Shown here: positions 1 to 54,743 of the stretch, in pieces
Layout: the number at the start of each line of letters is the position of its first letter
Position numbering within the stretch: position 1 is the first letter of the stretch
NCBI GenBank assembly: GCA_035283225.1
Contig: DATEUG010000011.1
Span: forward strand, 1 to 54,743
DNA from: Patescibacteria group bacterium
GTDB lineage: Bacteria; Patescibacteriota; Microgenomatia; UBA1400; CG1-02-47-37
Direction: 5' to 3'
Length of the DNA stretch: 54,743 nt
Notes under the pieces: generated by a model
What the model saw: only the letters and a program-made list of their open reading frames with translations
What the model was told of the DNA's origin: nothing
The model's database searches: none
Translations under genes and position numbers: made by a program

Positions 1-1065
1 CAGCTGCGGGGTAGATCCGGCCGCCAGGGCGACCCCGGCTCATCCAGATTTTATGTCTCCTTAGAGGACGACATTATGCGGATTTTCGGCGGCGACCAGA
101 TCTCAAAACTAATGACCACCTTGAAAATGCCCGAGGACGTGCCTTTGGAACACCCAATGGTAAGTAAAGCGATCGAGCAAGCCCAGGTAAAAGTGGAAAG
201 TTTTCACTTTGATTCCCGAAAACACCTGGTTGAGTACGACGACGTGATGAATAAACAAAGAGAAATTATTTACAAAAAGCGGCTGCAAGTATTTGAAGCC
301 AATCTCCCGGAAAAAATTGAAGCGGTTCTTAAATCCCAAACTGAAAGCTTGATTAGTGCTCATGTTAATCCGGACACCGGGGCGATTAACCACGAAGCCT
401 TGGTTAATGAATTAAACCTGGTTATCCCCTTTGACCCGGCGTCTCAAAAACGGGTTAAAACCAGGCTGGAAAAAATTAATTCCCAAACAGAGCTGAATGA
501 AACCGTCTGGCAAATTATTGATCAGACTTTCAAGCAACGGCAAAAACAAGTCGGTGATAACCTCATGCTTCAAGTGGAGAAATTTGTCATGCTTAACACC
601 ATTGATAACTTATGGATTAATCACCTGGACGCGATGGATGACTTGCGAGACGGCATAGGACTTAGAGGCTATGCCCAGCGCGATCCGCTGGTGGAGTATA
701 AAGCCGAGGCTTTTGATGGTTTTGAAAAATTGATTAACAGCATTGACTATGAAGTCGCCCGCCGACTGTTCCGGGTGCAAATCGCCCAGCCTGCTCCGGC
801 TCCAGTGCCAGCTCAACCCTTCGACTCCGCTCAGGGCAAGCCCACCATCACTGAAGAAGTTAAACCAGAAGCGCCTAAGCTGGAAAAGCCAATCTCCACT
901 AAACCGGTTTCTGACTTTGCCGCTGCTTTTGCCAAGGTCGGGGCTAACCGTCCTTCAAGGCCAGCCCCAGGCCAAGTCCACAAAAAAATCGGCCGCAACG
1001 ATCCCTGCTGGTGCGGCTCAGGCAAAAAATGGAAGAAGTGCCATTATCCTGACCCAGGATACTAA
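1..1065 (+). CDS. secA: Preprotein translocase ATPase SecA, C-terminal part (5' end outside window)
   Basis: Frame 1 is open from base 1 (QLRGRSGRQGDPGSSRFYVSLEDDIMRIFGG, a classic SecA motif). The C-terminus carries the CWCGSGKKWKKCH SEC-C zinc motif. Stop TAA at 1063-1065. Confidence 0.95.
   Translation, partial: QLRGRSGRQGDPGSSRFYVSLEDDIMRIFGGDQISKLMTTLKMPEDVPLEHPMVSKAIEQAQVKVESFHFDSRKHLVEYDDVMNKQREIIYKKRLQVFEANLPEKIEAVLKSQTESLISAHVNPDTGAINHEALVNELNLVIPFDPASQKRVKTRLEKINSQTELNETVWQIIDQTFKQRQKQVGDNLMLQVEKFVMLNTIDNLWINHLDAMDDLRDGIGLRGYAQRDPLVEYKAEAFDGFEKLINSIDYEVARRLFRVQIAQPAPAPVPAQPFDSAQGKPTITEEVKPEAPKLEKPISTKPVSDFAAAFAKVGANRPSRPAPGQVHKKIGRNDPCWCGSGKKWKKCHYPDPGY
817..840 (+). repeat. Family-B dispersed motif copy inside the secA linker
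   Basis: CCCTTCGACTCCGCTCAGGGCAAG, translated in frame as PFDSAQGK. Confidence 0.45.
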
Positions 1066-1066
1066 A

Positions 1067-1936
1067 ATGAACGGCAGTTTAGCCTTATTCTTGGCCGCTA
1101 CACTTTACGGTTTTATTGGCGTCTTTTCCAGAATTATCAGCTTTAATATTCCTTTATTTTTTCAAGCCTGGTCGAGAAATGTTTTGGCGGTTTTATTAAT
1201 TTTTGGATTAGTCAAAATTTTTGGTGGTTGGAAAAAACTTAAACCCGGCGACTTTAAGTGGTTTGCCTTAAGAGGTTTAGGCGGCTTTATCAGTTTCCTT
1301 GCCTTTTACATCAGTTTTATTTATTTGGATTTTAGTACCACCTATTTTATTTCTTACGCCGCCGCCACAATTGCCGGTTATTTATTGGGTTATCTTTTCT
1401 TTAAAGAAAAACTTAATCAAGTAAAATTAATCTCTCTGGGCTTGTCAATAATTGGTTTGTTTTTAATTTTTAGAGTTAATCTAAATCTTGATAAATCCAT
1501 TTATTTAGTTCTTTCCGCTGTTGGTGGTATCACTTTGTCTATCTGGACCGTTTTTTCGAAAAAAATTTCCGGTATTTACTCTAATCTTCAAATGAACTTA
1601 ATTGATTCTATTTTCGCCTTGGCTTTTCCCTTGAGTTTGTCATTAATATTAAGAGAACAATGGTCGTGGCCAACTCTAAGTTGGTTATGGGGCGCAAATT
1701 TATTATTTGCCTGTTTATTTATCGCCGTCGGCTTTTTGATTGTTTACGGCTTTAAAAAGGTTGAGGCCCAAAAAGGAAGTTTAATTTTATTGTTTGACAT
1801 TGTTGTCGGGATTTTACTGGGCTTAATTTTGTTTAAAGAAAATGTCAGTTTACCGGCATTAATGGGCGGAGCGCTGATTGTCGCCGCCATGATTTTTCCG
1901 AATATCAACTTAAAAGAACTAAGCAAGAATGAATAA
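1067..1936 (+). CDS. EamA/DMT-family membrane transporter
   Basis: About 10 predicted TM helices with duplicated EamA-like halves. The start was moved to ATG 1067 (MNGSLALFLAATLYGF) because the longer ORF from 743 overlaps secA out of frame. Confidence 0.8.
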   Translation: MNGSLALFLAATLYGFIGVFSRIISFNIPLFFQAWSRNVLAVLLIFGLVKIFGGWKKLKPGDFKWFALRGLGGFISFLAFYISFIYLDFSTTYFISYAAATIAGYLLGYLFFKEKLNQVKLISLGLSIIGLFLIFRVNLNLDKSIYLVLSAVGGITLSIWTVFSKKISGIYSNLQMNLIDSIFALAFPLSLSLILREQWSWPTLSWLWGANLLFACLFIAVGFLIVYGFKKVEAQKGSLILLFDIVVGILLGLILFKENVSLPALMGGALIVAAMIFPNINLKELSKNE

Positions 1937-2558
1937 AATTACTAAAAAACACGCCTATTACAATAATCAATTCTTTGCTAAATGGGCAGGCCTTTACGAT
2001 TATGAAAAATATTTTTTCTCTCCTCTGCGACGAAAAGCGGCCAAATTTCTTGGTTTAAAACCTCCCAAAAGAATCCTGGATGTTGCAACCGGTACCGGCG
2101 CCCAAGCTTATGAATTAGCGAAACTTGGTCATGAAGTTATCGGAGTAGACTTATCACCAGAAATGCTCAAAGAGGCGCAAAAGAAACTCAATAAAAATCT
2201 TAACTTAAAATTTAGACAGGCCGACGCTACTCACTTACCTTTTAGAAATAATTCTTTTGATGCCGCCTCAATCTCTCTGGGTTTACATGACATGCCCCAT
2301 GAAATTGATTTAATGGTGTTAAAAGAAATAAAGCGGGTGGTGAAAAAAGGCGGCCAAATATTAATAGTCGATTACAATGAAACGAAAAAACATCTCATTG
2401 CTAAATTATTGTTTCCCGCTATCAATCTGTATGAAACCGTAAATTGGAAACCATTTATTAAGAAAGGCTTAGAAAGCTTACTCAAGGAAGTAAATCTAAA
2501 CGTAGAAAGAGAAACCAATTGGCTGGGCGCAATTCAAATAGTTTTAGTTAGGCTTTAA
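1929..2558 (+). CDS. Class I SAM-dependent methyltransferase (UbiE/Methyltransf_11-like)
   Basis: SAM-binding motif ILDVATGTGAQA, then VIGVDLSPEML, and post-II/III motifs (FDAASISLGLHDMP, KKGGQILIVD). Confidence 0.8.
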   Translation: MNKITKKHAYYNNQFFAKWAGLYDYEKYFFSPLRRKAAKFLGLKPPKRILDVATGTGAQAYELAKLGHEVIGVDLSPEMLKEAQKKLNKNLNLKFRQADATHLPFRNNSFDAASISLGLHDMPHEIDLMVLKEIKRVVKKGGQILIVDYNETKKHLIAKLLFPAINLYETVNWKPFIKKGLESLLKEVNLNVERETNWLGAIQIVLVRL

Positions 2559-3162
2559 ATTTGTCCGGAAATTTCTCGCGTAAAGTAACGGAATTTCTAT
2601 CTCTCTCTGAAATAATCATTTTCTCTTTTGGTGTGGGCCAATCAATCTTTAAATCGGGATCAAACAAGGAAATTGCCTGATCGCCGCTCAAATCGCGGTC
2701 TTTGTACAATTTGTCGACAAAGTAAAGATAATCCACCGGGGCTTTAACCGTACAAACAGAGTTAGCAATCCCCTGGGTAATAAACCAAGCTCCTTTAAGT
2801 CCCCCGTCATCCGGGCCCATCATGGTAGTTACTACTTTTGAAAAAGTGGGTGAATCGGGACGAACATCAACTAAGGCTGAAAAAGCCACTCCGGCAGTGA
2901 CCACCACCAACTTATTCCAGCCTTCAGCGTGCAGACCGCGGACCACATTTTCCGTTGAGCGGGAATGATTAATCTGGGCCACTTTAAAAGGAGTACCAAT
3001 GATGTCTTCAATTTTGTAAGTGTGTCCTAATTCAGCAAAAAAACCGCGCTCGTCCGGGAAAAAATTAGGGGCAAGGTAAAACAAACCGTCAATTACCGTC
3101 TTAAAAACGCCGTCTTTAATTTCCAATTCTGGCTTGGGTTCGTATAGATTTGGGCTCACCAT
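2548..3162 (-). CDS. rmlC: dTDP-4-dehydrorhamnose 3,5-epimerase-like cupin
   Basis: RmlC-like motifs INHSRSTENVVRGLHAE and WNKLVVVTAGVAFSALVDVR. The size of about 200 aa fits. Confidence 0.7.
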   Translation of the reverse strand: MVSPNLYEPKPELEIKDGVFKTVIDGLFYLAPNFFPDERGFFAELGHTYKIEDIIGTPFKVAQINHSRSTENVVRGLHAEGWNKLVVVTAGVAFSALVDVRPDSPTFSKVVTTMMGPDDGGLKGAWFITQGIANSVCTVKAPVDYLYFVDKLYKDRDLSGDQAISLFDPDLKIDWPTPKEKMIISERDRNSVTLREKFPDKFKA

Positions 3163-3176
3163 AAAGGGATTATAGA

Positions 3177-4337
3177 CTATCGATTAACCAAAAGCACCGC
3201 GTTGGGAAGGTTTCTGCCCGGCCCGGCTTTGTAGCCGCCGGAATACAAAGCGGTCGAGCCGCCATCGTCAAGATTTAAAGCATGAGTTAAGCCTAAAGCT
3301 TTTAAGGCGTAAGCGGCTTCAGCCACAGTGGCGTTGTGAACCACACCAATATAAACCGTTGAGCCGTTAACCCCGACAAAGCTTCTGCCGCCTTTACTGC
3401 CTTGCTTGGGATCATCGCCGCCGGTAAAAGTAATGCTGCCGCCGGAGAGTAACAAGGGATAATTAGCAATAACTGCATCCACACCTGTGTCCCGGCCCCA
3501 CTCTAAAGATTGACCGACAAAGCGGGCTGAGTTGCCGGAGAAAATCACCGCCGGGACAGTCGAGTAAACGTTGTTGTCGGAATTAAAATAAACTTTGTTT
3601 TTATTCATAAGCAGGGTGTCAAAAGAGTTGGTTTTGCCGACACAAGACGGGTATGACGCCGGGCAAAAGTAAGAGCCGTTAACCCCGGCAAAAGCGCCGC
3701 TCCTACCGACATAATCAGCCAGTGACAACACCGGGCAGTTGTCACGGCAATCACCGTCTGAAGCCGTATCAATAATCACTTTGGCCGAGTTTAAATCGGC
3801 CGCCACCAGGCTGACGGTGTAGGGACCGATTGCAGTAGATACCACCTGGCGGCTGTAACCGGCTCCCGGCGGCGTGTTTGACTGGGGTAAGTTAGCTGTA
3901 TCCGGCACGGCTAATGACCCGGCTTTTGGTTTTAAATCAGCCAGGGAGGCATTGAATAATTTGATCTCGGCCGAAGCCGAAGCATAATTAACATCAGCCA
4001 AATAGCTTAAAATTTTGGCTAGGTTAGGTGCCAGTTTTTTGGTGTCAATGCCGCTGTCAGTTAAATCAAGGTAAGTTTCATAAGCTTTAACCGTTGCATC
4101 GAAAGTGGTTTTAACCGCAGAAATCGACGCTTCTAGAGACTGATTAATCAAATACTCGTCGCGGGATTTAAAAACATCAAGTTCGGCCGAAGTTTCAACC
4201 AGCCGTTTATTGGTCTTAGCGACTTTTTTATCGGCGACAAGTTTAACAAAAACGGCTCCGGCAACGCTTAAGCCGATGAGTACTACTGCCGCTGCTATCG
4301 GGGCGATTTTTTTAAAGTTATTAGGCAGAAACTTCAT
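3177..4337 (-). CDS. Membrane-anchored phosphodiester glycosidase-family (NAGPA/DUF2233-like) protein
   Basis: N-terminal TM helix (IAPIAAAVVLIGLSVAGAVFV). The C-terminal domain has GVNGSYF, VGVNGSTVYIGVV and ALNLDDGGSTALY, typical of this family. Start set to ATG 4337 (MKFLPNN). Confidence 0.6.
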   Translation of the reverse strand: MKFLPNNFKKIAPIAAAVVLIGLSVAGAVFVKLVADKKVAKTNKRLVETSAELDVFKSRDEYLINQSLEASISAVKTTFDATVKAYETYLDLTDSGIDTKKLAPNLAKILSYLADVNYASASAEIKLFNASLADLKPKAGSLAVPDTANLPQSNTPPGAGYSRQVVSTAIGPYTVSLVAADLNSAKVIIDTASDGDCRDNCPVLSLADYVGRSGAFAGVNGSYFCPASYPSCVGKTNSFDTLLMNKNKVYFNSDNNVYSTVPAVIFSGNSARFVGQSLEWGRDTGVDAVIANYPLLLSGGSITFTGGDDPKQGSKGGRSFVGVNGSTVYIGVVHNATVAEAAYALKALGLTHALNLDDGGSTALYSGGYKAGPGRNLPNAVLLVNR

Positions 4338-4362
4338 GAGGTTACTATATAATAGACGGATA
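4338..4362. promoter_or_regulatory. 25-nt divergent promoter region with overlapping -10 boxes
   Basis: TATAAT at 4348-4353 lies 9 nt upstream of ATG 4363. On the opposite strand, TATAGT lies 6 nt upstream of ATG 4337. There is no Shine-Dalgarno sequence on either side. Confidence 0.5.
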
Positions 4363-5220
4363 ATGTCAAGCAATCTAAAAGCACTTTTGGCCATCGTTGG
4401 GGCGGCCGTCGTCGGTGGCGGTATCCCGGTTTTTTCCAAAATAGGAATTGCCCAAATTCCACCCTTTACCTTTGCCTTTCTAAGATTTCTTATAGCCGGA
4501 CTTATATTATTTCCCCTGGTAAAAAATCAGTTACCACAAAAGTTAAAAATTTGGCGTCAACTAATTCTAATTTCTTTACCTGCCACAATTAATATCAGTT
4601 TATTCGTACTGGGCATTAGACTGACCAGTGCGACTGCTGCCCAATTAATCTATGTGATTGTTCCCATCATTACCGCTATCGTTGCTTTCTGGCTGATCAA
4701 GGAGAGCTTGGGGGTAAAAAAACTGCTCGGGATTATTTTAGGTTTAGCCGGAGTACTGGTAGTAATCTTAGAGCCACTGGGAAATGTAACCTTACTAGGC
4801 AATCTGCTAGTGTTGGCTGCTGCCAGCGCTTATGCCTTCTATCCCGTTTTCAGCAAAAAAATGCTGGTTAAACATTCTCCCTTGTTATTAACTTTTATTT
4901 TTGCCCTAACTACCGCTGCCGTTAATTTACTCCTGGCGGGGACCGAACTCTGGCGTTATCCTAACTGGTGGCAAACGATTGATTTGATGGCAATAATGTC
5001 TGTTTTCTATGTTGGGATTTTTGGCGGAGCTATTTTTTATCTACTTTCTCAAATCGCGACTAAACATAGTTCGGCTACGGGCGGAACAATGCTTTTATAC
5101 CTCCAACCTATTGCCGCCTATTTTTGGGCCAGCAATTTTTTAGGAGAAGGTTTGAGTTTAAAACTAATCCTCGGGGGAGGCTTGGCAGTTTTAGGGGCTT
5201 ATCTGGTATCGCTTCACTAG
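4363..5220 (+). CDS. EamA/DMT-family membrane transporter
   Basis: 10-TM profile and EamA-like repeats. Start set at ATG 4363 (MSSNLKALLAIVGAAVVGG). Confidence 0.8.
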   Translation: MSSNLKALLAIVGAAVVGGGIPVFSKIGIAQIPPFTFAFLRFLIAGLILFPLVKNQLPQKLKIWRQLILISLPATINISLFVLGIRLTSATAAQLIYVIVPIITAIVAFWLIKESLGVKKLLGIILGLAGVLVVILEPLGNVTLLGNLLVLAAASAYAFYPVFSKKMLVKHSPLLLTFIFALTTAAVNLLLAGTELWRYPNWWQTIDLMAIMSVFYVGIFGGAIFYLLSQIATKHSSATGGTMLLYLQPIAAYFWASNFLGEGLSLKLILGGGLAVLGAYLVSLH

Positions 5221-5601
5221 GGTTTGACCGTTTTCTAAAGCCACCCGAAGTTCGAAAATCATGTCAGTAAGGTTGGTGGCCGCAATACAGTCATTATTCG
5301 AGCAGGTGCCGAAAACCAGTTCTTTTTGGGTGTTGCCTAAAGCCGGCTCATGAGAACCATTAATTCCCTGGGCTACACCGTTAGTTGAATAAGTCAGCTG
5401 GTACTCAATTTTAGCCGCATGCTGCATCCCGCCTAAGAGCAAAAGCAAAGCCTGATGATCGCTTCTTAACTTTAACTTGTTCCAAAAACTGCCAACGGGA
5501 ATCGGGTTACGACGCACCAGCTTTTTCCTGGCTGAAGCCGAAACCGCCACCAGACCCAACATTAAGGTAAAAATTAATGCTCCCCAAACCAGCCGCCTCA
5601 T
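5191..5601 (-). CDS. Hypothetical secreted protein
   Basis: 136-aa ORF with an N-terminal signal/anchor (MRRLVWGALIFTLMLGLVAVSASA). No recognisable domain. Confidence 0.5.
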   Translation of the reverse strand: MRRLVWGALIFTLMLGLVAVSASARKKLVRRNPIPVGSFWNKLKLRSDHQALLLLLGGMQHAAKIEYQLTYSTNGVAQGINGSHEPALGNTQKELVFGTCSNNDCIAATNLTDMIFELRVALENGQTLVKRYQISP

Positions 5602-5630
5602 GGTTTCATGATATACTTTTAGACAAGCCT
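5602..5630. promoter_or_regulatory. Divergent promoter region
   Basis: Extended -10 TGaTATACT (5609-5617) lies 13 nt upstream of ATG 5631. No SD. Confidence 0.4.
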
Positions 5631-6257
5631 ATGTCAAAGAAACTACGCCTGATAATTGCGGTTATTTTGGTAGTTTTGCTGGCCGCTGGTTTGTTTTGGT
5701 ATTTCAAAACTCAAAACCCTAATTCCGGCTTGGTCCAAAAAGAAATCAGCATCCAGGAAGCAGGAATTGGCAGCAGTAATTATTTAACTCACGATAACTT
5801 TGCCGGGTTTAGCTTTCAGTACCCGGATAACATGACTTTGAAAGAAACTGAACTGGAGAATCCGGCTGTTTATGCATCAGTTGAACTGGATGCTGCCAGC
5901 GGCGAAACAATCAGTTTAAGAATTTATGACGACCGGTTTGCCGATACGGATGAGTGGCTGAATGTTTTTGAGGCCAATAACGTCATTGTCGATATGTCAA
6001 ACGTGCTTTGGGCAGACATCCCCGCTAAAAGTTTTGCCACCGGTACCCCCCAAAAGTTATACACAGTCGCGATCGATGAAGGGGTGGTTTATCGGCTGGA
6101 GTCGCCAATCTCCAGCAGTTTTTTAAGAGAAGCCCACGAGCATTTAATCAGCTCATTTCAATTTACCCAAGAATCTACTATCGGAAACCAAACTCAGACC
6201 GCCCCAGAAGAGTCAGAAGATGCCTATATCACTTTAATTGAAGAAATTATCCAGTAA
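5631..6257 (+). CDS. Hypothetical membrane-anchored protein
   Basis: Start at ATG 5631 (MSKKLRLIIAVILVVLLAAGLFWYF, a TM anchor). Acidic C-terminus and no recognised domain. Confidence 0.5.
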   Translation: MSKKLRLIIAVILVVLLAAGLFWYFKTQNPNSGLVQKEISIQEAGIGSSNYLTHDNFAGFSFQYPDNMTLKETELENPAVYASVELDAASGETISLRIYDDRFADTDEWLNVFEANNVIVDMSNVLWADIPAKSFATGTPQKLYTVAIDEGVVYRLESPISSSFLREAHEHLISSFQFTQESTIGNQTQTAPEESEDAYITLIEEIIQ

Positions 6258-8677
6258 TGGCTAATCTTTTTCTACACTTTCCTCTTTGGTGGTACGCTAC
6301 TGGCTTAAAGTGGTGGCAGCGCTTTTTTAAAAACCTGCTGGTGTTTTTAAACTCTCAACTGGCAGTAACTTTGATGGCCACAATGATGCTCACCCCTTTG
6401 TGGCAGGACACCAGCCTTTTAGGACGGATTTTAAGCTTTGTTTTTCGATCAGTAAGGGTAATTATCGGCACAGTGGTAATGACGGTTACGGTACTAGCAA
6501 TGGGATTTTGGCTGTTAATTTGGTTACTGGCTCCACCGCTGCTGATGGCAATTTTAAAGTGGCCCGGAGCAGTATTTTTAGCTTTAATCTGGACAATTGA
6601 TATTTTCCGGCAATGGCAAAAGCAAATGCAAAAATACTCAGGTAAAAAATTAATCAAGTTGGTTAAAAAATCTTCAGGTCGAGTGGCTGATTTTAAACTT
6701 AAATTATTAAAATTACCGGCAATCACTGATCTTTTAAATCGGATTGAATTGTCGCCGACAGCACTAACCCAACTGGCCGAACCAATCACTTGGCCACAGT
6801 GGCAAAAACTGTCCCAGGCACAGGCAAGCGAGTGGCGGGATAAATATATCGAAGCCAAACACTTTTTAGCCTCCTGGCTGAAACTTACCGGCTTTAAGAT
6901 TGAAGTTTTAAAAGAAGCGGTTGACTGGCTGAAAAGTCAAAAACAGTGGAGTCGGGTACCGTTTTTGTGGGATGCCGACTACCAAGACCGACCGATAGGC
7001 GGGATCAACCGGGATTTAACCGGCATCCCCACTCCAACATTAGATAAATTTTCCACCGACTTAACCAAATTGGCCAGCCGCCGACAGCTGCCGGAAATGT
7101 TTGGCAAAGAAACTGTGTTAAACCAATTAAGTCAAATCTTGTCTCAGGATCAGCAGAATAATGCTTTAGTGATCGGCCCGCCGGGCAGCGGTAAAAGTAC
7201 ACTCATTAAAAGCTTGGCCCAGGAAATTGTCAGGGGGGTAGGTTTCCAAAAATTAAGATTTAAGCGCTTAGTCAGTTTAGATGTGGCTCAGCTGGCAGCC
7301 GGAGCTGACAGCGCTGCCTTAAACGAACGAGTTACCAAAATGATTGCCGAGATTAAAGCGGCCGGCAACATCATCTTGTTCGTCGATGAAGTTCATAACC
7401 TGGCGTCAATTAACCAAGATAAACCAGAAACCGCTGACGTAATGATTGCTTTGGAACCAGCGCTGTCTGAAGGCTTATTCCAATTCATCGGCGCCACTTC
7501 CACCGGCCAATATAAAAAACTGATTGAGCCAAATGAAGCTTTCTCCCGCTTATTTACCGTGGTCGAACTTAACCAAGCTTCAGCTGCCCAAACTCTGGAT
7601 TTATTAACTTATTTAGCCTATTTAAAGGAACAAAGGTTAAAGCTAAGCTTCTCTCTGCCGGCGCTACATCGGATCGTTGAGGCCGCCCATCTATACTCTC
7701 ATGACCGGGTTTTACCGGACGCGGCCGTCCAGCTTTTGGATGAAGTGACTGCTGCTGCCCAAACTAAGCAGCAAAAATTAATTACCACCGCCGGCGTTGA
7801 TAAATTAATTGAACAAAAAACCAAAATCCCGGTCGGAAAAGTCGACTTTAAGGAAAAAACCAAACTATTAAATCTGGAGGCAAGCCTTCATCGGCAAGTG
7901 ATCGGCCAGGATCGGGCAATTAAAGCTATTGCCGACGCGGTCAGGCGCTTGCGGACACAATTAAAACCAGTTGGCAAACCGATTGCCAGCTTCTTGTTTG
8001 CCGGTCCCACCGGGGTGGGCAAAACCGAAACGGCCAAAGCTTTGGCTAACCAGTTTTTTGGCTCAAGCAGCCTAATGATCAGAATCGACATGAGCGAGTA
8101 CCAGCAGGCCGACAGCATCAACCGCCTAATCGGCCCGCCCCCGGGCAGTAAAGATTATTTATCAGGCGGACAGTTAACCGAAGCCGTCCGGCACCAACCC
8201 TACGCAGTGGTGTTATTGGACGAAATTGAAAAAGCTGACCCTAAAATTCTTAACCTTTTCCTGCAGGTTTTTGATGAAGCCAGATTAACCGACAACCAAG
8301 GCAAGCTGGTTGATTTTAACCACACGATTATTATTGCCACTACCAACGTCCCTCCTGACAAAATTGAAACCCACTTCCCGCCGGAGTGGTTAAACCGTTT
8401 TAGTGAAATTATTGTTTTTTCAGCCTTAAACCTTAACCAAACCGAACAGGTGGTCAAACTAAAGCTGGAACAACTAGCTCAAACCTTAAAAACCCAGGAA
8501 ATCTTAGTAAAATTTGAACCCCAACTGATTAAATCTTTGGCTAAAGTTGGTTTTTCGACTAAGTGGGGCGGCCGGCAAATTGACCGGGTCATTGCTGAAA
8601 AAGTAGTCAACGATATCAGTCAAAAAATTCTTAAAGGCGAAATTGCCGCAGGCCTTGCGTTTACCTATGGATCTTAA
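6257..8677 (+). CDS. Membrane-anchored double-AAA+ Clp/Hsp100-like ATPase
   Basis: NBD1 has Walker A GPPGSGKST and Walker B ILFVDEVH. NBD2 has GPTGVGKTETAKALA and VVLLDEIEKA. The first roughly 125 aa are hydrophobic (3-4 TM helices) in place of a Clp N-domain. Confidence 0.85.
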   Translation: MANLFLHFPLWWYATGLKWWQRFFKNLLVFLNSQLAVTLMATMMLTPLWQDTSLLGRILSFVFRSVRVIIGTVVMTVTVLAMGFWLLIWLLAPPLLMAILKWPGAVFLALIWTIDIFRQWQKQMQKYSGKKLIKLVKKSSGRVADFKLKLLKLPAITDLLNRIELSPTALTQLAEPITWPQWQKLSQAQASEWRDKYIEAKHFLASWLKLTGFKIEVLKEAVDWLKSQKQWSRVPFLWDADYQDRPIGGINRDLTGIPTPTLDKFSTDLTKLASRRQLPEMFGKETVLNQLSQILSQDQQNNALVIGPPGSGKSTLIKSLAQEIVRGVGFQKLRFKRLVSLDVAQLAAGADSAALNERVTKMIAEIKAAGNIILFVDEVHNLASINQDKPETADVMIALEPALSEGLFQFIGATSTGQYKKLIEPNEAFSRLFTVVELNQASAAQTLDLLTYLAYLKEQRLKLSFSLPALHRIVEAAHLYSHDRVLPDAAVQLLDEVTAAAQTKQQKLITTAGVDKLIEQKTKIPVGKVDFKEKTKLLNLEASLHRQVIGQDRAIKAIADAVRRLRTQLKPVGKPIASFLFAGPTGVGKTETAKALANQFFGSSSLMIRIDMSEYQQADSINRLIGPPPGSKDYLSGGQLTEAVRHQPYAVVLLDEIEKADPKILNLFLQVFDEARLTDNQGKLVDFNHTIIIATTNVPPDKIETHFPPEWLNRFSEIIVFSALNLNQTEQVVKLKLEQLAQTLKTQEILVKFEPQLIKSLAKVGFSTKWGGRQIDRVIAEKVVNDISQKILKGEIAAGLAFTYGS

Positions 8678-9653
8678 AACAAGACTTAGCGATTTAATCA
8701 AGGCGGTCGATTTGCCAAAAAAGCAGGCGCGAATTAGCGAGATTGAACAAATTTCTGCCTCGCCAGATTTTTGGAAAGACCAATCCTCGGCTCAAACCTT
8801 AATGAAAGAGTTAGCCGACCTGGTGGCTGAAGTTGACGAAATTAAAAGCTTAACCACCGCCGATCAGGCTACGCTGGAAAGAGAATTGCCTCGTTTAGAA
8901 CTTAAAAAATATTTATCCGGGCCTTATGATGCGGCCAACGCCTTAGTGGCAATCCACTCAGGTCAAGGCGGCACCGAGGCGATGGACTGGGCGGCAATGC
9001 TCAAACGGATGTATTTACGCTATGCTGAAAAAAAAGGCTGGAAAGTGCAAGTTTTAGAAGAAAGCCAGGGAGAAGAAGCCGGGATTAAAAGCGTCACCCT
9101 GGCAATTTCAGGCCGGTACGCTTACGGTTATTTAAGGCATGAAAAAGGCACCCACCGGCTGGTGCGCCAATCCCCTTTTAATGCCGACAATTTGCGCCAA
9201 ACCTCGTTTGCCCTGGTGGAGGTGATGCCGGAAATTGAAGCCGAAACCGATGTGGTCATTAAACCGGATGACTTGAAAATTGAGTTTTACCGCTCGTCCG
9301 GTTCGGGGGGTCAAAATGTCAACAAAGTGTCAACCGCTGTCCGGTTAAAACACCTTCCCACCGGCCTCGTGGTGGAATCGCAAACCCAGCGTTTCCAGGA
9401 GCAAAACCGAAAACTGGCACTAAAAATCTTAAAGGGAAAACTGTGGCAAATTGAAGAAGAAAAAAGATTACAGCAACTAAAACAAATTAAGGGTGAGCAT
9501 AAAGCCGCCTCATGGGGCAACCAAATCCGCTCCTATGTTTTACACCCATATAAGCAAGTTAAAGACTTAAGAACCGCGTTTGTCAGCCAGCAGCCAACCG
9601 CGGTGTTGGGCGGCGAACTTGACGGCTTTATTGAAGCCGAGTTAAAGTTATAG
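8667..9653 (+). CDS. prfB: Peptide chain release factor 2
   Basis: SPF tripeptide (VRQSPFN) and GGQ motif (SGSGGQNVNK). The reading frame is continuous from ATG 8667, which overlaps the stop of the upstream gene. Confidence 0.9.
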   Translation: MDLKTRLSDLIKAVDLPKKQARISEIEQISASPDFWKDQSSAQTLMKELADLVAEVDEIKSLTTADQATLERELPRLELKKYLSGPYDAANALVAIHSGQGGTEAMDWAAMLKRMYLRYAEKKGWKVQVLEESQGEEAGIKSVTLAISGRYAYGYLRHEKGTHRLVRQSPFNADNLRQTSFALVEVMPEIEAETDVVIKPDDLKIEFYRSSGSGGQNVNKVSTAVRLKHLPTGLVVESQTQRFQEQNRKLALKILKGKLWQIEEEKRLQQLKQIKGEHKAASWGNQIRSYVLHPYKQVKDLRTAFVSQQPTAVLGGELDGFIEAELKL

Positions 9654-9655
9654 TT

Positions 9656-10147
9656 ATGACTGCTGACGTTAAACCGTTAAATTTGTCTACCGATTCGGCT
9701 TCGGCCGCGCCGGCCTCTTCGGTCAATGAAATAAAGAAAGGCAAATTCGATTTGAAAAAGTTTAAACCAGCTATGCCTTGGGCGCTTTTAATCCTTATAG
9801 GTGTAGCTACAGGTTTCAGCTTAAGCCGCTTCAGCCCTGGTGCGGGAATGCCCAAGAAATTAAAATCGGTCGAAGAGGGCATTACTGTCGGCAGCACTTA
9901 TGGTGTGGCTGAAGAACAGTCGTTTACCGACTCGGCTGAAGGCAGTTTAACTGCCGGAGGCATCGACGGCGAAGGTTCACATCACTTGGTTCGCCCCGGA
10001 GGCGATTCACAGAATGTTTACTTAACTTCGTCTATTATTGACTTGGATCAATTTGTCGGCCACTCTGTCAAAATCTGGGGCGAGACTTTTCAAGCCCAAC
10101 AAGCCGGCTGGCTGATGGATGTCGGGCGGCTTCAAGTTTTAGAATGA
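9656..10147 (+). CDS. Hypothetical membrane-anchored protein
   Basis: 163-aa ORF with a single TM (MPWALLILIGVATGFSL). Translationally coupled (ATGA) to ftsE. Confidence 0.5.
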   Translation: MTADVKPLNLSTDSASAAPASSVNEIKKGKFDLKKFKPAMPWALLILIGVATGFSLSRFSPGAGMPKKLKSVEEGITVGSTYGVAEEQSFTDSAEGSLTAGGIDGEGSHHLVRPGGDSQNVYLTSSIIDLDQFVGHSVKIWGETFQAQQAGWLMDVGRLQVLE

Positions 10148-10830
10148 TAGTATTCAAGAAGGTAAACAAACAATTTCCAGACGGTACCATGGCGCTGGAG
10201 GCACTTTCCTTTCAGATTGATGACGGGGAGTTTGTCTTTATTATCGGACCGTCCGGGGCAGGCAAAACCACGATTATGAAGCTGCTGCGGCGGCAATTTC
10301 TGCCCAGTTCTGGCACAGTGGTCGTGGGCGATAAAAACATAACCGAGTTAACCAAAGAAGAGATTCCCCATTTAAGGCGGGAAGTAACCATGTGCTTCCA
10401 GGATTTTAAGTTATTGTCTGACAGAACGGTGGGCGAAAACGTCGGTTTGAGCCTGGAAATTACCGATTTACCCGCCGCCGAGATTGAGACCAAAGTCGCC
10501 GACAGCTTAGCCAAAGTCGGTTTAAAGGGTAAGGAGAATTTTTTCCCCATGCAGTTATCCGGCGGCGAACTCCAGCGGGTCGGCATTGCCAGGGCGATTG
10601 TCGGCAAGCCAAAAATTATTTTGGCCGACGAACCTACCGGCAACTTAGACCCTGATTCCGGCTTTGATATTTTAAAGGTTTTTAAAGAAATTAATTTATC
10701 CGGGACGACGGTAATCGTCGCTACCCACAACGCCGAATTAGTCGATCGGCTAAAAGAAAGAGTTATTGCTTTGGACCGCGGCAAAATCGTTTCCGACGAG
10801 AAAAAAGGCAAATACCATCTTAAAAAATGA
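10144..10830 (+). CDS. ftsE: Cell-division ABC transporter ATP-binding protein FtsE
   Basis: Walker A GPSGAGKTT, ABC signature LSGGELQR, Walker B ILADEPTGNLD. Followed directly by ftsX. Confidence 0.9.
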   Translation: MIVFKKVNKQFPDGTMALEALSFQIDDGEFVFIIGPSGAGKTTIMKLLRRQFLPSSGTVVVGDKNITELTKEEIPHLRREVTMCFQDFKLLSDRTVGENVGLSLEITDLPAAEIETKVADSLAKVGLKGKENFFPMQLSGGELQRVGIARAIVGKPKIILADEPTGNLDPDSGFDILKVFKEINLSGTTVIVATHNAELVDRLKERVIALDRGKIVSDEKKGKYHLKK

Positions 10831-11708
10831 CTTTTATTCATAAAACCTGGATCCAGCTTAGACGCAGTCCCTTCCAGGGACTGGCGGCGGTAATGACCAC
10901 CACTTTAACCTTGCTGGTGATTGCCATTTTTGCTTTAATTTCCCTGGGTTCAATTCAAATCCTGCAGTACTTTGAATCCGCTCCCCAAGTAATTGCCTTT
11001 TTTACCCCGGGCGAAGACTTAACTGACACCCAAATAAGTAACATCCGGGCGCAACTGGCCGCTACCGGCAAGTTGAATCAATTTAGGTATGTTTCCACCC
11101 GTGAAGCCGAGGCAATTTACAAAGAAAAAAATAAGGATAACCCGCTTTTACTGGAACTGGTTGACTACAAAATTCTGCCTGCCTCGATTGAAATCTCGGC
11201 CAATCAATTAAATGACTTGGCCGGCTTAAAGGCAATTTTGCAAACCCAGGAGGGAGTAGAAGATGTCGTCTTTTATGAAGATATTATCCAGAGCTTGCAA
11301 AACTGGATCAGTAGTGTCGAGAAATTGGGAGCGATTGCCATTGCCTACTTAACCTTAGAGTCGATTTTGGTCATTTTGGTAATTATCGGTTTGCAAATTT
11401 CAAGCCGGCGCGAAGAAATCGAGATCTTAAAATTACTGGGCGCCACCAACTGGTTTATCAAAAAACCATTTATAGTTAACGGCCTGATGTATGGTTTAGT
11501 CGGCAGTTTTCTTGCCTGGAGTGTCAGCTATATTTTACTTTTATACGCCACGCCCTTTTTAGCCAATTGGCTGGGTGATATTCCCCTGCTGCCGGTGCCA
11601 TTTTGGGTGATGCTCTCATTGCTTGGCGGTGAACTTTTACTGGGTGGCTTAATCGGCACCATCGGGGGACTCACCGCCTCAAATCGCTTCTTAAAAGAAG
11701 TTGACTAA
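10827..11708 (+). CDS. ftsX: Cell-division permease FtsX
   Basis: 4-TM topology with a large first extracellular loop. Start overlaps ftsE (ATGA), in the conserved ftsEX order. Confidence 0.85.
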   Translation: MTFIHKTWIQLRRSPFQGLAAVMTTTLTLLVIAIFALISLGSIQILQYFESAPQVIAFFTPGEDLTDTQISNIRAQLAATGKLNQFRYVSTREAEAIYKEKNKDNPLLLELVDYKILPASIEISANQLNDLAGLKAILQTQEGVEDVVFYEDIIQSLQNWISSVEKLGAIAIAYLTLESILVILVIIGLQISSRREEIEILKLLGATNWFIKKPFIVNGLMYGLVGSFLAWSVSYILLLYATPFLANWLGDIPLLPVPFWVMLSLLGGELLLGGLIGTIGGLTASNRFLKEVD

Positions 11709-11709
11709 A

Positions 11710-12867
11710 ATGGTTAAAAGATTGCTCGCGTTTGCCATTTTCGGCCTAATCCTCGTGCCTTTTGCTTTGGCCGCCGTCGCCGACGACTGCGCCTCCAAAG
11801 ACATGGCTGAAAGAATTGCCTGCTACGAAGCTAAACTCAATGAAAACAAGGGCCAACAGCAAACGCTTTCCAGTGCCATTTCCTACCTTGATTCAAAAAT
11901 TGCTTTAACTCTAACGCAAATTGAAAAAACAGAAATAGACATTGCTTCTTTAGAAGAGGAAGTCGCCACTTTGGTCGTCAAAATTAACCGCCTCGACATT
12001 AACTTAACTGACATTTCGAAATTGCTGGTTTCCCGCGTCGGCGAATCTTACAAACGGACCCTATTCAACCCCGGCTGGCAACTCCTTTCTGCCGGCGGCT
12101 TAACTGAATATCTGGAGCAAAGCACTTACTTAGCTTCCGCCCAGCAAAATGACCGGAAACTGTTACTGGAGCTGCAAAATGCTAAAGATACCAGCGAGGC
12201 CCAAAAAGCCTTGAAAGAGCAAAAACAGTTAGAGCTTGAAAATTTACAAAAACAATTAGCCAGTCAAAACAGTTCGCTGTTACAGCAAAAAGGGGCTAAG
12301 GCTGATTTACTTCGTCAAACCAAAAACGACGAAAAAACTTACCAGCAATTACTGGCCACTGCTCAGGCTGAGTATCAGGCAATTCAGGCGATTATTGCCA
12401 ATAAAGGCAAGGAAACCGAAGCCGGGCATGTTAATGCCGGCGATAAAATCGCCAGCATGATTCAGGGAGCTTCCTGCAATTCTTCCGGTACTCACGTTCA
12501 TTTCATTGTCAGCGAAAACACCGTTTCTAAAAATCCGTTTGATTATTTATCCGGGGGCATTGACTGGGTGGATAACTCCGGCGGCGACCAGTTTAACCCG
12601 CATGGCAGTTGGTCCTGGCCGATTAACCCCAGGGTCCGCTTTAACCAAGGCTATGGTGTCACCTGGTTTGTATCGACTTATCACTGGTATCCGTTTCATA
12701 ACGGCATAGACTTAAGCAGCGACTCCGGCAGTACGGTTAAGGCGGTAAAACCAGGCACTTTATATAAAGGCAGTTACGTCGGCTTTAATGGCTGTACCCT
12801 GCCCTATGTCCGGGTCGATCATGATGAAAACAGTTTAGACACCCTTTATCTCCACGTCATTTACTAG
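11710..12867 (+). CDS. Secreted coiled-coil M23 (LytM-type) peptidase, EnvC/PcsB-like FtsEX partner
   Basis: Signal peptide, then about 200 aa of heptad-rich coiled coil. The C-terminus carries M23 motifs GTHVHF (HxH) and FHNGIDL (HxxxD). ATG 11710 is preferred over TTG 11701. Confidence 0.8.
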   Translation: MVKRLLAFAIFGLILVPFALAAVADDCASKDMAERIACYEAKLNENKGQQQTLSSAISYLDSKIALTLTQIEKTEIDIASLEEEVATLVVKINRLDINLTDISKLLVSRVGESYKRTLFNPGWQLLSAGGLTEYLEQSTYLASAQQNDRKLLLELQNAKDTSEAQKALKEQKQLELENLQKQLASQNSSLLQQKGAKADLLRQTKNDEKTYQQLLATAQAEYQAIQAIIANKGKETEAGHVNAGDKIASMIQGASCNSSGTHVHFIVSENTVSKNPFDYLSGGIDWVDNSGGDQFNPHGSWSWPINPRVRFNQGYGVTWFVSTYHWYPFHNGIDLSSDSGSTVKAVKPGTLYKGSYVGFNGCTLPYVRVDHDENSLDTLYLHVIY

Positions 12868-12872
12868 TAAAC

Positions 12873-13679
12873 TTGTCTTTGGTGTCTGCCCGACAGCTAG
12901 GGAAATATTTGGTTTTAGGCGCCTTTGCTGGCGCATTTTTTTTATTGCCCCCTCCCGCTCACGCTCAAGTGGCCATTAATGAAATTCTGGCTAACCCTGT
13001 TAATGAAGACGACGAGTTTATTGAACTTTATAATACCGGCGACCAGGCCGTCGACATCACCGGTTATAAAGTCAGCGATTTGGTCAAAACTTACACTCTG
13101 CCGGAAGCCACCATCAGCGCCAAATCATTTTTTCTGCTGACAAAATTGATCACCAATTTACAGCTGAATAATTCCGGTGAAGAGAAAGTCACTTTAAAAA
13201 ATGCCGCTGACGCCATCATTGACAGTTTCTCCTACGACGGTACGAATGAAGGCACTTCTTTCTCCCGCTACCCTGACGGCGGCGGCGGCTGGAACAGTGC
13301 TACCGTAATTACCCAAAACGCCCCTAATCAAGCGCCGCCCAGTCCGACGCCAACACCGTCACCGACACCCACGCCCTCTCCCACTCCCTCGACTTCGCTC
13401 GGGACTAGTAGCCCAATTCCCACCCCTTCGACTAGCGCTCAGGGCTCTAGTCCGACGCCAACACCTAAAGCTTCTCCTAAAACCTCTCCTTCCTCCTCAC
13501 CAATAGCAACCCCTTCTGCCGTTTCCGAAGTACTAGGAGCCAACAGTTCCAGTCAATCAGCCGCCGGCTTAGGCGTTTGGCCGGCTTGGATATTAATCGG
13601 CTTGGGAGGAACCTTAATAGCTGTCAGCGGCGGATTTATTGCGTATAATCAGTTTTATGCCGCTAAACCGAAAATTTAA
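12873..13679 (+). CDS. Lamin-tail-domain (LTD) surface protein with Pro/Thr/Ser linker and C-terminal TM anchor
   Basis: LTD signature VAINEILANPVNEDDEFIELYNTGDQAVDITGYKVSD, a PSPTPTPSPTPTPSPTPS linker, and C-terminal TM WILIGLGGTLIAVSGGFIAY. The start (TTG 12873) is uncertain. Confidence 0.7.
   Translation: MSLVSARQLGKYLVLGAFAGAFFLLPPPAHAQVAINEILANPVNEDDEFIELYNTGDQAVDITGYKVSDLVKTYTLPEATISAKSFFLLTKLITNLQLNNSGEEKVTLKNAADAIIDSFSYDGTNEGTSFSRYPDGGGGWNSATVITQNAPNQAPPSPTPTPSPTPTPSPTPSTSLGTSSPIPTPSTSAQGSSPTPTPKASPKTSPSSSPIATPSAVSEVLGANSSSQSAAGLGVWPAWILIGLGGTLIAVSGGFIAYNQFYAAKPKI
13385..13407 (+). repeat. Family-B dispersed motif copy inside the LTD-protein linker
   Basis: TCCCTCGACTTCGCTCGGGACTA is identical over 23 nt to 19864-19886. 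Translated as PSTSLGTS. Confidence 0.7.
13424..13445 (+). repeat. Family-B dispersed motif, second copy inside the LTD-protein linker
   Basis: CCCTTCGACTAGCGCTCAGGGC, translated as PSTSAQGS. Confidence 0.45.
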
Positions 13680-14025
13680 GCTCTGGCTGCCGGTATTAGT
13701 CTGGGCCGGAATAATTTTTACCTTTTCCAGTCTGTCAATCAACCAACCGGCACCGTTTAACTGGCTGGATTTTATCGTCAAAAAAACCGCCCATGTCACT
13801 GAGTACGCCATTTTCTACTTTCTTGTCTGGCGGGGCTGGTCAAATGCCGGCAGGTTTACCGACAAATCCATTTTGTGGAAGAGTTTACTGGTGACGCTAA
13901 TTTACGCTCTGTCTGACGAATGGCACCAAACGATTATTCCCGGCCGGGAGGGAACATTAAGAGACATCGGTTTTGATACAATCGGCATGTTACTGGCGTT
14001 AAACCAAATCAAAAAAAATCTATGA
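13657..14025 (+). CDS. VanZ-family membrane protein
   Basis: VanZ-like motif SDEWHQTIIPGREGTLRDIGFDTIG and 3-4 TM helices. ATG 13657 chosen. Confidence 0.75.
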   Translation: MPLNRKFKLWLPVLVWAGIIFTFSSLSINQPAPFNWLDFIVKKTAHVTEYAIFYFLVWRGWSNAGRFTDKSILWKSLLVTLIYALSDEWHQTIIPGREGTLRDIGFDTIGMLLALNQIKKNL

Positions 14026-14945
14026 AAGTTTTAGTTACCGGAGGCTCAGGCTATATTGGCGCGGTCACGCTCAAGGCATTGGCCGCCGCCGGCTTTGAGC
14101 CTATAAATTTTGATTTAAAACAAGGCAATGATATTCGCAACAAACAGCAAGTGTTAGCTATCCTTAAAGATAGTCAAATCGGGGCAGTGATGCATTTTGC
14201 CGCTTTCATCTCCATGGGCGAATCAATGATTAACCCTTTTAAATACTTTGACAATAATGTCCATGGCTCGCTTGAGCTTTTACAAGCCATGGTTGAAGCA
14301 AAAGTTAATAAACTGATTTTCTCTTCTTCCGCCGGCGTTTACGGCCATCCTGTCAGTGTGCCGATTAAAGAAACTGATCCGACCAACCCCACCAATCCAT
14401 ACGGCCAAAGCAAATTAATGGTGGAGCAAATGCTTAACTGGTATGACAAAATTCATCAATTAAAATCTATCGCCATCCGCTACTTTAACGCTGCCGGAGC
14501 TGATAAAGATTTGGGGGAAACCCACCAGCCGGAAAGCCATCTGATTCCCAATGTGATTGCTGCTGCCGCAGCCAAAAAACAGTTTAAACTTTTTGGTGAC
14601 GACTATCCCACGCCTGACGGCAGCTGCGTCCGCGACTATATCCACGTTTCAGACCTGGCCGAAGCTCACCTCTTAACCTTAAAAGCTTTAATTGACGGTC
14701 ATAAAAGTGATGTTTATAACGCTGGTACCGGTAAAGGCTATTCCAACAAAGAAGTGATCAGTATGGTGGAAAAAATCTCGGGTAAAAAAATTGACGTTAA
14801 AGTTGAACCGCGCCGGCCGGGCGACACCAAAGAATTAGTCGCCGATTCCAGTAAACTCCAAAAAGAATTTAATTGGCAGCCGAAAAAATCTGACCTTAAA
14901 ACTATCGTTGAGTCTGCCTACGCCTATCACACCTCTAAGGTGTGA
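14022..14945 (+). CDS. galE: UDP-glucose 4-epimerase
   Basis: NAD-binding VLVTGGSGYIG, catalytic YGQSK (YxxxK), and the RYFNAAGA motif. Confidence 0.9.
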   Translation: MKVLVTGGSGYIGAVTLKALAAAGFEPINFDLKQGNDIRNKQQVLAILKDSQIGAVMHFAAFISMGESMINPFKYFDNNVHGSLELLQAMVEAKVNKLIFSSSAGVYGHPVSVPIKETDPTNPTNPYGQSKLMVEQMLNWYDKIHQLKSIAIRYFNAAGADKDLGETHQPESHLIPNVIAAAAAKKQFKLFGDDYPTPDGSCVRDYIHVSDLAEAHLLTLKALIDGHKSDVYNAGTGKGYSNKEVISMVEKISGKKIDVKVEPRRPGDTKELVADSSKLQKEFNWQPKKSDLKTIVESAYAYHTSKV

Positions 14946-14948
14946 TTT
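14923..14948 (+). repeat. Degenerate copy of the CTATCACAC...GTGTGAT hairpin repeat (REP-like), overlapping the galE stop
   Basis: CCTATCACACCTCTAAGGTGTGATTT has an 8-bp stem ATCACACC/GGTGTGAT. Its CCTATCACAC 5' arm and GTGTGATTTA 3' flank match the copy at 16079. It supplies the last galE codons and the TGA, and is followed by TTTATTT. Confidence 0.6.
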
Positions 14949-15050
14949 ATTTGACAAAAATAGGCCAGTCTATTAAACTCAAAATTGAGGTAGCGTGAAT
15001 GGGACTTGATCCCGACCAGGTTACGCGAGGTCGCAAAAGCCTGAGACACT

Positions 15051-15425
15051 TTATCTCAAAACGATTACAGACAGGAAATTTTTTTTCCTGTCTTTTTTCT
15101 TGCTTGAAAGAATCACCTTAATTCGCTTTCCTTCCATTTCTGCAACCAATGAGTAAAAATGCAAACCATGCTCATAACGATATTCTTGATAAGTGGTTGC
15201 CTTTTTAATTAATTTTTTAGCCAATGGCAATGCCTTAAACCGACGAATTTTCTCTACTTTTGTCCTAAATCTTGAACCAACTAAATGATGCCAACCAACT
15301 CTTGTAACTAAAATTTCTTGGTTAAACGCCGGACAAAATGTCTTTTCTTTTCGCCACTGATGATAATAACTTTTTGCCCAATTTTTAACTTTGATATACT
15401 TACTTTTTCTGTTAACTTTTCCCAT
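15051..15425 (-). CDS. Hypothetical basic protein of unrecognised family, in an AT-rich islet
   Basis: 124-aa ORF, Lys/Arg-rich. Sample lines hand-counted give about 30-38% GC, against about 45% in the flanks. No motif I can assign. Confidence 0.5.
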   Translation of the reverse strand: MGKVNRKSKYIKVKNWAKSYYHQWRKEKTFCPAFNQEILVTRVGWHHLVGSRFRTKVEKIRRFKALPLAKKLIKKATTYQEYRYEHGLHFYSLVAEMEGKRIKVILSSKKKDRKKNFLSVIVLR

Positions 15426-15480
15426 CAGCTACCCTTTAATATCATAGAATGATGCCAATTAAATTGCTACAATCATAACC

Positions 15481-15896
15481 GTGAATAAAGTCTTTGGTTT
15501 TGAAGACACAATTAACTGGTACGAGCGCAATGCCAAAAAATACGCTAAAGCGATTGCCCGTACCACCTATCCGGAGATTAAGTTTGTTGAGGGTAATTTT
15601 TTAAACCTGCCTTTTGCCGATCAATCATTTGACGGGATTTGGGCTCACGCTTCACTTTTACACCTGGAAACCGTTAAAGCAGTAGAAAAAAAGCATTGGC
15701 TGAATTCAACCGTGTTTTAAAACCCCAGGGAGTTATCCATGTGGCAGTCAAGAAACAGCCTGGCGATAAAAAAACTGAGCTTGAAAAACTACTAATAGAG
15801 GCAGGGTTTACCATTGAAGACATTACTGATACTTACGTTGACCGAGGCGGTCGCAGTGAAGTAACCTGGGTCGTGGCTTTGGCACGAAAAAAGTAA
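15481..15896 (+). pseudogene. Decayed class I SAM methyltransferase (frameshift plus internal deletions)
   Basis: Two adjacent ORFs (15481-15720 and 15696-15896) together carry the post-I to C-terminal methyltransferase motifs (FLNLPFADQSFDGIWAHASLLH, then AEFNRVLKPQGVIHV). The frame breaks at the A-run near 15686-15695, and the GxGxG SAM-binding segment is missing. Confidence 0.65.
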
Positions 15897-15915
15897 AACG
15901 TGTTAAACTCATCAC

Positions 15916-16068
15916 ATGGGCAAAAATATTAAACTTAAAGACAAAAAATTGCCAACTTTTCCCATGAGCCAAAAGATGGAAAAAAGGGCTCTTCAAGCCT
16001 TGAAAGACTATCGTGAGGGGAAAGTAAAAAAATTTAAATCCGTTGATGCGCTGATGAGCTCAATATGA
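15916..16068 (+). CDS. Small 50-aa ORF, possibly an orphan antitoxin-like remnant
   Basis: ATG 15916 to TGA 16068, below the ORF-track cutoff. The C-terminal ALKDYREGKVKKFKSVDALMSSI loosely resembles C-termini of small antitoxin/DNA-binding proteins. Weak. Confidence 0.25.
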   Translation: MGKNIKLKDKKLPTFPMSQKMEKRALQALKDYREGKVKKFKSVDALMSSI

Positions 16069-16078
16069 ATTTATTTAC

Positions 16079-16102
16079 CCTATCACACACCGGGTGTGTG
16101 AT
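16079..16102 (+). repeat. REP-like hairpin repeat, full copy
   Basis: CCTATCACACACCGGGTGTGTGAT has a 9-bp stem ATCACACAC/GTGTGTGAT and a CGG loop. The 22-nt core is identical to the copies at 46819 and 47546. It lies 5 nt upstream of the yidC ATG. Confidence 0.85.
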
Positions 16103-16107
16103 TTAAT

Positions 16108-16884
16108 ATGGGTTTGTTTACCACACTAATCTACCAGCCGTTTTTTAATTTATTAGTTGGGATTTACTGGCTTTTGGGCGTGGTGGCGCCCCAATTTCAG
16201 GACATGGGCAACGCGGTGATTATTTTTACGATCATTTTTAGGGTTTTATGGATACCGGTTTCTCTCTCCGCCAGCCGCTCGGCCAAAGAACGCCACGACA
16301 TTTCGGAAAAAATTAAAAAGATAGAAAGAGACTTTGCCAGAGAGCCAATGAAGGAACAGGCGGCAATGAGGGAACTTTTAAGGAGTAATCGACGCACGGT
16401 AGTTATTTCTACCTTAAATTTATTCCTTTCCGGTCTGACCATGATGATGCTTTACCGGATTTTCACCACTGGTTTAGAAGGCGCCGATTTTAAGCTAATT
16501 TACCCCTGGATGCCGCCACATCCGGCTCAGTTTAATTTAACTTTCTTGGGTCACTTTGATTTGACTCACCCCAACTGGACTTTAAACTTAATCAATTCCG
16601 GCGTTATTTTTGCAGCTGAGTTAATGGGCAGCTGGTTATCACCTTTCCCCACCGGCCGGAAAGAATTAATGACTTTAATTGTTATGCCTCTCGGAGCCTT
16701 TACTTTCTTCGCCTTTATGCCGGCCGGGAAAAAACTGTTTGTCATTACCACTTTATTATTTTCTATTGGTATAATGACGGTACAGATAATCAAAATGCTA
16801 CTCTACGAATCAAGAAGCAGATTAAAAAAACTTGCCTACGGTTTGATCTTGGACAAACCGGAAAAGGCCATTGAGGAGAAATAA
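16108..16884 (+). CDS. yidC: Membrane protein insertase YidC (short form)
   Basis: YidC/Oxa1 core motif (AVIIFTIIFRVLWIPVSLSASRSAKE), an amphipathic coiled region, and 5 TM helices. Confidence 0.85.
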   Translation: MGLFTTLIYQPFFNLLVGIYWLLGVVAPQFQDMGNAVIIFTIIFRVLWIPVSLSASRSAKERHDISEKIKKIERDFAREPMKEQAAMRELLRSNRRTVVISTLNLFLSGLTMMMLYRIFTTGLEGADFKLIYPWMPPHPAQFNLTFLGHFDLTHPNWTLNLINSGVIFAAELMGSWLSPFPTGRKELMTLIVMPLGAFTFFAFMPAGKKLFVITTLLFSIGIMTVQIIKMLLYESRSRLKKLAYGLILDKPEKAIEEK

Positions 16885-17490
16885 ATGGATTTTGATAAAT
16901 TAGTAGTTTCGTTTTTAGTCGATGAAGTCGTCGGCGGCTTTTTTATTAACGTGCCGCCGGGACATGTCGCCTGCATTCACGACTTGGGCCGCGGAGTCTT
17001 ATCGCGGGTAAAAAAACCCGGTTTACACCTCAAAATCCCCTTCTGGCAAAGAGCCAAACTGTTTAACGCCCAAATTTTAGAGTACCTGATTCGCCATGAT
17101 TTTGACTTAACTCATCATGAAGCCATGGGTGATGAAGCCATCGTTTCTAAAACGAGCGACGGTAAAACCATCCAGGTTGAGGGTTCGATCTTACTTAAAA
17201 TCGATAAAACCCGGGCCAACGAACTCTGGGAAAATATCGGCGACAATTTTATTTCAAAAATTGTCAGACCGGTATCCCGAAGCCGGGTTCGAACCGTTTT
17301 ATCAGAGGTAAGTTTAGCCCAGTTAACCGGCTACCGAATGCAAGTGGAAGAAAAAATTAAACATGAGCTGAATAAGGTTTATAACCCTTTAGGAATAATT
17401 TGCGACGGCTTTTTATTAAGCGAAGTCAAAGACTTGGGCAGTTTGAAAACAAGCAGAGACGACAAGGTGATCTTAGCGGACAAAGGCTAG
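16885..17490 (+). CDS. SPFH/band-7 (prohibitin-like) domain protein
   Basis: [35 protein letters not shown] is typical of SPFH N-termini. GAGGAG SD lies 7 nt upstream. Confidence 0.8.
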
Positions 17491-19827
17491 TTTCAAGACT
17501 TCGTCTAAGTGGGAAACAAACTTAAAGTTGATATCTTTTTTGACCCGGGCGGGCACATCACGCATGTCTTTGAAGTTGTTTTTGGGGACAATTACCGTTT
17601 TAATGCCGGCCCTATGAGCGGCAATTACTTTTTCCTTTAAGCCCCCAATTTCCAAAACCCGGCCCCGTAAGGTTATCTCGCCGGTCATAGCCACATCTTT
17701 TTTCACCTTTTTTCCGGTTAGCGCCGAAATCACCGCGGTCGCCATGGTGATGCCGGCCGAGGGACCGTCTTTAGGCACCGCCCCTTCGGGGACGTGGACA
17801 TGAAGGTCAATTGACTGATAAAAATCGCGCTTTAACTTTAACCCCTGCCAGCGGGACCGGGCATAAGAAATTGCCGCCTGGGCTGACTCTTTCATCACCT
17901 CACCTAGTTGGCCGGTCAAAATGATTCTGCCTTTGCCGGGAATGACGGCCGCTTCAATGAATAAAACATCGCCGCCGGACTGAGTCCAGGCCAAACCGGT
18001 GGCCATGCCGGCTTCGTCGCGTTTTTCTTTTAGAGGCGGCAAGAATTTTTCCGCTCCCAAGTAATCATCAAGCTTTTGGGGTGTAACCGTAAACTTACCC
18101 TTTTTGCCGGCGGCAATCGCTTTAGCTAGTTTACGCATCACTTTGCTGATTTCCCGCTCTAAACTTCGGACTCCTGCCTCTCTGGTGTAAGCATCAATAA
18201 TCTTTCTGATTGTGTTTAAAGGCAGGCTGACTTTTTTGCCAGACAAGCCATTGGCTTCTACTGTCTTAGAAATCAAATACTTCTTGGCGATTATCTCTTT
18301 TTCGTCAGCGGTGTAGCCGGCAAACCTAATGATCTCCAAGCGGTCTCTTAAAGCCGGCGGGATGGTATCCAAAACGTTGGCGGTGGTGACAAACATCACT
18401 TTGGATAAATCAAAGGGGACTTCTAAATAGTGATCAGAAAATTCATGGTTTTGTTCTGGGTCTAGGGCCTCCAGTAATGCCGCCGATGGGTCGCCGCGGA
18501 AATCAATCCCGATTTTATCGATTTCATCCAGCATAAACACCGGGTTATTTGTTCCGGCAGTGTTAATCCCCTGAATGATGCGTCCGGGCATGGCCCCGAC
18601 ATAAGTCCGCCTATGCCCCCTAATCTCGGCTTCATCCCTAATCCCGCCCAGAGAAATTTTGACAAATTTTCGCTTTAAGGCCCGGGCGATTGACCGGCCG
18701 ATTGAAGTCTTACCTACCCCCGGCGGGCCGACAAAACATAAAATCGTCGGGCCGGAGCGTGAAGCTTTATTTTTAAGCTTACTTTTTAACTGCATCACCG
18801 CCAAATACTCCAAAATTCTTTCCTTCACTTCTTTTAAGCCGTAGTGGTCCGCTTCTAAAATATTTTCGGCTGATTTAATGGTGATGTCGTTAGCACTAGC
18901 TACCGACCAAGGCAAATCGCACAGCCACTCTAAGTAGGTCCGGATATAACCTGATTCGGGATTAAAGTTAGTCATCGCTTCCAGGCGGTTTAATTCTTTC
19001 AAGGCTTTGGCTTCGACATCTTCAGGCATGGCTGCCTTGGTAATTTTTTCTTTCAATTCTTTAATGTCTTTGTTTTCATCTTCTTCACCCAATTCTTTTT
19101 GAATGGTCTTTAAGCGTTCTCTGAGCACCGTTTCCCGCATCGATTTATCAAATTTCTTCTGGGTTTTAGCAGCAATATTTTTCTCAATCTCCAAAATCTT
19201 TAATTCGGAAGAGAGGTAGTCAGAAACCGATTCCAGGCGTTTTTTGACATCCAAAACTTCTAAAAGATCCTGCTTTTGAGGCGTGGTAACATCCAAGTTA
19301 GTCGCCACTTGGTCGGCCAGTTCCGATGAAGAAACTCCGCCCATCACCCGCATAAACATCATAAAGTCGACCGACTTGCCGATATTGACCGCTTTTTTAA
19401 AGCTGTGTAAAACGTGTTTTTCCAGAGCCGACATTTCATCCGACTCTTCGATAGTTTCGGCTAACTCCTCAACTTTAGCCACCAAAAATGGCTCTTTGGC
19501 TTCAAGTGAGCGAATCTTTACCCGGCTCATCCCCCGCACCAAAGCATTAATCTCGCCGTCGGTTTTCAGAATCCGCTCAATGGTACAAAGCGTCCCCACG
19601 GTATAAATGTCGTCAAAACCAGGCTCACTAATGCGGGGATTTTTTTGGGTGACAAACACCACCAGGCGGTCAGACCGGAAGGCGGCTTCGATACCGGCGT
19701 TTGATTTTGGCCGGCCAAAAGTTAACACCGCTTCAGCGTGAGGAAAAACCACACCTTCGCGTAAAGGTACTAAAGGTAAAGTTCTTAAGGGTTTTGATTT
19801 TTGCGTTGGTCCTAAAAGTATGGCCAT
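17473..19827 (-). CDS. lon: ATP-dependent Lon protease (LonA)
   Basis: LON N-domain, Walker [10 protein letters not shown], Walker B FMLDEIDK, and S16 catalytic [14 protein letters not shown]. Confidence 0.95.
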
Positions 19828-19835
19828 GTTTTAGC

Positions 19836-19863
19836 AGTATAAACTAATGAGTGCTAATGTCAA
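19836..19863 (-). promoter_or_regulatory. Near-consensus sigma70-type promoter of lon (leaderless configuration)
   Basis: On the minus strand: TTGACA (19863-19858), a 16-nt spacer, TATACT (19841-19836), then 8 nt to ATG 19827. No SD. Confidence 0.6.
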
Positions 19864-20305
19864 TCCCTCGACTTCGCTCGGGACTATAGTTCTTCTTTAT
19901 CTTTCTCAGGTTGCCGCGCAAAACAATCGGCCTCACCCCGATGATTTCTTCGGTATAAAGCATGTTTTTAGGAATGTCATTTAGAATGTAAATCGGTTTT
20001 TTTAAGTAGTAGGCAAAACCCATTTCCATTAAGGTGTTGCCGCCGATGTAATTTTTTACCGCCAGTTTAGTCGGATTGACTACTAGTATCGCGTCAGCCT
20101 TTTTGATTGCCTCAAAATGCATAGTGATGGCAGCTGATTTAAACTGGCGTTTATGCCAGCCTAAGCGTTTCAAGTCCCACTCCCCTGATTTAATTTTTTT
20201 CGTTCCGATCGGCAACAAGACTTTAAAACCTAAAGCTATCAGTTCCCGTTCAACCTGTAAAATCTGGTAATGGGCATGAAGCGAGGCACAAACAGCAATG
20301 GTCAT
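19844..20305 (-). CDS. Nucleoside 2-deoxyribosyltransferase-like fold protein (tentative)
   Basis: The pattern IAVCAS...ADAILVVN...YIGGNTLMEMGFAYYLKKPIYIL resembles Nuc_deoxyrib_tr-like proteins. The C-terminal 10 codons are contributed by a dispersed repeat. Confidence 0.4.
   Translation of the reverse strand: MTIAVCASLHAHYQILQVERELIALGFKVLLPIGTKKIKSGEWDLKRLGWHKRQFKSAAITMHFEAIKKADAILVVNPTKLAVKNYIGGNTLMEMGFAYYLKKPIYILNDIPKNMLYTEEIIGVRPIVLRGNLRKIKKNYSPERSRGIDISTH
19864..19886 (+). repeat. Family-B dispersed motif copy forming the 3' end of CDS 19844-20305 and abutting the lon -35 box
   Basis: TCCCTCGACTTCGCTCGGGACTA is identical over 23 nt to 13385-13407. Read on the minus strand it encodes SPERSRGI. 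Confidence 0.7.
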
Positions 20306-20751
20306 TTTCTCATTTTACTATCAATAATAATTGTGGTTGGCCCATCGTTAGTTAAATCTACCTGCATGTAGTCGCCAAAGTTGCCGGTTTTAACCGTAAG
20401 ATTGGCCGCCCTAAGGCCAGCGACAAACTGATGGTAATATTTTTCAGCAACAGCCGGCTCGGCCGCCTTGATAAAACTGGGTCGATTGCCGCCGGAGACG
20501 TCACCGGCTAAAGTAAATTGAGACACTACCAAAACAGAGCCGCCTGAGGCGGCCAGGTCCAGATTCATTTTCCCCGCTTCGTCAGACATAATTCTTAGTT
20601 TTGTAATTTTTTTAACCAGATAGTCAAGGTCGGTGTCATGATCACCGGTAATTACACCCAGTAAGATTAAAAACCCTTTGCCGATTTTGGCGATTTGGTT
20701 ATCTTTAACCGTTACCCGGGCAGTTGCCACCCGCTGGATTAAAGCAATCAT
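20302..20751 (-). CDS. dtd: D-aminoacyl-tRNA deacylase
   Basis: MIALIQRV start, GFLILLGV, SQFTLAGD...GNRPSF and NDGPTT motifs. Confidence 0.9.
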   Translation of the reverse strand: MIALIQRVATARVTVKDNQIAKIGKGFLILLGVITGDHDTDLDYLVKKITKLRIMSDEAGKMNLDLAASGGSVLVVSQFTLAGDVSGGNRPSFIKAAEPAVAEKYYHQFVAGLRAANLTVKTGNFGDYMQVDLTNDGPTTIIIDSKMRK

Positions 20752-21392
20752 TTAAAGCCTGAAGCTAGTTCTCTTAAAGCCGCTTCCTGATCGGCTGCTT
20801 TGACTACGGCTGAGGCCAAAATCACTCCCACTCCTCCCAAACTTAAAGTTTTTTTGACGTTGTCGCCGGTTCGAATACCCGCCCCAACAATTACCGGCAC
20901 AGGAGATAGATCAATTACCTGTTTAATGTGATCGGCTTCAACGTCAACCATGGCCACTTTTCCGCCGATTAAATCGGGCCGCTCAAAAGCTAAATAATCC
21001 GGCTGTAACTCAATTACCTGTTTAACCAAATCAATCGTGTCGGCAATTACTAGTGTTTTTAAACCGTATTGACGGCATTTATTAATTGTGGTGTCAATCG
21101 TTCCCAGCGGGACTGTATGTTCGGCGTGATTAATCACTGCCCCAACCGCGCCGACTTGCCTGGCTGAATAAGGCGACAGCCAGCCGGAGTGACGATCCGG
21201 ATCGATCGGGTCAAGGTGCTGGGCCCAAATAGGCAGTTTAACTGCTTGGACCAATCGGTAAATATCGAAAGCTTGGGCGCAGAGCCAAATAGGAACGCCT
21301 GTGTCTTGATTCACCTTTTCGGCAATTCTAGCCAGCTTAATGACCTCGTCGCCACTTGATTCCTTGTAAGTTTTTAAACTCAAAACAATCAT
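20748..21392 (-). CDS. tpiA: Triosephosphate isomerase, short archaeal type
   Basis: 214 aa. The segments WAQHLDPIDPDRHSGW, GAVGAVINHAEH, DYLAFERPDLIG and VGAGIRTGDNVKK...GVGVILASAVVKA match archaeal (Pyrococcus-type) TIM as I recall it. Catalytic K, H and E are present. Confidence 0.85.
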   Translation of the reverse strand: MIVLSLKTYKESSGDEVIKLARIAEKVNQDTGVPIWLCAQAFDIYRLVQAVKLPIWAQHLDPIDPDRHSGWLSPYSARQVGAVGAVINHAEHTVPLGTIDTTINKCRQYGLKTLVIADTIDLVKQVIELQPDYLAFERPDLIGGKVAMVDVEADHIKQVIDLSPVPVIVGAGIRTGDNVKKTLSLGGVGVILASAVVKAADQEAALRELASGFK

Positions 21393-21430
21393 TGTTGACT
21401 ATTATAACTAAAAACTGCTACTATTTTTGT
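21393..21430. promoter_or_regulatory. 38-nt bidirectional promoter region
   Basis: Plus strand: TTGACT (21395-21400), 18 nt, TACTAT (21419-21424), 6 nt, ATG 21431. Minus strand: TATAAT (21406-21401), 8 nt, tpiA ATG 21392. Confidence 0.6.
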
Positions 21431-21982
21431 ATGAAAAAGGTCCTCCTGGCTGTCAGCTTACTTTTGATTACCAGCCTCCCGGTTTACGCCCAAGACGCCG
21501 GCTTAAGACCCTCGCCTTCGCCAAGGGTAAAACCAAGTGCTGCCCTGCAGGTTAGAACAGCCCAAATCACCGATCAAACCAAAGAGGTGGTGATGGAACG
21601 AATCAACGCCCAAATGAATAAAGTCAATGAAAAAATGACGGCGATGTGGCAAAGACTGATTGACCGGATGCAGATTTTAGTTGAGAAACTCCAAACCAGA
21701 ATCAATGAATTAGCCACAGCCGGAAAAGATGTTGCCGCCGCCCAAACTGCCCTTAACGAAGCCAGCGACGCTTTAACCGCTGCTGAAGACGCTGTTGTCG
21801 CCCAGGCAGACAAAGAATACGTGATTGAATTTACTGATGAAAACGGTTTAAGGGTCGGAGCGACCACGGCCAAAACCACTTTGAGGACCGACTTGAAAGC
21901 GGTCCAGGATTTGATCAAAGAAGCCCGCATCCAGCTTCATGAAGCCTTGCTGGCAGTCAAGGAGGTGGCCGGTGAAGAATAA
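21431..21982 (+). CDS. Secreted alpha-helical/coiled-coil hypothetical protein
   Basis: Signal peptide MKKVLLAVSLLLITSLPVYAQ, followed by Ala/Gln/Glu-rich helical sequence. Confidence 0.5.
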   Translation: MKKVLLAVSLLLITSLPVYAQDAGLRPSPSPRVKPSAALQVRTAQITDQTKEVVMERINAQMNKVNEKMTAMWQRLIDRMQILVEKLQTRINELATAGKDVAAAQTALNEASDALTAAEDAVVAQADKEYVIEFTDENGLRVGATTAKTTLRTDLKAVQDLIKEARIQLHEALLAVKEVAGEE

Positions 21983-22208
21983 GTTGGGTTTAACTTTAAT
22001 CGGCGCTTTAACTTTGGTGCTGGCCGGCTGCAACTTGTTGCCATTAACCCAGGAAAACAAAACCACCGGCGAAACCGATGTCACTATGGAAAAACCGCTT
22101 TCTGACGAAACTGATCTTGATACGGTTGAGGAAGAACTCAATGAAACCCAAGTCCAGGATTACACACCCGAGCTAAACACCCTGGATCAGGAAATCAATA
22201 AACTTTGA
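21972..22208 (+). CDS. Small putative lipoprotein
   Basis: GTG 21972 is preceded by AGGAGG (21960-21965). Lipobox LVLAGC and an acidic mature part. Confidence 0.45.
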   Translation: MKNKLGLTLIGALTLVLAGCNLLPLTQENKTTGETDVTMEKPLSDETDLDTVEEELNETQVQDYTPELNTLDQEINKL

Positions 22209-23791
22209 TAAAGCCGACCCCTCCTAAATCCCTGTTTTTTATAGTATTGCCTGGTGCCGACCGCTGAAATCACTGACAAATGTTTAAAGCCGGCTTTTTT
22301 TGCTAATTCGGCCGCAGTTTTAATTAAGGTTTTTCCCAGGCCCCGGTGCTGAGCTTTAAGGCCGCTGTCTGCCCCCAAATCTAAGGCTTTGCCGTAAACG
22401 TGGATTTCCCGAATCAGGGCCGCGCCTTTAAGTTCAGGAATAAAAGCCGGCTTTAACGGCAAACTTAACCTTAAAAAACCGGCAATCTGGTTATCCGGGG
22501 TAACAAACTGCAAAAAATTTTCTTTAGCTAAACCTGCCGCATAACTGGTAATCTTTAGTTTCAGTTTGGCCGCGTCAATCGGCTGGCCCCGGACTTCCCG
22601 GGCCCGAATCTCTTTCAATTGCTTCCCCTGTCTTCTGATTTCCTTTTCCACAATCTCCCGAAAATTAGTCAATTTGTTGCCGACAACGATATCATCTGAG
22701 GAAAAATCGCGAATCACCCGGGTCACCCGGCAATATTCGGTAACCATCGGCAAAGCAGCCACTAAGACTTTTAAAAGCTCACTGTAAGAATATGGTTTCC
22801 ATAAACCTTTTTTGTAATAATCCATTAATTCGGCTGTCTCAATTAAAGCTGTTGGGTAAACTTTCAGTTCGTCCGGCCTGATGCCTGGATCAGAAAACAA
22901 CTTAGTAAAGTCTTTAATGTCGCCCTCTGGGTCAGCCCCATAAAGGTTGGCCATCCAGTGGCCCTGGATTTTAAAACCGGCAAGTCTCAATAAGCCAATC
23001 GCTTTTTTAGTAGCACGAACCCTATGGCCCCGTTTATTTAAGTTAAGCACCCGGTTATTTAAACTTTGAATTCCTATTTGAATCTTAGTACAGCCTAATT
23101 GCCTAAAGCGCACTAACTCTGCTTCGTTCAAAAAATCAGGCCTGGTTTCTAAGGACAAGCCAACACAGCGGCTGACCGCAGTTTCGTTTTTCTTTTGAGC
23201 CGGATACAATTCCGGCCAATCGGCTGAGCCGTCAATCTGCGGGGCTTTAACTTTCTTGGTTTTACCGGGTTTAAAATCGTTTAAAGCGTCAAAACAGCGC
23301 TTGATAAACCAGATTTTGTAATGTTTTGGATATGACGACCAGGTGCCGCCCAAAACTATCAATTCAATCTTTTCAGTCGAGTGGGCATTAGCGTGGTAAG
23401 TCATTAACCGGGTGGTCACTTGGTTGTAAGGGTCAAAATTATTCAAAGCTGCTCTTTGGGCTCCCGGCTCGGCTGATAAATAGCTTTTGGGCATTTTCGG
23501 ATCATTGGGGCAAAAAATACATTTGCCAGGACAGGGATAGGGTTTGGTCAATAACGTTACCGGCACTACCCCGGACAAAGTGCGCACTGGCTTGGCCTGA
23601 AGTTTGGCGGCCGCCCCTTCGCCGTAAAAATGCCTTAAGCCGGCAATTATTTCTGACCGGGTAAACAGCGACCCTTTGGTTTTAGGATGACGCCTCAAAA
23701 CCTGGTCATAGGTTTGACCGGCTACCAGCTCTTTTAAAAGCGGCTTGAGTTTCTTTTGGTGAGACTTAAGATTAAAATCAAATTTACCCAT
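22187..23791 (-). CDS. elp3: Elp3-family radical-SAM/GNAT tRNA uridine(34) acetyltransferase
   Basis: Radical-SAM cluster region KPYPCPGKCIFCPND. The C-terminal GNAT domain has the QHRGLGKTLIKTAAELAKKAG acetyl-CoA motif. 534 aa. Confidence 0.85.
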   Translation of the reverse strand: MGKFDFNLKSHQKKLKPLLKELVAGQTYDQVLRRHPKTKGSLFTRSEIIAGLRHFYGEGAAAKLQAKPVRTLSGVVPVTLLTKPYPCPGKCIFCPNDPKMPKSYLSAEPGAQRAALNNFDPYNQVTTRLMTYHANAHSTEKIELIVLGGTWSSYPKHYKIWFIKRCFDALNDFKPGKTKKVKAPQIDGSADWPELYPAQKKNETAVSRCVGLSLETRPDFLNEAELVRFRQLGCTKIQIGIQSLNNRVLNLNKRGHRVRATKKAIGLLRLAGFKIQGHWMANLYGADPEGDIKDFTKLFSDPGIRPDELKVYPTALIETAELMDYYKKGLWKPYSYSELLKVLVAALPMVTEYCRVTRVIRDFSSDDIVVGNKLTNFREIVEKEIRRQGKQLKEIRAREVRGQPIDAAKLKLKITSYAAGLAKENFLQFVTPDNQIAGFLRLSLPLKPAFIPELKGAALIREIHVYGKALDLGADSGLKAQHRGLGKTLIKTAAELAKKAGFKHLSVISAVGTRQYYKKQGFRRGRLYQSLLIS

Positions 23792-24445
23792 ATGGATTTT
23801 GATAAATTAAATCGGGATTTCTATTTAAAAACCCAAGAGTATTTTAACAGGTCGCGCCAGCGTCCATGGCTGGGTTGGAAAAAACTGCTGCCCCATCTGC
23901 CCAATCGTGAACTTTTTGTGCTTGATCTTGGCTGCGGCAATGGCCGTTTCGGCGTCTGGCTTTCGACTCACCACTCCATCGCCTATACCGGGGTCGATTC
24001 CAACCAATATTTGCTCGATCGCGCCACCGAGGCCCTACCATCCGCCAAATTAATTAAAGCTGATATCTTGCATCCTCTCCTTGTTCGCGGCCGGTTTGAT
24101 TTAGTGGCCATTTTAGGTGTGATGCATCATTTATCGCCCGCCGCTGCCGCTGGCCTTATTCGCCGGGCCGCCGCCAAGCTTAAACCAGAAGGAATTTTAT
24201 TTTTAAGCTTCTGGGAATTTAATAAATCCTCCGAAACCAAAATCATCAAAGATTTGGGCAATAATGATTATCTGGTCGATTGGCGCTTGGGCGTCACCGC
24301 CGAGCGCTTCTGCCATTTGTACACTGATCCAGAAATCTCTTCCCTACTCGCTGCCGCCAATCTCTCTGTCCTGGCCGACTTTCGCGCCGACACTTCCAAC
24401 CGCTACCTGCTACTGCAAAAACCAAAGTCCGGCAAAAGCAGCTAA
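23792..24445 (+). CDS. Class I SAM methyltransferase, Trm9/ALKBH8-MT-like (tentative)
   Basis: YFNRSRQRPW (compare Trm9 HFSxTRYxPW), LDLGCGNGRFG, ILGVMHHLS...LIRR and LKPEGILFLSFWEF. Similarity to Trm9 motifs is judged from memory. Confidence 0.55.
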   Translation: MDFDKLNRDFYLKTQEYFNRSRQRPWLGWKKLLPHLPNRELFVLDLGCGNGRFGVWLSTHHSIAYTGVDSNQYLLDRATEALPSAKLIKADILHPLLVRGRFDLVAILGVMHHLSPAAAAGLIRRAAAKLKPEGILFLSFWEFNKSSETKIIKDLGNNDYLVDWRLGVTAERFCHLYTDPEISSLLAAANLSVLADFRADTSNRYLLLQKPKSGKSS

Positions 24446-25264
24446 AGCTCCGAGAATTTTTCTGCCTAAATGACTTCTTTCCCGTAAAAAGATTGCGGCC
24501 AGGATAACCGTGGAGATTACTGATAAATTACTAATCGGATAAAGTTGCGAGGCGTCGCCTCCGGCCCTATAGGCGGCAAAAATTGTCACTGCTCCAAATA
24601 AGTAAAAAAGAGAAAATACAGTCATGCTAAACAAGTTTTTAACTTTTAATAAGAGTTTCATTGTATAAATGGCTTTTGGTTTGATCAATAATACAAACAA
24701 GCCAGGAAGGAAAAAGCCAATAACTAAATTTTGCAATACGCCAATTTGGCCAACAATAAAAACCTCGTTAGTAAAAGCCAAACCAAATGCAGTTGAAGAA
24801 ATCAGAGTATAAAGATGACCTTTATGAAATACTAATTTTTGTTTCTTTTGGCGCCAAGTAACGATAATAACTCCTAAAATAATCAAGATCGTGCCCAAAA
24901 TTTTATTAAAGGTAATTATTTCATTTAAAAAGATTGCCGAAGCAATAATTGTCCAGAAAGTAGCCGAAGTATGCAAAATAGTATATTCAGAAGCATCTGT
25001 AAATTTGAGTGCTTTGAACATAAATAAACTGGCCGCGCCAATTAAGACACCGTTTAGTAGTAGATTTGGTAAAACCGGTAGAATATTTGGCAAGGCAACT
25101 CTAAATATTGTCATGTAAATCACAATCATGAAAGTAACTAAGAACTGAAAAACAATCATGTAGGCTGCCGGATCACTCTTGTCGCTTTTCATTAAAATTC
25201 TGTGGACAATCGTCGAAATCGAAAAAAACAAGACACTGGCCAAAATCAAAAATAACCAACTCAT
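24410..25264 (-). CDS. EamA/DMT-family membrane transporter
   Basis: 10 TM helices with two EamA-like halves. AT-rich. Confidence 0.75.
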   Translation of the reverse strand: MSWLFLILASVLFFSISTIVHRILMKSDKSDPAAYMIVFQFLVTFMIVIYMTIFRVALPNILPVLPNLLLNGVLIGAASLFMFKALKFTDASEYTILHTSATFWTIIASAIFLNEIITFNKILGTILIILGVIIVTWRQKKQKLVFHKGHLYTLISSTAFGLAFTNEVFIVGQIGVLQNLVIGFFLPGLFVLLIKPKAIYTMKLLLKVKNLFSMTVFSLFYLFGAVTIFAAYRAGGDASQLYPISNLSVISTVILAAIFLRERSHLGRKILGALAAFAGLWFLQ

Positions 25265-25280
25265 AAGTTTCCAGTCATAT

Positions 25281-25529
25281 CTATTTATACACTCTCTGAC
25301 GGTGCTGGATTTTATGAATTATTATTAGCTGTTGTTTAAGATTAATTTCGTAAATAACTCTATAAGGCCAAACTTTAAGAGAAGATAGGCCTTTAAATTC
25401 TCCTTTTAAGACTTTCCCTGCCTGAGGATTATTTTTTAGGAAGAAAAGTTTGATGGCAATTTTTTTCTGCTTTGACAGAGGGAGCTTTTTTAACGATTTA
25501 ATCGAATCTCTCGAATAAACCAGCTTCAT
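25281..25529 (-). CDS. Type II toxin, RelE/ParE family
   Basis: 82 aa. The pattern SIKSLKKLP...KI..KL..L..NP..GK.LKGEFKGLSSLKVWPYRVIYEI....LIIIHKIQHRQRVY is typical of RelE/ParE. It lies 3 nt downstream of the antitoxin gene. Confidence 0.8.
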   Translation of the reverse strand: MKLVYSRDSIKSLKKLPLSKQKKIAIKLFFLKNNPQAGKVLKGEFKGLSSLKVWPYRVIYEINLKQQLIIIHKIQHRQRVYK

Positions 25530-25532
25530 TTA

Positions 25533-25829
25533 TTAATCTAAATCTTTAGGATTAATCCCTAACTCTTTGAGCAATTTTTCTTCAGTAATAAATTTACCCC
25601 TTTTAACTTCTGACTGGCTTTTACGGATATCTTTCACCAATTTTTCATCAGCCATTATTTCCAGGGTTTCCCGCCAAGACTCCAGCTCGTCCGGGCTGAT
25701 CAATATCGCCTTAACCTTGCCACGCAGGGTAATAGTAAAGGTTTTTAGTTTAGTGTTAACCTCGTCCAGCATGGTGTAAAAATTATTTCTAGCTTCGCTG
25801 GCGGGTAAAACGTTTGAGATAGAGGCCAT
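25533..25829 (-). CDS. Type II antitoxin, Phd/YefM family
   Basis: LPASEARNNFYTMLDEV...ITLRGKVKAILISPDELESWRETLEIM is a Phd/YefM signature. Start set at ATG 25829 (MASISNV) because a -10 box sits 8 nt upstream. Confidence 0.8.
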   Translation of the reverse strand: MASISNVLPASEARNNFYTMLDEVNTKLKTFTITLRGKVKAILISPDELESWRETLEIMADEKLVKDIRKSQSEVKRGKFITEEKLLKELGINPKDLD

Positions 25830-25856
25830 ATATTCGAATAGTACCATTAATGGTAC
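25830..25856 (-). promoter_or_regulatory. Toxin-antitoxin promoter with palindromic operator candidates
   Basis: A perfect 16-bp palindrome GTACCATTAATGGTAC (25841-25856) overlaps the -10 TACTAT (25843-25838, minus strand). An adjacent 10-bp palindrome TATTCGAATA lies at 25831-25840. Confidence 0.55.
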
Positions 25857-26302
25857 TACCTGTCAATACTCTCGAGATAAATATTAATATTGTCGTAGTG
25901 GTCAAAGGCAATTTCCTCGACCGGCGGCAATTTATCTAAATCAAACCATTGCATCTCGGAAGATTCATGGTCAGCTTTACCAGTTTTTTCTGTTGGTTTA
26001 GCTAGATAAACAAAAGAAACATTTTGTCTGTCTTCTTTGGGCCTGTCAGGGCTATCAACAATCCGCAGTAGTTTAATTATTTGAATTTCGTAACCAGTTT
26101 CTTCTTTGACTTCCCGCATTGCCCCCTGTTCACACGTTTCATCCCGATCAAGAAAACCGCCCGGTAAAGCCCACTTACCCGACTCTAAGAGTTTACCGGT
26201 TCTTTTAGCCAGTAAAATTTTATTGCCGTCTAATAACAACACGTCTACTACCACGTGCCTTAAAGAATCCTTGCCGTCATTTTCAAACTGACAGGTAATC
26301 AT
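25856..26302 (-). CDS. NUDIX hydrolase
   Basis: Nudix box GGFLDRDETCEQGAMREVKEETG. Confidence 0.85.
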   Translation of the reverse strand: MITCQFENDGKDSLRHVVVDVLLLDGNKILLAKRTGKLLESGKWALPGGFLDRDETCEQGAMREVKEETGYEIQIIKLLRIVDSPDRPKEDRQNVSFVYLAKPTEKTGKADHESSEMQWFDLDKLPPVEEIAFDHYDNINIYLESIDR

Positions 26303-27171
26303 AAAAGTGGAACAGCGTCGGATATATCTTTTTGATCAGGAAATTCTTTGTCTAGGCGCTCCATGTCATTTTTGTCCATCTGCCAGCCTAGTGCGCCCAA
26401 GTTTTCCTCCAAGTGTTCTAAATTGGTCGATTTAGCCAAAGTAATAATATTTTCCTGACTGATCAACCAATTGATAGCAATTTGACTGGGAGTTTTTTGG
26501 TATTTAGCACACATTTCATCCAGAATCGGATAGTGACCAGGTTGGGTTAATGCCCCTTTTTGCACCGGTCGCCAGGCAATAAACAGCATGTCATTTTGCT
26601 GGCAATATTCTACCAAGCCATCCCGCTCGGGCTCGCGATACATTAAGTTGAGATGAAGCTGATTAGCCACAATTTGGTTTTGGGTGGCAGTCACCGCTTC
26701 TTTGGTTCTTTTAATAGAAAAATTGCTGATGCCGATATTTTTAATCCGGCCGTCGGCTTTTAACTTGTCCATCGCTGCCATCGTTTCTTTAATCGGCACC
26801 TGAAGACTGGGAGCATGCAGTAAGTAAAGATCCAGGTAGTCAATTTGCAGACGCTTTAAACTGTTTTCGCAGGCTACTAATAAATCATCATGCCTCAGAT
26901 GCTCTTGATGAGCTTTGGAAACGATAAATAGCTTAGATCGATCGTAACCTTTAATGGCTTGAGCCACTAATTCTTCTGCGTGACCGGCAGAATAACTTTC
27001 AGCAGTGTCGATGTGAGTAATCCCCGCCTCAATCGCGGCCTTAATCGCTGCAATGTCTGCTTGGTCGTCATTTTGCGGGTCACGTTCGTGTCTGCCACCC
27101 ATTTGCCAGGTACCAAAACCAAACACGGGCATGGAAAAACCCGATTTTAAAGTTTTGACCGGAATATTCAT
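26299..27171 (-). CDS. Aldo/keto reductase
   Basis: GFGTWQMG, IDTAESYS, catalytic-tetrad context (D, Y, K, H: LFIVSKAH, LLHAP), and IGISNF. Confidence 0.9.
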   Translation of the reverse strand: MNIPVKTLKSGFSMPVFGFGTWQMGGRHERDPQNDDQADIAAIKAAIEAGITHIDTAESYSAGHAEELVAQAIKGYDRSKLFIVSKAHQEHLRHDDLLVACENSLKRLQIDYLDLYLLHAPSLQVPIKETMAAMDKLKADGRIKNIGISNFSIKRTKEAVTATQNQIVANQLHLNLMYREPERDGLVEYCQQNDMLFIAWRPVQKGALTQPGHYPILDEMCAKYQKTPSQIAINWLISQENIITLAKSTNLEHLEENLGALGWQMDKNDMERLDKEFPDQKDISDAVPLL

Positions 27172-28322
27172 AAATTAATTATAGCGGCTTTATCGGCAAT
27201 TTCCCTTACGAGCCGATCAATTTTAATTTTCTTCTCTATTTGATCAATTTTCTCCGGATTGGCTCTGGTAGCCGGCGAACGGGAAATAATTGAACAACAG
27301 TCTTTATAGGGGGCAATTGCGGCCTGTTCCAAACCTAAACTTCTGACTAAATCGATAATCTCTTTTTTATCAGTACCGATTAAGGGCCGAAATACGGGCA
27401 AATCGGCGGCGGCATCAACGGCCACAATATTGCTTAGCGTCTGTGAAGCCACCTGGCCCAGGCTGTCGCCGACCACTAAGGCTTCATATCCGTGTTTTTT
27501 GGCCAAGGCTCCGGTCGCTTTAATCATTAACCGCCTAAAAACGACCAATTCGTGCGGGGCCAAATCTGCTGACAGATCAACTACTTCCATTTGGAAAGGA
27601 ATATAACTTAATAAAAACAGTTTTTGCGAGTAAGTGAACTCTTTTAAACCATCAACAATATCCTTAATTTTGGTCTTTAATACTTGCTTATGATCACTAA
27701 AAACATGGAAATGAGCAAAATCGACTTGCGCTCCTCTTTTGGCTAGTAAGTAGGCGGCAGCAATAGAATCAAAGCCGCCGGATAATAAACACAACACTTT
27801 GCCGCTGGTTCCCACCGGCAGGCCGCCGGCGCCGGCTAATTTGGCGCTATAGATAAAGGTGTTGATTTTCCCCAGATCCAAATAAATAGTTTTGTCAGGC
27901 TTAGATAAGTCGACCTTAGCTTTGGTAGCTTTAATCACTGCCGCACCCAGTTCCCGATCCGCCTCCTGACTGGTAAATGAAATCGTCTTATCGTTTCTGT
28001 GGGCGGCAATGGCAAAGGTGTCTTTATTTTTTATCTGTTTTTTAGCCAAACTCACTACCGCCTTGGTGATCACAGTCAGGTCAGTTTTAACCTCAACTAC
28101 CGGTGCAAACCAGGCAACTCCAAAGATATGTTCTAATTTTTTTAGACTTTGATTAATTAAACTTTCATCAACCTCGATTAAAATCTGTTTTCTTAACTTG
28201 GTTACAGCCCGGTTCGGTAAATTCAATGATCTTTTTAGGTTGGAAATTAGAGAATTTTCAAAAAAGTTTAAGTTTTTGCCCTTTAAGGCAATTTCTGCAT
28301 AGCGGACTAAAATTTTGGTCAT
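27168..28322 (-). CDS. thiI: tRNA 4-thiouridine(8) synthase ThiI (no rhodanese domain)
   Basis: N-terminal ferredoxin-like/THUMP region (ILVRYAEIALKGKN) and PP-loop LLSGGFDSIAAAYLL. Start set at ATG 28322. Confidence 0.85.
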   Translation of the reverse strand: MTKILVRYAEIALKGKNLNFFENSLISNLKRSLNLPNRAVTKLRKQILIEVDESLINQSLKKLEHIFGVAWFAPVVEVKTDLTVITKAVVSLAKKQIKNKDTFAIAAHRNDKTISFTSQEADRELGAAVIKATKAKVDLSKPDKTIYLDLGKINTFIYSAKLAGAGGLPVGTSGKVLCLLSGGFDSIAAAYLLAKRGAQVDFAHFHVFSDHKQVLKTKIKDIVDGLKEFTYSQKLFLLSYIPFQMEVVDLSADLAPHELVVFRRLMIKATGALAKKHGYEALVVGDSLGQVASQTLSNIVAVDAAADLPVFRPLIGTDKKEIIDLVRSLGLEQAAIAPYKDCCSIISRSPATRANPEKIDQIEKKIKIDRLVREIADKAAIINL

Positions 28323-29002
28323 AACCATGTCTTTCTTCCGGTAAAAACTGAAACCTGCCTCATATAGCTGCGGATTCCTGTATAGTTGAAAAGTTCCCAA
28401 AACATCTTGCCATCTCTTTTTAATCCGACAAGGCCGTATTTTTTCAACTTTAACGTAGTCTTGGCCCTAGAAGGCAGAGTAACAACCGTTAAATTATGGT
28501 CCAAACAATATTGATTTAAAGCGAGTTCCAGCTGAAACCCCTTAACTCGGCCACGAAGCACCGCTTTTAAAATCTTAGTTTTAACAATTCTTTCCCCGGA
28601 TAAAAGGATGTGTGTCGCCAATAAAGAACTTCTAAATGGGTCATTAATCCTGCCAAAAATTAACATGTCAATCTTTGGCTCCTTGCGGCACCAATCCAAG
28701 CCTGCCTGAAAATCTTTAACGGAAATTTTTCTTAAATCCGCATCCAGTAAAAAAACGTAATGAGTTTTGACTTTTTTTAAACCGGCAGCAACTGCTGCTG
28801 TTTTCCCTTGATTCTCTTTCAGTTTGATTAAAGTAACCCAAGGATACTTTTTGGCAATCTTTTCTGAGGCTAAATCTTGCGAACCGTCGTCAACACAAAC
28901 AATATCGGCTTGGCGCTTGAACGTGCTGATTTTGTCTAAAACTCTCAAAACCCTTTCCCCTTCGTTATAGAAAGGAATAAGACAAGTAAACTGTTTTGCC
29001 AT
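28319..29002 (-). CDS. Family 2 glycosyltransferase
   Basis: CLIPFYNEGERV, VCVDDGSQD and LLDADL (DxD). Start set at ATG 29002, because the longer ORF would run into the tRNA gene. Confidence 0.8.
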   Translation of the reverse strand: MAKQFTCLIPFYNEGERVLRVLDKISTFKRQADIVCVDDGSQDLASEKIAKKYPWVTLIKLKENQGKTAAVAAGLKKVKTHYVFLLDADLRKISVKDFQAGLDWCRKEPKIDMLIFGRINDPFRSSLLATHILLSGERIVKTKILKAVLRGRVKGFQLELALNQYCLDHNLTVVTLPSRAKTTLKLKKYGLVGLKRDGKMFWELFNYTGIRSYMRQVSVFTGRKTWL

Positions 29003-29045
29003 AAGGCATTCTAACACCGAAGCTATGTTAAAATATGGCTGACAA

Positions 29046-29116
29046 TGCCGGATCATCTAATGGCAGGATGTGACACTCTGAATGTCATCATCTAGGTTCG
29101 AATCCTAGTCCGGCAA
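29046..29116 (+). tRNA. tRNA-Gln (anticodon CUG), no encoded CCA
   Basis: Manual cloverleaf fold. Acceptor TGCCGGA/TCCGGCA (U1-A72), D-stem ATCT/GGAT, anticodon stem TGACA/TGTCA with loop CTCTGAA (anticodon CTG), 4-nt variable loop, T-arm CTAGG-TTCGAAT-CCTAG, discriminator A. The next bases are CAAG. Confidence 0.85.
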
Positions 29117-29188
29117 CAAGACTGGACACGAAGCGACCGTAAGCTCTCAATAAGGTATACTTAAACAAAGAAGGGGTGACATAAATAG

Positions 29189-29644
29189 ATGTTCGATCAT
29201 GTTAAAACTCAAATAAAAATTATTACTATTTTTCTTCTTGTAGCTTTTGGCTTCGGAGCATATATGTTTTATCAAAAACCACCCGCACAAAAGGACGACG
29301 TGGTAATGGTAAATAGCGGAGAATCCCGTTATGTTGAGCACTCTAAAACAGCTTTGGCCAAAGCAGCGGGCAACCGCCGAGTCTTGTTTTTCTACGCATC
29401 TTGGTGTCCGACTTGTCAACCAACTGATGCAAATCTTAAGGAAAACACCGATAGAATTCCTGAGGACTTAACAGTTATACGGGTAAATTATAACGACCCA
29501 GAAACAGACCAGGAAGAAAAAGATTTAGCCAAAAAGTACAACGTTGTCTACCAACACACGTTTGTTCAGATAGATGCAGAGGGTAATATGGTGACTGGGT
29601 GGAATGGTGGACAAATAGACGAATTACTCGCCAAAACTAAGTAA
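29189..29644 (+). CDS. Membrane-anchored thioredoxin-fold protein
   Basis: N-terminal TM and the FFYASWCPTCQ CxxC thioredoxin motif. Confidence 0.7.
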   Translation: MFDHVKTQIKIITIFLLVAFGFGAYMFYQKPPAQKDDVVMVNSGESRYVEHSKTALAKAAGNRRVLFFYASWCPTCQPTDANLKENTDRIPEDLTVIRVNYNDPETDQEEKDLAKKYNVVYQHTFVQIDAEGNMVTGWNGGQIDELLAKTK

Positions 29645-29693
29645 TCTGTAGATGATATTACTTGGCCAAACGGGCCTAGATCGATACGCTCAA

Positions 29694-29724
29694 CCCGTTC
29701 GACTCGCTACGCTCGCTCAGGGCC
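29694..29724 (+). repeat. Intergenic copy of the CCC(T)TCGACT..CGCTC(A)GGG dispersed motif (family B)
   Basis: CCCGTTCGACTCGCTACGCTCGCTCAGGGCC, followed by the GGCCTTCGGCC hairpin. Compare 817-840, 13385-13407, 13424-13445 and 19864-19886. Confidence 0.5.
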
Positions 29725-29755
29725 TTCGGCCACACATAAAGGAATCGTAATAAAT

Positions 29756-30025
29756 ATGTATTCTGTCTACATCCTTCGTACATCAGCAAATACCTTATAT
29801 ATTGGACAAACTAATAATCTCGAGAAACGGCTCAATGAGCATAAAAGTAAATCAAGTACTTCTGCAAGATACGTGCGTTATTTCAATTCTGTTGACTTGG
29901 TATACCAAGAAAGTTTCGATTCAAGAAGAGAGGCAATGCGCAGGGAGGCACAGCTAAAAAAGTGGTCTAAGGCCAAAAAAGAGGCCTTGGTAAGAAGCAA
30001 TTTAAATTTGTTAAAAAAGCTGTAG
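29756..30025 (+). CDS. Small GIY-YIG nuclease-superfamily protein (UPF0213/YhbQ-like)
   Basis: YSVYILRTSANTLYIGQTNNLEKRLNEHK carries the GIY..YIG..R..EH motifs. 89 aa. Confidence 0.8.
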   Translation: MYSVYILRTSANTLYIGQTNNLEKRLNEHKSKSSTSARYVRYFNSVDLVYQESFDSRREAMRREAQLKKWSKAKKEALVRSNLNLLKKL

Positions 30026-30039
30026 AATATGAACATTAA

Positions 30040-30504
30040 ATGAAAAAACACATCCGACCAACCTGGGACCAGTACTTTATGGAAATAGCCCATGTAGCCA
30101 AAAGCCGGTCGACTTGCATTAGAATGAGGGTTGGAGCAGTGCTGGTACGAAACAAGCACTTACTGGCTACCGGCTACAACGAAACTCCAAGTGGGACTAA
30201 AAACTGTGTTGACGGCGGTTGTGAACGCTGCACTAAAAGACATAAGGGGATTTATAAAGCTAATGAGCACAAAGACAGGTGTCTCTGCGTCCACGCCGAG
30301 CAAAATGTGATTTTACAATCGGCTTATCACGGCGTTTCCACCAAAGGCTCAAGCCTTTACTCGACTATCATGCCCTGTAATTACTGTGCCAAACTGTTGA
30401 TCAACGCCGGCATTATTGAAGTCGTTATTGACCAGCATCACACCGATAAATTTGGGCTAACCCTTTTTAAAAGAGCTGGGGTGATTGTTCGCCGACTGAA
30501 GTAA
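30040..30504 (+). CDS. dCMP (deoxycytidylate) deaminase
   Basis: Zinc-binding motifs HAEQNVI and PCNYCAKLLINAG. The N-terminus WDQYFMEIAHVAKSRSTC is typical of ComEB/dCMP deaminases. Confidence 0.85.
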   Translation: MKKHIRPTWDQYFMEIAHVAKSRSTCIRMRVGAVLVRNKHLLATGYNETPSGTKNCVDGGCERCTKRHKGIYKANEHKDRCLCVHAEQNVILQSAYHGVSTKGSSLYSTIMPCNYCAKLLINAGIIEVVIDQHHTDKFGLTLFKRAGVIVRRLK

Positions 30505-30506
30505 AT

Positions 30507-31475
30507 ATGGGTTTTGCTCCTTCAATCCCCGTGGCTTTTGGGATGTTGTTAGTGAACATGATTGGTTGGGGATCATGGATTAACACACTTAAAAAATGCG
30601 GCAATTGGCGATTTGAAGCATATTATTGGGACTTTGCCTGGAGCATTGTTGTCTGGACCGTTTTATTATCAATTCTCCTTGGCGGTTTTGACCTAAATAA
30701 TTTTTCTCTAATCGGTGGGCTCTGGGCCATACTAGGCGGCTTTTTCTGGGGGCTGGGTAACATCTTGCTTGTTGCCGCCATCGCCCTGACGGGCTTTGCC
30801 AACGCCTTTCCTTTAGCGCTCGGCATTGCTTTAATTTTGGGCACGACTCTGGCTTTTATTACCAATCCTACTGCCACCAGTAATCCTGTTTATCTGTTTG
30901 CCGGATTGTTTATGGTGCTGCTGGCCGTTATCGCTAATGGAATTGCTTATAAGTTAAAAGAGCGGGGTGGAATTGAAAAAAGAAATTTACAACGAGGCAT
31001 CATTGTCTCGCTGCTTTGTGGTTTAATTCTTGGACTTTTCCCTTTCCCTTTTAACTACGCCTTTGCCCAAGGCTTAAGCGGATATAGCGGAGCGGTATTT
31101 ATGACCATAGGAGGCTTTCTAGCCACAGTAGTTTTATTGCCGCTGATAATGAAAAAGCCGTTGGTTCCTAAACAACCACCAATTGATGTGGATGAATACC
31201 TGCGGGCCCAACCTTCCTGGCATGGCTGGGCTATTTTGGCAGGACTAATATGGTCGATGGCCACTGTTTCTAATTTGGTGGTAGCCTCAATGCCAAATTT
31301 TAGTGTGGCTATTGCCTACACTTTAGGCCAATGTGCTCCAATGATCGGAGCCCTCTGGGGAATATTCGCCTGGAAGGAATTTCGGGGCGCTCCCAAGAAA
31401 TCTTATGCTTACTTGGGTTTAATGTTTACTTTATTTATCTTCGGAATTTTCTTGCTATCTAAATCTATAGGTTAA
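30507..31475 (+). CDS. Polytopic membrane protein, DMT-superfamily/GRP sugar-transporter-like (tentative)
   Basis: About 10 TM helices. GWGSW near the N-terminus resembles GRP/ureide-permease-type DMT proteins. Function is not supported beyond this. Confidence 0.45.
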   Translation: MGFAPSIPVAFGMLLVNMIGWGSWINTLKKCGNWRFEAYYWDFAWSIVVWTVLLSILLGGFDLNNFSLIGGLWAILGGFFWGLGNILLVAAIALTGFANAFPLALGIALILGTTLAFITNPTATSNPVYLFAGLFMVLLAVIANGIAYKLKERGGIEKRNLQRGIIVSLLCGLILGLFPFPFNYAFAQGLSGYSGAVFMTIGGFLATVVLLPLIMKKPLVPKQPPIDVDEYLRAQPSWHGWAILAGLIWSMATVSNLVVASMPNFSVAIAYTLGQCAPMIGALWGIFAWKEFRGAPKKSYAYLGLMFTLFIFGIFLLSKSIG

Positions 31476-31479
31476 TAAA

Positions 31480-32058
31480 ATGAATCTTTATCTTGTCCGC
31501 CATACCGAATTTAACAACCCGAAAAACTTATTTCACTTTCGCCTGCCGATGCCTTTATCGGCAACAGGCAGACAAAATGCCAAACGAATTGGTCAGTGGT
31601 TTGTAAAACAGAAACTTAAAAAGTTGCCAATATATTCCAGTCCAATGGTTAGATGCGTTCAGACTGCCAAACTGATCGGCGTACAAACAGACTCATCCGT
31701 CACCGTTGACGACCGATTGATCGAAGTCGGTTGTCCTAATTTACAAGGAAAACCTAAAGCTGAAAAACAGGCCTGGAAAATAGAACAAGATGACCCATCC
31801 AGGGAACCAAAAGACCGAGTAGTTGCCAGAATGATGTCTGTCATCAAGGAAAAGGTCAGCAAGGGTAAGGAATGTGTTTTAGTTTCTCATGGCGAACCCC
31901 TCACTTTCGCCTATTGGTACCTTACAAATCAAAAGTTCCCCCGCTATCCTTGGGATCCGAAAAATAAAAGCTTAATTATTCAAAGAGGTGAAGTAGTGAA
32001 ACTGGAATTTCAAGGTAAAACTTTCAAAAAAGCCACTAAGATTAAGATAAAGAGTTGA
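31480..32058 (+). CDS. Histidine phosphatase (phosphoglycerate-mutase-like) family protein
   Basis: N-terminal LYLVRHTE (RHG-type motif) and a distal SHGEPL. Confidence 0.75.
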   Translation: MNLYLVRHTEFNNPKNLFHFRLPMPLSATGRQNAKRIGQWFVKQKLKKLPIYSSPMVRCVQTAKLIGVQTDSSVTVDDRLIEVGCPNLQGKPKAEKQAWKIEQDDPSREPKDRVVARMMSVIKEKVSKGKECVLVSHGEPLTFAYWYLTNQKFPRYPWDPKNKSLIIQRGEVVKLEFQGKTFKKATKIKIKS

Positions 32059-32488
32059 TTTCGTAAGTTACCTTTCCCGCGGGCACCACGACCGATACTT
32101 TGTCGCCTACTTTTTTACCCATGAGCGCCTGGCCGATAGGGCCGGTCATTGATAAACGATTCTCAAGCGGGTCAGACTCGTACTCGCTCACCATGGTGAA
32201 AGTCTTTGTACCCGTCGGCGCGGTCACTGTCACGACACTGCCAAAACCAACGCTGCCATTTTTTTGCGCCGGGGTGACAACCGCGTTTTTCAATAAAAAT
32301 GACAGTTGGCGCAGCTGTCTGCCAATATCTCCCAACTCCATACGGCCGTATTTATAAGCACCATTTTCCGACAAATCACCCATTTCCCGGGCAGTTTGTA
32401 CCCGAACAACCGTTTCAGCCCGTTTTTGCTGTAACCTGGCTCTTTCGGCAAGTAATTTATCGTAACCAGTTCTGGTAAAAGGAATCAT
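32042..32488 (-). CDS. greA: Transcription elongation factor GreA
   Basis: N-terminal coiled coil with the conserved EMGDLSENGAYKYGR, and a C-terminal FKBP-like domain. Confidence 0.9.
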   Translation of the reverse strand: MIPFTRTGYDKLLAERARLQQKRAETVVRVQTAREMGDLSENGAYKYGRMELGDIGRQLRQLSFLLKNAVVTPAQKNGSVGFGSVVTVTAPTGTKTFTMVSEYESDPLENRLSMTGPIGQALMGKKVGDKVSVVVPAGKVTYEINSLS

Positions 32489-32513
32489 AGGTGCTTGCTA
32501 TAATAGCAGATAA
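32489..32513. promoter_or_regulatory. Divergent promoter region
   Basis: Extended -10 TGcTATAAT (32496-32504) lies 9 nt upstream of ATG 32514. The opposite strand has TATTAT/TATAGC 8-11 nt upstream of greA ATG 32488. Confidence 0.5.
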
Positions 32514-32984
32514 ATGACCACAAAATCCCTAAAGCGGTTTTTAATCACGGCCAATAAGGCCGGCTATGTCACCGGCAATGAACGGTCTTGGAAAAAAGAA
32601 AAAGATAAATCAACGACGATTACCTTCAAACAGGGCAAATGGTCGATGAATGACAATTTTTTCGGCGGCGAACCATATGGCGGCCGGTTGGCAGTGTTTT
32701 ATGACCATAAACCGGTCTGGCTGATGATTTATTACGGCTGGGTGGAAACTAAAGCTAACCCGGATGAAGTTTATAAAGTTTTACGCGCCGCTCTAGCTAA
32801 AATGCCGAATGCATCCCCTTTCCGCGGCCCGAAAAAATTGTTAAGCGGACAGTTTAAATATTTAAACTCCTGGGCGGGAAAAGTAACTAGATTCTCCGGC
32901 ACGGAAATAATCTTAAAGGGAAAAACGGAAATTTACCGGGCCTCATATATGGGCGGAACGGTCGACCAAAGAAAGGCTCTTTAA
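32514..32984 (+). CDS. Conserved hypothetical protein
   Basis: 156-aa soluble ORF (FFGGEPYGGRLAVFYDHKPVWLMIYYGWV). I cannot assign a family with confidence. Confidence 0.5.
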   Translation: MTTKSLKRFLITANKAGYVTGNERSWKKEKDKSTTITFKQGKWSMNDNFFGGEPYGGRLAVFYDHKPVWLMIYYGWVETKANPDEVYKVLRAALAKMPNASPFRGPKKLLSGQFKYLNSWAGKVTRFSGTEIILKGKTEIYRASYMGGTVDQRKAL

Positions 32985-33979
32985 CCGGTGAGTTTGGATA
33001 AGTAAGGAATTTTGTGGGCAAGATAGCCGACGCCAAATGAGGCGGCGGCAGTAGCGAGGAAAAACATCGGATCGTACCACCAGGCTTGAACTGTACCAAT
33101 CTGGCGCCAGAGCAATTCCAAAGGAATCAAGTGAAAGAAAAAGACAAAAAAGGCCAGACCCGATAAAGCGGGAATTTGTTTTTGGAATCTTTTGCTGACG
33201 GAAAACAAATAATAAAGGACTGCTGACAAACTAATTGAGTAAAACATGACGCTCGGACGCCACTGGGAGTAAAAAGCGTGAATGTTCCAGGTCATAAAAT
33301 ATCTTTGCCACCCCTGCCAGAAAATACCTAAGGCCAAACCAATGGTTAATGGGGCTAGCGCCCAAAACCACTTTTTAATCCCCTCCATTAACTGTTTTTG
33401 GTAGTGTGAGGCCACCATCCCAATGATAAAAACATAAAATGCCATCAGGGCAATACTGATGGGAAATGGGTAAGGTAAATCACGGACAAAATAGTCCTGG
33501 TAAAGGATTCTCACTTGAACGGCGCCAAGAACCAGCAGCACCAAAGGGTGGGCCAAAATTTTATACAAGCGGTGGAATAACGGAAAGATTAGATAAAAAA
33601 TCATTAAAGCCGGAATAAAGTAAAGCTGGTAAGCCGCTCCGCCCCATAAAAGCACTGTTGATAAAGGTGCCAGATTGCCTTGGTAGACAAAAAAATAATA
33701 AATAAGACTCCAAAATAAATAAGGAACTAAAATTTTACTTAAACGTTTTTTTAAATAACTTAAATAATCAGGGTGGTGGCCGTAATTTAACTCCAGGACA
33801 AAACCGGAAATTAAAAAAAACATCGGCACGGCAAAGCGAGAAATTTGATTTAAAAGTAACGGCCACCAATATGCATTTAAGTCATAACCGGTGGCATTAA
33901 GGGTTTTTGTGGTGGTGTGAACCAAAACTACTGCCAAGATGGCTAGTAATCTCATGACGTCAATCGCCGGACTATGCAT
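32981..33979 (-). CDS. Acyltransferase family 3 (OafA-like) membrane protein
   Basis: IDVMRLLAILAVVLVHTT at the N-terminus and about 10 TM helices. Confidence 0.8.
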   Translation of the reverse strand: MHSPAIDVMRLLAILAVVLVHTTTKTLNATGYDLNAYWWPLLLNQISRFAVPMFFLISGFVLELNYGHHPDYLSYLKKRLSKILVPYLFWSLIYYFFVYQGNLAPLSTVLLWGGAAYQLYFIPALMIFYLIFPLFHRLYKILAHPLVLLVLGAVQVRILYQDYFVRDLPYPFPISIALMAFYVFIIGMVASHYQKQLMEGIKKWFWALAPLTIGLALGIFWQGWQRYFMTWNIHAFYSQWRPSVMFYSISLSAVLYYLFSVSKRFQKQIPALSGLAFFVFFFHLIPLELLWRQIGTVQAWWYDPMFFLATAAASFGVGYLAHKIPYLSKLTG

Positions 33980-34591
33980 CTAAACGCCCAACTTTTCTTT
34001 GACGAAAATCAAAGTCAGACGGTGGGGCACTTTTTCCCTGCTGATTTGTAAAAGTTTGCTGACGTTGCTACCCGTTCCATAAAGCTCACGCATGTGCTTG
34101 TCTTCAGTCGGCAAGCAATATTCATAAACTCTGGTTCTTGCTTCCTCCAAATCGGCAACAATTTTTTGAGTGCCGACTACCCAAATCACGTGAGCTGAAG
34201 AGTAGGCGTTAGCCGACAGCTGGCTGCCGGTATTGGAAGCAATTAAAATATGGCCATCAAGGCTGACCGCGTGAACGCTGCCGACCGCCCACTCGGGCGC
34301 GGCGCCCAGCTTTTGCATCACTACCCCTTGGGTTTTACGGTCCATTTGCTTTAATTTGTTTTTAACTGAATCGTAATTACCCGACTCATTTATCTCTTTG
34401 ACTAACCCCAGCGTCTCTAAGGTTACCGATGACATATTCATCACTTCGGCGCCTTTGGGCAGCATTTCCAAAACTTTAGCTTTCGCCGCTGCGCCATTAT
34501 CAACGACCAAGACATCGATGCCGGCGGCAGTTAAACTGTCAACTGTTTTTTTGATCGAAGTTTCATCGGCTAACTCATCCCAGGGTTTCAT
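33980..34591 (-). CDS. LUD-domain (lactate-utilisation B/C-like, DUF162) protein
   Basis: About 200 aa, with VMNMSSVTLETLGL and VSLDGHILIASNTGSQL segments typical of LUD domains. Start set at ATG 34591. Confidence 0.6.
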   Translation of the reverse strand: MKPWDELADETSIKKTVDSLTAAGIDVLVVDNGAAAKAKVLEMLPKGAEVMNMSSVTLETLGLVKEINESGNYDSVKNKLKQMDRKTQGVVMQKLGAAPEWAVGSVHAVSLDGHILIASNTGSQLSANAYSSAHVIWVVGTQKIVADLEEARTRVYEYCLPTEDKHMRELYGTGSNVSKLLQISREKVPHRLTLIFVKEKLGV

Positions 34592-34596
34592 AATTT

Positions 34597-35085
34597 TTAT
34601 TTTAACAGTTCCAGGAAGGTATAGTGCCAATCGTTTTCTCTGCCCTCTTGTTCAAAAACGATTTTTTTAAACGATGGGTAGGGCGGAAAAAAGATTTCGG
34701 CGCCAAAATCTCCTTGAACTTTAGTGACGTAAAGTTTATCAACTAAGTTTTGTTCCATCGCTTGTTTAAAAATCTCCCCGCCGCCGATAATAAAAATTTC
34801 TTGATCATCTAAGGATCGGGCTAACTCCAGGGCAGAAGACAACGAATTAACCACCCTGGCGCCCTCGACCTTAAAATCCGGATTTCGGCTAATAATGATG
34901 TTGGCTCTTCCCGATAACACCCGGCCGATTGACGAGTGAGTTTTTCGGCCCATGATAATCGGATGACCCATGGTAATTTGCTTAAACCTCTTTAAGTCAG
35001 CGGAAAGGCGAAACAGAAGCTGGTTGGTTTTACCGATGCCTAATTTATCATCATGAGCCACGATTAAAGAAACACGGGCGGCCAT
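34597..35085 (-). CDS. folA: Dihydrofolate reductase
   Basis: LIVAHDDKLGIGKTNQLLFRL..DLKRFKQITMGHPIIMGRKT and FIIGGGEIF. Lies immediately downstream of thyA. Confidence 0.9.
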   Translation of the reverse strand: MAARVSLIVAHDDKLGIGKTNQLLFRLSADLKRFKQITMGHPIIMGRKTHSSIGRVLSGRANIIISRNPDFKVEGARVVNSLSSALELARSLDDQEIFIIGGGEIFKQAMEQNLVDKLYVTKVQGDFGAEIFFPPYPSFKKIVFEQEGRENDWHYTFLELLK

Positions 35086-36048
35086 TTAAAAGCCTCCGAC
35101 AACCGTAATCTCGCCTTTAATGCCCGGGTGCGGATCGTAATTTTCAATCGTAAAATCTTCAAACTTAAAGTCGTTAATCGATTTTACTTTTGGATTAATT
35201 TTCATGGTCGGAAACGGCCGGGGCTGGCGCTTAAGCTGGATTTTCACTTGGTCAATGTGGTTTTGGTAGATATGAGCGTCACCAAAAGTGTGAACAAAAT
35301 CCCCGGGTTTGTAGCCGGTGACTTGAGCCAGCATTAAAGTTAATAAAGCATAGGAAGCAATATTAAAAGGGACTCCTAAAAACATGTCAGCCGAGCGCTG
35401 ATATAAAAGGAGCGACAGTTTGTCACCGGTAATATTGATGTGAAACATCGTGTGGCAAGGAGCAATTACCATCGAGGCTGAATGAGAACCGCTCATTTCG
35501 TAAATACAGCCGGCGTTCCAGGCAGAAATAAGATAATGCTTTTTCTGGGGGTATTTTTTAATTTTTTCGATCGCCCAACCCAATTGATCAACCGTGGAAG
35601 GCTTGCCTGACGAAGCCTTAGAAAAGGTGGGCCAATTGCGCCACTGAACACCGTAAACCGGACCCAAATCGCCCCACTGGTCGACAAAACCCGGTTCGTT
35701 CTTAATTTTGTCCATAAACTCCCCAAAAGCTAATTCCTTAGCCTTACCGTCTTTAACGGCCCACTGGTATTTTTTAAAGGCCCAGTCATCCCAGATGTGA
35801 ACATGGTTATCAACTAAATACTTGATGTTGGACGAGCCGGATAAAAACCACAAAAGTTCATGAATGATCCCCCGCAAAAAGACTTTCTTGGTGGTCAGAA
35901 GCGGAAAACCCTGAGACAAATCAAACCTGATCTGACGGCCAAAAACTGACTTTAACTTAACGCCGGTAGAGTGACTAATTTTCCACTGACCATTATCCAA
36001 AATATCTTTTAATAGATTTAAATACTGGAATTCCGATTGGTTAACCAT
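35086..36048 (-). CDS. thyA: Thymidylate synthase ThyA (long form with insertion)
   Basis: YLNLLKDIL, catalytic APCH (MVIAPCHTMFH), QRSADMFLGVPFNIASYALL and GDAHIY. 320 aa implies an L. casei-type insert. Confidence 0.95.
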   Translation of the reverse strand: MVNQSEFQYLNLLKDILDNGQWKISHSTGVKLKSVFGRQIRFDLSQGFPLLTTKKVFLRGIIHELLWFLSGSSNIKYLVDNHVHIWDDWAFKKYQWAVKDGKAKELAFGEFMDKIKNEPGFVDQWGDLGPVYGVQWRNWPTFSKASSGKPSTVDQLGWAIEKIKKYPQKKHYLISAWNAGCIYEMSGSHSASMVIAPCHTMFHINITGDKLSLLLYQRSADMFLGVPFNIASYALLTLMLAQVTGYKPGDFVHTFGDAHIYQNHIDQVKIQLKRQPRPFPTMKINPKVKSINDFKFEDFTIENYDPHPGIKGEITVVGGF

Positions 36049-36070
36049 TAATTTATGGTATCATAGAAAA
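36049..36070. promoter_or_regulatory. 22-nt divergent promoter region
   Basis: TATCAT (36059-36064) lies 6 nt upstream of ATG 36071. The opposite strand has TATGAT 11 nt upstream of thyA ATG 36048. Confidence 0.45.
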
Positions 36071-36670
36071 ATGGCAATAAAAAAGGCGAAAAAAATTAAG
36101 CTTGATTTAAGAATCTGGTTGATACGGGGAGCAATTGTTATCGGAGTTTTGGGATTACTTTTCTATTTTAAGAACTGGTTTGTGGTCGCCTGGGTGAATA
36201 ACCGGCCGATAACCCGTGTGGCTTACATGAGCGAGGTTGACCGTTTAGCCGGCCAGCAGGCTCTAAGTACTTTAATTACTAAAAAGTTAATTTTACTTGA
36301 AGCCAAAAAAAGAAATTTAACTGTATCGCAAGACGAGCTAAACGCCGAAATGACGACAATCGAAGGAATAGCCCAGCAACAAGGCATGAGTTTAGACGAC
36401 TTGTTAAAACAGCAAGATTTAACCCGACCGGTTTTATTGGAAGAAATTAGAATTCAAAAATTACTGGAAAAAATGGCCGGTCAGGTGGAGGTAACCGATG
36501 AAGAACTGCAGACAGCCTTCCAGGAAAACCAAACTCTTTATCCCGAACAAACTTTTGATCAAGTAAAAATTCAATTAACCAATCAATTGGAACAGCAAAA
36601 AATTTCGGATGCAGTCCAGGCATTAATCTCAAAGCTTCAACAAGACTCCAAGGTCGTCACCTGGTTATAA
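36071..36670 (+). CDS. Membrane-anchored SurA-N/PpiC-chaperone-like protein (no PPIase domain evident)
   Basis: TM anchor, then VNNRPITRVAYMSEVDRL...LITKKLILLEAKKRNL, typical of SurA N-terminal-type domains. Confidence 0.5.
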   Translation: MAIKKAKKIKLDLRIWLIRGAIVIGVLGLLFYFKNWFVVAWVNNRPITRVAYMSEVDRLAGQQALSTLITKKLILLEAKKRNLTVSQDELNAEMTTIEGIAQQQGMSLDDLLKQQDLTRPVLLEEIRIQKLLEKMAGQVEVTDEELQTAFQENQTLYPEQTFDQVKIQLTNQLEQQKISDAVQALISKLQQDSKVVTWL

Positions 36671-38335
36671 ACACCAGAAGCAAAATAAGCGCCAACTGAC
36701 TAAGTCTTTCCAGCTAAATTGACCGTCGTTGTTAAAATCAAAGGGCAATAAGGCTTTGAAGGTAACCAGATTATCTTGCCCGGTTAAAACGGTGATTGTT
36801 TGCCTGGGCAAATAGTAAGGTTTTAATAAAACCAGCCGGTAGACTTCATCGGGAACAACACCATAGAGCTTAACCGGTCGAAGCTCACCGTCAACTAAAA
36901 TTAAGTTATATTCACCCACTACCCGATTATTGCTGTCGTAAACTACTAAATGGTAATCGTCTCCGGTTAAAGTCGATTTTAAGAACTGTTTGGCGCGAAC
37001 GATTAAATTGGGTGGCGAAATCACCTCAATTGTTTGGTCAATTTTTTCACCAAACGGCTGGTCTTTGAATTTTAATTGTAAGTTAAGGATTATTTGATCA
37101 TGTGTTTGACCGGTAGAAAGATTGACGTTGAAAGTAACGGTGTCAAAAGGCTCGGTGTCTGAAACCCGGCTAACCAAAACTGATCCCGGGGTCAGATTAC
37201 CGTCAATCACCAATTCGTAGTCGTCCCGATTCCAGATTGATTGCCCGGTGTTTTCAAGCGTGACCTGAAACTGGTAATCGGAGTTTTCGATCACTGTTTT
37301 TGGAATCGTTGAAGCGATGAGCTGGCTTTCCTGAATTTGCTTGGGAGTGCCGGCAGTTTTAATTAACGCTTCAACCGCGGCGTAATGAGGATAAAACTCA
37401 CTGGTACCCGGCTCCTGCCAGGAAAACTGGCTAAAAGGCGGACTGGGATAGTTTAAAACAAACGGGGTAACGGCGACTAAATTAGTGTCGGTCCAAATTG
37501 AGTTGTAGGCTTGACGATAATAATTACTTAAATCATTGGCGGCTGAGTTAACCCAGCCGGTTTCGGTAATAAATAGCGGTAGATTAAGAGGTAGGCCAAA
37601 TTGACTTAAGTAGCTTGCTTCTGATCGATAACTGGTAAGGCTCCCCAAGCCGGTTTTTGTCGGCGGGGCGGAAAAGTTGGGATTGGGATAAGAGTGAGAG
37701 TTCCAGCCGTCAAACAGGCCAAAAATGGCTGAATCGGCCAAATACATTTGCCGCCAATACTCCGTCGCCGCCATGGTGTCGGGGCTGTCGGGGGCGGCTG
37801 TATCCAATCCGGCCGGGAGAATAAAGAAATCGTCTGAAGCGGCTTTAAGTTTTGCCTGAAACTCCTTGACCGTTTGAACATACTCTCGCGGTTTTAATTG
37901 ACCACCCCACTCTTTGGCGTGATTTGGTTCATTAAATAAAATGACGTAGCGGTTGGTTATCACCCAGTTTAAAGAGTTTAAAAAATCAGTCATTTTTTGA
38001 GCATCTTCTGGCAATGGCTTAACCCACAATTCCCCTTCTGGAACTGTGGCCAGCCGAACAATGGGGATTAATTTCAAGCGGCGCATCGAATCAAATAAAT
38101 TTTGCCATTTATCGGGGTTTAAATCGTTTAACCTTAGGACCAAAGTCACATAACCCCAATCTCCGCCGCTACTGTTAACCAAAGCGGCGGCCGCACCCAA
38201 ATCATGGGCTTCCAAAATATGAATGCCAAAACGATTATTAGCGTTTTCCAACGGATTAACCACGGCCAGAGTCGGCGGCGGCGCACCGAAAAGTAAAAGC
38301 AGACTTAGAAAAAAAACTTTAAATAGTTTTGGCAT
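36665..38335 (-). CDS. Secreted clan GH-A-like (TIM-barrel) glycoside hydrolase with C-terminal beta-rich domains
   Basis: Signal peptide. ILFNEPNH is a candidate acid/base NEP motif and LFITETGW a candidate nucleophile motif. Start set at ATG 38335. Confidence 0.5.
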   Translation of the reverse strand: MPKLFKVFFLSLLLLFGAPPPTLAVVNPLENANNRFGIHILEAHDLGAAAALVNSSGGDWGYVTLVLRLNDLNPDKWQNLFDSMRRLKLIPIVRLATVPEGELWVKPLPEDAQKMTDFLNSLNWVITNRYVILFNEPNHAKEWGGQLKPREYVQTVKEFQAKLKAASDDFFILPAGLDTAAPDSPDTMAATEYWRQMYLADSAIFGLFDGWNSHSYPNPNFSAPPTKTGLGSLTSYRSEASYLSQFGLPLNLPLFITETGWVNSAANDLSNYYRQAYNSIWTDTNLVAVTPFVLNYPSPPFSQFSWQEPGTSEFYPHYAAVEALIKTAGTPKQIQESQLIASTIPKTVIENSDYQFQVTLENTGQSIWNRDDYELVIDGNLTPGSVLVSRVSDTEPFDTVTFNVNLSTGQTHDQIILNLQLKFKDQPFGEKIDQTIEVISPPNLIVRAKQFLKSTLTGDDYHLVVYDSNNRVVGEYNLILVDGELRPVKLYGVVPDEVYRLVLLKPYYLPRQTITVLTGQDNLVTFKALLPFDFNNDGQFSWKDLVSWRLFCFWCL

Positions 38336-39068
38336 GACTAACCGGACCAAGGGGTATCTTATCATCCGGATCATCAACAAACAGCAAAATGATTTTACCT
38401 TTGGTTTTTTTGGGGTAAAAACCCAGGTCGTGCATCACCAGGGGTGAACCGCCGAATTGCTTGCCGGTCCATTTGGCCGGCCCGGCGTCGGCGATGACGG
38501 CAACCACTGCCGCTCCTGTTTCGGGGTTAATCGCCACCATTTTCCTGAATTTATACCAATCTCTTAATTCACCCAAGCGTGCCTGCCAGTCGGGCAAATA
38601 AAGAGTTTGGACCGCTAAATAATATTTTTCTTTTTCGGCCGGCACATAACCCCAGGCACCGCGGCTTGATGCCAAACCGGCTTGAGGGAATTCCCGGCCG
38701 GCTAAAGTATCATTGGGCCGGCGGGGCAAATGCTGTTCCAAACCGATGTAGCCAACCTGGTGATTGAGACGATTTCCTTGGAGCTGGCTCACTGCTTTAA
38801 TCCCTAAAGTTTTTTCAACCAACGCTGACAAAGTCATCTCCTCTTCCTGAGTTAATATCCGCGATGTTTCCGGTGTTACCTCGGCAAGCATTTTTTTTAA
38901 GAGTGAGCGTAGCTCCTTAGTTGACACTAAACCATAGGGCAATCTTAGCTCGGGCGGTTTTTCGTCCAGAGGTTTTAGCTTTTGCGCTCCCGAAGTTAAA
39001 AGCAAACTGCCAGTCAGGGTCACTCCGGCTAATATTTTTTTAGCGCGACTTAAGGATTTTTTGGGCAT
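38319..39068 (-). CDS. Secreted hypothetical protein, possible RlpA-like double-psi beta-barrel at the C-terminus
   Basis: Signal/anchor. KMVAINPETGAAVVAVIADAGPAKWTGKQFGGSPLVMHDLG resembles DPBB domains. Low certainty. Confidence 0.4.
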   Translation of the reverse strand: MPKKSLSRAKKILAGVTLTGSLLLTSGAQKLKPLDEKPPELRLPYGLVSTKELRSLLKKMLAEVTPETSRILTQEEEMTLSALVEKTLGIKAVSQLQGNRLNHQVGYIGLEQHLPRRPNDTLAGREFPQAGLASSRGAWGYVPAEKEKYYLAVQTLYLPDWQARLGELRDWYKFRKMVAINPETGAAVVAVIADAGPAKWTGKQFGGSPLVMHDLGFYPKKTKGKIILLFVDDPDDKIPLGPVSHAKTI

Positions 39069-40452
39069 ATTGTAAGCGTTTTAAGACTACTGTTTGGCCC
39101 AAAATGTGTAAAACATCAAATAAGGGCGGAGTGGCAGGAGAACCGGTAACAGACAAGCGGATGGTCATAAACGCCGGCCTGGGTTTTAAATTTTCAGCTA
39201 CCTGCAGCTGGTGGAGTTTATTTTCTAAATTTTTTACCGCCCAGGGTTTTATGTTTTTAATAATTTCCGCCACTTTAATTAAATAAAGTCCGGTGTCTTT
39301 GGCTGTCATCCTTGATTCTCCCAAAATTTCCGGCACTTTAAGCTGGGGCTGGCTGACAAAATATTGGGTTTGTAAAGGCAGGTCGGATAATTTGACTAAA
39401 CGGTCTTTTAACAACGGCCAAATCGGCTTAAACACAGCCCGTGACAAACTTTCCGGCAGAAATTCTTTCAGTTCCGGCCACAATTGCTTTTCCGGCAGCC
39501 GCCTTAACCATTGGCCGTTAAGCCAATTAAGCTTATCCAAGTCAACGATCGGACCGGTTAAGTGCATTGCTTTAAAATCAAAATGTTTGATAATTTCATC
39601 TAAACCAAACACTTCTTTTCCCTGCGGATGATTCCAAACCCGGGTAATTAAAAAATTAATTACCGCTTCGGGTAAATAACCTTGTTGTTGATACCAACTG
39701 ACGGCAGCGTGTCCGTGGCGTTTTGACAACTTGGACCGGTCCGGATTCCTTAAAATCGGGGTATGGACTAAAATCGGCAAACTCCAGCCGAAGTATCGAT
39801 AAATTAACTTAAGCTTCGGGCTGGAGCTCAACCACTCCTCGCCCCGAACCACGTGGGTAATCGCCATCAAATGATCGTCAACTGCCATGGCCAGATGATA
39901 GGTTGGATAACCGTCAGATTTAATTAACACCTGGTCGTCAACCAGATTGCTGTCAAAGCTCACTTTTCCCCTGAGCAAGTCTTCAATAACTAAAGTTTCA
40001 TCTTTGGGTACTTTTAATCTGATAACATGAGGTTCACTCTTGGCTCTTTCAGCGGCAGGCTCTCGATCTAAATTACGACACTGACCGTCATACATCGGTG
40101 CTTTGCCGGCCAAGGTCTGTTCTTTTCTTAACTGTTCCAGTCTTGCTTCAGAGCAAAAACAATAATAAGCGTGCTTAAGTTCAATCAGTTTTTCGGCATG
40201 CTCACGGTAAATCGGCAATCGCTGTGACTGCTTGATTGACTTAGCATCCGGCTTTAGTCCCAGCCAATCTAAGGCGTCAAATAAGGCCTTTTCGGCTCCG
40301 GCAACTAAACGGCTCTGGTCAGTGTCTTCGATCCGGACCAAAAACTGGCCTTTATTTTTTTTGGCAAAAGCATAGTTAATCAAAGCCTGATACATGGTGC
40401 CAATATGGGGCAGGCCAGTTGGGGAGGGAGCAATCCGGGTTTTAACTATCAT
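39040..40452 (-). CDS. gltX: Glutamate--tRNA ligase
   Basis: HIGH region (APSPTGLPHIGT) and KMSKS region (KLSKRHG). Confidence 0.9.
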   Translation of the reverse strand: MIVKTRIAPSPTGLPHIGTMYQALINYAFAKKNKGQFLVRIEDTDQSRLVAGAEKALFDALDWLGLKPDAKSIKQSQRLPIYREHAEKLIELKHAYYCFCSEARLEQLRKEQTLAGKAPMYDGQCRNLDREPAAERAKSEPHVIRLKVPKDETLVIEDLLRGKVSFDSNLVDDQVLIKSDGYPTYHLAMAVDDHLMAITHVVRGEEWLSSSPKLKLIYRYFGWSLPILVHTPILRNPDRSKLSKRHGHAAVSWYQQQGYLPEAVINFLITRVWNHPQGKEVFGLDEIIKHFDFKAMHLTGPIVDLDKLNWLNGQWLRRLPEKQLWPELKEFLPESLSRAVFKPIWPLLKDRLVKLSDLPLQTQYFVSQPQLKVPEILGESRMTAKDTGLYLIKVAEIIKNIKPWAVKNLENKLHQLQVAENLKPRPAFMTIRLSVTGSPATPPLFDVLHILGQTVVLKRLQYAQKILKSR

Positions 40453-40492
40453 TAATTTGCATTCTAACAGAGAAAATGACTATACTCAAAAC
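40453..40492. promoter_or_regulatory. 40-nt bidirectional promoter region
   Basis: Plus strand: TTGCAT (40457-40462), 18 nt, TATACT (40481-40486), 6 nt, ATG 40493. Minus strand: TTGAGT, 17 nt, TAGAAT (40466-40461), 8 nt, gltX ATG 40452. Confidence 0.6.
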
Positions 40493-41557
40493 ATGGCGTC
40501 ACTCACCGAAACTGCCCTAATGGCGCGCAAATTAATTAAGTTGTCAGCCTTGGTCTTGGCGGCAATTTTGGTCTTAAAACTGGGTATTTCCATCGTCAAC
40601 ACTTACTTTAAGGTGGTTAATCCACCCCCGCCGCCGCCGCCAACGGTGGCTTTTGGCAAACTGCCGGCAATTGAATTCCCTGAACGGCTTCACCCGGAAT
40701 TAACTTTACGATTAGAGACACCAACCGGAGGCACGCCTGATTTAGGCGACCGGGCAACCATTTATTTAATGCCCACTTTTCGCTCCAGCTTCTTAGCCCT
40801 GGATGCGGCTAACGTTACGGCCAAAAAGATGGGCTTTAACAATGAACCCAAGGAGGTAACCGAACGCCGCTACCGCTGGGAGTCGGATATATTTTTACCC
40901 AGCACTTTAGAAATGGACATCATCACCGGATCATTTACTTTAAAAAGAAACTGGCAGGCTGACCCAACAATTTTGTCGGACAAACAATTGCCGGGCAAAG
41001 AACAAACCGATGCAGAAATGACCAATTTTTTAAGAGAAACCGGTTTACTCAACGACGAGCTGACGGCAGGAACAACCACGATTACTTACCTAAAGTTCTC
41101 TGCCGGGCAATATGTCACGGCCGTCAGTTTATCTGAAGCCGATTTTGTCCAGGTAGATTTATTCAGACCAAGCTTGAGCGACGTTAAAATTTTACCGACC
41201 AACCCGGAAAAAGGGATTGTGCGGTTAATTTTTTCCGGCAGTCGAGAGGCGGAAAAACGGATTGTCCAGGCAGAGTACAACTATTTTCCGATTGACTTTG
41301 AACAAAATGCCACTTACCCGATTAAAACCGCTTCTCAGGCTTGGCGGGAGCTGCAAACCCGGGAGGGATTTATTGCCAGCGTGGGCAATAATCCGGGCAA
41401 TATCGTCCCGATTAGGCGGATTTATTTGGCTTACTATGACGGCGAAACTTCAAGCGGCTTTTTGATGCCGATCATTGTTTTTGAGGGCGACAACGGCTTT
41501 TTCGGCTATGTGCCGGCTGTCACTACTGAGTGGCTCCAGCCACCCCTTCCCAGTTAA
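40493..41557 (+). CDS. Membrane-anchored hypothetical protein
   Basis: TM anchor (LIKLSALVLAAILVL), a poly-Pro tract (NPPPPPPPT), then a roughly 300-aa extracytoplasmic domain with no recognised motif. Confidence 0.5.
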   Translation: MASLTETALMARKLIKLSALVLAAILVLKLGISIVNTYFKVVNPPPPPPPTVAFGKLPAIEFPERLHPELTLRLETPTGGTPDLGDRATIYLMPTFRSSFLALDAANVTAKKMGFNNEPKEVTERRYRWESDIFLPSTLEMDIITGSFTLKRNWQADPTILSDKQLPGKEQTDAEMTNFLRETGLLNDELTAGTTTITYLKFSAGQYVTAVSLSEADFVQVDLFRPSLSDVKILPTNPEKGIVRLIFSGSREAEKRIVQAEYNYFPIDFEQNATYPIKTASQAWRELQTREGFIASVGNNPGNIVPIRRIYLAYYDGETSSGFLMPIIVFEGDNGFFGYVPAVTTEWLQPPLPS

Positions 41558-42449
41558 AATTCGCAAACGCCCAGTCAATTAATGTTTTGCTTTCGCCAAA
41601 ACGATCATTGCTTCCCAAGACTACAGTAATAATCGCCCGCTCGCCCCGCTTAACATAGGTGACTAAACACTCACCGGCCAGTTCGGTCCAGCCGGTTTTG
41701 ACACCGACTAAACCTTCAACTTGTCCGAGTAAATCGTTAATTGTCAAAAGCTCGTACTCCTTCTCCCCGGTGATATCGGTAACACTAATTTTAGGCGTAG
41801 CCACAATCTTGGTAAAAACCGGATTAGTCATGGCTGTAGCCGAAAGCAGGCTTAAATCATGAACGCTGGTGTGGTGACCGGCCTCATCCAAACCCGTAGG
41901 GTTAGTAAATTGGGTATCTTTAAGTCCTAAAGCTTTGGCTTTTTGGTTCATGGCCGCTACAAAGGCCTTGGCTCCGCCAGGATAATTATCTGCCAAAACT
42001 TGAGCGGCATCATTGCCAGAGGCGACCAGCATACCGTATAAAAGATTTTCAACTGTCATTTTCTCTCCCAATTTTAACCCCAGGACCTGACCCTCGGCTG
42101 AAACCGAAGCAGTCAAAACCTCATCCAAGCGATAAGCTTCCAGAGCAATTAAACCAGTCATGATTTTCGTGGTCGAAGCCGGCAATAATTCTAAGTCGGG
42201 ATTTTTGGCCATCATGATGGTTTTGCTGCCAACGTCAACAACGATGGCTGATTGGGCAGATAAATTGGGGGCGCTAACTCCGGAAACATTCACCGGATAG
42301 TCGTTAGCGCCAGGCAAGACATAGTCAATTGCCCGGACAAAAGACAGAGGCCGCAAAGCAGTGGGCAACAAACTCAAACTTAAGGCCACTAACAACCAAT
42401 TTATAAGCTGACGCGGGTTAAGCCGCAGCCACTTTAAAAAAGCTTTCAT
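41523..42449 (-). CDS. D-alanyl-D-alanine carboxypeptidase (peptidase S11, low-MW PBP)
   Basis: SxxK (ASTTKIMT), SGN (VASGNDAA) and KTG (VKTGWT) motifs. Confidence 0.85.
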   Translation of the reverse strand: MKAFLKWLRLNPRQLINWLLVALSLSLLPTALRPLSFVRAIDYVLPGANDYPVNVSGVSAPNLSAQSAIVVDVGSKTIMMAKNPDLELLPASTTKIMTGLIALEAYRLDEVLTASVSAEGQVLGLKLGEKMTVENLLYGMLVASGNDAAQVLADNYPGGAKAFVAAMNQKAKALGLKDTQFTNPTGLDEAGHHTSVHDLSLLSATAMTNPVFTKIVATPKISVTDITGEKEYELLTINDLLGQVEGLVGVKTGWTELAGECLVTYVKRGERAIITVVLGSNDRFGESKTLIDWAFANFNWEGVAGATQ

Positions 42450-43840
42450 GCACTTAAGTTTAGACCCAATTCCTTAAGCTGCTGGTCAGTGGCCTCAGAG
42501 GGAGCATCAACTACGGCCGTTTGCCCAGAGGCGACTGCCGGAAAAGCAATCACTTCCCGTAAACTTGGTTCACCCAAAATTGCCATTAATAATCGGTCAA
42601 TACCCGGAGCAATACCGCCATGGGGCGGAACGCCAAAACCAAAGGCGGTCAGCATGTGATCAAACTGCTGTTTTTGTTCTTTTGAAAAACCGATCAGCTC
42701 AAACACTTTTTCCTGAATTTTAGGGTCGTGAATTCTGATGCTGCCGCCACCGACCTCAAAGCCGTTTAAAACCAGGTCGTGCTGTAAACCCCGCACTTTC
42801 AACGGGTCTTGATCCAGTAACTTGACATCGTCCGGGTGGGGCGAAGTAAACATATGATGCGACGGGGCGTATTTAGCATGTTGGCCGGCCCCGTAGAAGA
42901 AATCCTCTTTACTTTGTTTGGTAAATAGGGGGAAATCAACAATCCAGGCAAAAGCCAATTCGTCAGGGTTATTTTTATCGGTTCTTAAATCAGGCTTGTC
43001 CGAACCGTATTTTTTTACCGCCTCGGCGTGTTTTAATCTCGGCCAGGGGGTAACGCTGATAATTTTATTAGGAAAAACGGCTTTAACCATTTGGCTGAAC
43101 AAAGCCTCTGTAAGCTCCAGAATGTCGTTTTGCTCCACAAATGACATCTCCAGATCCAATTGGGTAAACTCACCGTAAGCCCGGTCGGCTCGGGGATCTT
43201 CATCCCTGAAACAACGGGCAATCTGAAAATAGCGCTCTAATCCCGCCACCATTAACAGCTGTTTGTACTGCTGGGGGCTTTGGGGTAATGCGTAAAACTT
43301 GCCCGGCTTTAAGCGCGACGGCACCAAGAAATCGCGGGCACCCTCAGGTGTAGTTTTGGTCAATACCGGTGTTTCTACTTCCACAAAGTCACGCTCGGTT
43401 AAAAAATCGCGGATAAACTTAACCGCTTTGGCCCTTAATCTTAGATTTCTGTTCATCCGCGGCCGGCGTAAATCAAGGTAACGATATTTAAGCCGAACAC
43501 TTTCATCAATATCATGGCCGTCGCCGTCAACAGGTAAAGGAAGTTCGCCGGCGGTGGTGATCACTTCAACTTTGTCAGCTGCCACTTCAACTTTCCCGGT
43601 GGCTAGATTTGGATTAATAAGTTTTTCCGGGCGTTCTTTAACTTTGCCGGTAACTGCAACCACGGATTCCTGTTTAAGATTAGTGGTTAAATTTTGCGCT
43701 ACTACCTGGACTAAACCAGAGCGGTCACGTAAATCAAAAAAAACCAGCTTGCCGTGGCTTCTGACCGAGTTAAGCCAGCCTTTTAATAAAACGGTTTTGC
43801 CAACCAGTTTTACTGCCTCGAGAGCTAAAGTCCTTTCCAT
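42446..43840 (-). CDS. aspS: Aspartate--tRNA ligase, bacterial-type core lacking the GAD insertion
   Basis: OB-fold N-terminus (GWLNSVRSHGKLVFFDLRDRSG), motif 2 CFRDEDPRADR..EFTQLDLEMSF, and motif 3 GIAPGIDRLLM. At 464 aa, YGSDKPDLR is followed almost directly by IVDFPLF. Confidence 0.9.
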   Translation of the reverse strand: MERTLALEAVKLVGKTVLLKGWLNSVRSHGKLVFFDLRDRSGLVQVVAQNLTTNLKQESVVAVTGKVKERPEKLINPNLATGKVEVAADKVEVITTAGELPLPVDGDGHDIDESVRLKYRYLDLRRPRMNRNLRLRAKAVKFIRDFLTERDFVEVETPVLTKTTPEGARDFLVPSRLKPGKFYALPQSPQQYKQLLMVAGLERYFQIARCFRDEDPRADRAYGEFTQLDLEMSFVEQNDILELTEALFSQMVKAVFPNKIISVTPWPRLKHAEAVKKYGSDKPDLRTDKNNPDELAFAWIVDFPLFTKQSKEDFFYGAGQHAKYAPSHHMFTSPHPDDVKLLDQDPLKVRGLQHDLVLNGFEVGGGSIRIHDPKIQEKVFELIGFSKEQKQQFDHMLTAFGFGVPPHGGIAPGIDRLLMAILGEPSLREVIAFPAVASGQTAVVDAPSEATDQQLKELGLNLSA

Positions 43841-43843
43841 AGC

Positions 43844-45427
43844 TTAAATTGTAACATCTTTAACTTTAAGCTGTAACGATTTGGTGCCGTTAAAATGATT
43901 GGCCTCAATGGTGTAAGCCACGTCAACCGGTTGCCCCGGCTTTAAATCTTTAAAAAGATAGCCTTTGCCGAAGAAAACCGCGTCAAAGATTTTGCCGCCC
44001 TGCTTTAACTTAAGCTTTAAATGGGTTTTCTCAGCCCCCACCAGGCGCTTTTCTATCACTTCAACTTTTTGGGTGGCAAACACCGGCTCGGGATTGGCCA
44101 TGCCGAATGGTTCAAACCGGCTAAGCTCCCGGTAAAACGGCCAAGTAATGGCTGAAAAATCCAGTAAACATTCTATCTCTAGTTTGCTTGCCTGCTGCTC
44201 TCCTTTTAACTGCAGTTTAGCCAGTTGCAACAACTGTGTTTTAATTTGCGACAGCTTTTTAACTTCGGCAGTAAAACCGGCTGCCTGCTCATGGCCGCCG
44301 TGATTAATTAAGTCCGCTTTAATCGAACGAATTGCATCAATTAAGTTAAAACCGGCAATTGACCGGCCCGAGGCCTTAGCATGATGCTTACCGATGGCTA
44401 CCACCACTGCCGGCCGGTTAAATTTTTCCGCTAACCTGCCCGCCACTAAACCGACAATGCCCTCATGGTATGAAGCATCAGCAATAAAAATCAGTTTTTG
44501 GGTTTTATCCACCCGTTTTTCAGCATGAATAATCGTTTCTAGGGTTAAGGCTTGTCTGTTTTGGTTGGCAGTTTCTAAAGTATCGGCTAATTTTCTGGCT
44601 CTTGGCTCATCCTTGGTACAGAGTAACCTGACCGAATCTAAAGCTTGCTGCATCCTGGCCATGGCGTTTAAGCGGGAACCAAAATTGTAGCTGGCTTGCC
44701 GGGCAGTAATTTGAGAAAGATCAAGTTTAGCGGCGCGAGCCAAAAGCAATAAACCCGGCCGCTTGGTCGTTCTTAATTTTTCCAAACCGAATTTGGCCAG
44801 TGATCGGTTGGCCTCGGTTAAGGGAACTAAATCAGCAATCGTACCTAAGCCGGCTAAATCTAAGCTATTCTCTTGTCCCAGGGCTTTGGCTAAAAACCAG
44901 GACACGCCGGCGCCGGCTAGCTTGAGGCTGTGAACGATGGCGTCGGCGGCAGGCAACTTGGCGGCTGGTTGGTGATGATCGGTAATAATTACCTTGATTC
45001 CTAAGCTCTGGGCATATTTAACCGCTTCATCGGCAGTAATGCCGTTATCAACGGTAATAATTAATTCCGGTTTTTCTCCCAAGTTAACAATCTCTTTAAT
45101 TCCCTGAACCGACAAACCCCTGGTTGGATCGGTTCTGGGCGGAATATAGGGCAGAACTTTGCCGCCTAAGGCGTGAATGGTTTCCCACAATATCGCGGTC
45201 GAGCAGACGCCATCAGCATCATAATCACCATAAATATAAATTAATTTTTGGGCTTTAATCACCGCTTTAATTAGGGCGACTGCTTTTTTAGGCGACAGCG
45301 GTTTCAATTGGGACGGATGGGGCGGATTAAAAAATGCTTTTTGCTTAGCGGGCGGGTTAAGCCCCCGGTTTGCTAGCATCGCTTCAAGCGGTTTTGCTTT
45401 AGATTTAATTTCCCAATTTAGAAGCAT
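43844..45427 (-). CDS. recJ: Single-stranded-DNA-specific exonuclease RecJ
   Basis: DHH-family motifs YGDYDADGV, ITVDNG and ITDHHQP, plus a DHHA1 GGH motif (INHGGHEQAAG). Confidence 0.9.
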   Translation of the reverse strand: MLLNWEIKSKAKPLEAMLANRGLNPPAKQKAFFNPPHPSQLKPLSPKKAVALIKAVIKAQKLIYIYGDYDADGVCSTAILWETIHALGGKVLPYIPPRTDPTRGLSVQGIKEIVNLGEKPELIITVDNGITADEAVKYAQSLGIKVIITDHHQPAAKLPAADAIVHSLKLAGAGVSWFLAKALGQENSLDLAGLGTIADLVPLTEANRSLAKFGLEKLRTTKRPGLLLLARAAKLDLSQITARQASYNFGSRLNAMARMQQALDSVRLLCTKDEPRARKLADTLETANQNRQALTLETIIHAEKRVDKTQKLIFIADASYHEGIVGLVAGRLAEKFNRPAVVVAIGKHHAKASGRSIAGFNLIDAIRSIKADLINHGGHEQAAGFTAEVKKLSQIKTQLLQLAKLQLKGEQQASKLEIECLLDFSAITWPFYRELSRFEPFGMANPEPVFATQKVEVIEKRLVGAEKTHLKLKLKQGGKIFDAVFFGKGYLFKDLKPGQPVDVAYTIEANHFNGTKSLQLKVKDVTI

Positions 45428-45449
45428 TACGGCTATAATAACATAGCAA
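45428..45449. promoter_or_regulatory. 22-nt divergent promoter region
   Basis: TATAAT (45434-45439) lies 10 nt upstream of ATG 45450. The opposite strand has TATTAT 7 nt upstream of recJ ATG 45427. Confidence 0.5.
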
Positions 45450-46817
45450 ATGGAAGTGACCTTACCTCCCCTAGTAATTAAAGTGTTGTCTGTTTTGGAA
45501 AAAGCCGATTGCCAGGCTTATGTTGTCGGCGGGGCGGTGCGGGATATGCTGATGAATAAACCGGTAACCGATTGGGATTTTGCCACTGCCGCCAAACCGG
45601 AAACGATCGTTAAGTTATTTAAAGACGCTTTTTATGATAACCGCTTCGGCACCGTCGGTATTGCTGAAAAACATTTGGGGGGCAAGGGTGACGGGGTGAT
45701 GGAGATTACTACCTTTCGGACCGAATCAGGCTATTCTGACAAAAGACGACCGGATAAAGTTGAGTTTGCCGACAGTTTAAACGAAGATCTGCAAAGACGG
45801 GATTTTACCATTAACGCTATGGCTTTAAGGGTGCTTACCTACACTCAAGGGAAAGCCGAGATCGAAATAATTGATCCGTTCGGCGGGCAGGAAGATTTAA
45901 AGAAAAAACAAATTAAAGCGGTCGGCAATCCGGATCAGCGCTTCCAAGAAGATGCTTTACGTTTAATGCGGGCAATTAGAATCGGCGCCGAACTGGGATT
46001 TTCAATCGAGGCCAAGACGCTTAAAGCCATGGCTAAAAACGCGGCTTTAATTAACGACATTGCCAAGGAAAGAGTGCGGGATGAGCTAATAAAAATTATC
46101 GCTTCTAAGTTTCCCAAAGATGGAATTACCCTGCTTTTTACCTCAGGACTTTTGGAGCACATTTTGCCCGAGCTAATCACTACTCGAGGAGTGACCCAAG
46201 CCGGCCACCACACTAAAGATGTTTGGGATCACAGCCTGGATTCGCTGGCTGGCTGTCCTTCACCCGAACCAATTGTCAGATTGGCTACGCTTTTACATGA
46301 TATCGGCAAACCGGCATCCAAAAAAAATCTCGGCCGCGGCAAAGAGATTACTTTTTACAATCACGAGGTAATCGGCGCCAGGATGGTAAAGGCAATTGCC
46401 CGGCGCTTAAAGTTTTCCAAAAAAGAAATTGATTTATTGTGGTTACTCACCCGCTGGCACATGTTTGCCTATGAACCAAAAATGACTGACAAGGCGATTC
46501 GCCGCTTCATCCGCCGGGTGGAGATTGTTAACATCGATAAAATGATGATGTTAAGAGTCGGTGACCGGATTGGCGGCGGCAGTAAAGCCACTTCCTGGAG
46601 ATTGCAGGAATTAAGGCGACGGATTGACGAGGTGCTTCAGACCCCAATGCAGATTAACGATTTAAAGGTTAATGGCCATGACGTGATGAAATTGTTGAAT
46701 TTACCGGCGGGGCCAAAAGTGGGTCAAATTTTAAACAAGTTATTTGAGGAAGTAATGGAAGACGCTAAGAAAAACGACCGGGACTATTTATTAAAACGAA
46801 TAAAAGAAATCTTTTAG
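45450..46817 (+). CDS. cca: CCA-adding tRNA nucleotidyltransferase with HD domain
   Basis: The class II polymerase-beta head has GGAVRD and RRDFTINAM. HD domain has LLHDIGKP. Confidence 0.9.
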   Translation: MEVTLPPLVIKVLSVLEKADCQAYVVGGAVRDMLMNKPVTDWDFATAAKPETIVKLFKDAFYDNRFGTVGIAEKHLGGKGDGVMEITTFRTESGYSDKRRPDKVEFADSLNEDLQRRDFTINAMALRVLTYTQGKAEIEIIDPFGGQEDLKKKQIKAVGNPDQRFQEDALRLMRAIRIGAELGFSIEAKTLKAMAKNAALINDIAKERVRDELIKIIASKFPKDGITLLFTSGLLEHILPELITTRGVTQAGHHTKDVWDHSLDSLAGCPSPEPIVRLATLLHDIGKPASKKNLGRGKEITFYNHEVIGARMVKAIARRLKFSKKEIDLLWLLTRWHMFAYEPKMTDKAIRRFIRRVEIVNIDKMMMLRVGDRIGGGSKATSWRLQELRRRIDEVLQTPMQINDLKVNGHDVMKLLNLPAGPKVGQILNKLFEEVMEDAKKNDRDYLLKRIKEIF

Positions 46818-46841
46818 CCTATCACACACCGGGTGTGTGAT
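46818..46841 (+). repeat. REP-like hairpin repeat, full copy
   Basis: CCTATCACACACCGGGTGTGTGAT. Starts directly after the cca stop and ends 4 nt from the transposase stop codon. Confidence 0.85.
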
Positions 46842-46845
46842 CTAA

Positions 46846-47535
46846 CTACTCGCCTTCTGGATTTTCAAGCATCACATGCTTAATCATTGATAGTTCCCTT
46901 TGATATTCTGCTTCGTTAGAAATAAATTCATCGTAGCTTCCGGAATTTCTAAAATAATCAAGAATAATATCTTTTTGGCAAATTTTATTTTGATTTATTC
47001 CTAAGTATTCTGGTAATGAAGAATAAGAATATTCTTGCAATTCTTCCATAGATTTGACAATGCCGGCACTATAAGGATTAAGATGAATATAACGGGAGGT
47101 GTGCAATAATTGTTGTTCTGTTTCGATTCTTATCGATTTAAATCTGCCTTGGAAAATTGGTCCAATTCTTTTGTTTTTGACATTAAAGTAATGCGTATAA
47201 CTTTCAGAAAATCTACGCATGAATTCTGAAATACCATTATCGGTTGTTTGCTTTAATAAAAAATGGAAATGATTCGGCATTAAGCAGTAACAAATTATTT
47301 CTACAAAGAATTTTTGCAATTGATCTAACTTTAATAAAGTTTCCGACTTAACTGATTGCGGCAAGCGAGAAAAGTAAGAATAGCGAATTGGGGGTCTTTG
47401 ATGTCTGTAGTAAAAAACAGCTTCTAAGAAACGATGGTGATAACGATCATCAAGAAAAATTGGCATAGAGGCAACTCCGCGATTAACTATGTGATAAATT
47501 TCACCTGTAACTAAGGGGTCTTTTCTAACGGGCAT
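46846..47535 (-). CDS. IS200/IS605-type Y1 (HUH) transposase-like protein, RAYT-like
   Basis: YHIVNRG, HUH motif CYCLMPNHFHFLLK, GPIFQGRFKS, and catalytic-Tyr motif SRYIHLNPYSAGIV. Start set at ATG 47535 (MPVRKD). Confidence 0.85.
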   Translation of the reverse strand: MPVRKDPLVTGEIYHIVNRGVASMPIFLDDRYHHRFLEAVFYYRHQRPPIRYSYFSRLPQSVKSETLLKLDQLQKFFVEIICYCLMPNHFHFLLKQTTDNGISEFMRRFSESYTHYFNVKNKRIGPIFQGRFKSIRIETEQQLLHTSRYIHLNPYSAGIVKSMEELQEYSYSSLPEYLGINQNKICQKDIILDYFRNSGSYDEFISNEAEYQRELSMIKHVMLENPEGE

Positions 47536-47544
47536 TAGCTTTAA

Positions 47545-47567
47545 TCTATCACACACCGGGTGTGTGA
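47545..47567 (+). repeat. REP-like hairpin repeat, full copy
   Basis: TCTATCACACACCGGGTGTGTGA, 10 nt upstream of the transposase ATG. Same orientation as the other copies. Confidence 0.85.
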
Positions 47568-47574
47568 ATGAGTA

Positions 47575-48447
47575 CTAGCGCTTCTTATTTATTAAGTTTT
47601 CCCAGACTACCAGAAGCGGCGCGGCGGTAAAGGTGCTCGAATAGGTACCGGTGATGGTACCGATAAGTAAAGCAAAAATAAACCAACGAATGGTTTCTCC
47701 GCCCAGTAAAAATAAAGCTAATAACATAAAGATAATTGTTAAGGAATTATTGATCGACCGGGTTAGGGTTTGATTGATTGAGCGATTAACCACTTCACCA
47801 TAAGATAAGTGAGGTTCGTTATTTAAGGTTTCCCTGATTCTGTCATAAACCACAATCGTGTCGTGCACTGAAAAAGATAAGATGGTTAAGACCGCTGTTA
47901 CCAGCAAAGAGTCGGCTTGAGCCCCGAAGTAAACGCTGGCGATGCTGTAAGTACCGATTAAAATCAAGGTGTCGTGAAGCATGGCTAAGACCGCACAGAT
48001 GCCGTACTTTTTATCTTTAAACCGGATCGCCACATAGACCAAAATAAAACCGGCAGCCAGGATTATTCCGATAATGGTTTTTTTGATTAATTCTTGCCCC
48101 AAGGTCGGACCAACGCTGGAAAACCTTTTTTCCTCAACTGGCCCAAGCTGATCAGCCAAATCCTGCTGGAGCTTAACGCTTGACGCCTGATCCAGTTTTT
48201 GCGCCCGAATAATAAAACTGTTAACCCCACTTTGCTGAACCGTTGTCCCGGGCAGTTTTGCCTGCGCTACCTCGTTTAAGGCCGCCTGTGACACCGCGCC
48301 GCCGGTAAATCTAAGCTCCAGTAAAGCTCCCCCGGTAAAGTCGGCCGACGGATTTAAACCATAGCGAATTAAAAAATAACTTGAAGGCAAGATCACTAAA
48401 AGTGATAAAAGAAAATAGATGGTTCTGTATTTAATAAAGTTAATCAT
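47575..48447 (-). CDS. secF: Protein translocase subunit SecF
   Basis: 6-TM SecF profile (FTGGALLEL, HDTLILIG, and the IVVYDRIRE motif). Overlaps the secD stop. Confidence 0.9.
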   Translation of the reverse strand: MINFIKYRTIYFLLSLLVILPSSYFLIRYGLNPSADFTGGALLELRFTGGAVSQAALNEVAQAKLPGTTVQQSGVNSFIIRAQKLDQASSVKLQQDLADQLGPVEEKRFSSVGPTLGQELIKKTIIGIILAAGFILVYVAIRFKDKKYGICAVLAMLHDTLILIGTYSIASVYFGAQADSLLVTAVLTILSFSVHDTIVVYDRIRETLNNEPHLSYGEVVNRSINQTLTRSINNSLTIIFMLLALFLLGGETIRWFIFALLIGTITGTYSSTFTAAPLLVVWENLINKKR

Positions 48448-49703
48448 TGGTTTATTTTTTTAAAGTAAGTTAATCGCATTAGGTTACGGGTAATGACAAT
48501 TCCTGTCACCAGACTTAAAATCACCCCGATTAATAAGGTTAAGGCAAAGCCGCGGACTAGCCCTGACGAATTCAGCCAATTGAAATTAAATGGATTTAAT
48601 AAAATTAAACTGACAACGATGGTGGTAATGTTGGCGTCTTTAATTGCATCCCAAGCCCGGCCAAAGCCCAAATGCATCGCTACTCCAAAAGGTTTGCCGG
48701 CTTTTAATTCTTCCTTTAAGCGCTCGAAAATCAAAATGTTGGCGTCAACCGCCATCCCCATGGATAAAATAAAACCAGCCACACCCGGCAAGGTTAAAGT
48801 TACCGGAATTAATCGATAAACCGCTAAAGTAAGCAGGCCGTAAATTAATAAAGCAATATCCGCCAGCAAGCCGTTAAGCCGGTAAACTAAAATCATAAAG
48901 CCCATGACTAATCCCAAGCCGACGATGCCGGCCCTAACGCTGGCGTTAACCGCCGCTGAACCCAGGCTGGCAGAAATATTGGTTTGCTCAATAATTTTGG
49001 TCGGCACCGGCAAAGCCCCGGCATTAAGCTGAATCACTAATTGAGAAGCGTTATCGGTGGTAAATTGGCCGGAAATTACTGCCCGGCCATCAAGGATGGG
49101 TTCATTAACAATTGGCGCGGTGACCAGTTGATCATCCAAAAAAATCGCCAGGGGTTTACCGACGTTCCTTTGGGTAATGGCAGCAAACTTTTGCGCCCCC
49201 TCATTAGTAAACTCCAATGACACTGTCGGCTGGCTCCCTGCCTGCTGCTGGTTAAAAGTGACGGCGGCTTTGGTTAAGTCGCTGCCGGTTAAACCGGTGG
49301 AAACAAAAATCATCTGGCCGCTGGTAGCACTATCTGTGGCTACGTTCTCCCGAAAATCTAATTGAGCGGTTTTGCCAATTAGCTCAATCGCCTGGTTGAT
49401 ATCAGTCACCCCCGGCAACTCGACGATTAAACGATAGGAGTCAGGCGTAATCGCGGTTTGAATCACTGGTTCCGCTACCCCGTATAAATCGACACGTTTG
49501 GCCACGACTGTTTTTAAAGAATTTAGAGCTGACTCACGATCGCCCGGATTAATCGCGCTCATGTCCGCTTCCAGCAATAAATGGCTGCCGCCGACTATAT
49601 CCAAACCGAACTTTAAGGTTTTGGCCGACCACAAGTTAATCGCAATCCCTGCGGCCAATAAAACCAAAATCAAAAATAAACTACGATACCATTTCTTCTT
49701 CAT
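48444..49703 (-). CDS. secD: Protein translocase subunit SecD
   Basis: LGLDIVGGSHLLLEA, a periplasmic P1 domain, C-terminal 5 TM with GMAVDANILIFERLKEE. Confidence 0.9.
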   Translation of the reverse strand: MKKKWYRSLFLILVLLAAGIAINLWSAKTLKFGLDIVGGSHLLLEADMSAINPGDRESALNSLKTVVAKRVDLYGVAEPVIQTAITPDSYRLIVELPGVTDINQAIELIGKTAQLDFRENVATDSATSGQMIFVSTGLTGSDLTKAAVTFNQQQAGSQPTVSLEFTNEGAQKFAAITQRNVGKPLAIFLDDQLVTAPIVNEPILDGRAVISGQFTTDNASQLVIQLNAGALPVPTKIIEQTNISASLGSAAVNASVRAGIVGLGLVMGFMILVYRLNGLLADIALLIYGLLTLAVYRLIPVTLTLPGVAGFILSMGMAVDANILIFERLKEELKAGKPFGVAMHLGFGRAWDAIKDANITTIVVSLILLNPFNFNWLNSSGLVRGFALTLLIGVILSLVTGIVITRNLMRLTYFKKINQ

Positions 49704-50268
49704 CGCCGATAAGCATTACCCGCCCGGCCATCAAGATCCGAGTCAAAAACGGATCGCGTCGGGATTTTCTGAAAGTAAATTCCTCGCTGGTCATTGGCGC
49801 ATAATTAATTTCTTTTTCCCGCTGACTTTCAGCCGTTCTGACTAATCGATTTAATTCGGGAATGATTAATTTGGTACCAACTATTAATAAATCAATATCT
49901 TCATCAGATTTTCTGGGCATGTACCGGGCATATCGGCCGGCAAGCAAGGCATATTTAATGTTGCCGAATTTATTGTGGTGTTTGATAATTTCCGCGCCCA
50001 AACCGGTGGTTTTGGCTACCAAGCTGATTAAATCCTGATAAAAAGGATAGGTTTTGATAAAAAAGTAATACAGCCGGTTAGCCCGGGGTTCGCTTTTAAT
50101 TAAACCCCTGGCTTCAAGCCGCGCCAGCTCACGCCTGACCGCATTAATTTCCTCGTCGGTTTCACGAACTAGCTGCCTAACATAAAACATTTCTTGGGGC
50201 TTATTAAGAAAAATCTGAATTAGCTTAACCCTGACTTTAGAAACAAATAAATCTTTCAGGTTGGCCAT
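49681..50268 (-). CDS. Winged-helix (ArsR/MarR-like) DNA-binding protein with C-terminal nucleotidyltransferase-like domain
   Basis: FYVRQLVRETDEEINAVRRELARLEARGLI is wHTH-like. The DIDLLIVG segment in the C-terminal half is typical of minimal nucleotidyltransferase folds. Confidence 0.5.
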   Translation of the reverse strand: MANLKDLFVSKVRVKLIQIFLNKPQEMFYVRQLVRETDEEINAVRRELARLEARGLIKSEPRANRLYYFFIKTYPFYQDLISLVAKTTGLGAEIIKHHNKFGNIKYALLAGRYARYMPRKSDEDIDLLIVGTKLIIPELNRLVRTAESQREKEINYAPMTSEEFTFRKSRRDPFLTRILMAGRVMLIGDEEEMVS

Positions 50269-50271
50269 ATC

Positions 50272-51471
50272 TTAGTAGCCAACTTCGTTCCCCGTCGGCA
50301 GTACCGAGATCCAAATTGGCCCTGGATTGAATTTAACTTCTTTGCCGGCGGCATCATAAAAAATAGTTCGGCTTAAGCGTTTGGCTTTGGCCCAACTGCC
50401 GTCTTCCACTTTCCCGTCTTTAAAAATTAAAGCCTTGCCTTTGCCGGTGGTGCCGTATAAAAGATGGACGTTGCCGGGATAGCCGTCGTTAGCATTTTTC
50501 TCGGTGGCAAACTGAACCACCAGATTTTTGGTGGTTAACTGACCGTTAGTGTTTAGGTCCAAATGCGGAGCAGCGCCGTTTAAGCGTTTGTAAAGATTAT
50601 TTTCTTTGTCGTACTGCCAGCTAACCTCGTAGGCGGTGTCTTCCCAGAAACCATAGTTAACACTGGCCAAGTCGCCCCGGTTGGCAAAATCGGCCTCGTC
50701 TTTGACAAACTGCCACGGTTCAAAAACTTTACTCCAAACCTCACCCTCTGGATCTTTATCGGTGTAGCCCCGTTTTTCAGCCACGGCCCAGAGTTTCTCG
50801 GTGGTGGAATACATCGTGTGCTCGGTGGCGACTGTCCGGCCCAAACGCTCGTAATCCCGCCAAAACGTCGGGTAACCGATAGAAAACTGATTCAAGTCGT
50901 TATTGGTTGCCCAGCCGTAGTCGCCGATTTGGCCTAAGGCGTCGGCCGGACCATCGGCATTAGCGCCGCCAACATGGACATATAAGGGAAAGTTGTACTC
51001 TGACGCCCAGTCCAAAAAGTAAGTCCGGGCGGACCGGACCGGACCAACAATCGGCTCATAGGCGGCCGCGTTGCAATAGAAAAGTGCCATAAACCGGGTG
51101 ATACCGCCTTCAGCCACCGCTTCGTAGACTAGGTCGGCGTCAGACAAGCCTGACTGCGGCCTGGCTTCCAGGTGATTTTCAATCATTACCGCCAGAGGCC
51201 TTCTTGCCTCCCAGATATTTTTTTCAGCTTTGGTATACAAAGCGCCGTTTAAGGGACACGATTCGGTTTTGGCGCCGATAACGTCAATTAAGGCTTTACG
51301 ATTGGGGTTAGTAGGCGCGGTCGACTCACTCCCCCCCTCGCCGGGCAAGGGCGAAGTGAAAATTGCAGCCACCGATGAACCCGAAAACCAAGAGTAAGAT
51401 AAACCGGCGCTTAATAAATAAACGCCAAGCATCAATAAAATGGAGAAGATTTTTTTCTTATTACTGGGCAT
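50272..51471 (-). CDS. DUF3048-family secreted protein (YerB-like)
   Basis: RPLAVMIENHLEARPQSGLSDADLVYEAVAEGGITRFMALF is the hallmark N-terminal DUF3048 block, from memory. Confidence 0.65.
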   Translation of the reverse strand: MPSNKKKIFSILLMLGVYLLSAGLSYSWFSGSSVAAIFTSPLPGEGGSESTAPTNPNRKALIDVIGAKTESCPLNGALYTKAEKNIWEARRPLAVMIENHLEARPQSGLSDADLVYEAVAEGGITRFMALFYCNAAAYEPIVGPVRSARTYFLDWASEYNFPLYVHVGGANADGPADALGQIGDYGWATNNDLNQFSIGYPTFWRDYERLGRTVATEHTMYSTTEKLWAVAEKRGYTDKDPEGEVWSKVFEPWQFVKDEADFANRGDLASVNYGFWEDTAYEVSWQYDKENNLYKRLNGAAPHLDLNTNGQLTTKNLVVQFATEKNANDGYPGNVHLLYGTTGKGKALIFKDGKVEDGSWAKAKRLSRTIFYDAAGKEVKFNPGPIWISVLPTGNEVGY

Positions 51472-51922
51472 CTTTGATTGCTTTGATTTCTTCTTTGCTT
51501 AATTCATGACCCGAGGCCCGCCCGTTTTTAACCGTTTTGGCATAAAATCGGGTGGTGTCCCGCGAGTGTAAAGAGCTTAGCACAAAACCAGTGTCGGTTT
51601 CATCTAGTAAACTTAAAACAAAACTCTGATCGCCGCCGGTCGCGGGAAAGGGATTAAACCTGACAAAACCAACCTTCTGGATGTGATGCGTGCTTTTGGC
51701 CTGCAACTGGTTTAAGTGCTTGATCAAATCGGCCATTTTCTGAGTTTGCTCATCACTCCGGTTTAATAACATGGTCAAGATGGTTTTTAAATCCTTTTTG
51801 GCAATATTTTGGGTCAGACGCTGATAATGAAGCATCATTTGAATCAACAAAATGGTGATAATGATCAGCCACACCAAAACCGCAATAGTCAAAATTGAAA
51901 GCAAACTTAAATCGAGAGACAT
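51461..51922 (-). CDS. DUF4446-family membrane-anchored protein
   Basis: TM anchor plus GFVRFNPFPATGGDQSFVLSLLDETDTGFVLSSLHSRD, typical of DUF4446, from memory. Confidence 0.65.
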   Translation of the reverse strand: MSLDLSLLSILTIAVLVWLIIITILLIQMMLHYQRLTQNIAKKDLKTILTMLLNRSDEQTQKMADLIKHLNQLQAKSTHHIQKVGFVRFNPFPATGGDQSFVLSLLDETDTGFVLSSLHSRDTTRFYAKTVKNGRASGHELSKEEIKAIKDAQ

Positions 51923-51929
51923 TATTTAA

Positions 51930-53006
51930 TTATACCAATAACTTTCCTGCCGCCAATACCGGCCGGCCATTGACTAAAACCTTTGATTCTTTTGCCGTCA
52001 TTGTCTTAACCAAGTCCCAGTGAAGCGATGACTGGTTTTTGCCGCCACCGTCTTTTAGATCGGGATAGCTACTGCCTAAAGCCATATGAATAGTGCCGCC
52101 GATTTTTTCGTCAAATAAGGTATTAAGCATCGGCCGCTTGATGCCGTAATTAGCGCCGATGGCAAATTCGCCCAGACGCTTAGCGCCGGCGTCGCTTGCT
52201 AAAGCCGCTTTTAAGTAGCGCTCGCCCTTGGCTGCAGTGGCTTTTACCACCCGACCGGCTCTAAAAGTTAATCGAACCTTCTCCACCACATTGCCGGACC
52301 TTAGCGAAGGCAAGTCAAAATAAACTTCGCCGTCTACTTTTGACTCAACCGGTGCCGAAAAGATTTCACCGTCAGGCAGGTTAAACTTACCGTCGCAAAT
52401 GGCAAAATAGCGATTAGTAAAACTTAAAGTTAAATGTGTTTGCGGGCCAATCACTTCAATCTTTTTAGCATTATCCAGCCGTCTTTTAAGGTTGGTTAAC
52501 TTTCGGCCCACGGCCGGCCAATCCTGGAGACAGGCTTTGAAATAAAGTTCCTCCAGCTGGCTTAACGACAAGCCTGCCGTTTGAGCCATGGATAATGACG
52601 GATACTCGGTTAGCACCCAAGGTTTTTTAAGCATGATTTTTTTAACCGGCTCTTGGGCCTTAGCCGCCTGCATTAAACGTTTGGGGTCAATCGATTTAAG
52701 TTCGCTGTTATTATTTGCCGAAAACAAGCGGATAAATTTATCTGCCCATTGGGCTAAAAATAAACCAATTTCCGGTTTTTTATTCAGCTGCGCCTGGCTG
52801 GCATTTTTAAAGAAAAAATAATCTAAGTCCCCGGGCGAAAAAATTAAGTGCGGAAAGGCTCCAACCAATAAACAGCGCTGGTAAACCGCTTGGGCTAAAG
52901 GTTTGGCGGCTTCGTTAGCCGAAATCAGGACTTTATCGCCCTTTTTTACCGCTACCGAATAGTCAGCTAAAATCCGGGCCAATTTAACATCGTTAGGGTG
53001 AATCAT
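51930..53006 (-). CDS. M29-family aminopeptidase (AmpS/PepS-like)
   Basis: LARILADYSV, EFAIGANYGI, GGTIHMALGSSY and HWDLV motifs. Confidence 0.8.
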   Translation of the reverse strand: MIHPNDVKLARILADYSVAVKKGDKVLISANEAAKPLAQAVYQRCLLVGAFPHLIFSPGDLDYFFFKNASQAQLNKKPEIGLFLAQWADKFIRLFSANNNSELKSIDPKRLMQAAKAQEPVKKIMLKKPWVLTEYPSLSMAQTAGLSLSQLEELYFKACLQDWPAVGRKLTNLKRRLDNAKKIEVIGPQTHLTLSFTNRYFAICDGKFNLPDGEIFSAPVESKVDGEVYFDLPSLRSGNVVEKVRLTFRAGRVVKATAAKGERYLKAALASDAGAKRLGEFAIGANYGIKRPMLNTLFDEKIGGTIHMALGSSYPDLKDGGGKNQSSLHWDLVKTMTAKESKVLVNGRPVLAAGKLLV

Positions 53007-53581
53007 AGGCTTAGTCGCATTTTAAGGTAATTTTTAAGTTTCCTCAAGGCTCTGGCCCGGTGGCTGACCCGGTCTTTTTGCTCCGGCCTGACCTGACCGA
53101 AAGTTTGGCCAAGTTTTGCCTCAAAAAAAATTGAATCGTAACCAAACCCGGTAGACCCTTGCTCGCTTTGACTAATTAAACCATCACACTTCCCGGCAAA
53201 AGTCTTTAAATTTTTCGTTTTTGGCTCATACCAGGCAATCACACATTCAAACCTGGCAGTTCGTCTGGCCTTTGCCACCCCGGTCAAAGAGCGCAAAATA
53301 TTGGCTCTGGCTTTACCAAAGTCGCCGTTAGTCCAGCGGGCCGATCTAAGGCCCGGCCGGCCCTGCAAATACTCAACAAATAAACCGGTGTCGTCAGCCA
53401 GTACCGGCAAAGGGGTTAATTTAGCGTGGGCTTTGGCTTTTAAAACCGCGTTGGCCCGTAAAGTTTTGCCGTTTTCATTAACAGCCGGAGGTTTTTTTAA
53501 AGTGATTAACTTATGCCTTGGCAATAAACGGCGGTACTCCGCCAGTTTATGCTTGTTGGTAGTGGCAATTACCAGTTTCAT
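53003..53581 (-). CDS. rdgB: Non-canonical purine NTP pyrophosphatase (RdgB/HAM1)
   Basis: LVIATTNKHKLAEY, LADDTGLFV and GFGYDSIF motifs. Confidence 0.85.
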   Translation of the reverse strand: MKLVIATTNKHKLAEYRRLLPRHKLITLKKPPAVNENGKTLRANAVLKAKAHAKLTPLPVLADDTGLFVEYLQGRPGLRSARWTNGDFGKARANILRSLTGVAKARRTARFECVIAWYEPKTKNLKTFAGKCDGLISQSEQGSTGFGYDSIFFEAKLGQTFGQVRPEQKDRVSHRARALRKLKNYLKMRLSL

Positions 53582-53605
53582 TAGGGTTTAGTATAATCTA
53601 TTTGC
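53582..53605. promoter_or_regulatory. 24-nt divergent promoter region with shared -10 (AGTATAAT)
   Basis: TATAAT (53592-53597) lies 8 nt upstream of ATG 53606. On the minus strand, TATACT (53595-53590) lies 8 nt upstream of rdgB ATG 53581. Confidence 0.55.
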
Positions 53606-54148
53606 ATGGAAAATCGCTGGCAATTAATCGGTTTATTAAAACTGGCCATTCTAACCCTGGTGGTGATCGTCAGCGGCTTACTTTTAGTCTGGCAAAATAA
53701 AACCCGCCGCCAAATCGTCATCCCTGGCAGCAGTGCCTCGATTTTAACCATTCCTTATCAGCAAACGCTTTATAAACATTTCGGCAATGCCATTAATCCC
53801 CAAATTGACCTGCCGGTTAAAACTGCTGCCGGTTATAAAACCTTAACTTTTTTAATCGACAGCGGCGCGGTGGTGTCGGCCTTGCCCCAAACGCTGGCCG
53901 CTGATTTGGGCACGGACATTACCCGTTTGCCCCGGATTACCATCGAAGGCTTTGCCGGACAAAAAACCTTTGCCTATAAAGGCGAGTTCGTAATAGTCTT
54001 AGGAAACAAAGAAGTGCCGATTCCGGTAGTCTTTTCCGAAAACCCGCAAGCTTCAAATATTTTGGGCCGGATCGGCTTTTTTGACCAATTTAATATCGAG
54101 TTTGACGCTGACACTAAGAGTATAATCATTACTAACAGAAAAGGATAA
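53606..54148 (+). CDS. Membrane-anchored retropepsin-like (clan AA) aspartic protease
   Basis: N-terminal TM. LTFLIDSGAVVSALP carries the D-S-G catalytic motif, and the C-terminal ILGRIGFF is a flap/dimer motif typical of retropepsin-like bacterial proteins. Confidence 0.6.
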   Translation: MENRWQLIGLLKLAILTLVVIVSGLLLVWQNKTRRQIVIPGSSASILTIPYQQTLYKHFGNAINPQIDLPVKTAAGYKTLTFLIDSGAVVSALPQTLAADLGTDITRLPRITIEGFAGQKTFAYKGEFVIVLGNKEVPIPVVFSENPQASNILGRIGFFDQFNIEFDADTKSIIITNRKG

Positions 54149-54150
54149 AT

Positions 54151-54743
54151 ATGCTGAAATGGTTATCCCGGCTTAGTTGGAAAAAAATTACCGCCGTTTC
54201 CGGTTTGGCTTTGGCTTTGGCGGTACTGCCTTTAATCAGAAACGCTGCCGTAAACCCCACCCGCACCCGATCAGAGGCGGCCCTGCTGCCCCAGCCCCAA
54301 CCGATCAGCAAAGAGTTTGTCACCCCTGAAGGACCGCCGCAAATTTATCTGGTGGATCATTTTTTCGGCAAGGTCGGTGACGCCGTTTTAATTCATGGCG
54401 CTAACCTAGGCGGACTCCATCCGCAATCTTTAGTCTTTCTTAACGGAGTGGCTTTAAGCACCAGCGATTTAGTCAGCTGGACCAGCGACTACATTGAATT
54501 TAAAGTGCCCCAAAATGCTTCTTCCGGTTCGGTCGCCGTTTCAATTCTGGGTCAGCCAGCCGCTTGGGCCGGAACTTTCTTTGTCACCAACGATACCACT
54601 GAAGCTGAGTTACGGTTAGTCGGCGCTAACAACCAAGCCGAACTGACCGCTCAAAACATCAGCGGCGGCAATCAACTGTTGATTTGGCTTTTGGTAATTA
54701 GCGGCGAAGGCAACTTAATTATTTCCAGCAATGTCGCTGCCCC
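54151..54743 (+). CDS. Secreted IPT/TIG-domain protein (3' end outside window)
   Basis: ATG 54151 and a signal/anchor (ITAVSGLALALAVLPL). GDAVLIHGANLG...VFLNGV...IEFKVPQNASSGSVAVS is an IPT/TIG pattern. The frame is open to the end of the window and is absent from the ORF track because there is no stop. Confidence 0.6.
   Translation, partial: MLKWLSRLSWKKITAVSGLALALAVLPLIRNAAVNPTRTRSEAALLPQPQPISKEFVTPEGPPQIYLVDHFFGKVGDAVLIHGANLGGLHPQSLVFLNGVALSTSDLVSWTSDYIEFKVPQNASSGSVAVSILGQPAAWAGTFFVTNDTTEAELRLVGANNQAELTAQNISGGNQLLIWLLVISGEGNLIISSNVAA

Follow-up and report, generated by a model that had tools for sequence, protein, structure and literature searches.

A head-to-head Elp3 and Trm9-family methyltransferase gene pair as a probable wobble-uridine modification module in a Patescibacteria group bacterium

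A stretch of DNA of 54,743 nucleotides from a Patescibacteria group bacterium, which is referred to as the window, contains a gene for Elp3 and a gene for a SAM-dependent methyltransferase that are transcribed in opposite directions from a single point. This arrangement raises the question of whether the two proteins modify the wobble uridine (U34) of tRNA in the manner of eukaryotes and archaea. The mcm5U pathway itself and the clustering of Elp3 and Trm9 genes in archaea are already known. According to a 2017 review, homologues of the methyltransferases that depend on Trm112 are absent from bacteria (PMC5372719), and a 2020 review places Elp3 in one bacterial clade only, with no evidence of xcm5U34 (PMC7663514). 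Our literature search yielded no publication that deals with Trm9 in bacteria or with a bacterial Elp3-Trm9 pair. The conserved bacterial pair described here runs against these reviews.

Abutting start codons and the signals around them

The Elp3 gene occupies positions 22187..23791 on the minus strand and encodes 534 amino acids with radical-SAM and GNAT/KAT domains; the product is predicted to be a cm5U34 synthase. The gene for the Trm9-family class I SAM methyltransferase lies at 23792..24445 on the plus strand, and its product of 217 amino acids is predicted to methylate the carboxyl group of cm5U34 to form mcm5U34. A reading of the sequence alone had proposed that the two start codons abut as CATATG. 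Indeed, the ORF coordinates place this junction at 23789..23794, with the two ATGs back to back and 0 intergenic bases. The identical junction was also present in five independent contigs (L001, L003, L056, L062, and L086).

Both start codons agreed with those of the relatives. The Elp3 ORF begins with ATG, its translation includes PCPGKCIFC and QHRGLGK, and its start is backed by the alignment to relatives, which runs from residue 1. For the methyltransferase, the mechanical ORF call opens at a TTG at 23756. This codon was rejected as the start because the 12 residues that it would add are absent from every homologue. The homologues open with M-D-(x)-L-x-K-L-N where the in-frame ATG at 23792 falls, which backs that start, and the ORF ends at 24445. 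The blocks FNRSRQRPW, DLGCGNGRFG, VMHHLS, and FLSFWEF, which the sequence-only reading had assigned to this protein, were all found in the translation.

Subsequently, the promoter signals were examined. A Shine-Dalgarno-like motif was found for only 7 of the 54 genes in the window. A hexamer that agrees with TATAAT at five or more of its six positions, and whose end lies 6-13 nt ahead of the start codon, was found for 20 of the 54, the background being about 1 per 5-nt bin. The genome of the window thus appears to use mostly leaderless-type promoters. At other places in the window, a single near-symmetric -10 region that is 22-25 bp wide is common to both genes of a divergent pair. Bidirectional or overlapping divergent promoters and leaderless mRNAs are known in bacteria; in comparison with these, the window shows shared -10 regions and starts located 6-13 nt past the -10 boxes. 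The Elp3/Trm9 junction differs from known divergent promoters in that no shared intergenic -10 box was found there; hence, any promoter elements must sit in coding sequence.

Each promoter had been expected to lie within the other gene. On the methyltransferase side, this expectation was supported by a -10-like hexamer, TAAAAT (23773..23778, plus strand), which is located 13 nt before the ATG and within Elp3 codons 5-7, and which we infer to be a candidate element of the methyltransferase promoter. The sequence TTAAAAT is kept in the window and in three of the contigs (L001, L003, and L086). On the Elp3 side, no convincing -10 box was found near the junction, so that only half of the expectation is supported. 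A scan of positions 23300-24300 for consensus sigma-70 promoters and terminators gave 0 matches. Most transcripts are predicted to be leaderless, beginning on the start codon itself or no more than a few nucleotides from it and having no Shine-Dalgarno sequence, and a zero gap would be tolerable because they start there. With leaderless starts, the -10 box would be the sole upstream signal needed and could be accommodated within the opening codons of the gene on the other strand.

Identity of the two proteins

The Elp3 of the window scored 459 bits against the curated model TIGR01211 (ELP3; cut-off 350), its residues 42-528 corresponding to positions 33-517 of the 522 in the model, and Pfam recognized the Radical_SAM, Radical_SAM_C, and GNAT domains. 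The matches in the PDB spanned 9e-92 to 5e-73 and included MinElp3 (6iaz, 9e-92), DmcElp3 (5l7j, 5e-88), and eukaryotic Elp3 (3e-81). The radical-SAM iron-sulfur cluster motif PCPGKCIFC (23510..23536, minus strand) contains C87, C91, and C94, and the GNAT acetyl-CoA-binding motif QHRGLGK (22331..22351, minus strand) corresponds to residues 481-487. When 12 bacterial Elp3 proteins were aligned, the three cysteines and Q481, H482, G484, and G486 were invariant.

Residues 1-66 (23594..23791, minus strand) form a basic N-terminal extension with 13 K/R versus 5 D/E. In the alignments to this protein, DmcElp3 begins only at residue 67 and eukaryotic Elp3 at residue 47. A role in tRNA binding has been reported for the Elp3 N-terminus (PMC6367351). 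The claim that this Elp3 is full length was thus confirmed by the TIGR01211 score, the N-terminal extension included. The accompanying claim that bacterial Elp3 homologues are rare was wrong, since at least 592 relatives were found in a metagenome scan.

We also considered that the bacterial Elp3 is not a U34 enzyme and acts instead as an acetyltransferase on proteins or other RNAs, or as a radical-SAM methylase-like enzyme, in which case the pair would have another target. According to the 2020 review, xcm5U34 has never been detected in bacteria and DmcElp3 is very weakly active in vitro (PMC7663514), both of which would fit such a function. However, the Elp3 of the window matches Elp3 proteins of the three domains over its full length and with high identity, retains all the cofactor motifs, and has the basic N-terminal tRNA-binding extension, unlike DmcElp3. 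Furthermore, its partner is a homologue of Trm9, of which the sole known substrate is the Elp3 product. A target other than U34 is accordingly regarded as highly improbable.

In a phmmer search of the PDB with the methyltransferase, Yarrowia Trm9 (5cm2_Z) was the first match at 3.7e-13, the runner-up being at 7e-6. A family-profile search of the PDB (4.4e-16, positions 26-225, the sole full-length match) and a Foldseek search (E 7.5e-15, TM 0.80) with the AF2 model, which has a Rossmann fold and a pLDDT of 93.9, likewise ranked 5cm2 first, with small margins over generic methyltransferases that came close behind. When the methyltransferase family was compared with 10 fungal Trm9 proteins using hhalign, the match extended over the full length (198 columns) with a probability of 99.6% and an E value of 1.1e-24. 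Taken together, these sequence and model comparisons place the methyltransferase of the window in the Trm9 family. The resemblance to Trm9/ALKBH8 that had been noted in the sequence was therefore borne out by the top PDB match by sequence, profile, and fold, by hhalign, and by the catalytic residues. The family comprises about 2,200 clusters (50% identity, E<=1e-30). In an unbootstrapped NJ tree, the protein of the window fell in a bacterial clade with members from Chloroflexota, Microgenomates, and Acidobacteriota, apart from archaeal and eukaryotic Trm9.

The methyltransferase is not named by any curated model of NCBIfam or Pfam; the Pfam matches were the generic Methyltransf_23/25/11 only, and all the NCBIfam matches were far under their cut-offs. 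Among specific names, UbiG (score 32 versus cut-off 103), BioC (30.5 versus 185), Tam (32.7 versus 297), UbiE/MenG (17 versus 158), and CmoM (PRK11036, 16.7 bits versus 366) were rejected. Some databases label relatives of this protein 'UbiE' or '2-polyprenyl...methylase', and class I methyltransferases are a hard group to assign.

The residues required for catalysis and substrate binding were then compared with those of yeast Trm9 (ScTrm9). Seven of the eight residues found to be essential by mutagenesis of yeast Trm9 (PMC4678810) are kept in the protein of the window, the exception being Y243, which is replaced by Cys. The SAM-binding motif I, LDLGCGNG (23921..23944, plus strand), contains D45, which is invariant in the family and corresponds to ScTrm9 D72; the D72A substitution abolishes SAM binding in the yeast enzyme (PMC4678810). 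The N-terminal helix (23822..23857, plus strand) carries Y11 and R22, which are both invariant in the family and were aligned by hhalign with ScTrm9 Y18 and R29; in the yeast enzyme, these two are proposed to hold the cm5U carboxylate in place (PMC4678810). H112-H113 (24125..24130, plus strand) correspond to H115/H116 of ScTrm9, of which H116 is essential.

In the substrate-binding insert (24212..24316, plus strand), W141, W164, and R172 correspond to ScTrm9 W145, W168, and R241, and C174 takes the place of Y243. N203 (24398..24400, plus strand) corresponds to ScTrm9 N271, which has been proposed to recognize uracil O2/N3; it was paired by hhalign with the N of the fungal 'DNWW' and is near-invariant in the family. 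Y11, R22, H112, H113, W141, W164, R172, and N203 were thus found in the protein of the window and in nearly all members of the family. At the second Tyr of the RYYH motif, the protein of the window reads RFCH. In the clade of the window, position 174 is occupied by C, V, or I; many other Patescibacteria and the archaeal members have Y there. In yeast, the Y243A variant of Trm9 retains about 10% activity (PMC4678810).

Conserved linkage and the proposed U34 chemistry

The co-occurrence survey that the sequence-only reading had proposed was carried out with two locus sets chosen independently, one selected by the methyltransferase and the other by Elp3 alone. In species-representative genomes, Elp3 was found within 4 kb in 61 of the 70 evaluable methyltransferase-selected loci; 59 of these 61 were divergent, and in 49 the gap did not exceed 350 bp, the median gap being 67 bp. 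Conversely, the methyltransferase was located divergently upstream in 55 of the 69 evaluable Elp3-selected metagenome loci. Since the adjacency recurs in both sets, it is far beyond chance.

The linkage was thus kept in both directions and across phyla. The outcome that the sequence-only reading had named as refuting its proposal, a grouping of the methyltransferase with non-tRNA enzymes and a lack of conserved linkage to Elp3, was not observed. Among the hosts of the pair are numerous Patescibacteria classes as well as Chloroflexota and Acidobacteriota, and the linkage persists amid unrelated flanking genes down to about 25-30% identity. An archaeal (Crenarchaeota) locus, L079, also has a family member adjoining Elp3, the two genes being co-directional with the methyltransferase first. 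No third conserved gene was found between or beside the pair, including in the loci with a gap of more than 600 bp that were inspected; the insertions in those gaps vary by lineage (Ser/Thr kinase, membrane proteins, SDR, and CysH-like PAPS reductases).

These data bear on a rival explanation, in which the methyltransferase would be a generic class I enzyme with a small molecule or another RNA or protein as its target, and would lie beside Elp3 owing to common regulation or compaction of the genome and not to a common pathway. The generic Pfam matches, the NCBIfam scores (UbiG, BioC, Tam, CmoB, and others) far under the cut-offs, the database labels of the relatives, and the generic methyltransferases near Trm9 in the fold search are compatible with it. 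It is contradicted by the two-way linkage across phyla despite unrelated flanks and such low identity, by the full-length match to Trm9 only, and by the retention of Trm9-specific residues beyond the Rossmann core (R22, the HH pair, W141, W164, R172, and N203). Moreover, 4 truly generic, non-family methyltransferases from the same scan lacked the Trm9 signature, and 0 of the 4 were near Elp3. We hence consider a generic enzyme to be scarcely credible here.

The two-gene, eukaryote- or archaea-like U34 module suggested by the sequence-only reading is supported by the protein identities, the retained residues, and the two-way linkage. We estimate a probability of roughly 75% that Elp3 and the methyltransferase constitute a self-contained xcm5U34 module of the eukaryote/archaea type in a bacterium. 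In the proposed scheme, Elp3 alone would carboxymethylate U34 at C5 in some of the tRNAs by means of its radical-SAM site and its acetyl-CoA (GNAT) site, presumably forming cm5U. The Trm9-family methyltransferase would then esterify the cm5U carboxylate in a SAM-dependent manner, and the expected product is mcm5U34 or a derivative. The divergent layout is kept across many bacterial phyla, and its gap has shrunk to zero in the Beckwithbacteria-like lineage to which the bacterium of the window belongs.

The end product of a genuine U34 module might also be other than mcm5U; for example, the substrate could be cm5s2U, or the ester could be an intermediate leading to ncm5U or a hydroxylated form. 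The replacement of Tyr by Cys, Val, or Ile at the Y243 position may alter the specificity in the clade of the window, and two bacterial clades show a systematic difference at position 174. In trm9 mutants of Haloferax (PMC6144793) and, as reported, of yeast (PMC3110198), cm5U is turned into other species with no accumulation. On the other hand, all the other residues contacting the carboxylate, uracil, and SAM are kept, the pair has no conserved third gene, and the insertions are lineage-specific. A product of this kind is therefore unlikely, and mcm5U34 is retained as the presumed product.

Trm112 is required by eukaryotic and Haloferax Trm9. A weak test, namely tblastn with a single E. coli YcaR query together with a zinc-knuckle regex, gave no credible YcaR/Trm112-like ORF in the window or in the flanks of 85 loci (L001-L085). 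Of the Trm112-contact positions, Yl V59 and F78, which are central and hydrophobic, mostly correspond to charged or polar residues in the bacterial homologues, and F116 and D117 are kept. The bacterial enzymes may be independent of Trm112.

The conservation of the pair across phyla suggests that many bacteria probably carry out wobble chemistry of the mcm5U type. A stronger proposal is that much of bacterial diversity (most Patescibacteria classes, many Chloroflexota, some Acidobacteriota, and others) decodes with mcm5U34 instead of, or besides, the xm5U34 of MnmE/MnmG, using a Trm112-free two-gene module, and that in Beckwithbacteria the leaderless promoters lie in each other's first codons; we put this forward tentatively and find it rather doubtful in its entirety. 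If the chemistry is widespread, the map of U34 decoding across the tree of life and the argument on its origin (LUCA or gene transfer) would change, and thousands of genes now labelled 'class I SAM-dependent methyltransferase' or 'UbiE' could receive new names. The pair could also provide simple two-protein systems, possibly Trm112-independent and soluble, for the clinically relevant chemistry of human Elp3 and Trm9. Caldilineae and Anaerolineae isolates and Saccharibacteria co-cultures are cultured carriers of the pair, which makes the question directly testable. Furthermore, the zero-gap junction would offer a clean natural case in which coding DNA accommodates a pair of promoters along with both start codons, in an organism predicted to have leaderless transcripts.

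Comparison with known systems

The eukaryotic mcm5U34/mcm5s2U34 pathway, consisting of Elongator and Trm9-Trm112 (the ALKBH8 methyltransferase domain in animals), employs the same two catalytic proteins. Eukaryotic Elp3 and the Elp3 of the window have in common a basic N-terminus as well as the radical-SAM domain and the KAT domain, and eukaryotic Trm9 has the same fold as its partner and shares R29, D72, H115/H116, W145, W168, R241, and N271. In contrast to the eukaryotic system, the window has no Elp1/2/4/5/6, its Elp3 being a stand-alone protein like that of archaea; Trm112 was not found in the vicinity, the V59/F78 contacts are mostly polar or charged, and Y243 is replaced by Cys. The two genes are, in addition, paired head to head and in a bacterial host.

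The archaeal system of Elp3 and aTrm9-Trm112 resembles the window in its stand-alone Elp3, its Trm9 orthologues, which carry the RYYH motif, and its clustered genes. HvoTrm9 of Haloferax volcanii (HVO_1032) makes mcm5U (PMC6144793), and an Elp3-Trm9 cluster in Sulfolobus solfataricus has been published (PMC2584109), with which the adjacency in the Crenarchaeota locus agrees. Archaeal Trm9 is Trm112-dependent in vivo and is separated from the bacterial clade of the window protein in the unbootstrapped NJ tree, and the genes of the Crenarchaeota locus are co-directional, whereas those of the window are divergent.

The Elp3 of Dehalococcoides mccartyi (DmcElp3; 5l7j, 5e-88) is bacterial and stand-alone like that of the window, and no discussion of a partner methyltransferase for it was found in the literature consulted. 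DmcElp3 lacks the basic N-terminus of about 65 residues and shows very weak activity (PMC6367351, PMC7663514), whereas the Elp3 of the window has the extension, as do archaeal and eukaryotic Elp3. Among bacterial pathways, CmoM (cmo5U to mcmo5U) follows the same logic, namely methyl-esterification of the U34 C5 side-chain carboxylate by a class I enzyme, but belongs to a different family (8joz, 5e-9, versus 4e-16 for Trm9 in the family-profile search). The MnmE/MnmG xm5U pathway also targets the same wobble position. The upstream chemistry distinguishes them: Elp3 would perform it in the window, whereas CmoA/CmoB or MnmEG do so in the bacterial pathways.

Start codons and promoter signals of the divergent pair

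The Elp3 ORF in the ORF list occupies 22187..23791 on the minus strand, starts with ATG and encodes 534 aa. The methyltransferase ORF occupies 23792-24445 on the plus strand and, read from an in-frame ATG at 23792, encodes 217 aa. Accordingly, the two start codons stand back to back in the CATATG at 23789-23794, leaving 0 intergenic nucleotides, and the ORF list and this junction confirmed the divergent pair with abutting ATGs described in the sequence-only reading. A mechanical ORF call placed the methyltransferase start at a TTG at 23756, and this start was rejected, as the extra 12 residues are absent from all homologues. In the homologue alignment, the family N-terminus, M-D-(x)-L-x-K-L-N, coincides with the ATG at 23792, and the Elp3 proteins of relatives align to the window Elp3 from residue 1. 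The same junction was also found in five further contigs among the numbered homologous loci from other genomes and metagenomes (L001, L003, L062, L086, and L056), the proteins of which showed merely ~50-63% identity. Its recurrence in such diverged contigs indicates that the junction is real and inherited rather than an annotation artefact. In other Patescibacteria (L044, L055, and L060), the predicted start codons overlap outright as CATG.

Start signals were then considered over the whole window. A Shine-Dalgarno-like motif was present at just 7 of the 54 genes, and TATAAT-like hexamers (at least 5 of 6 positions) were located 6-13 nt before the start codon at 20 of the 54, the background being about one per 5-nt bin; examples of the genes in this analysis are 2548..3162, 20748..21392, 26299..27171, and 51461..51922, all on the minus strand. 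Judging from this hexamer pile-up and the rarity of Shine-Dalgarno motifs, the default mRNAs of the host appear to be leaderless or near-leaderless. The Elp3/Trm9 junction is an extreme case of these compact, leaderless-type gene starts. Four more divergent pairs in the window have starts 22-25 bp apart (32488/32514, 36048/36071, 45427/45450, and 53581/53606), each with one near-symmetric -10 region between the starts, for example CTATAATAG and GCTATAATAAC; these regions look like shared bidirectional leaderless promoters.

Each promoter of the Elp3/Trm9 pair had been expected to lie inside the other gene, and this expectation was borne out on one side at most. A consensus promoter scan of 23300-24300 gave zero matches. 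A candidate -10 element of the methyltransferase gene, TAAAAT, was found at 23773-23778, within Elp3 codons 5-7 and 13 nt before the ATG; the window shares the longer form TTAAAAT with L001, L003, and L086. No -10 box of comparable quality was found for Elp3 at the start of the methyltransferase coding sequence. A promoter inside the opposite gene is thus plausible for each, as far as can be read from the sequence.

Identity of the two enzymes

The window Elp3 scored 459 bits against the NCBIfam model TIGR01211 (ELP3; cut-off 350) over residues 42-528 and contains the Pfam domains Radical_SAM, Radical_SAM_C, and GNAT. It matched the solved structures of archaeal (6iaz, 9e-92), Dehalococcoides (5l7j, 5e-88), and eukaryotic (8ptx, 3e-81) origin. 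Across 12 bacterial homologues, neither the acetyl-CoA motif (QHRGLGK) nor the three cluster cysteines (C87, C91, and C94, in PCPGKCIFC) varied. The alignment with Elp3 of Dehalococcoides mccartyi (DmcElp3) begins only at window residue 67; the window protein has a basic N-terminus of 66 residues, including 13 K/R, whereas DmcElp3 is without it. The N-terminal region of Elp3 is reported to be important in tRNA recognition, and the weak activity of DmcElp3 has been linked to its missing N-terminal region (PMC6367351, PMC7663514).

Pfam and NCBIfam assigned the methyltransferase to nothing more specific than generic class I methyltransferases. UbiG, BioC, Tam, CmoB, CmoM, and UbiE were rejected as identities, every score being far under the curated cut-off. 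When all PDB sequences were searched with phmmer, Trm9 of Yarrowia (YlTrm9; 5cm2_Z) was the top match at 3.7e-13, with an alignment spanning residues 21-194, and the runner-up was at 7e-6. A family profile of 21 members again placed Trm9 at the top (4.4e-16), and among the matches listed for this profile, only Trm9 covered profile positions 26-225. The AlphaFold model of the protein (pLDDT 93.9) also retrieved 5cm2_Z as the top match in Foldseek, with an E-value of 7.5e-15 and a TM-score of 0.80, generic methyltransferases following close behind. Furthermore, when the bacterial family was compared by hhalign with Trm9 sequences from fungi (10 proteins), the probability was 99.6% and the E-value 1.1e-24 over 198 columns. 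The window methyltransferase thus groups with Trm9 by four independent tests.

Conserved residues were compared with those of yeast Trm9 (ScTrm9), in which mutation of R29, D72, H116, W145, W168, R241, Y243, or N271 abolishes or strongly lowers activity, and H115 and Y18 sit close to the substrate (PMC4678810). In the alignment, R29, D72, H116, W145, W168, R241, and N271 correspond to R22, D45, H113, W141, W164, R172, and N203 of the window protein, and H115 and Y18 to H112 and Y11. The sole residue not matched is Y243, which is C174 in the window protein (RFCH in place of RYYH). We accordingly assigned the protein to the Trm9 family, Y243 being the one tested feature that it lacks. The resemblance to Trm9 that had been recognised by eye was therefore upheld by phmmer, profile, Foldseek, hhalign, and these conserved residues. 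Position 174 (window 24311-24313) is Cys, Val, or Ile throughout the clade of the window, which comprises methyltransferases of Microgenomates, Chloroflexota, and Acidobacteriota; it is mostly Tyr, with a minority of Val, Ile, and Phe, in a second, Patescibacteria clade, and Tyr in archaea. This split between the bacterial clades may reflect a difference in specificity.

Trm9 depends on Trm112 in eukaryotes (PMC4678810) and in Haloferax (PMC6144793). No Trm112/YcaR-like ORF was found in the window or in L001-L085 by a single query and a regular expression, a weak test. Two central Trm112-contact positions of YlTrm9, V59 and F78, are hydrophobic across fungal Trm9, and both bacterial clades mostly carry Lys, Arg, Ser, Asp, or Glu there. 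At a third position, V103, the window's clade has mainly Lys, Gln, or Glu and the second clade often still has Val; F116 and D117 are kept in the bacterial homologues. The window protein has F42, A64, and K89 at the V59, F78, and V103 positions. These changes hint that the bacterial enzyme would be stand-alone.

Linkage of the pair and its hosts

The methyltransferase family comprises 2,184 clusters (50% identity, E<=1e-30). When species-representative genomes (GTDB, a single genome for each species) were searched with the family alignment, 80 loci were recovered; 4 non-family methyltransferases without the signature were excluded, and 70 loci were evaluable. Elp3 lay within 4 kb at 61 of the 70; the two genes were divergent in 59, with a gap of at most 350 bp in 49 (median gap in the survey, 67 bp). 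In a survey of metagenomes by Elp3 only, at least 592 relatives were found and the best 80 loci were taken, of which 69 had upstream sequence sufficient for judging. The methyltransferase was divergent upstream of Elp3 in 55 of these 69. The linkage seen in the window was accordingly recovered in two independent surveys, whichever gene was used for selection. The flanking genes vary among lineages; hence, the conserved unit is the pair itself. No third conserved component was found at loci with genes inserted inside the pair, the type of insert being lineage-dependent.

According to genome titles, the carriers in Patescibacteria include Beckwithbacteria, WWE3, Dojkabacteria, Pacebacteria/Paceibacterota, Saccharibacteria, Kuenen-, Portnoy-, and Komeilibacteria, Peregrinibacteria, and Gracilibacteria. 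The Chloroflexota carriers are Anaerolineae, Caldilineaceae, and Aggregatilineales, and the others are Acidobacteriota, Myxococcales/Deltaproteobacteria, Fermentibacteria, and "Candidatus Multivorans". Elp3 and a Trm9-family gene are likewise neighbours on a Crenarchaeota contig (L079). In an unbootstrapped NJ tree, generic methyltransferases fell outside three groups: the Patescibacteria "RYYH" group, archaeal and eukaryotic Trm9, and the Microgenomates/Chloroflexota/Acidobacteriota group including the window. Five MAGs titled "uncultured Gammaproteobacteria" (L043, L055, L067, L073, and L084) carry Trm9-like genes and mostly also Elp3. Their Trm9-like genes fall inside the Patescibacteria group of the tree; wrong bin taxonomy or gene transfer may be responsible, and these labels are read cautiously.

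Several local arrangements were also observed. The window shares synteny with the Beckwithbacteria-like L001 and L003 at 17473-21392 and 25856-28400, in the order Lon protease, TIM-barrel protein, two small unknown genes, Elp3/Trm9, NUDIX, and ThiI (tRNA s4U8); a D-Tyr-tRNA deacylase, an EamA transporter, and an aldo-keto reductase are additional in the window. Between the EamA and NUDIX genes, two small adjacent ORFs of 82 and 104 aa (25281-25847, minus strand) look by eye like a RelE/ParE-type toxin and a Phd/YefM-type antitoxin; L001 and L003 have no called genes at the matching position. In Candidatus Multivorans and Thermoanaerobaculia MAGs (L014, L026, L036, and L040), a gene of ~270 aa, co-directional with the methyltransferase and called a short-chain dehydrogenase/reductase by eye from its TGGGSGIG motif, always lies between Elp3 and the Trm9-like gene. 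In an Aggregatilineales MAG (L010:3980-5692), the Trm9-like ORF reads through without a stop into a domain resembling TrmB, the tRNA m7G46 methyltransferase ("LEIGFGQGHFL...NFPDPW"), giving 570 aa. The Trm9 C-terminus diverges immediately ahead of the join, and the ORF may be a true fusion or a long-read frameshift merging two neighbouring tRNA methyltransferase genes.

Comparison with the known pathway

In the eukaryotic pathway, cm5U is made by Elp3 and then converted to mcm5U by Trm9. The interpretation of the window pair as a probable wobble-modification module of this type is supported at the level of sequence, structure prediction, and comparative genomics. No account of a bacterial Trm9, or of Elp3 and Trm9 paired in a bacterium, turned up in a full-text literature search. 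Published statements on bacteria run contrary to the pair seen here: homologues of the Trm112-dependent methyltransferases are said to be missing from bacteria (PMC5372719, 2017), and Elp3 to be confined to a single bacterial clade, no evidence of xcm5U34 being known there (PMC7663514, 2020). A 2026 paper places Elp3 in "numerous bacteria" with the partner enzyme unmentioned. The automatic JGI annotation of some relatives reads "tRNA (uracil-5-)-methyltransferase TRM9", indicating that the homology is reachable by routine pipelines.

The enzymes and the pathway are of known kinds; the pair would widen the range of the pathway to a large, formerly unrecognised part of the bacterial domain, and the proposal is readily testable. 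In archaea, the Trm9 pathway has been demonstrated in Haloferax (PMC6144793), and the clustering of Elp3 and Trm9, noted in Sulfolobus in 2008 (PMC2584109), is already published; the window pair is a bacterial instance of such clustering.

Follow-up and report, generated by a model that had tools for sequence, protein, structure and literature searches.

To our knowledge, the host role of RAYT-type enzymes is still unsettled. The described systems closest to the locus presented here form a group that carries a different name in each of three studies, i.e., TIRYT/TIRtron (Di Nocera et al. 2013, PMC3733652), TnpA_Y1 subclass 2.1 (Quentin et al. 2018, PMC6006769), and RAYT Group 1 (Bertels et al. 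2017, PMC5581495). Its proteins share the motifs NH[YF]H, FQ, Y[IV]HLNP, and SS at a median length of approximately 238 aa (PMC6006769, Table 1). The repeats flanking TIRYT genes are of a non-GTAG type, sometimes self-complementary, and low in copy number, and those of TIRtrons are described as ‘moderately abundant’ (PMC3733652). For Group 1 genes, flanking 16-mers with approximately 12 occurrences per replicon were found (PMC5581495). Quentin and colleagues reported no REP-like sequences near subclass 2.1 genes, and Patescibacteria are not mentioned in their work (PMC6006769).

The window, which is the whole 54.7-kb stretch of DNA that was analyzed, stems from a Patescibacteria/Beckwithbacteria-type genome as judged by the source names of the matches, and the CPR-type host assumed in an earlier note on this DNA was therefore correct. 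The features discussed in the following are located as follows:
14923..14948, + strand: type-B hairpin CCTATCACACCTCTAAGGTGTGAT, overlapping the last galE codons and the stop codon; left edge of the islet
14949..16079, no strand: hairpin-bounded islet between galE and yidC, compared with related genomes
16080..16101, + strand: solo type-A hairpin within the 39-nt gap before yidC; right edge of the variable islet
45450-46817, + strand: CCA-adding enzyme gene (cca), from Pfam labels of orthologues
46819..46840, + strand: type-A hairpin 3' of the Y1 gene, exact match
46846..47535, − strand: Y1/HUH gene, RAYT-like (class 2), 229 aa, from ORF, profile, alignment, and model; HUH = H89/H91, catalytic Tyr = Y149, SS motif = S172/S173
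47546..47567, + strand: type-A hairpin 5' of the Y1 gene, exact match; 8-bp stem, loop CGG on the + strand
47575-48447, − strand: secF, from Pfam labels of orthologues

We consider it probable that this locus holds a resident gene for a RAYT-like Y1/HUH ssDNA nuclease together with its cognate hairpins, i.e., a module of the REPtron/TIRtron type from Group 1/subclass 2.1 in Beckwithbacteria (Patescibacteria). The analysis demonstrates that the protein has the fold and catalytic motifs of such an enzyme, that gene and hairpin are paired throughout the family, that solo copies lie in extragenic space, that the gene is under purifying selection, and that the module has been gained or lost at one fixed site. 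The module is a new lineage of a semi-domesticated mobile-DNA system and not an ordinary jumping gene; it is a known kind of system in a new host group.

The Y1 gene and its hairpins are tightly packed between cca and secF, a position that had been claimed before and is borne out by the Pfam labels, with spacers of 1-10 nt. Between the secF stop codon and the upstream hairpin are 7 nt, and between that hairpin and the Y1 ATG 10 nt, just as previously counted, whereas the downstream hairpin lies 5 nt past the Y1 stop, instead of the 4 nt given earlier, and 1 nt past the convergent cca stop. The ATG at 47535 is supported because the N-terminus M-P-x-R is invariant across the family. Since the upstream hairpin, at 10 nt from this ATG, occupies the expected position of a ribosome-binding site, it may damp Y1 expression; the stem-loops of IS200 damp expression.

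The 22-mer CTATCACACACCGGGTGTGTGA occurs exactly three times in the window, at 16080-16101, 46819-46840, and 47546-47567, always on the + strand, while 0.00 exact matches are expected by chance (dinucleotide-preserving shuffles). The two bracketing copies and the remote third one described in the earlier note are thus exact. As single-stranded DNA, the hairpin copies in the window fold into an 8-9 bp stem with a 3-nt loop (−7.3 to −8.4 kcal/mol, z −3.8 to −5.3), with values of −7.3 kcal/mol (z −3.9) for the upstream and −8.2 kcal/mol (z −5.0) for the downstream copy of the Y1 gene. The invariant stem of type A measures 8 bp (TCACACAC/GTGTGTGA); an A-T pair extends it to the 9 bp claimed before in the copies at 16080 and 46819, while the copy at 47546 lacks this pair. 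The foot of the hairpin reads (C)CTA on one strand and TAG on the other, and flanking bases with complementary changes (cta/tag, aca/tgt, ggca/tgcc) often lengthen the stem. Because the type-A hairpin is a near-perfect palindrome, its two orientations are told apart by nothing more than the central loop base (CGG vs CCG) together with the 5' CTA. The common orientation ascribed to the copies holds insofar as all lie on the + strand, but it depends on these few bases. The hairpin at 14923-14948 is real as well, but rather than a degenerate copy, as it had been called, it represents a second conserved subtype B with the geometry of type A (9-bp stem ATCACACCT/AGGTGTGAT, CTA loop), which recurs exactly in another genome (L002, L006).

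The encoded protein carries the motifs NHFHFLL, RYIHLNP, IFQGRF, and YSYSSLPEY. The Pfam family Y1_Tnp (PF01797) matched it with 34.7 bits at a cut-off of 23 and likewise matched 25 of 25 tested family members. The closest PDB entry by sequence is 4ER8, the TnpA_REP (RayT) of E. coli, whose H59/H61/Y115 align to H89/H91/Y149. With the profile match above the cut-off and both the HUH residues and the catalytic tyrosine aligned, the 229-aa HUH/Y1 ORF of the earlier note is confirmed. The same entry was the top Foldseek match (E 2e-7, TM 0.75 on target) of an AF2 model of the protein (pLDDT 89, pTM 0.85), whereas the fold scores of the IS608, ISDra2, and IS200 transposases were approximately four orders of magnitude worse. 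In the family alignments, the HUH, Tyr, and SS residues are invariant, and Y149, N153, and P154 are invariant or nearly so. The E. coli enzyme, a member of subclass 2.2 and Group 2, is therefore the best match in both sequence and fold, and it has the Y---NP motif in common with the window protein.

The sole substantial NCBIfam match of the window protein and of 25/25 tested members was the RAYT equivalog REP_Tyr_transpos (NF047646; best E 4e-17). However, the window protein reached 60.5 bits, which is under the curated cut-off of 80 and argues against a canonical RAYT, and it is approximately 65 residues longer than TnpA_REP. In the 4ER8 alignment, Q95 is the one retained GTAG-contact residue of TnpA_REP out of five (residue list from PMC6006769), the replacements being W94F, E100S, H101I, and R104E. 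In contrast to E. coli REPs, the hairpins do not carry a GT[AG]G tag, the defining mark of canonical REPs, which sits 5' at the stem foot. The motifs NHFH, FQ, YIHLNP, and SS and the length of 229 aa fit the second motif set of subclass 2.1 when compared by eye (PMC6006769, Table 1). A difference is found at the C-terminus, where the HTH tail of this subclass was undetectable, with no Pfam match to Bac_DnaA_C, HTH_23, or HTH_28 at E up to 1 in 25 members; in the AF2 model, this region consists of short helices and one long helix (200-224).

The earlier proposal of a REP/RAYT system consequently stands with regard to a Y1 enzyme closest to TnpA_REP and its cognate hairpin, but not with regard to the profile cut-off and the GT[AG]G tag. 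The module is not a canonical RAYT, as it scores below the NCBIfam cut-off, lacks the GTAG tag, and has few exact hairpin copies. Because it departs from canonical RAYT/REP systems in the curated profile score and in the tag, we file it with Group 1/subclass 2.1/TIRYT-TIRtron, which is the best fit by motifs (by eye), length, and flanking repeats, as a new lineage in Patescibacteria. It resembles TIRYTs in the low copy number of the gene and in the flanking non-GTAG, self-complementary repeats of a small family. The repeats themselves differ, being perfect short hairpins with a ..CACC-loop-GGTG.. apex here and GGGGWSAS-type inverted repeats in TIRYTs.

The anatomy of the locus also resembles that of an insertion sequence, and the 749-bp hairpin-tnpA-hairpin unit could be an autonomous IS200-like element with a strong target preference, whose excision scars or miniature derivatives would be the solo hairpins. 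We regard this as unlikely, although several observations point in its direction. The module shares the Y1/HUH fold with the TnpA of IS200/IS605 elements (IS200, IS608, ISDra2), its unit of approximately 0.7 kb is close to the length of IS200, and it has subterminal hairpins on both sides of the gene, of which the upstream one adjoins the start codon. Its two ends share strand and orientation. Its location depends on the class, as the gene follows uvrA in Amesbacteria and sits among toxin-antitoxin genes in Gottesmanbacteria, and a position after secF was seen in just 1 of 80 distant relatives. Furthermore, the Y1 gene has a GC content of 0.33 compared to 0.45 in the rest of the window, in line with the AT-rich interior noticed before, and in 54 of 55 loci it is AT-richer than the DNA around it, which could reflect recurrent horizontal arrival.

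Against an insertion sequence, the exact Y1 protein was found in the same secD-secF-Y1-cca context in 21 of the 21 contigs read, which stem from many samples. Among these and six contigs with the exact YidC, no polymorphism of arrangement or hairpins appeared, a point that also weighs against the reading of a resident nuclease with cognate hairpins, and no recent mobility was found. A second identical Y1 copy was present in none of the loci examined. The gene thus behaves as the single-copy resident proposed in the earlier note, with one context in the contigs read and synteny in related lineages, and not as an ordinary IS200 in many identical copies. The tyrosine motif is Y---NP instead of the Y---Q of IS200 (PMC6006769, Table 1), NCBIfam IS200 was matched weakly and by 2 of 25 members, and no tnpB adjoins the Y1 gene in the window or in the orthologue loci. 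The left and right hairpins are identical, whereas those of IS200/IS605 elements are distinct. Viral contigs contain practically no members of the family; a phage origin was rejected, as the viral contig collection holds just one remote relative at 30% identity.

The comparison of orthologues speaks against the IS200-like element as well. The orthologues (L001, L002-L006), at 69-72% identity, are likewise situated between secF and cca, and the identical 19-nt hairpin brackets each of them. Pairs of Y1 orthologues reached a pS of 0.62-0.79, which is saturated, at a dN/dS of 0.05-0.13, and the dN of the Y1 gene was even lower than that of the neighboring secF. Their divergence is similar to that of host genes, and such syntenic orthologues under strong purifying selection set the module apart from IS200/IS605 elements, while the vertical inheritance in a single context is shared with E. 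coli TnpA_REP. As a non-coding hairpin of 19-22 nt remained unchanged over this saturated divergence, the hairpin itself is under constraint.

The pairing of gene and hairpin extends far beyond these orthologues. A word-index search returned 2,496 relatives of the Y1 family, a profile search (E up to 1e-30) gave 1,293 full-length cluster representatives at 50% identity, and a metagenome scan gave at least 590 loci. Among the 72 metagenomic relatives with enough flank, 57 shared a word of at least 12 nt between both flanks, compared to 10 of 300 control pairings of flanks from different loci. Matched perfect hairpins on both sides were found in 38 loci, with 38 distinct sequences, and the ..ACC-loop-GGT.. 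apex was retained in 30 of these pairs. Even within one Gottesmanbacteria MAG, two Y1 paralogues with 40% identity are flanked by different hairpins. Gene-hairpin pairing is a family trait, and the hairpin sequence varies between lineages, which is the same co-variation of protein and hairpin as known for RAYTs and their REPs. It extends the pairing to motif class 2.1/Group 1, which had been reported without REP-like partners. A fixed orientation of the hairpin relative to the gene was considered and rejected, since the loop base flips between Amesbacteria and Beckwithbacteria and both direct and inverted pairs occur (18 and 10 of the 38, respectively); the dependence of the orientation on the lineage is a difference to the REPs and BIMEs of E. 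coli.

This co-variation also bears on whether the hairpins might instead serve the host in regulation or structure, for example as terminators, mRNA stabilizers, or the site of a dimeric dsDNA-binding protein, with an incidental association to Y1. Copies are indeed located at gene ends, some of them between convergent genes, and a near-perfect palindrome would also suit a dimeric dsDNA-binding protein. However, the hairpin sequence shifts with the Y1 lineage, yet is identical on both sides of each gene, and an unrelated host signal would not behave in this way. Intrinsic terminators were rejected, since the hairpins have no T-tract and a terminator scan of 46300-48000 found none, and so was a known RNA family, as the hairpins gave no Rfam match and the sole Rfam match in the window was a tRNA. 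Altogether, we rate an origin as host elements as extremely improbable.

The module resembles E. coli REPtrons in that the gene is bracketed by presumably recognized hairpins that are also present as extragenic solo copies. Exact copies of the 19-mer numbered 3-13 per genome in several Microgenomates MAGs, namely approximately 13 in Amesbacteria MEXE01, 7 in JAHJSD01, 4 in Gottesmanbacteria PFMK01, and 3 in CP011210, which is a complete 1.05-Mb genome. Most hairpin copies (49/57) lie outside ORFs of at least 120 aa, although 80% of random positions fall inside such ORFs. Contigs labeled Gammaproteobacteria/Pseudomonadales and one Oligoflexales contig were excluded from this count as mis-binned, as at least L029, L033, and L017 carry Beckwithbacteria-like genes. 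The density of solo copies was approximately 0.02 per kb in distant relatives, and two are present in the window. Being few and extragenic, the copies constitute a low-abundance family of repetitive extragenic palindromes. Further hairpins thus do occur elsewhere in the genomes, but the repeat proliferation postulated earlier is weak at such numbers. In contrast to the hundreds of REPs in E. coli, the hairpins here amount to units to tens per genome. The low copy number fits the 16-mers of Group 1 genes (PMC5581495), and low-copy hairpins fit the TIRtron repeats (PMC3733652), while the presence of hairpins as such differs from the findings of Quentin et al. for subclass 2.1 (PMC6006769).

At the secF|cca junction, the module has been gained or lost repeatedly. 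Four states were observed: secF and cca overlap without a hairpin (L157, L158), a single solo hairpin of related sequence, CCTATCACGTTC-CCG-GAACGTGATA, is present (L156), a PaaX-like gene is present (L159), or the junction holds hairpin-Y1-hairpin (window, L001, L002). The solo hairpin of L156 shares the foot and loop with type A, and its upper stem is compensated. In a neighbor-joining tree of SecD+SecF+Cca, the window groups with L156 (100% bootstrap) and L001 with L158 (97%). According to these groupings, presence and absence of the module are interleaved and require approximately three losses or approximately three gains at the same site. An indel that is missing from the sisters L156 and L158 is also what an IS200-like element would produce, and the single hairpin of L156 is exactly what a deletion between flanking direct repeats would leave.

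Similar changes were found around hairpins without a Y1 gene. The islet at 14949..16079 contains an orphan ORF of 124 aa read from the − strand, a methyltransferase with a frameshift, and another ORF of 50 aa, and is delimited by a type-B hairpin on the left and a type-A hairpin on the right with similar flanks (CCTA...TTTA). In other genomes, the galE|yidC junction is empty save for a relic of the hairpin foot (L155), holds a RidA gene (L154), or holds a 57-aa ORF flanked by two identical 31-nt hairpin repeats (L153). In L002, an EamA gene lies between type-A and type-B hairpins and forms, together with two small ORFs, a block of approximately 1.6 kb that is absent from the window and L001. 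Hairpin pairs also enclose genes in L024, L018, and L056.

Such patterns, together with the solo hairpin that L156 has in place of hairpin-Y1-hairpin, would be expected if the hairpins were recombination sites at which the Y1 nuclease swaps small cassettes at core-gene junctions, in an HUH counterpart of integron exchange. We judge this to be quite unlikely. The hairpins would be very unlikely to act as integron-like, HUH-based cassette-exchange sites at which either the Y1 enzyme or host recombination inserts and deletes cassettes, including that of its own gene. In a gene-dense genome, any intergenic repeat brackets genes, and none of the cassettes was seen again in another hairpin-bounded context. 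Moreover, empty sites without any hairpin exist (window 51922-51930, L157, L158, L154). The window has no hairpin at its M29|DUF4446 junction, where L002 has the hairpin-bounded EamA block, and in L001, a toxin-antitoxin insert is bordered by a single hairpin, with none at its other end. For these hairpin-free junctions and the one-sided insert, a simple cassette model at every site was rejected.

Returning to the resident nuclease with cognate hairpins, the fold, the motifs, and the anatomy of the locus suggest that the Y1 protein most likely works like TnpA_REP and the IS200-family enzymes, acting rarely and on a handful of hairpins. In this case, the hairpins would extrude on single-stranded DNA, and the Y1 protein would bind the folded stem in the manner of TnpA_REP in 4ER8. 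Cleavage adjacent to the stem by the HUH-bound metal and Tyr149 would then yield a 5'-phosphotyrosyl intermediate, and the ends could be rejoined. Occasionally, hairpins and hairpin-bounded DNA could be copied, deleted, or moved, and the Y1 protein may in this way bind, cleave, and mobilize its own repeats.

In E. coli or Pseudomonas, the question of what such an enzyme cuts, and why it is kept, has to be asked against a background of hundreds of REPs. The Patescibacteria offer a much simpler setting, with a large full-length Y1 family in genomes of approximately 1 Mb, a gene whose evolution is slower than that of secF, and only a few hairpins in each genome. In addition, secF|cca and galE|yidC are core-gene junctions at which one can track how hairpin-bounded DNA is gained and lost. 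Regarding previous work, no description of a Y1-hairpin system was found in the literature on candidate-phyla bacteria, in line with the earlier suggestion that the repeat may belong to an undescribed REP family. One preprint merely mentions a K07491 match in an archaeon.

Hairpin sequence supplies the final codons of some genes. At 14922-14945 of the window, the galE reading frame enters the type-B hairpin, which gives GalE the C-terminus ..AYHTSKV*, and at 3872-3900 of the sister lineage L156 the secF frame runs across the solo hairpin and reaches its stop codon further on. Protein C-termini are therefore rewritten by the gain or loss of hairpins.

At five loci of the MAG JAHJSD01 (L022, L032, L043, L044, and L049), the 19-nt hairpin forms the apex of a palindrome of approximately 59 nt with the layout ATTCCCGAGGTGTCAACCTA-hairpin-TAGGTTGACACCTCGGGAAT, a far longer form of the element. 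In the CP011210-type genome, several copies are adjoined by the G-rich motif GGGGTGGGG or its complement, which does not fit the consensus of published TIRs (GGGGWSAS). Furthermore, toxin-antitoxin-like gene pairs directly adjoin hairpins or the Y1 module in several genomes; they were of the HigB/HigA type, apart from one AbiEii-like pair recognized by eye.

Features beside hairpins or the Y1 module
L002, 3770-3785: G-rich motif or complement, beside a hairpin
L056, 5294-5305 and 6748-6762: G-rich motif or complement, beside hairpins
L001, 10772-11378: toxin-antitoxin-like pair
L010, 85-1610: toxin-antitoxin-like pair
L056, 5460-6352: toxin-antitoxin-like pair

Within the hairpin-bounded islet between galE and yidC, a methyltransferase (Methyltransf_11/25) is called in two overlapping frames:
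window 15481-15720: first frame
window 15696-15896: second frame
The identical split was called in five population contigs, and the gene is probably a frameshifted pseudogene.

With regard to composition, the Y1 gene (window 46846-47535, for example) was more AT-rich than its surroundings at 54 of the 55 loci, even where the gene looks long-resident; the difference had a median of -6.9 GC points. The cause may lie in amino-acid bias, in low expression, or in repeated replacement. At the junction occupied by the Y1 module in other lineages, L159 carries a different feature:
L159, 3880-3960: tandem array of units of approximately 12-14 nt (CAACTAATCAGC...), between secF and the PaaX-like gene

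Three hairpin-bearing contigs (L029, L033, and L017) are labelled Pseudomonadales or Gammaproteobacteria in their GTDB records. Their proteins share up to 78% and down to 30% (L033) identity with those of the Beckwithbacteria-like window, and the three contigs probably belong to the candidate phylum and reached proteobacterial MAGs through mis-binning. Four other MAG contigs (L053, L040, L045, and L019) end at a hairpin copy or no more than a few hundred bases away, as would be expected if short-read assemblies are broken by the repeat; MAG-derived counts of hairpins and Y1 genes are thus lower bounds.

Two further features were found in the window, the first inside a 268-aa ORF (12873-13679) whose orthologues carry an LTD domain:
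window 13329-13498: 12-nt periodic repeat, Pro/Thr/Ser-rich
window 29046-29116: tRNA gene, the sole Rfam match within the window
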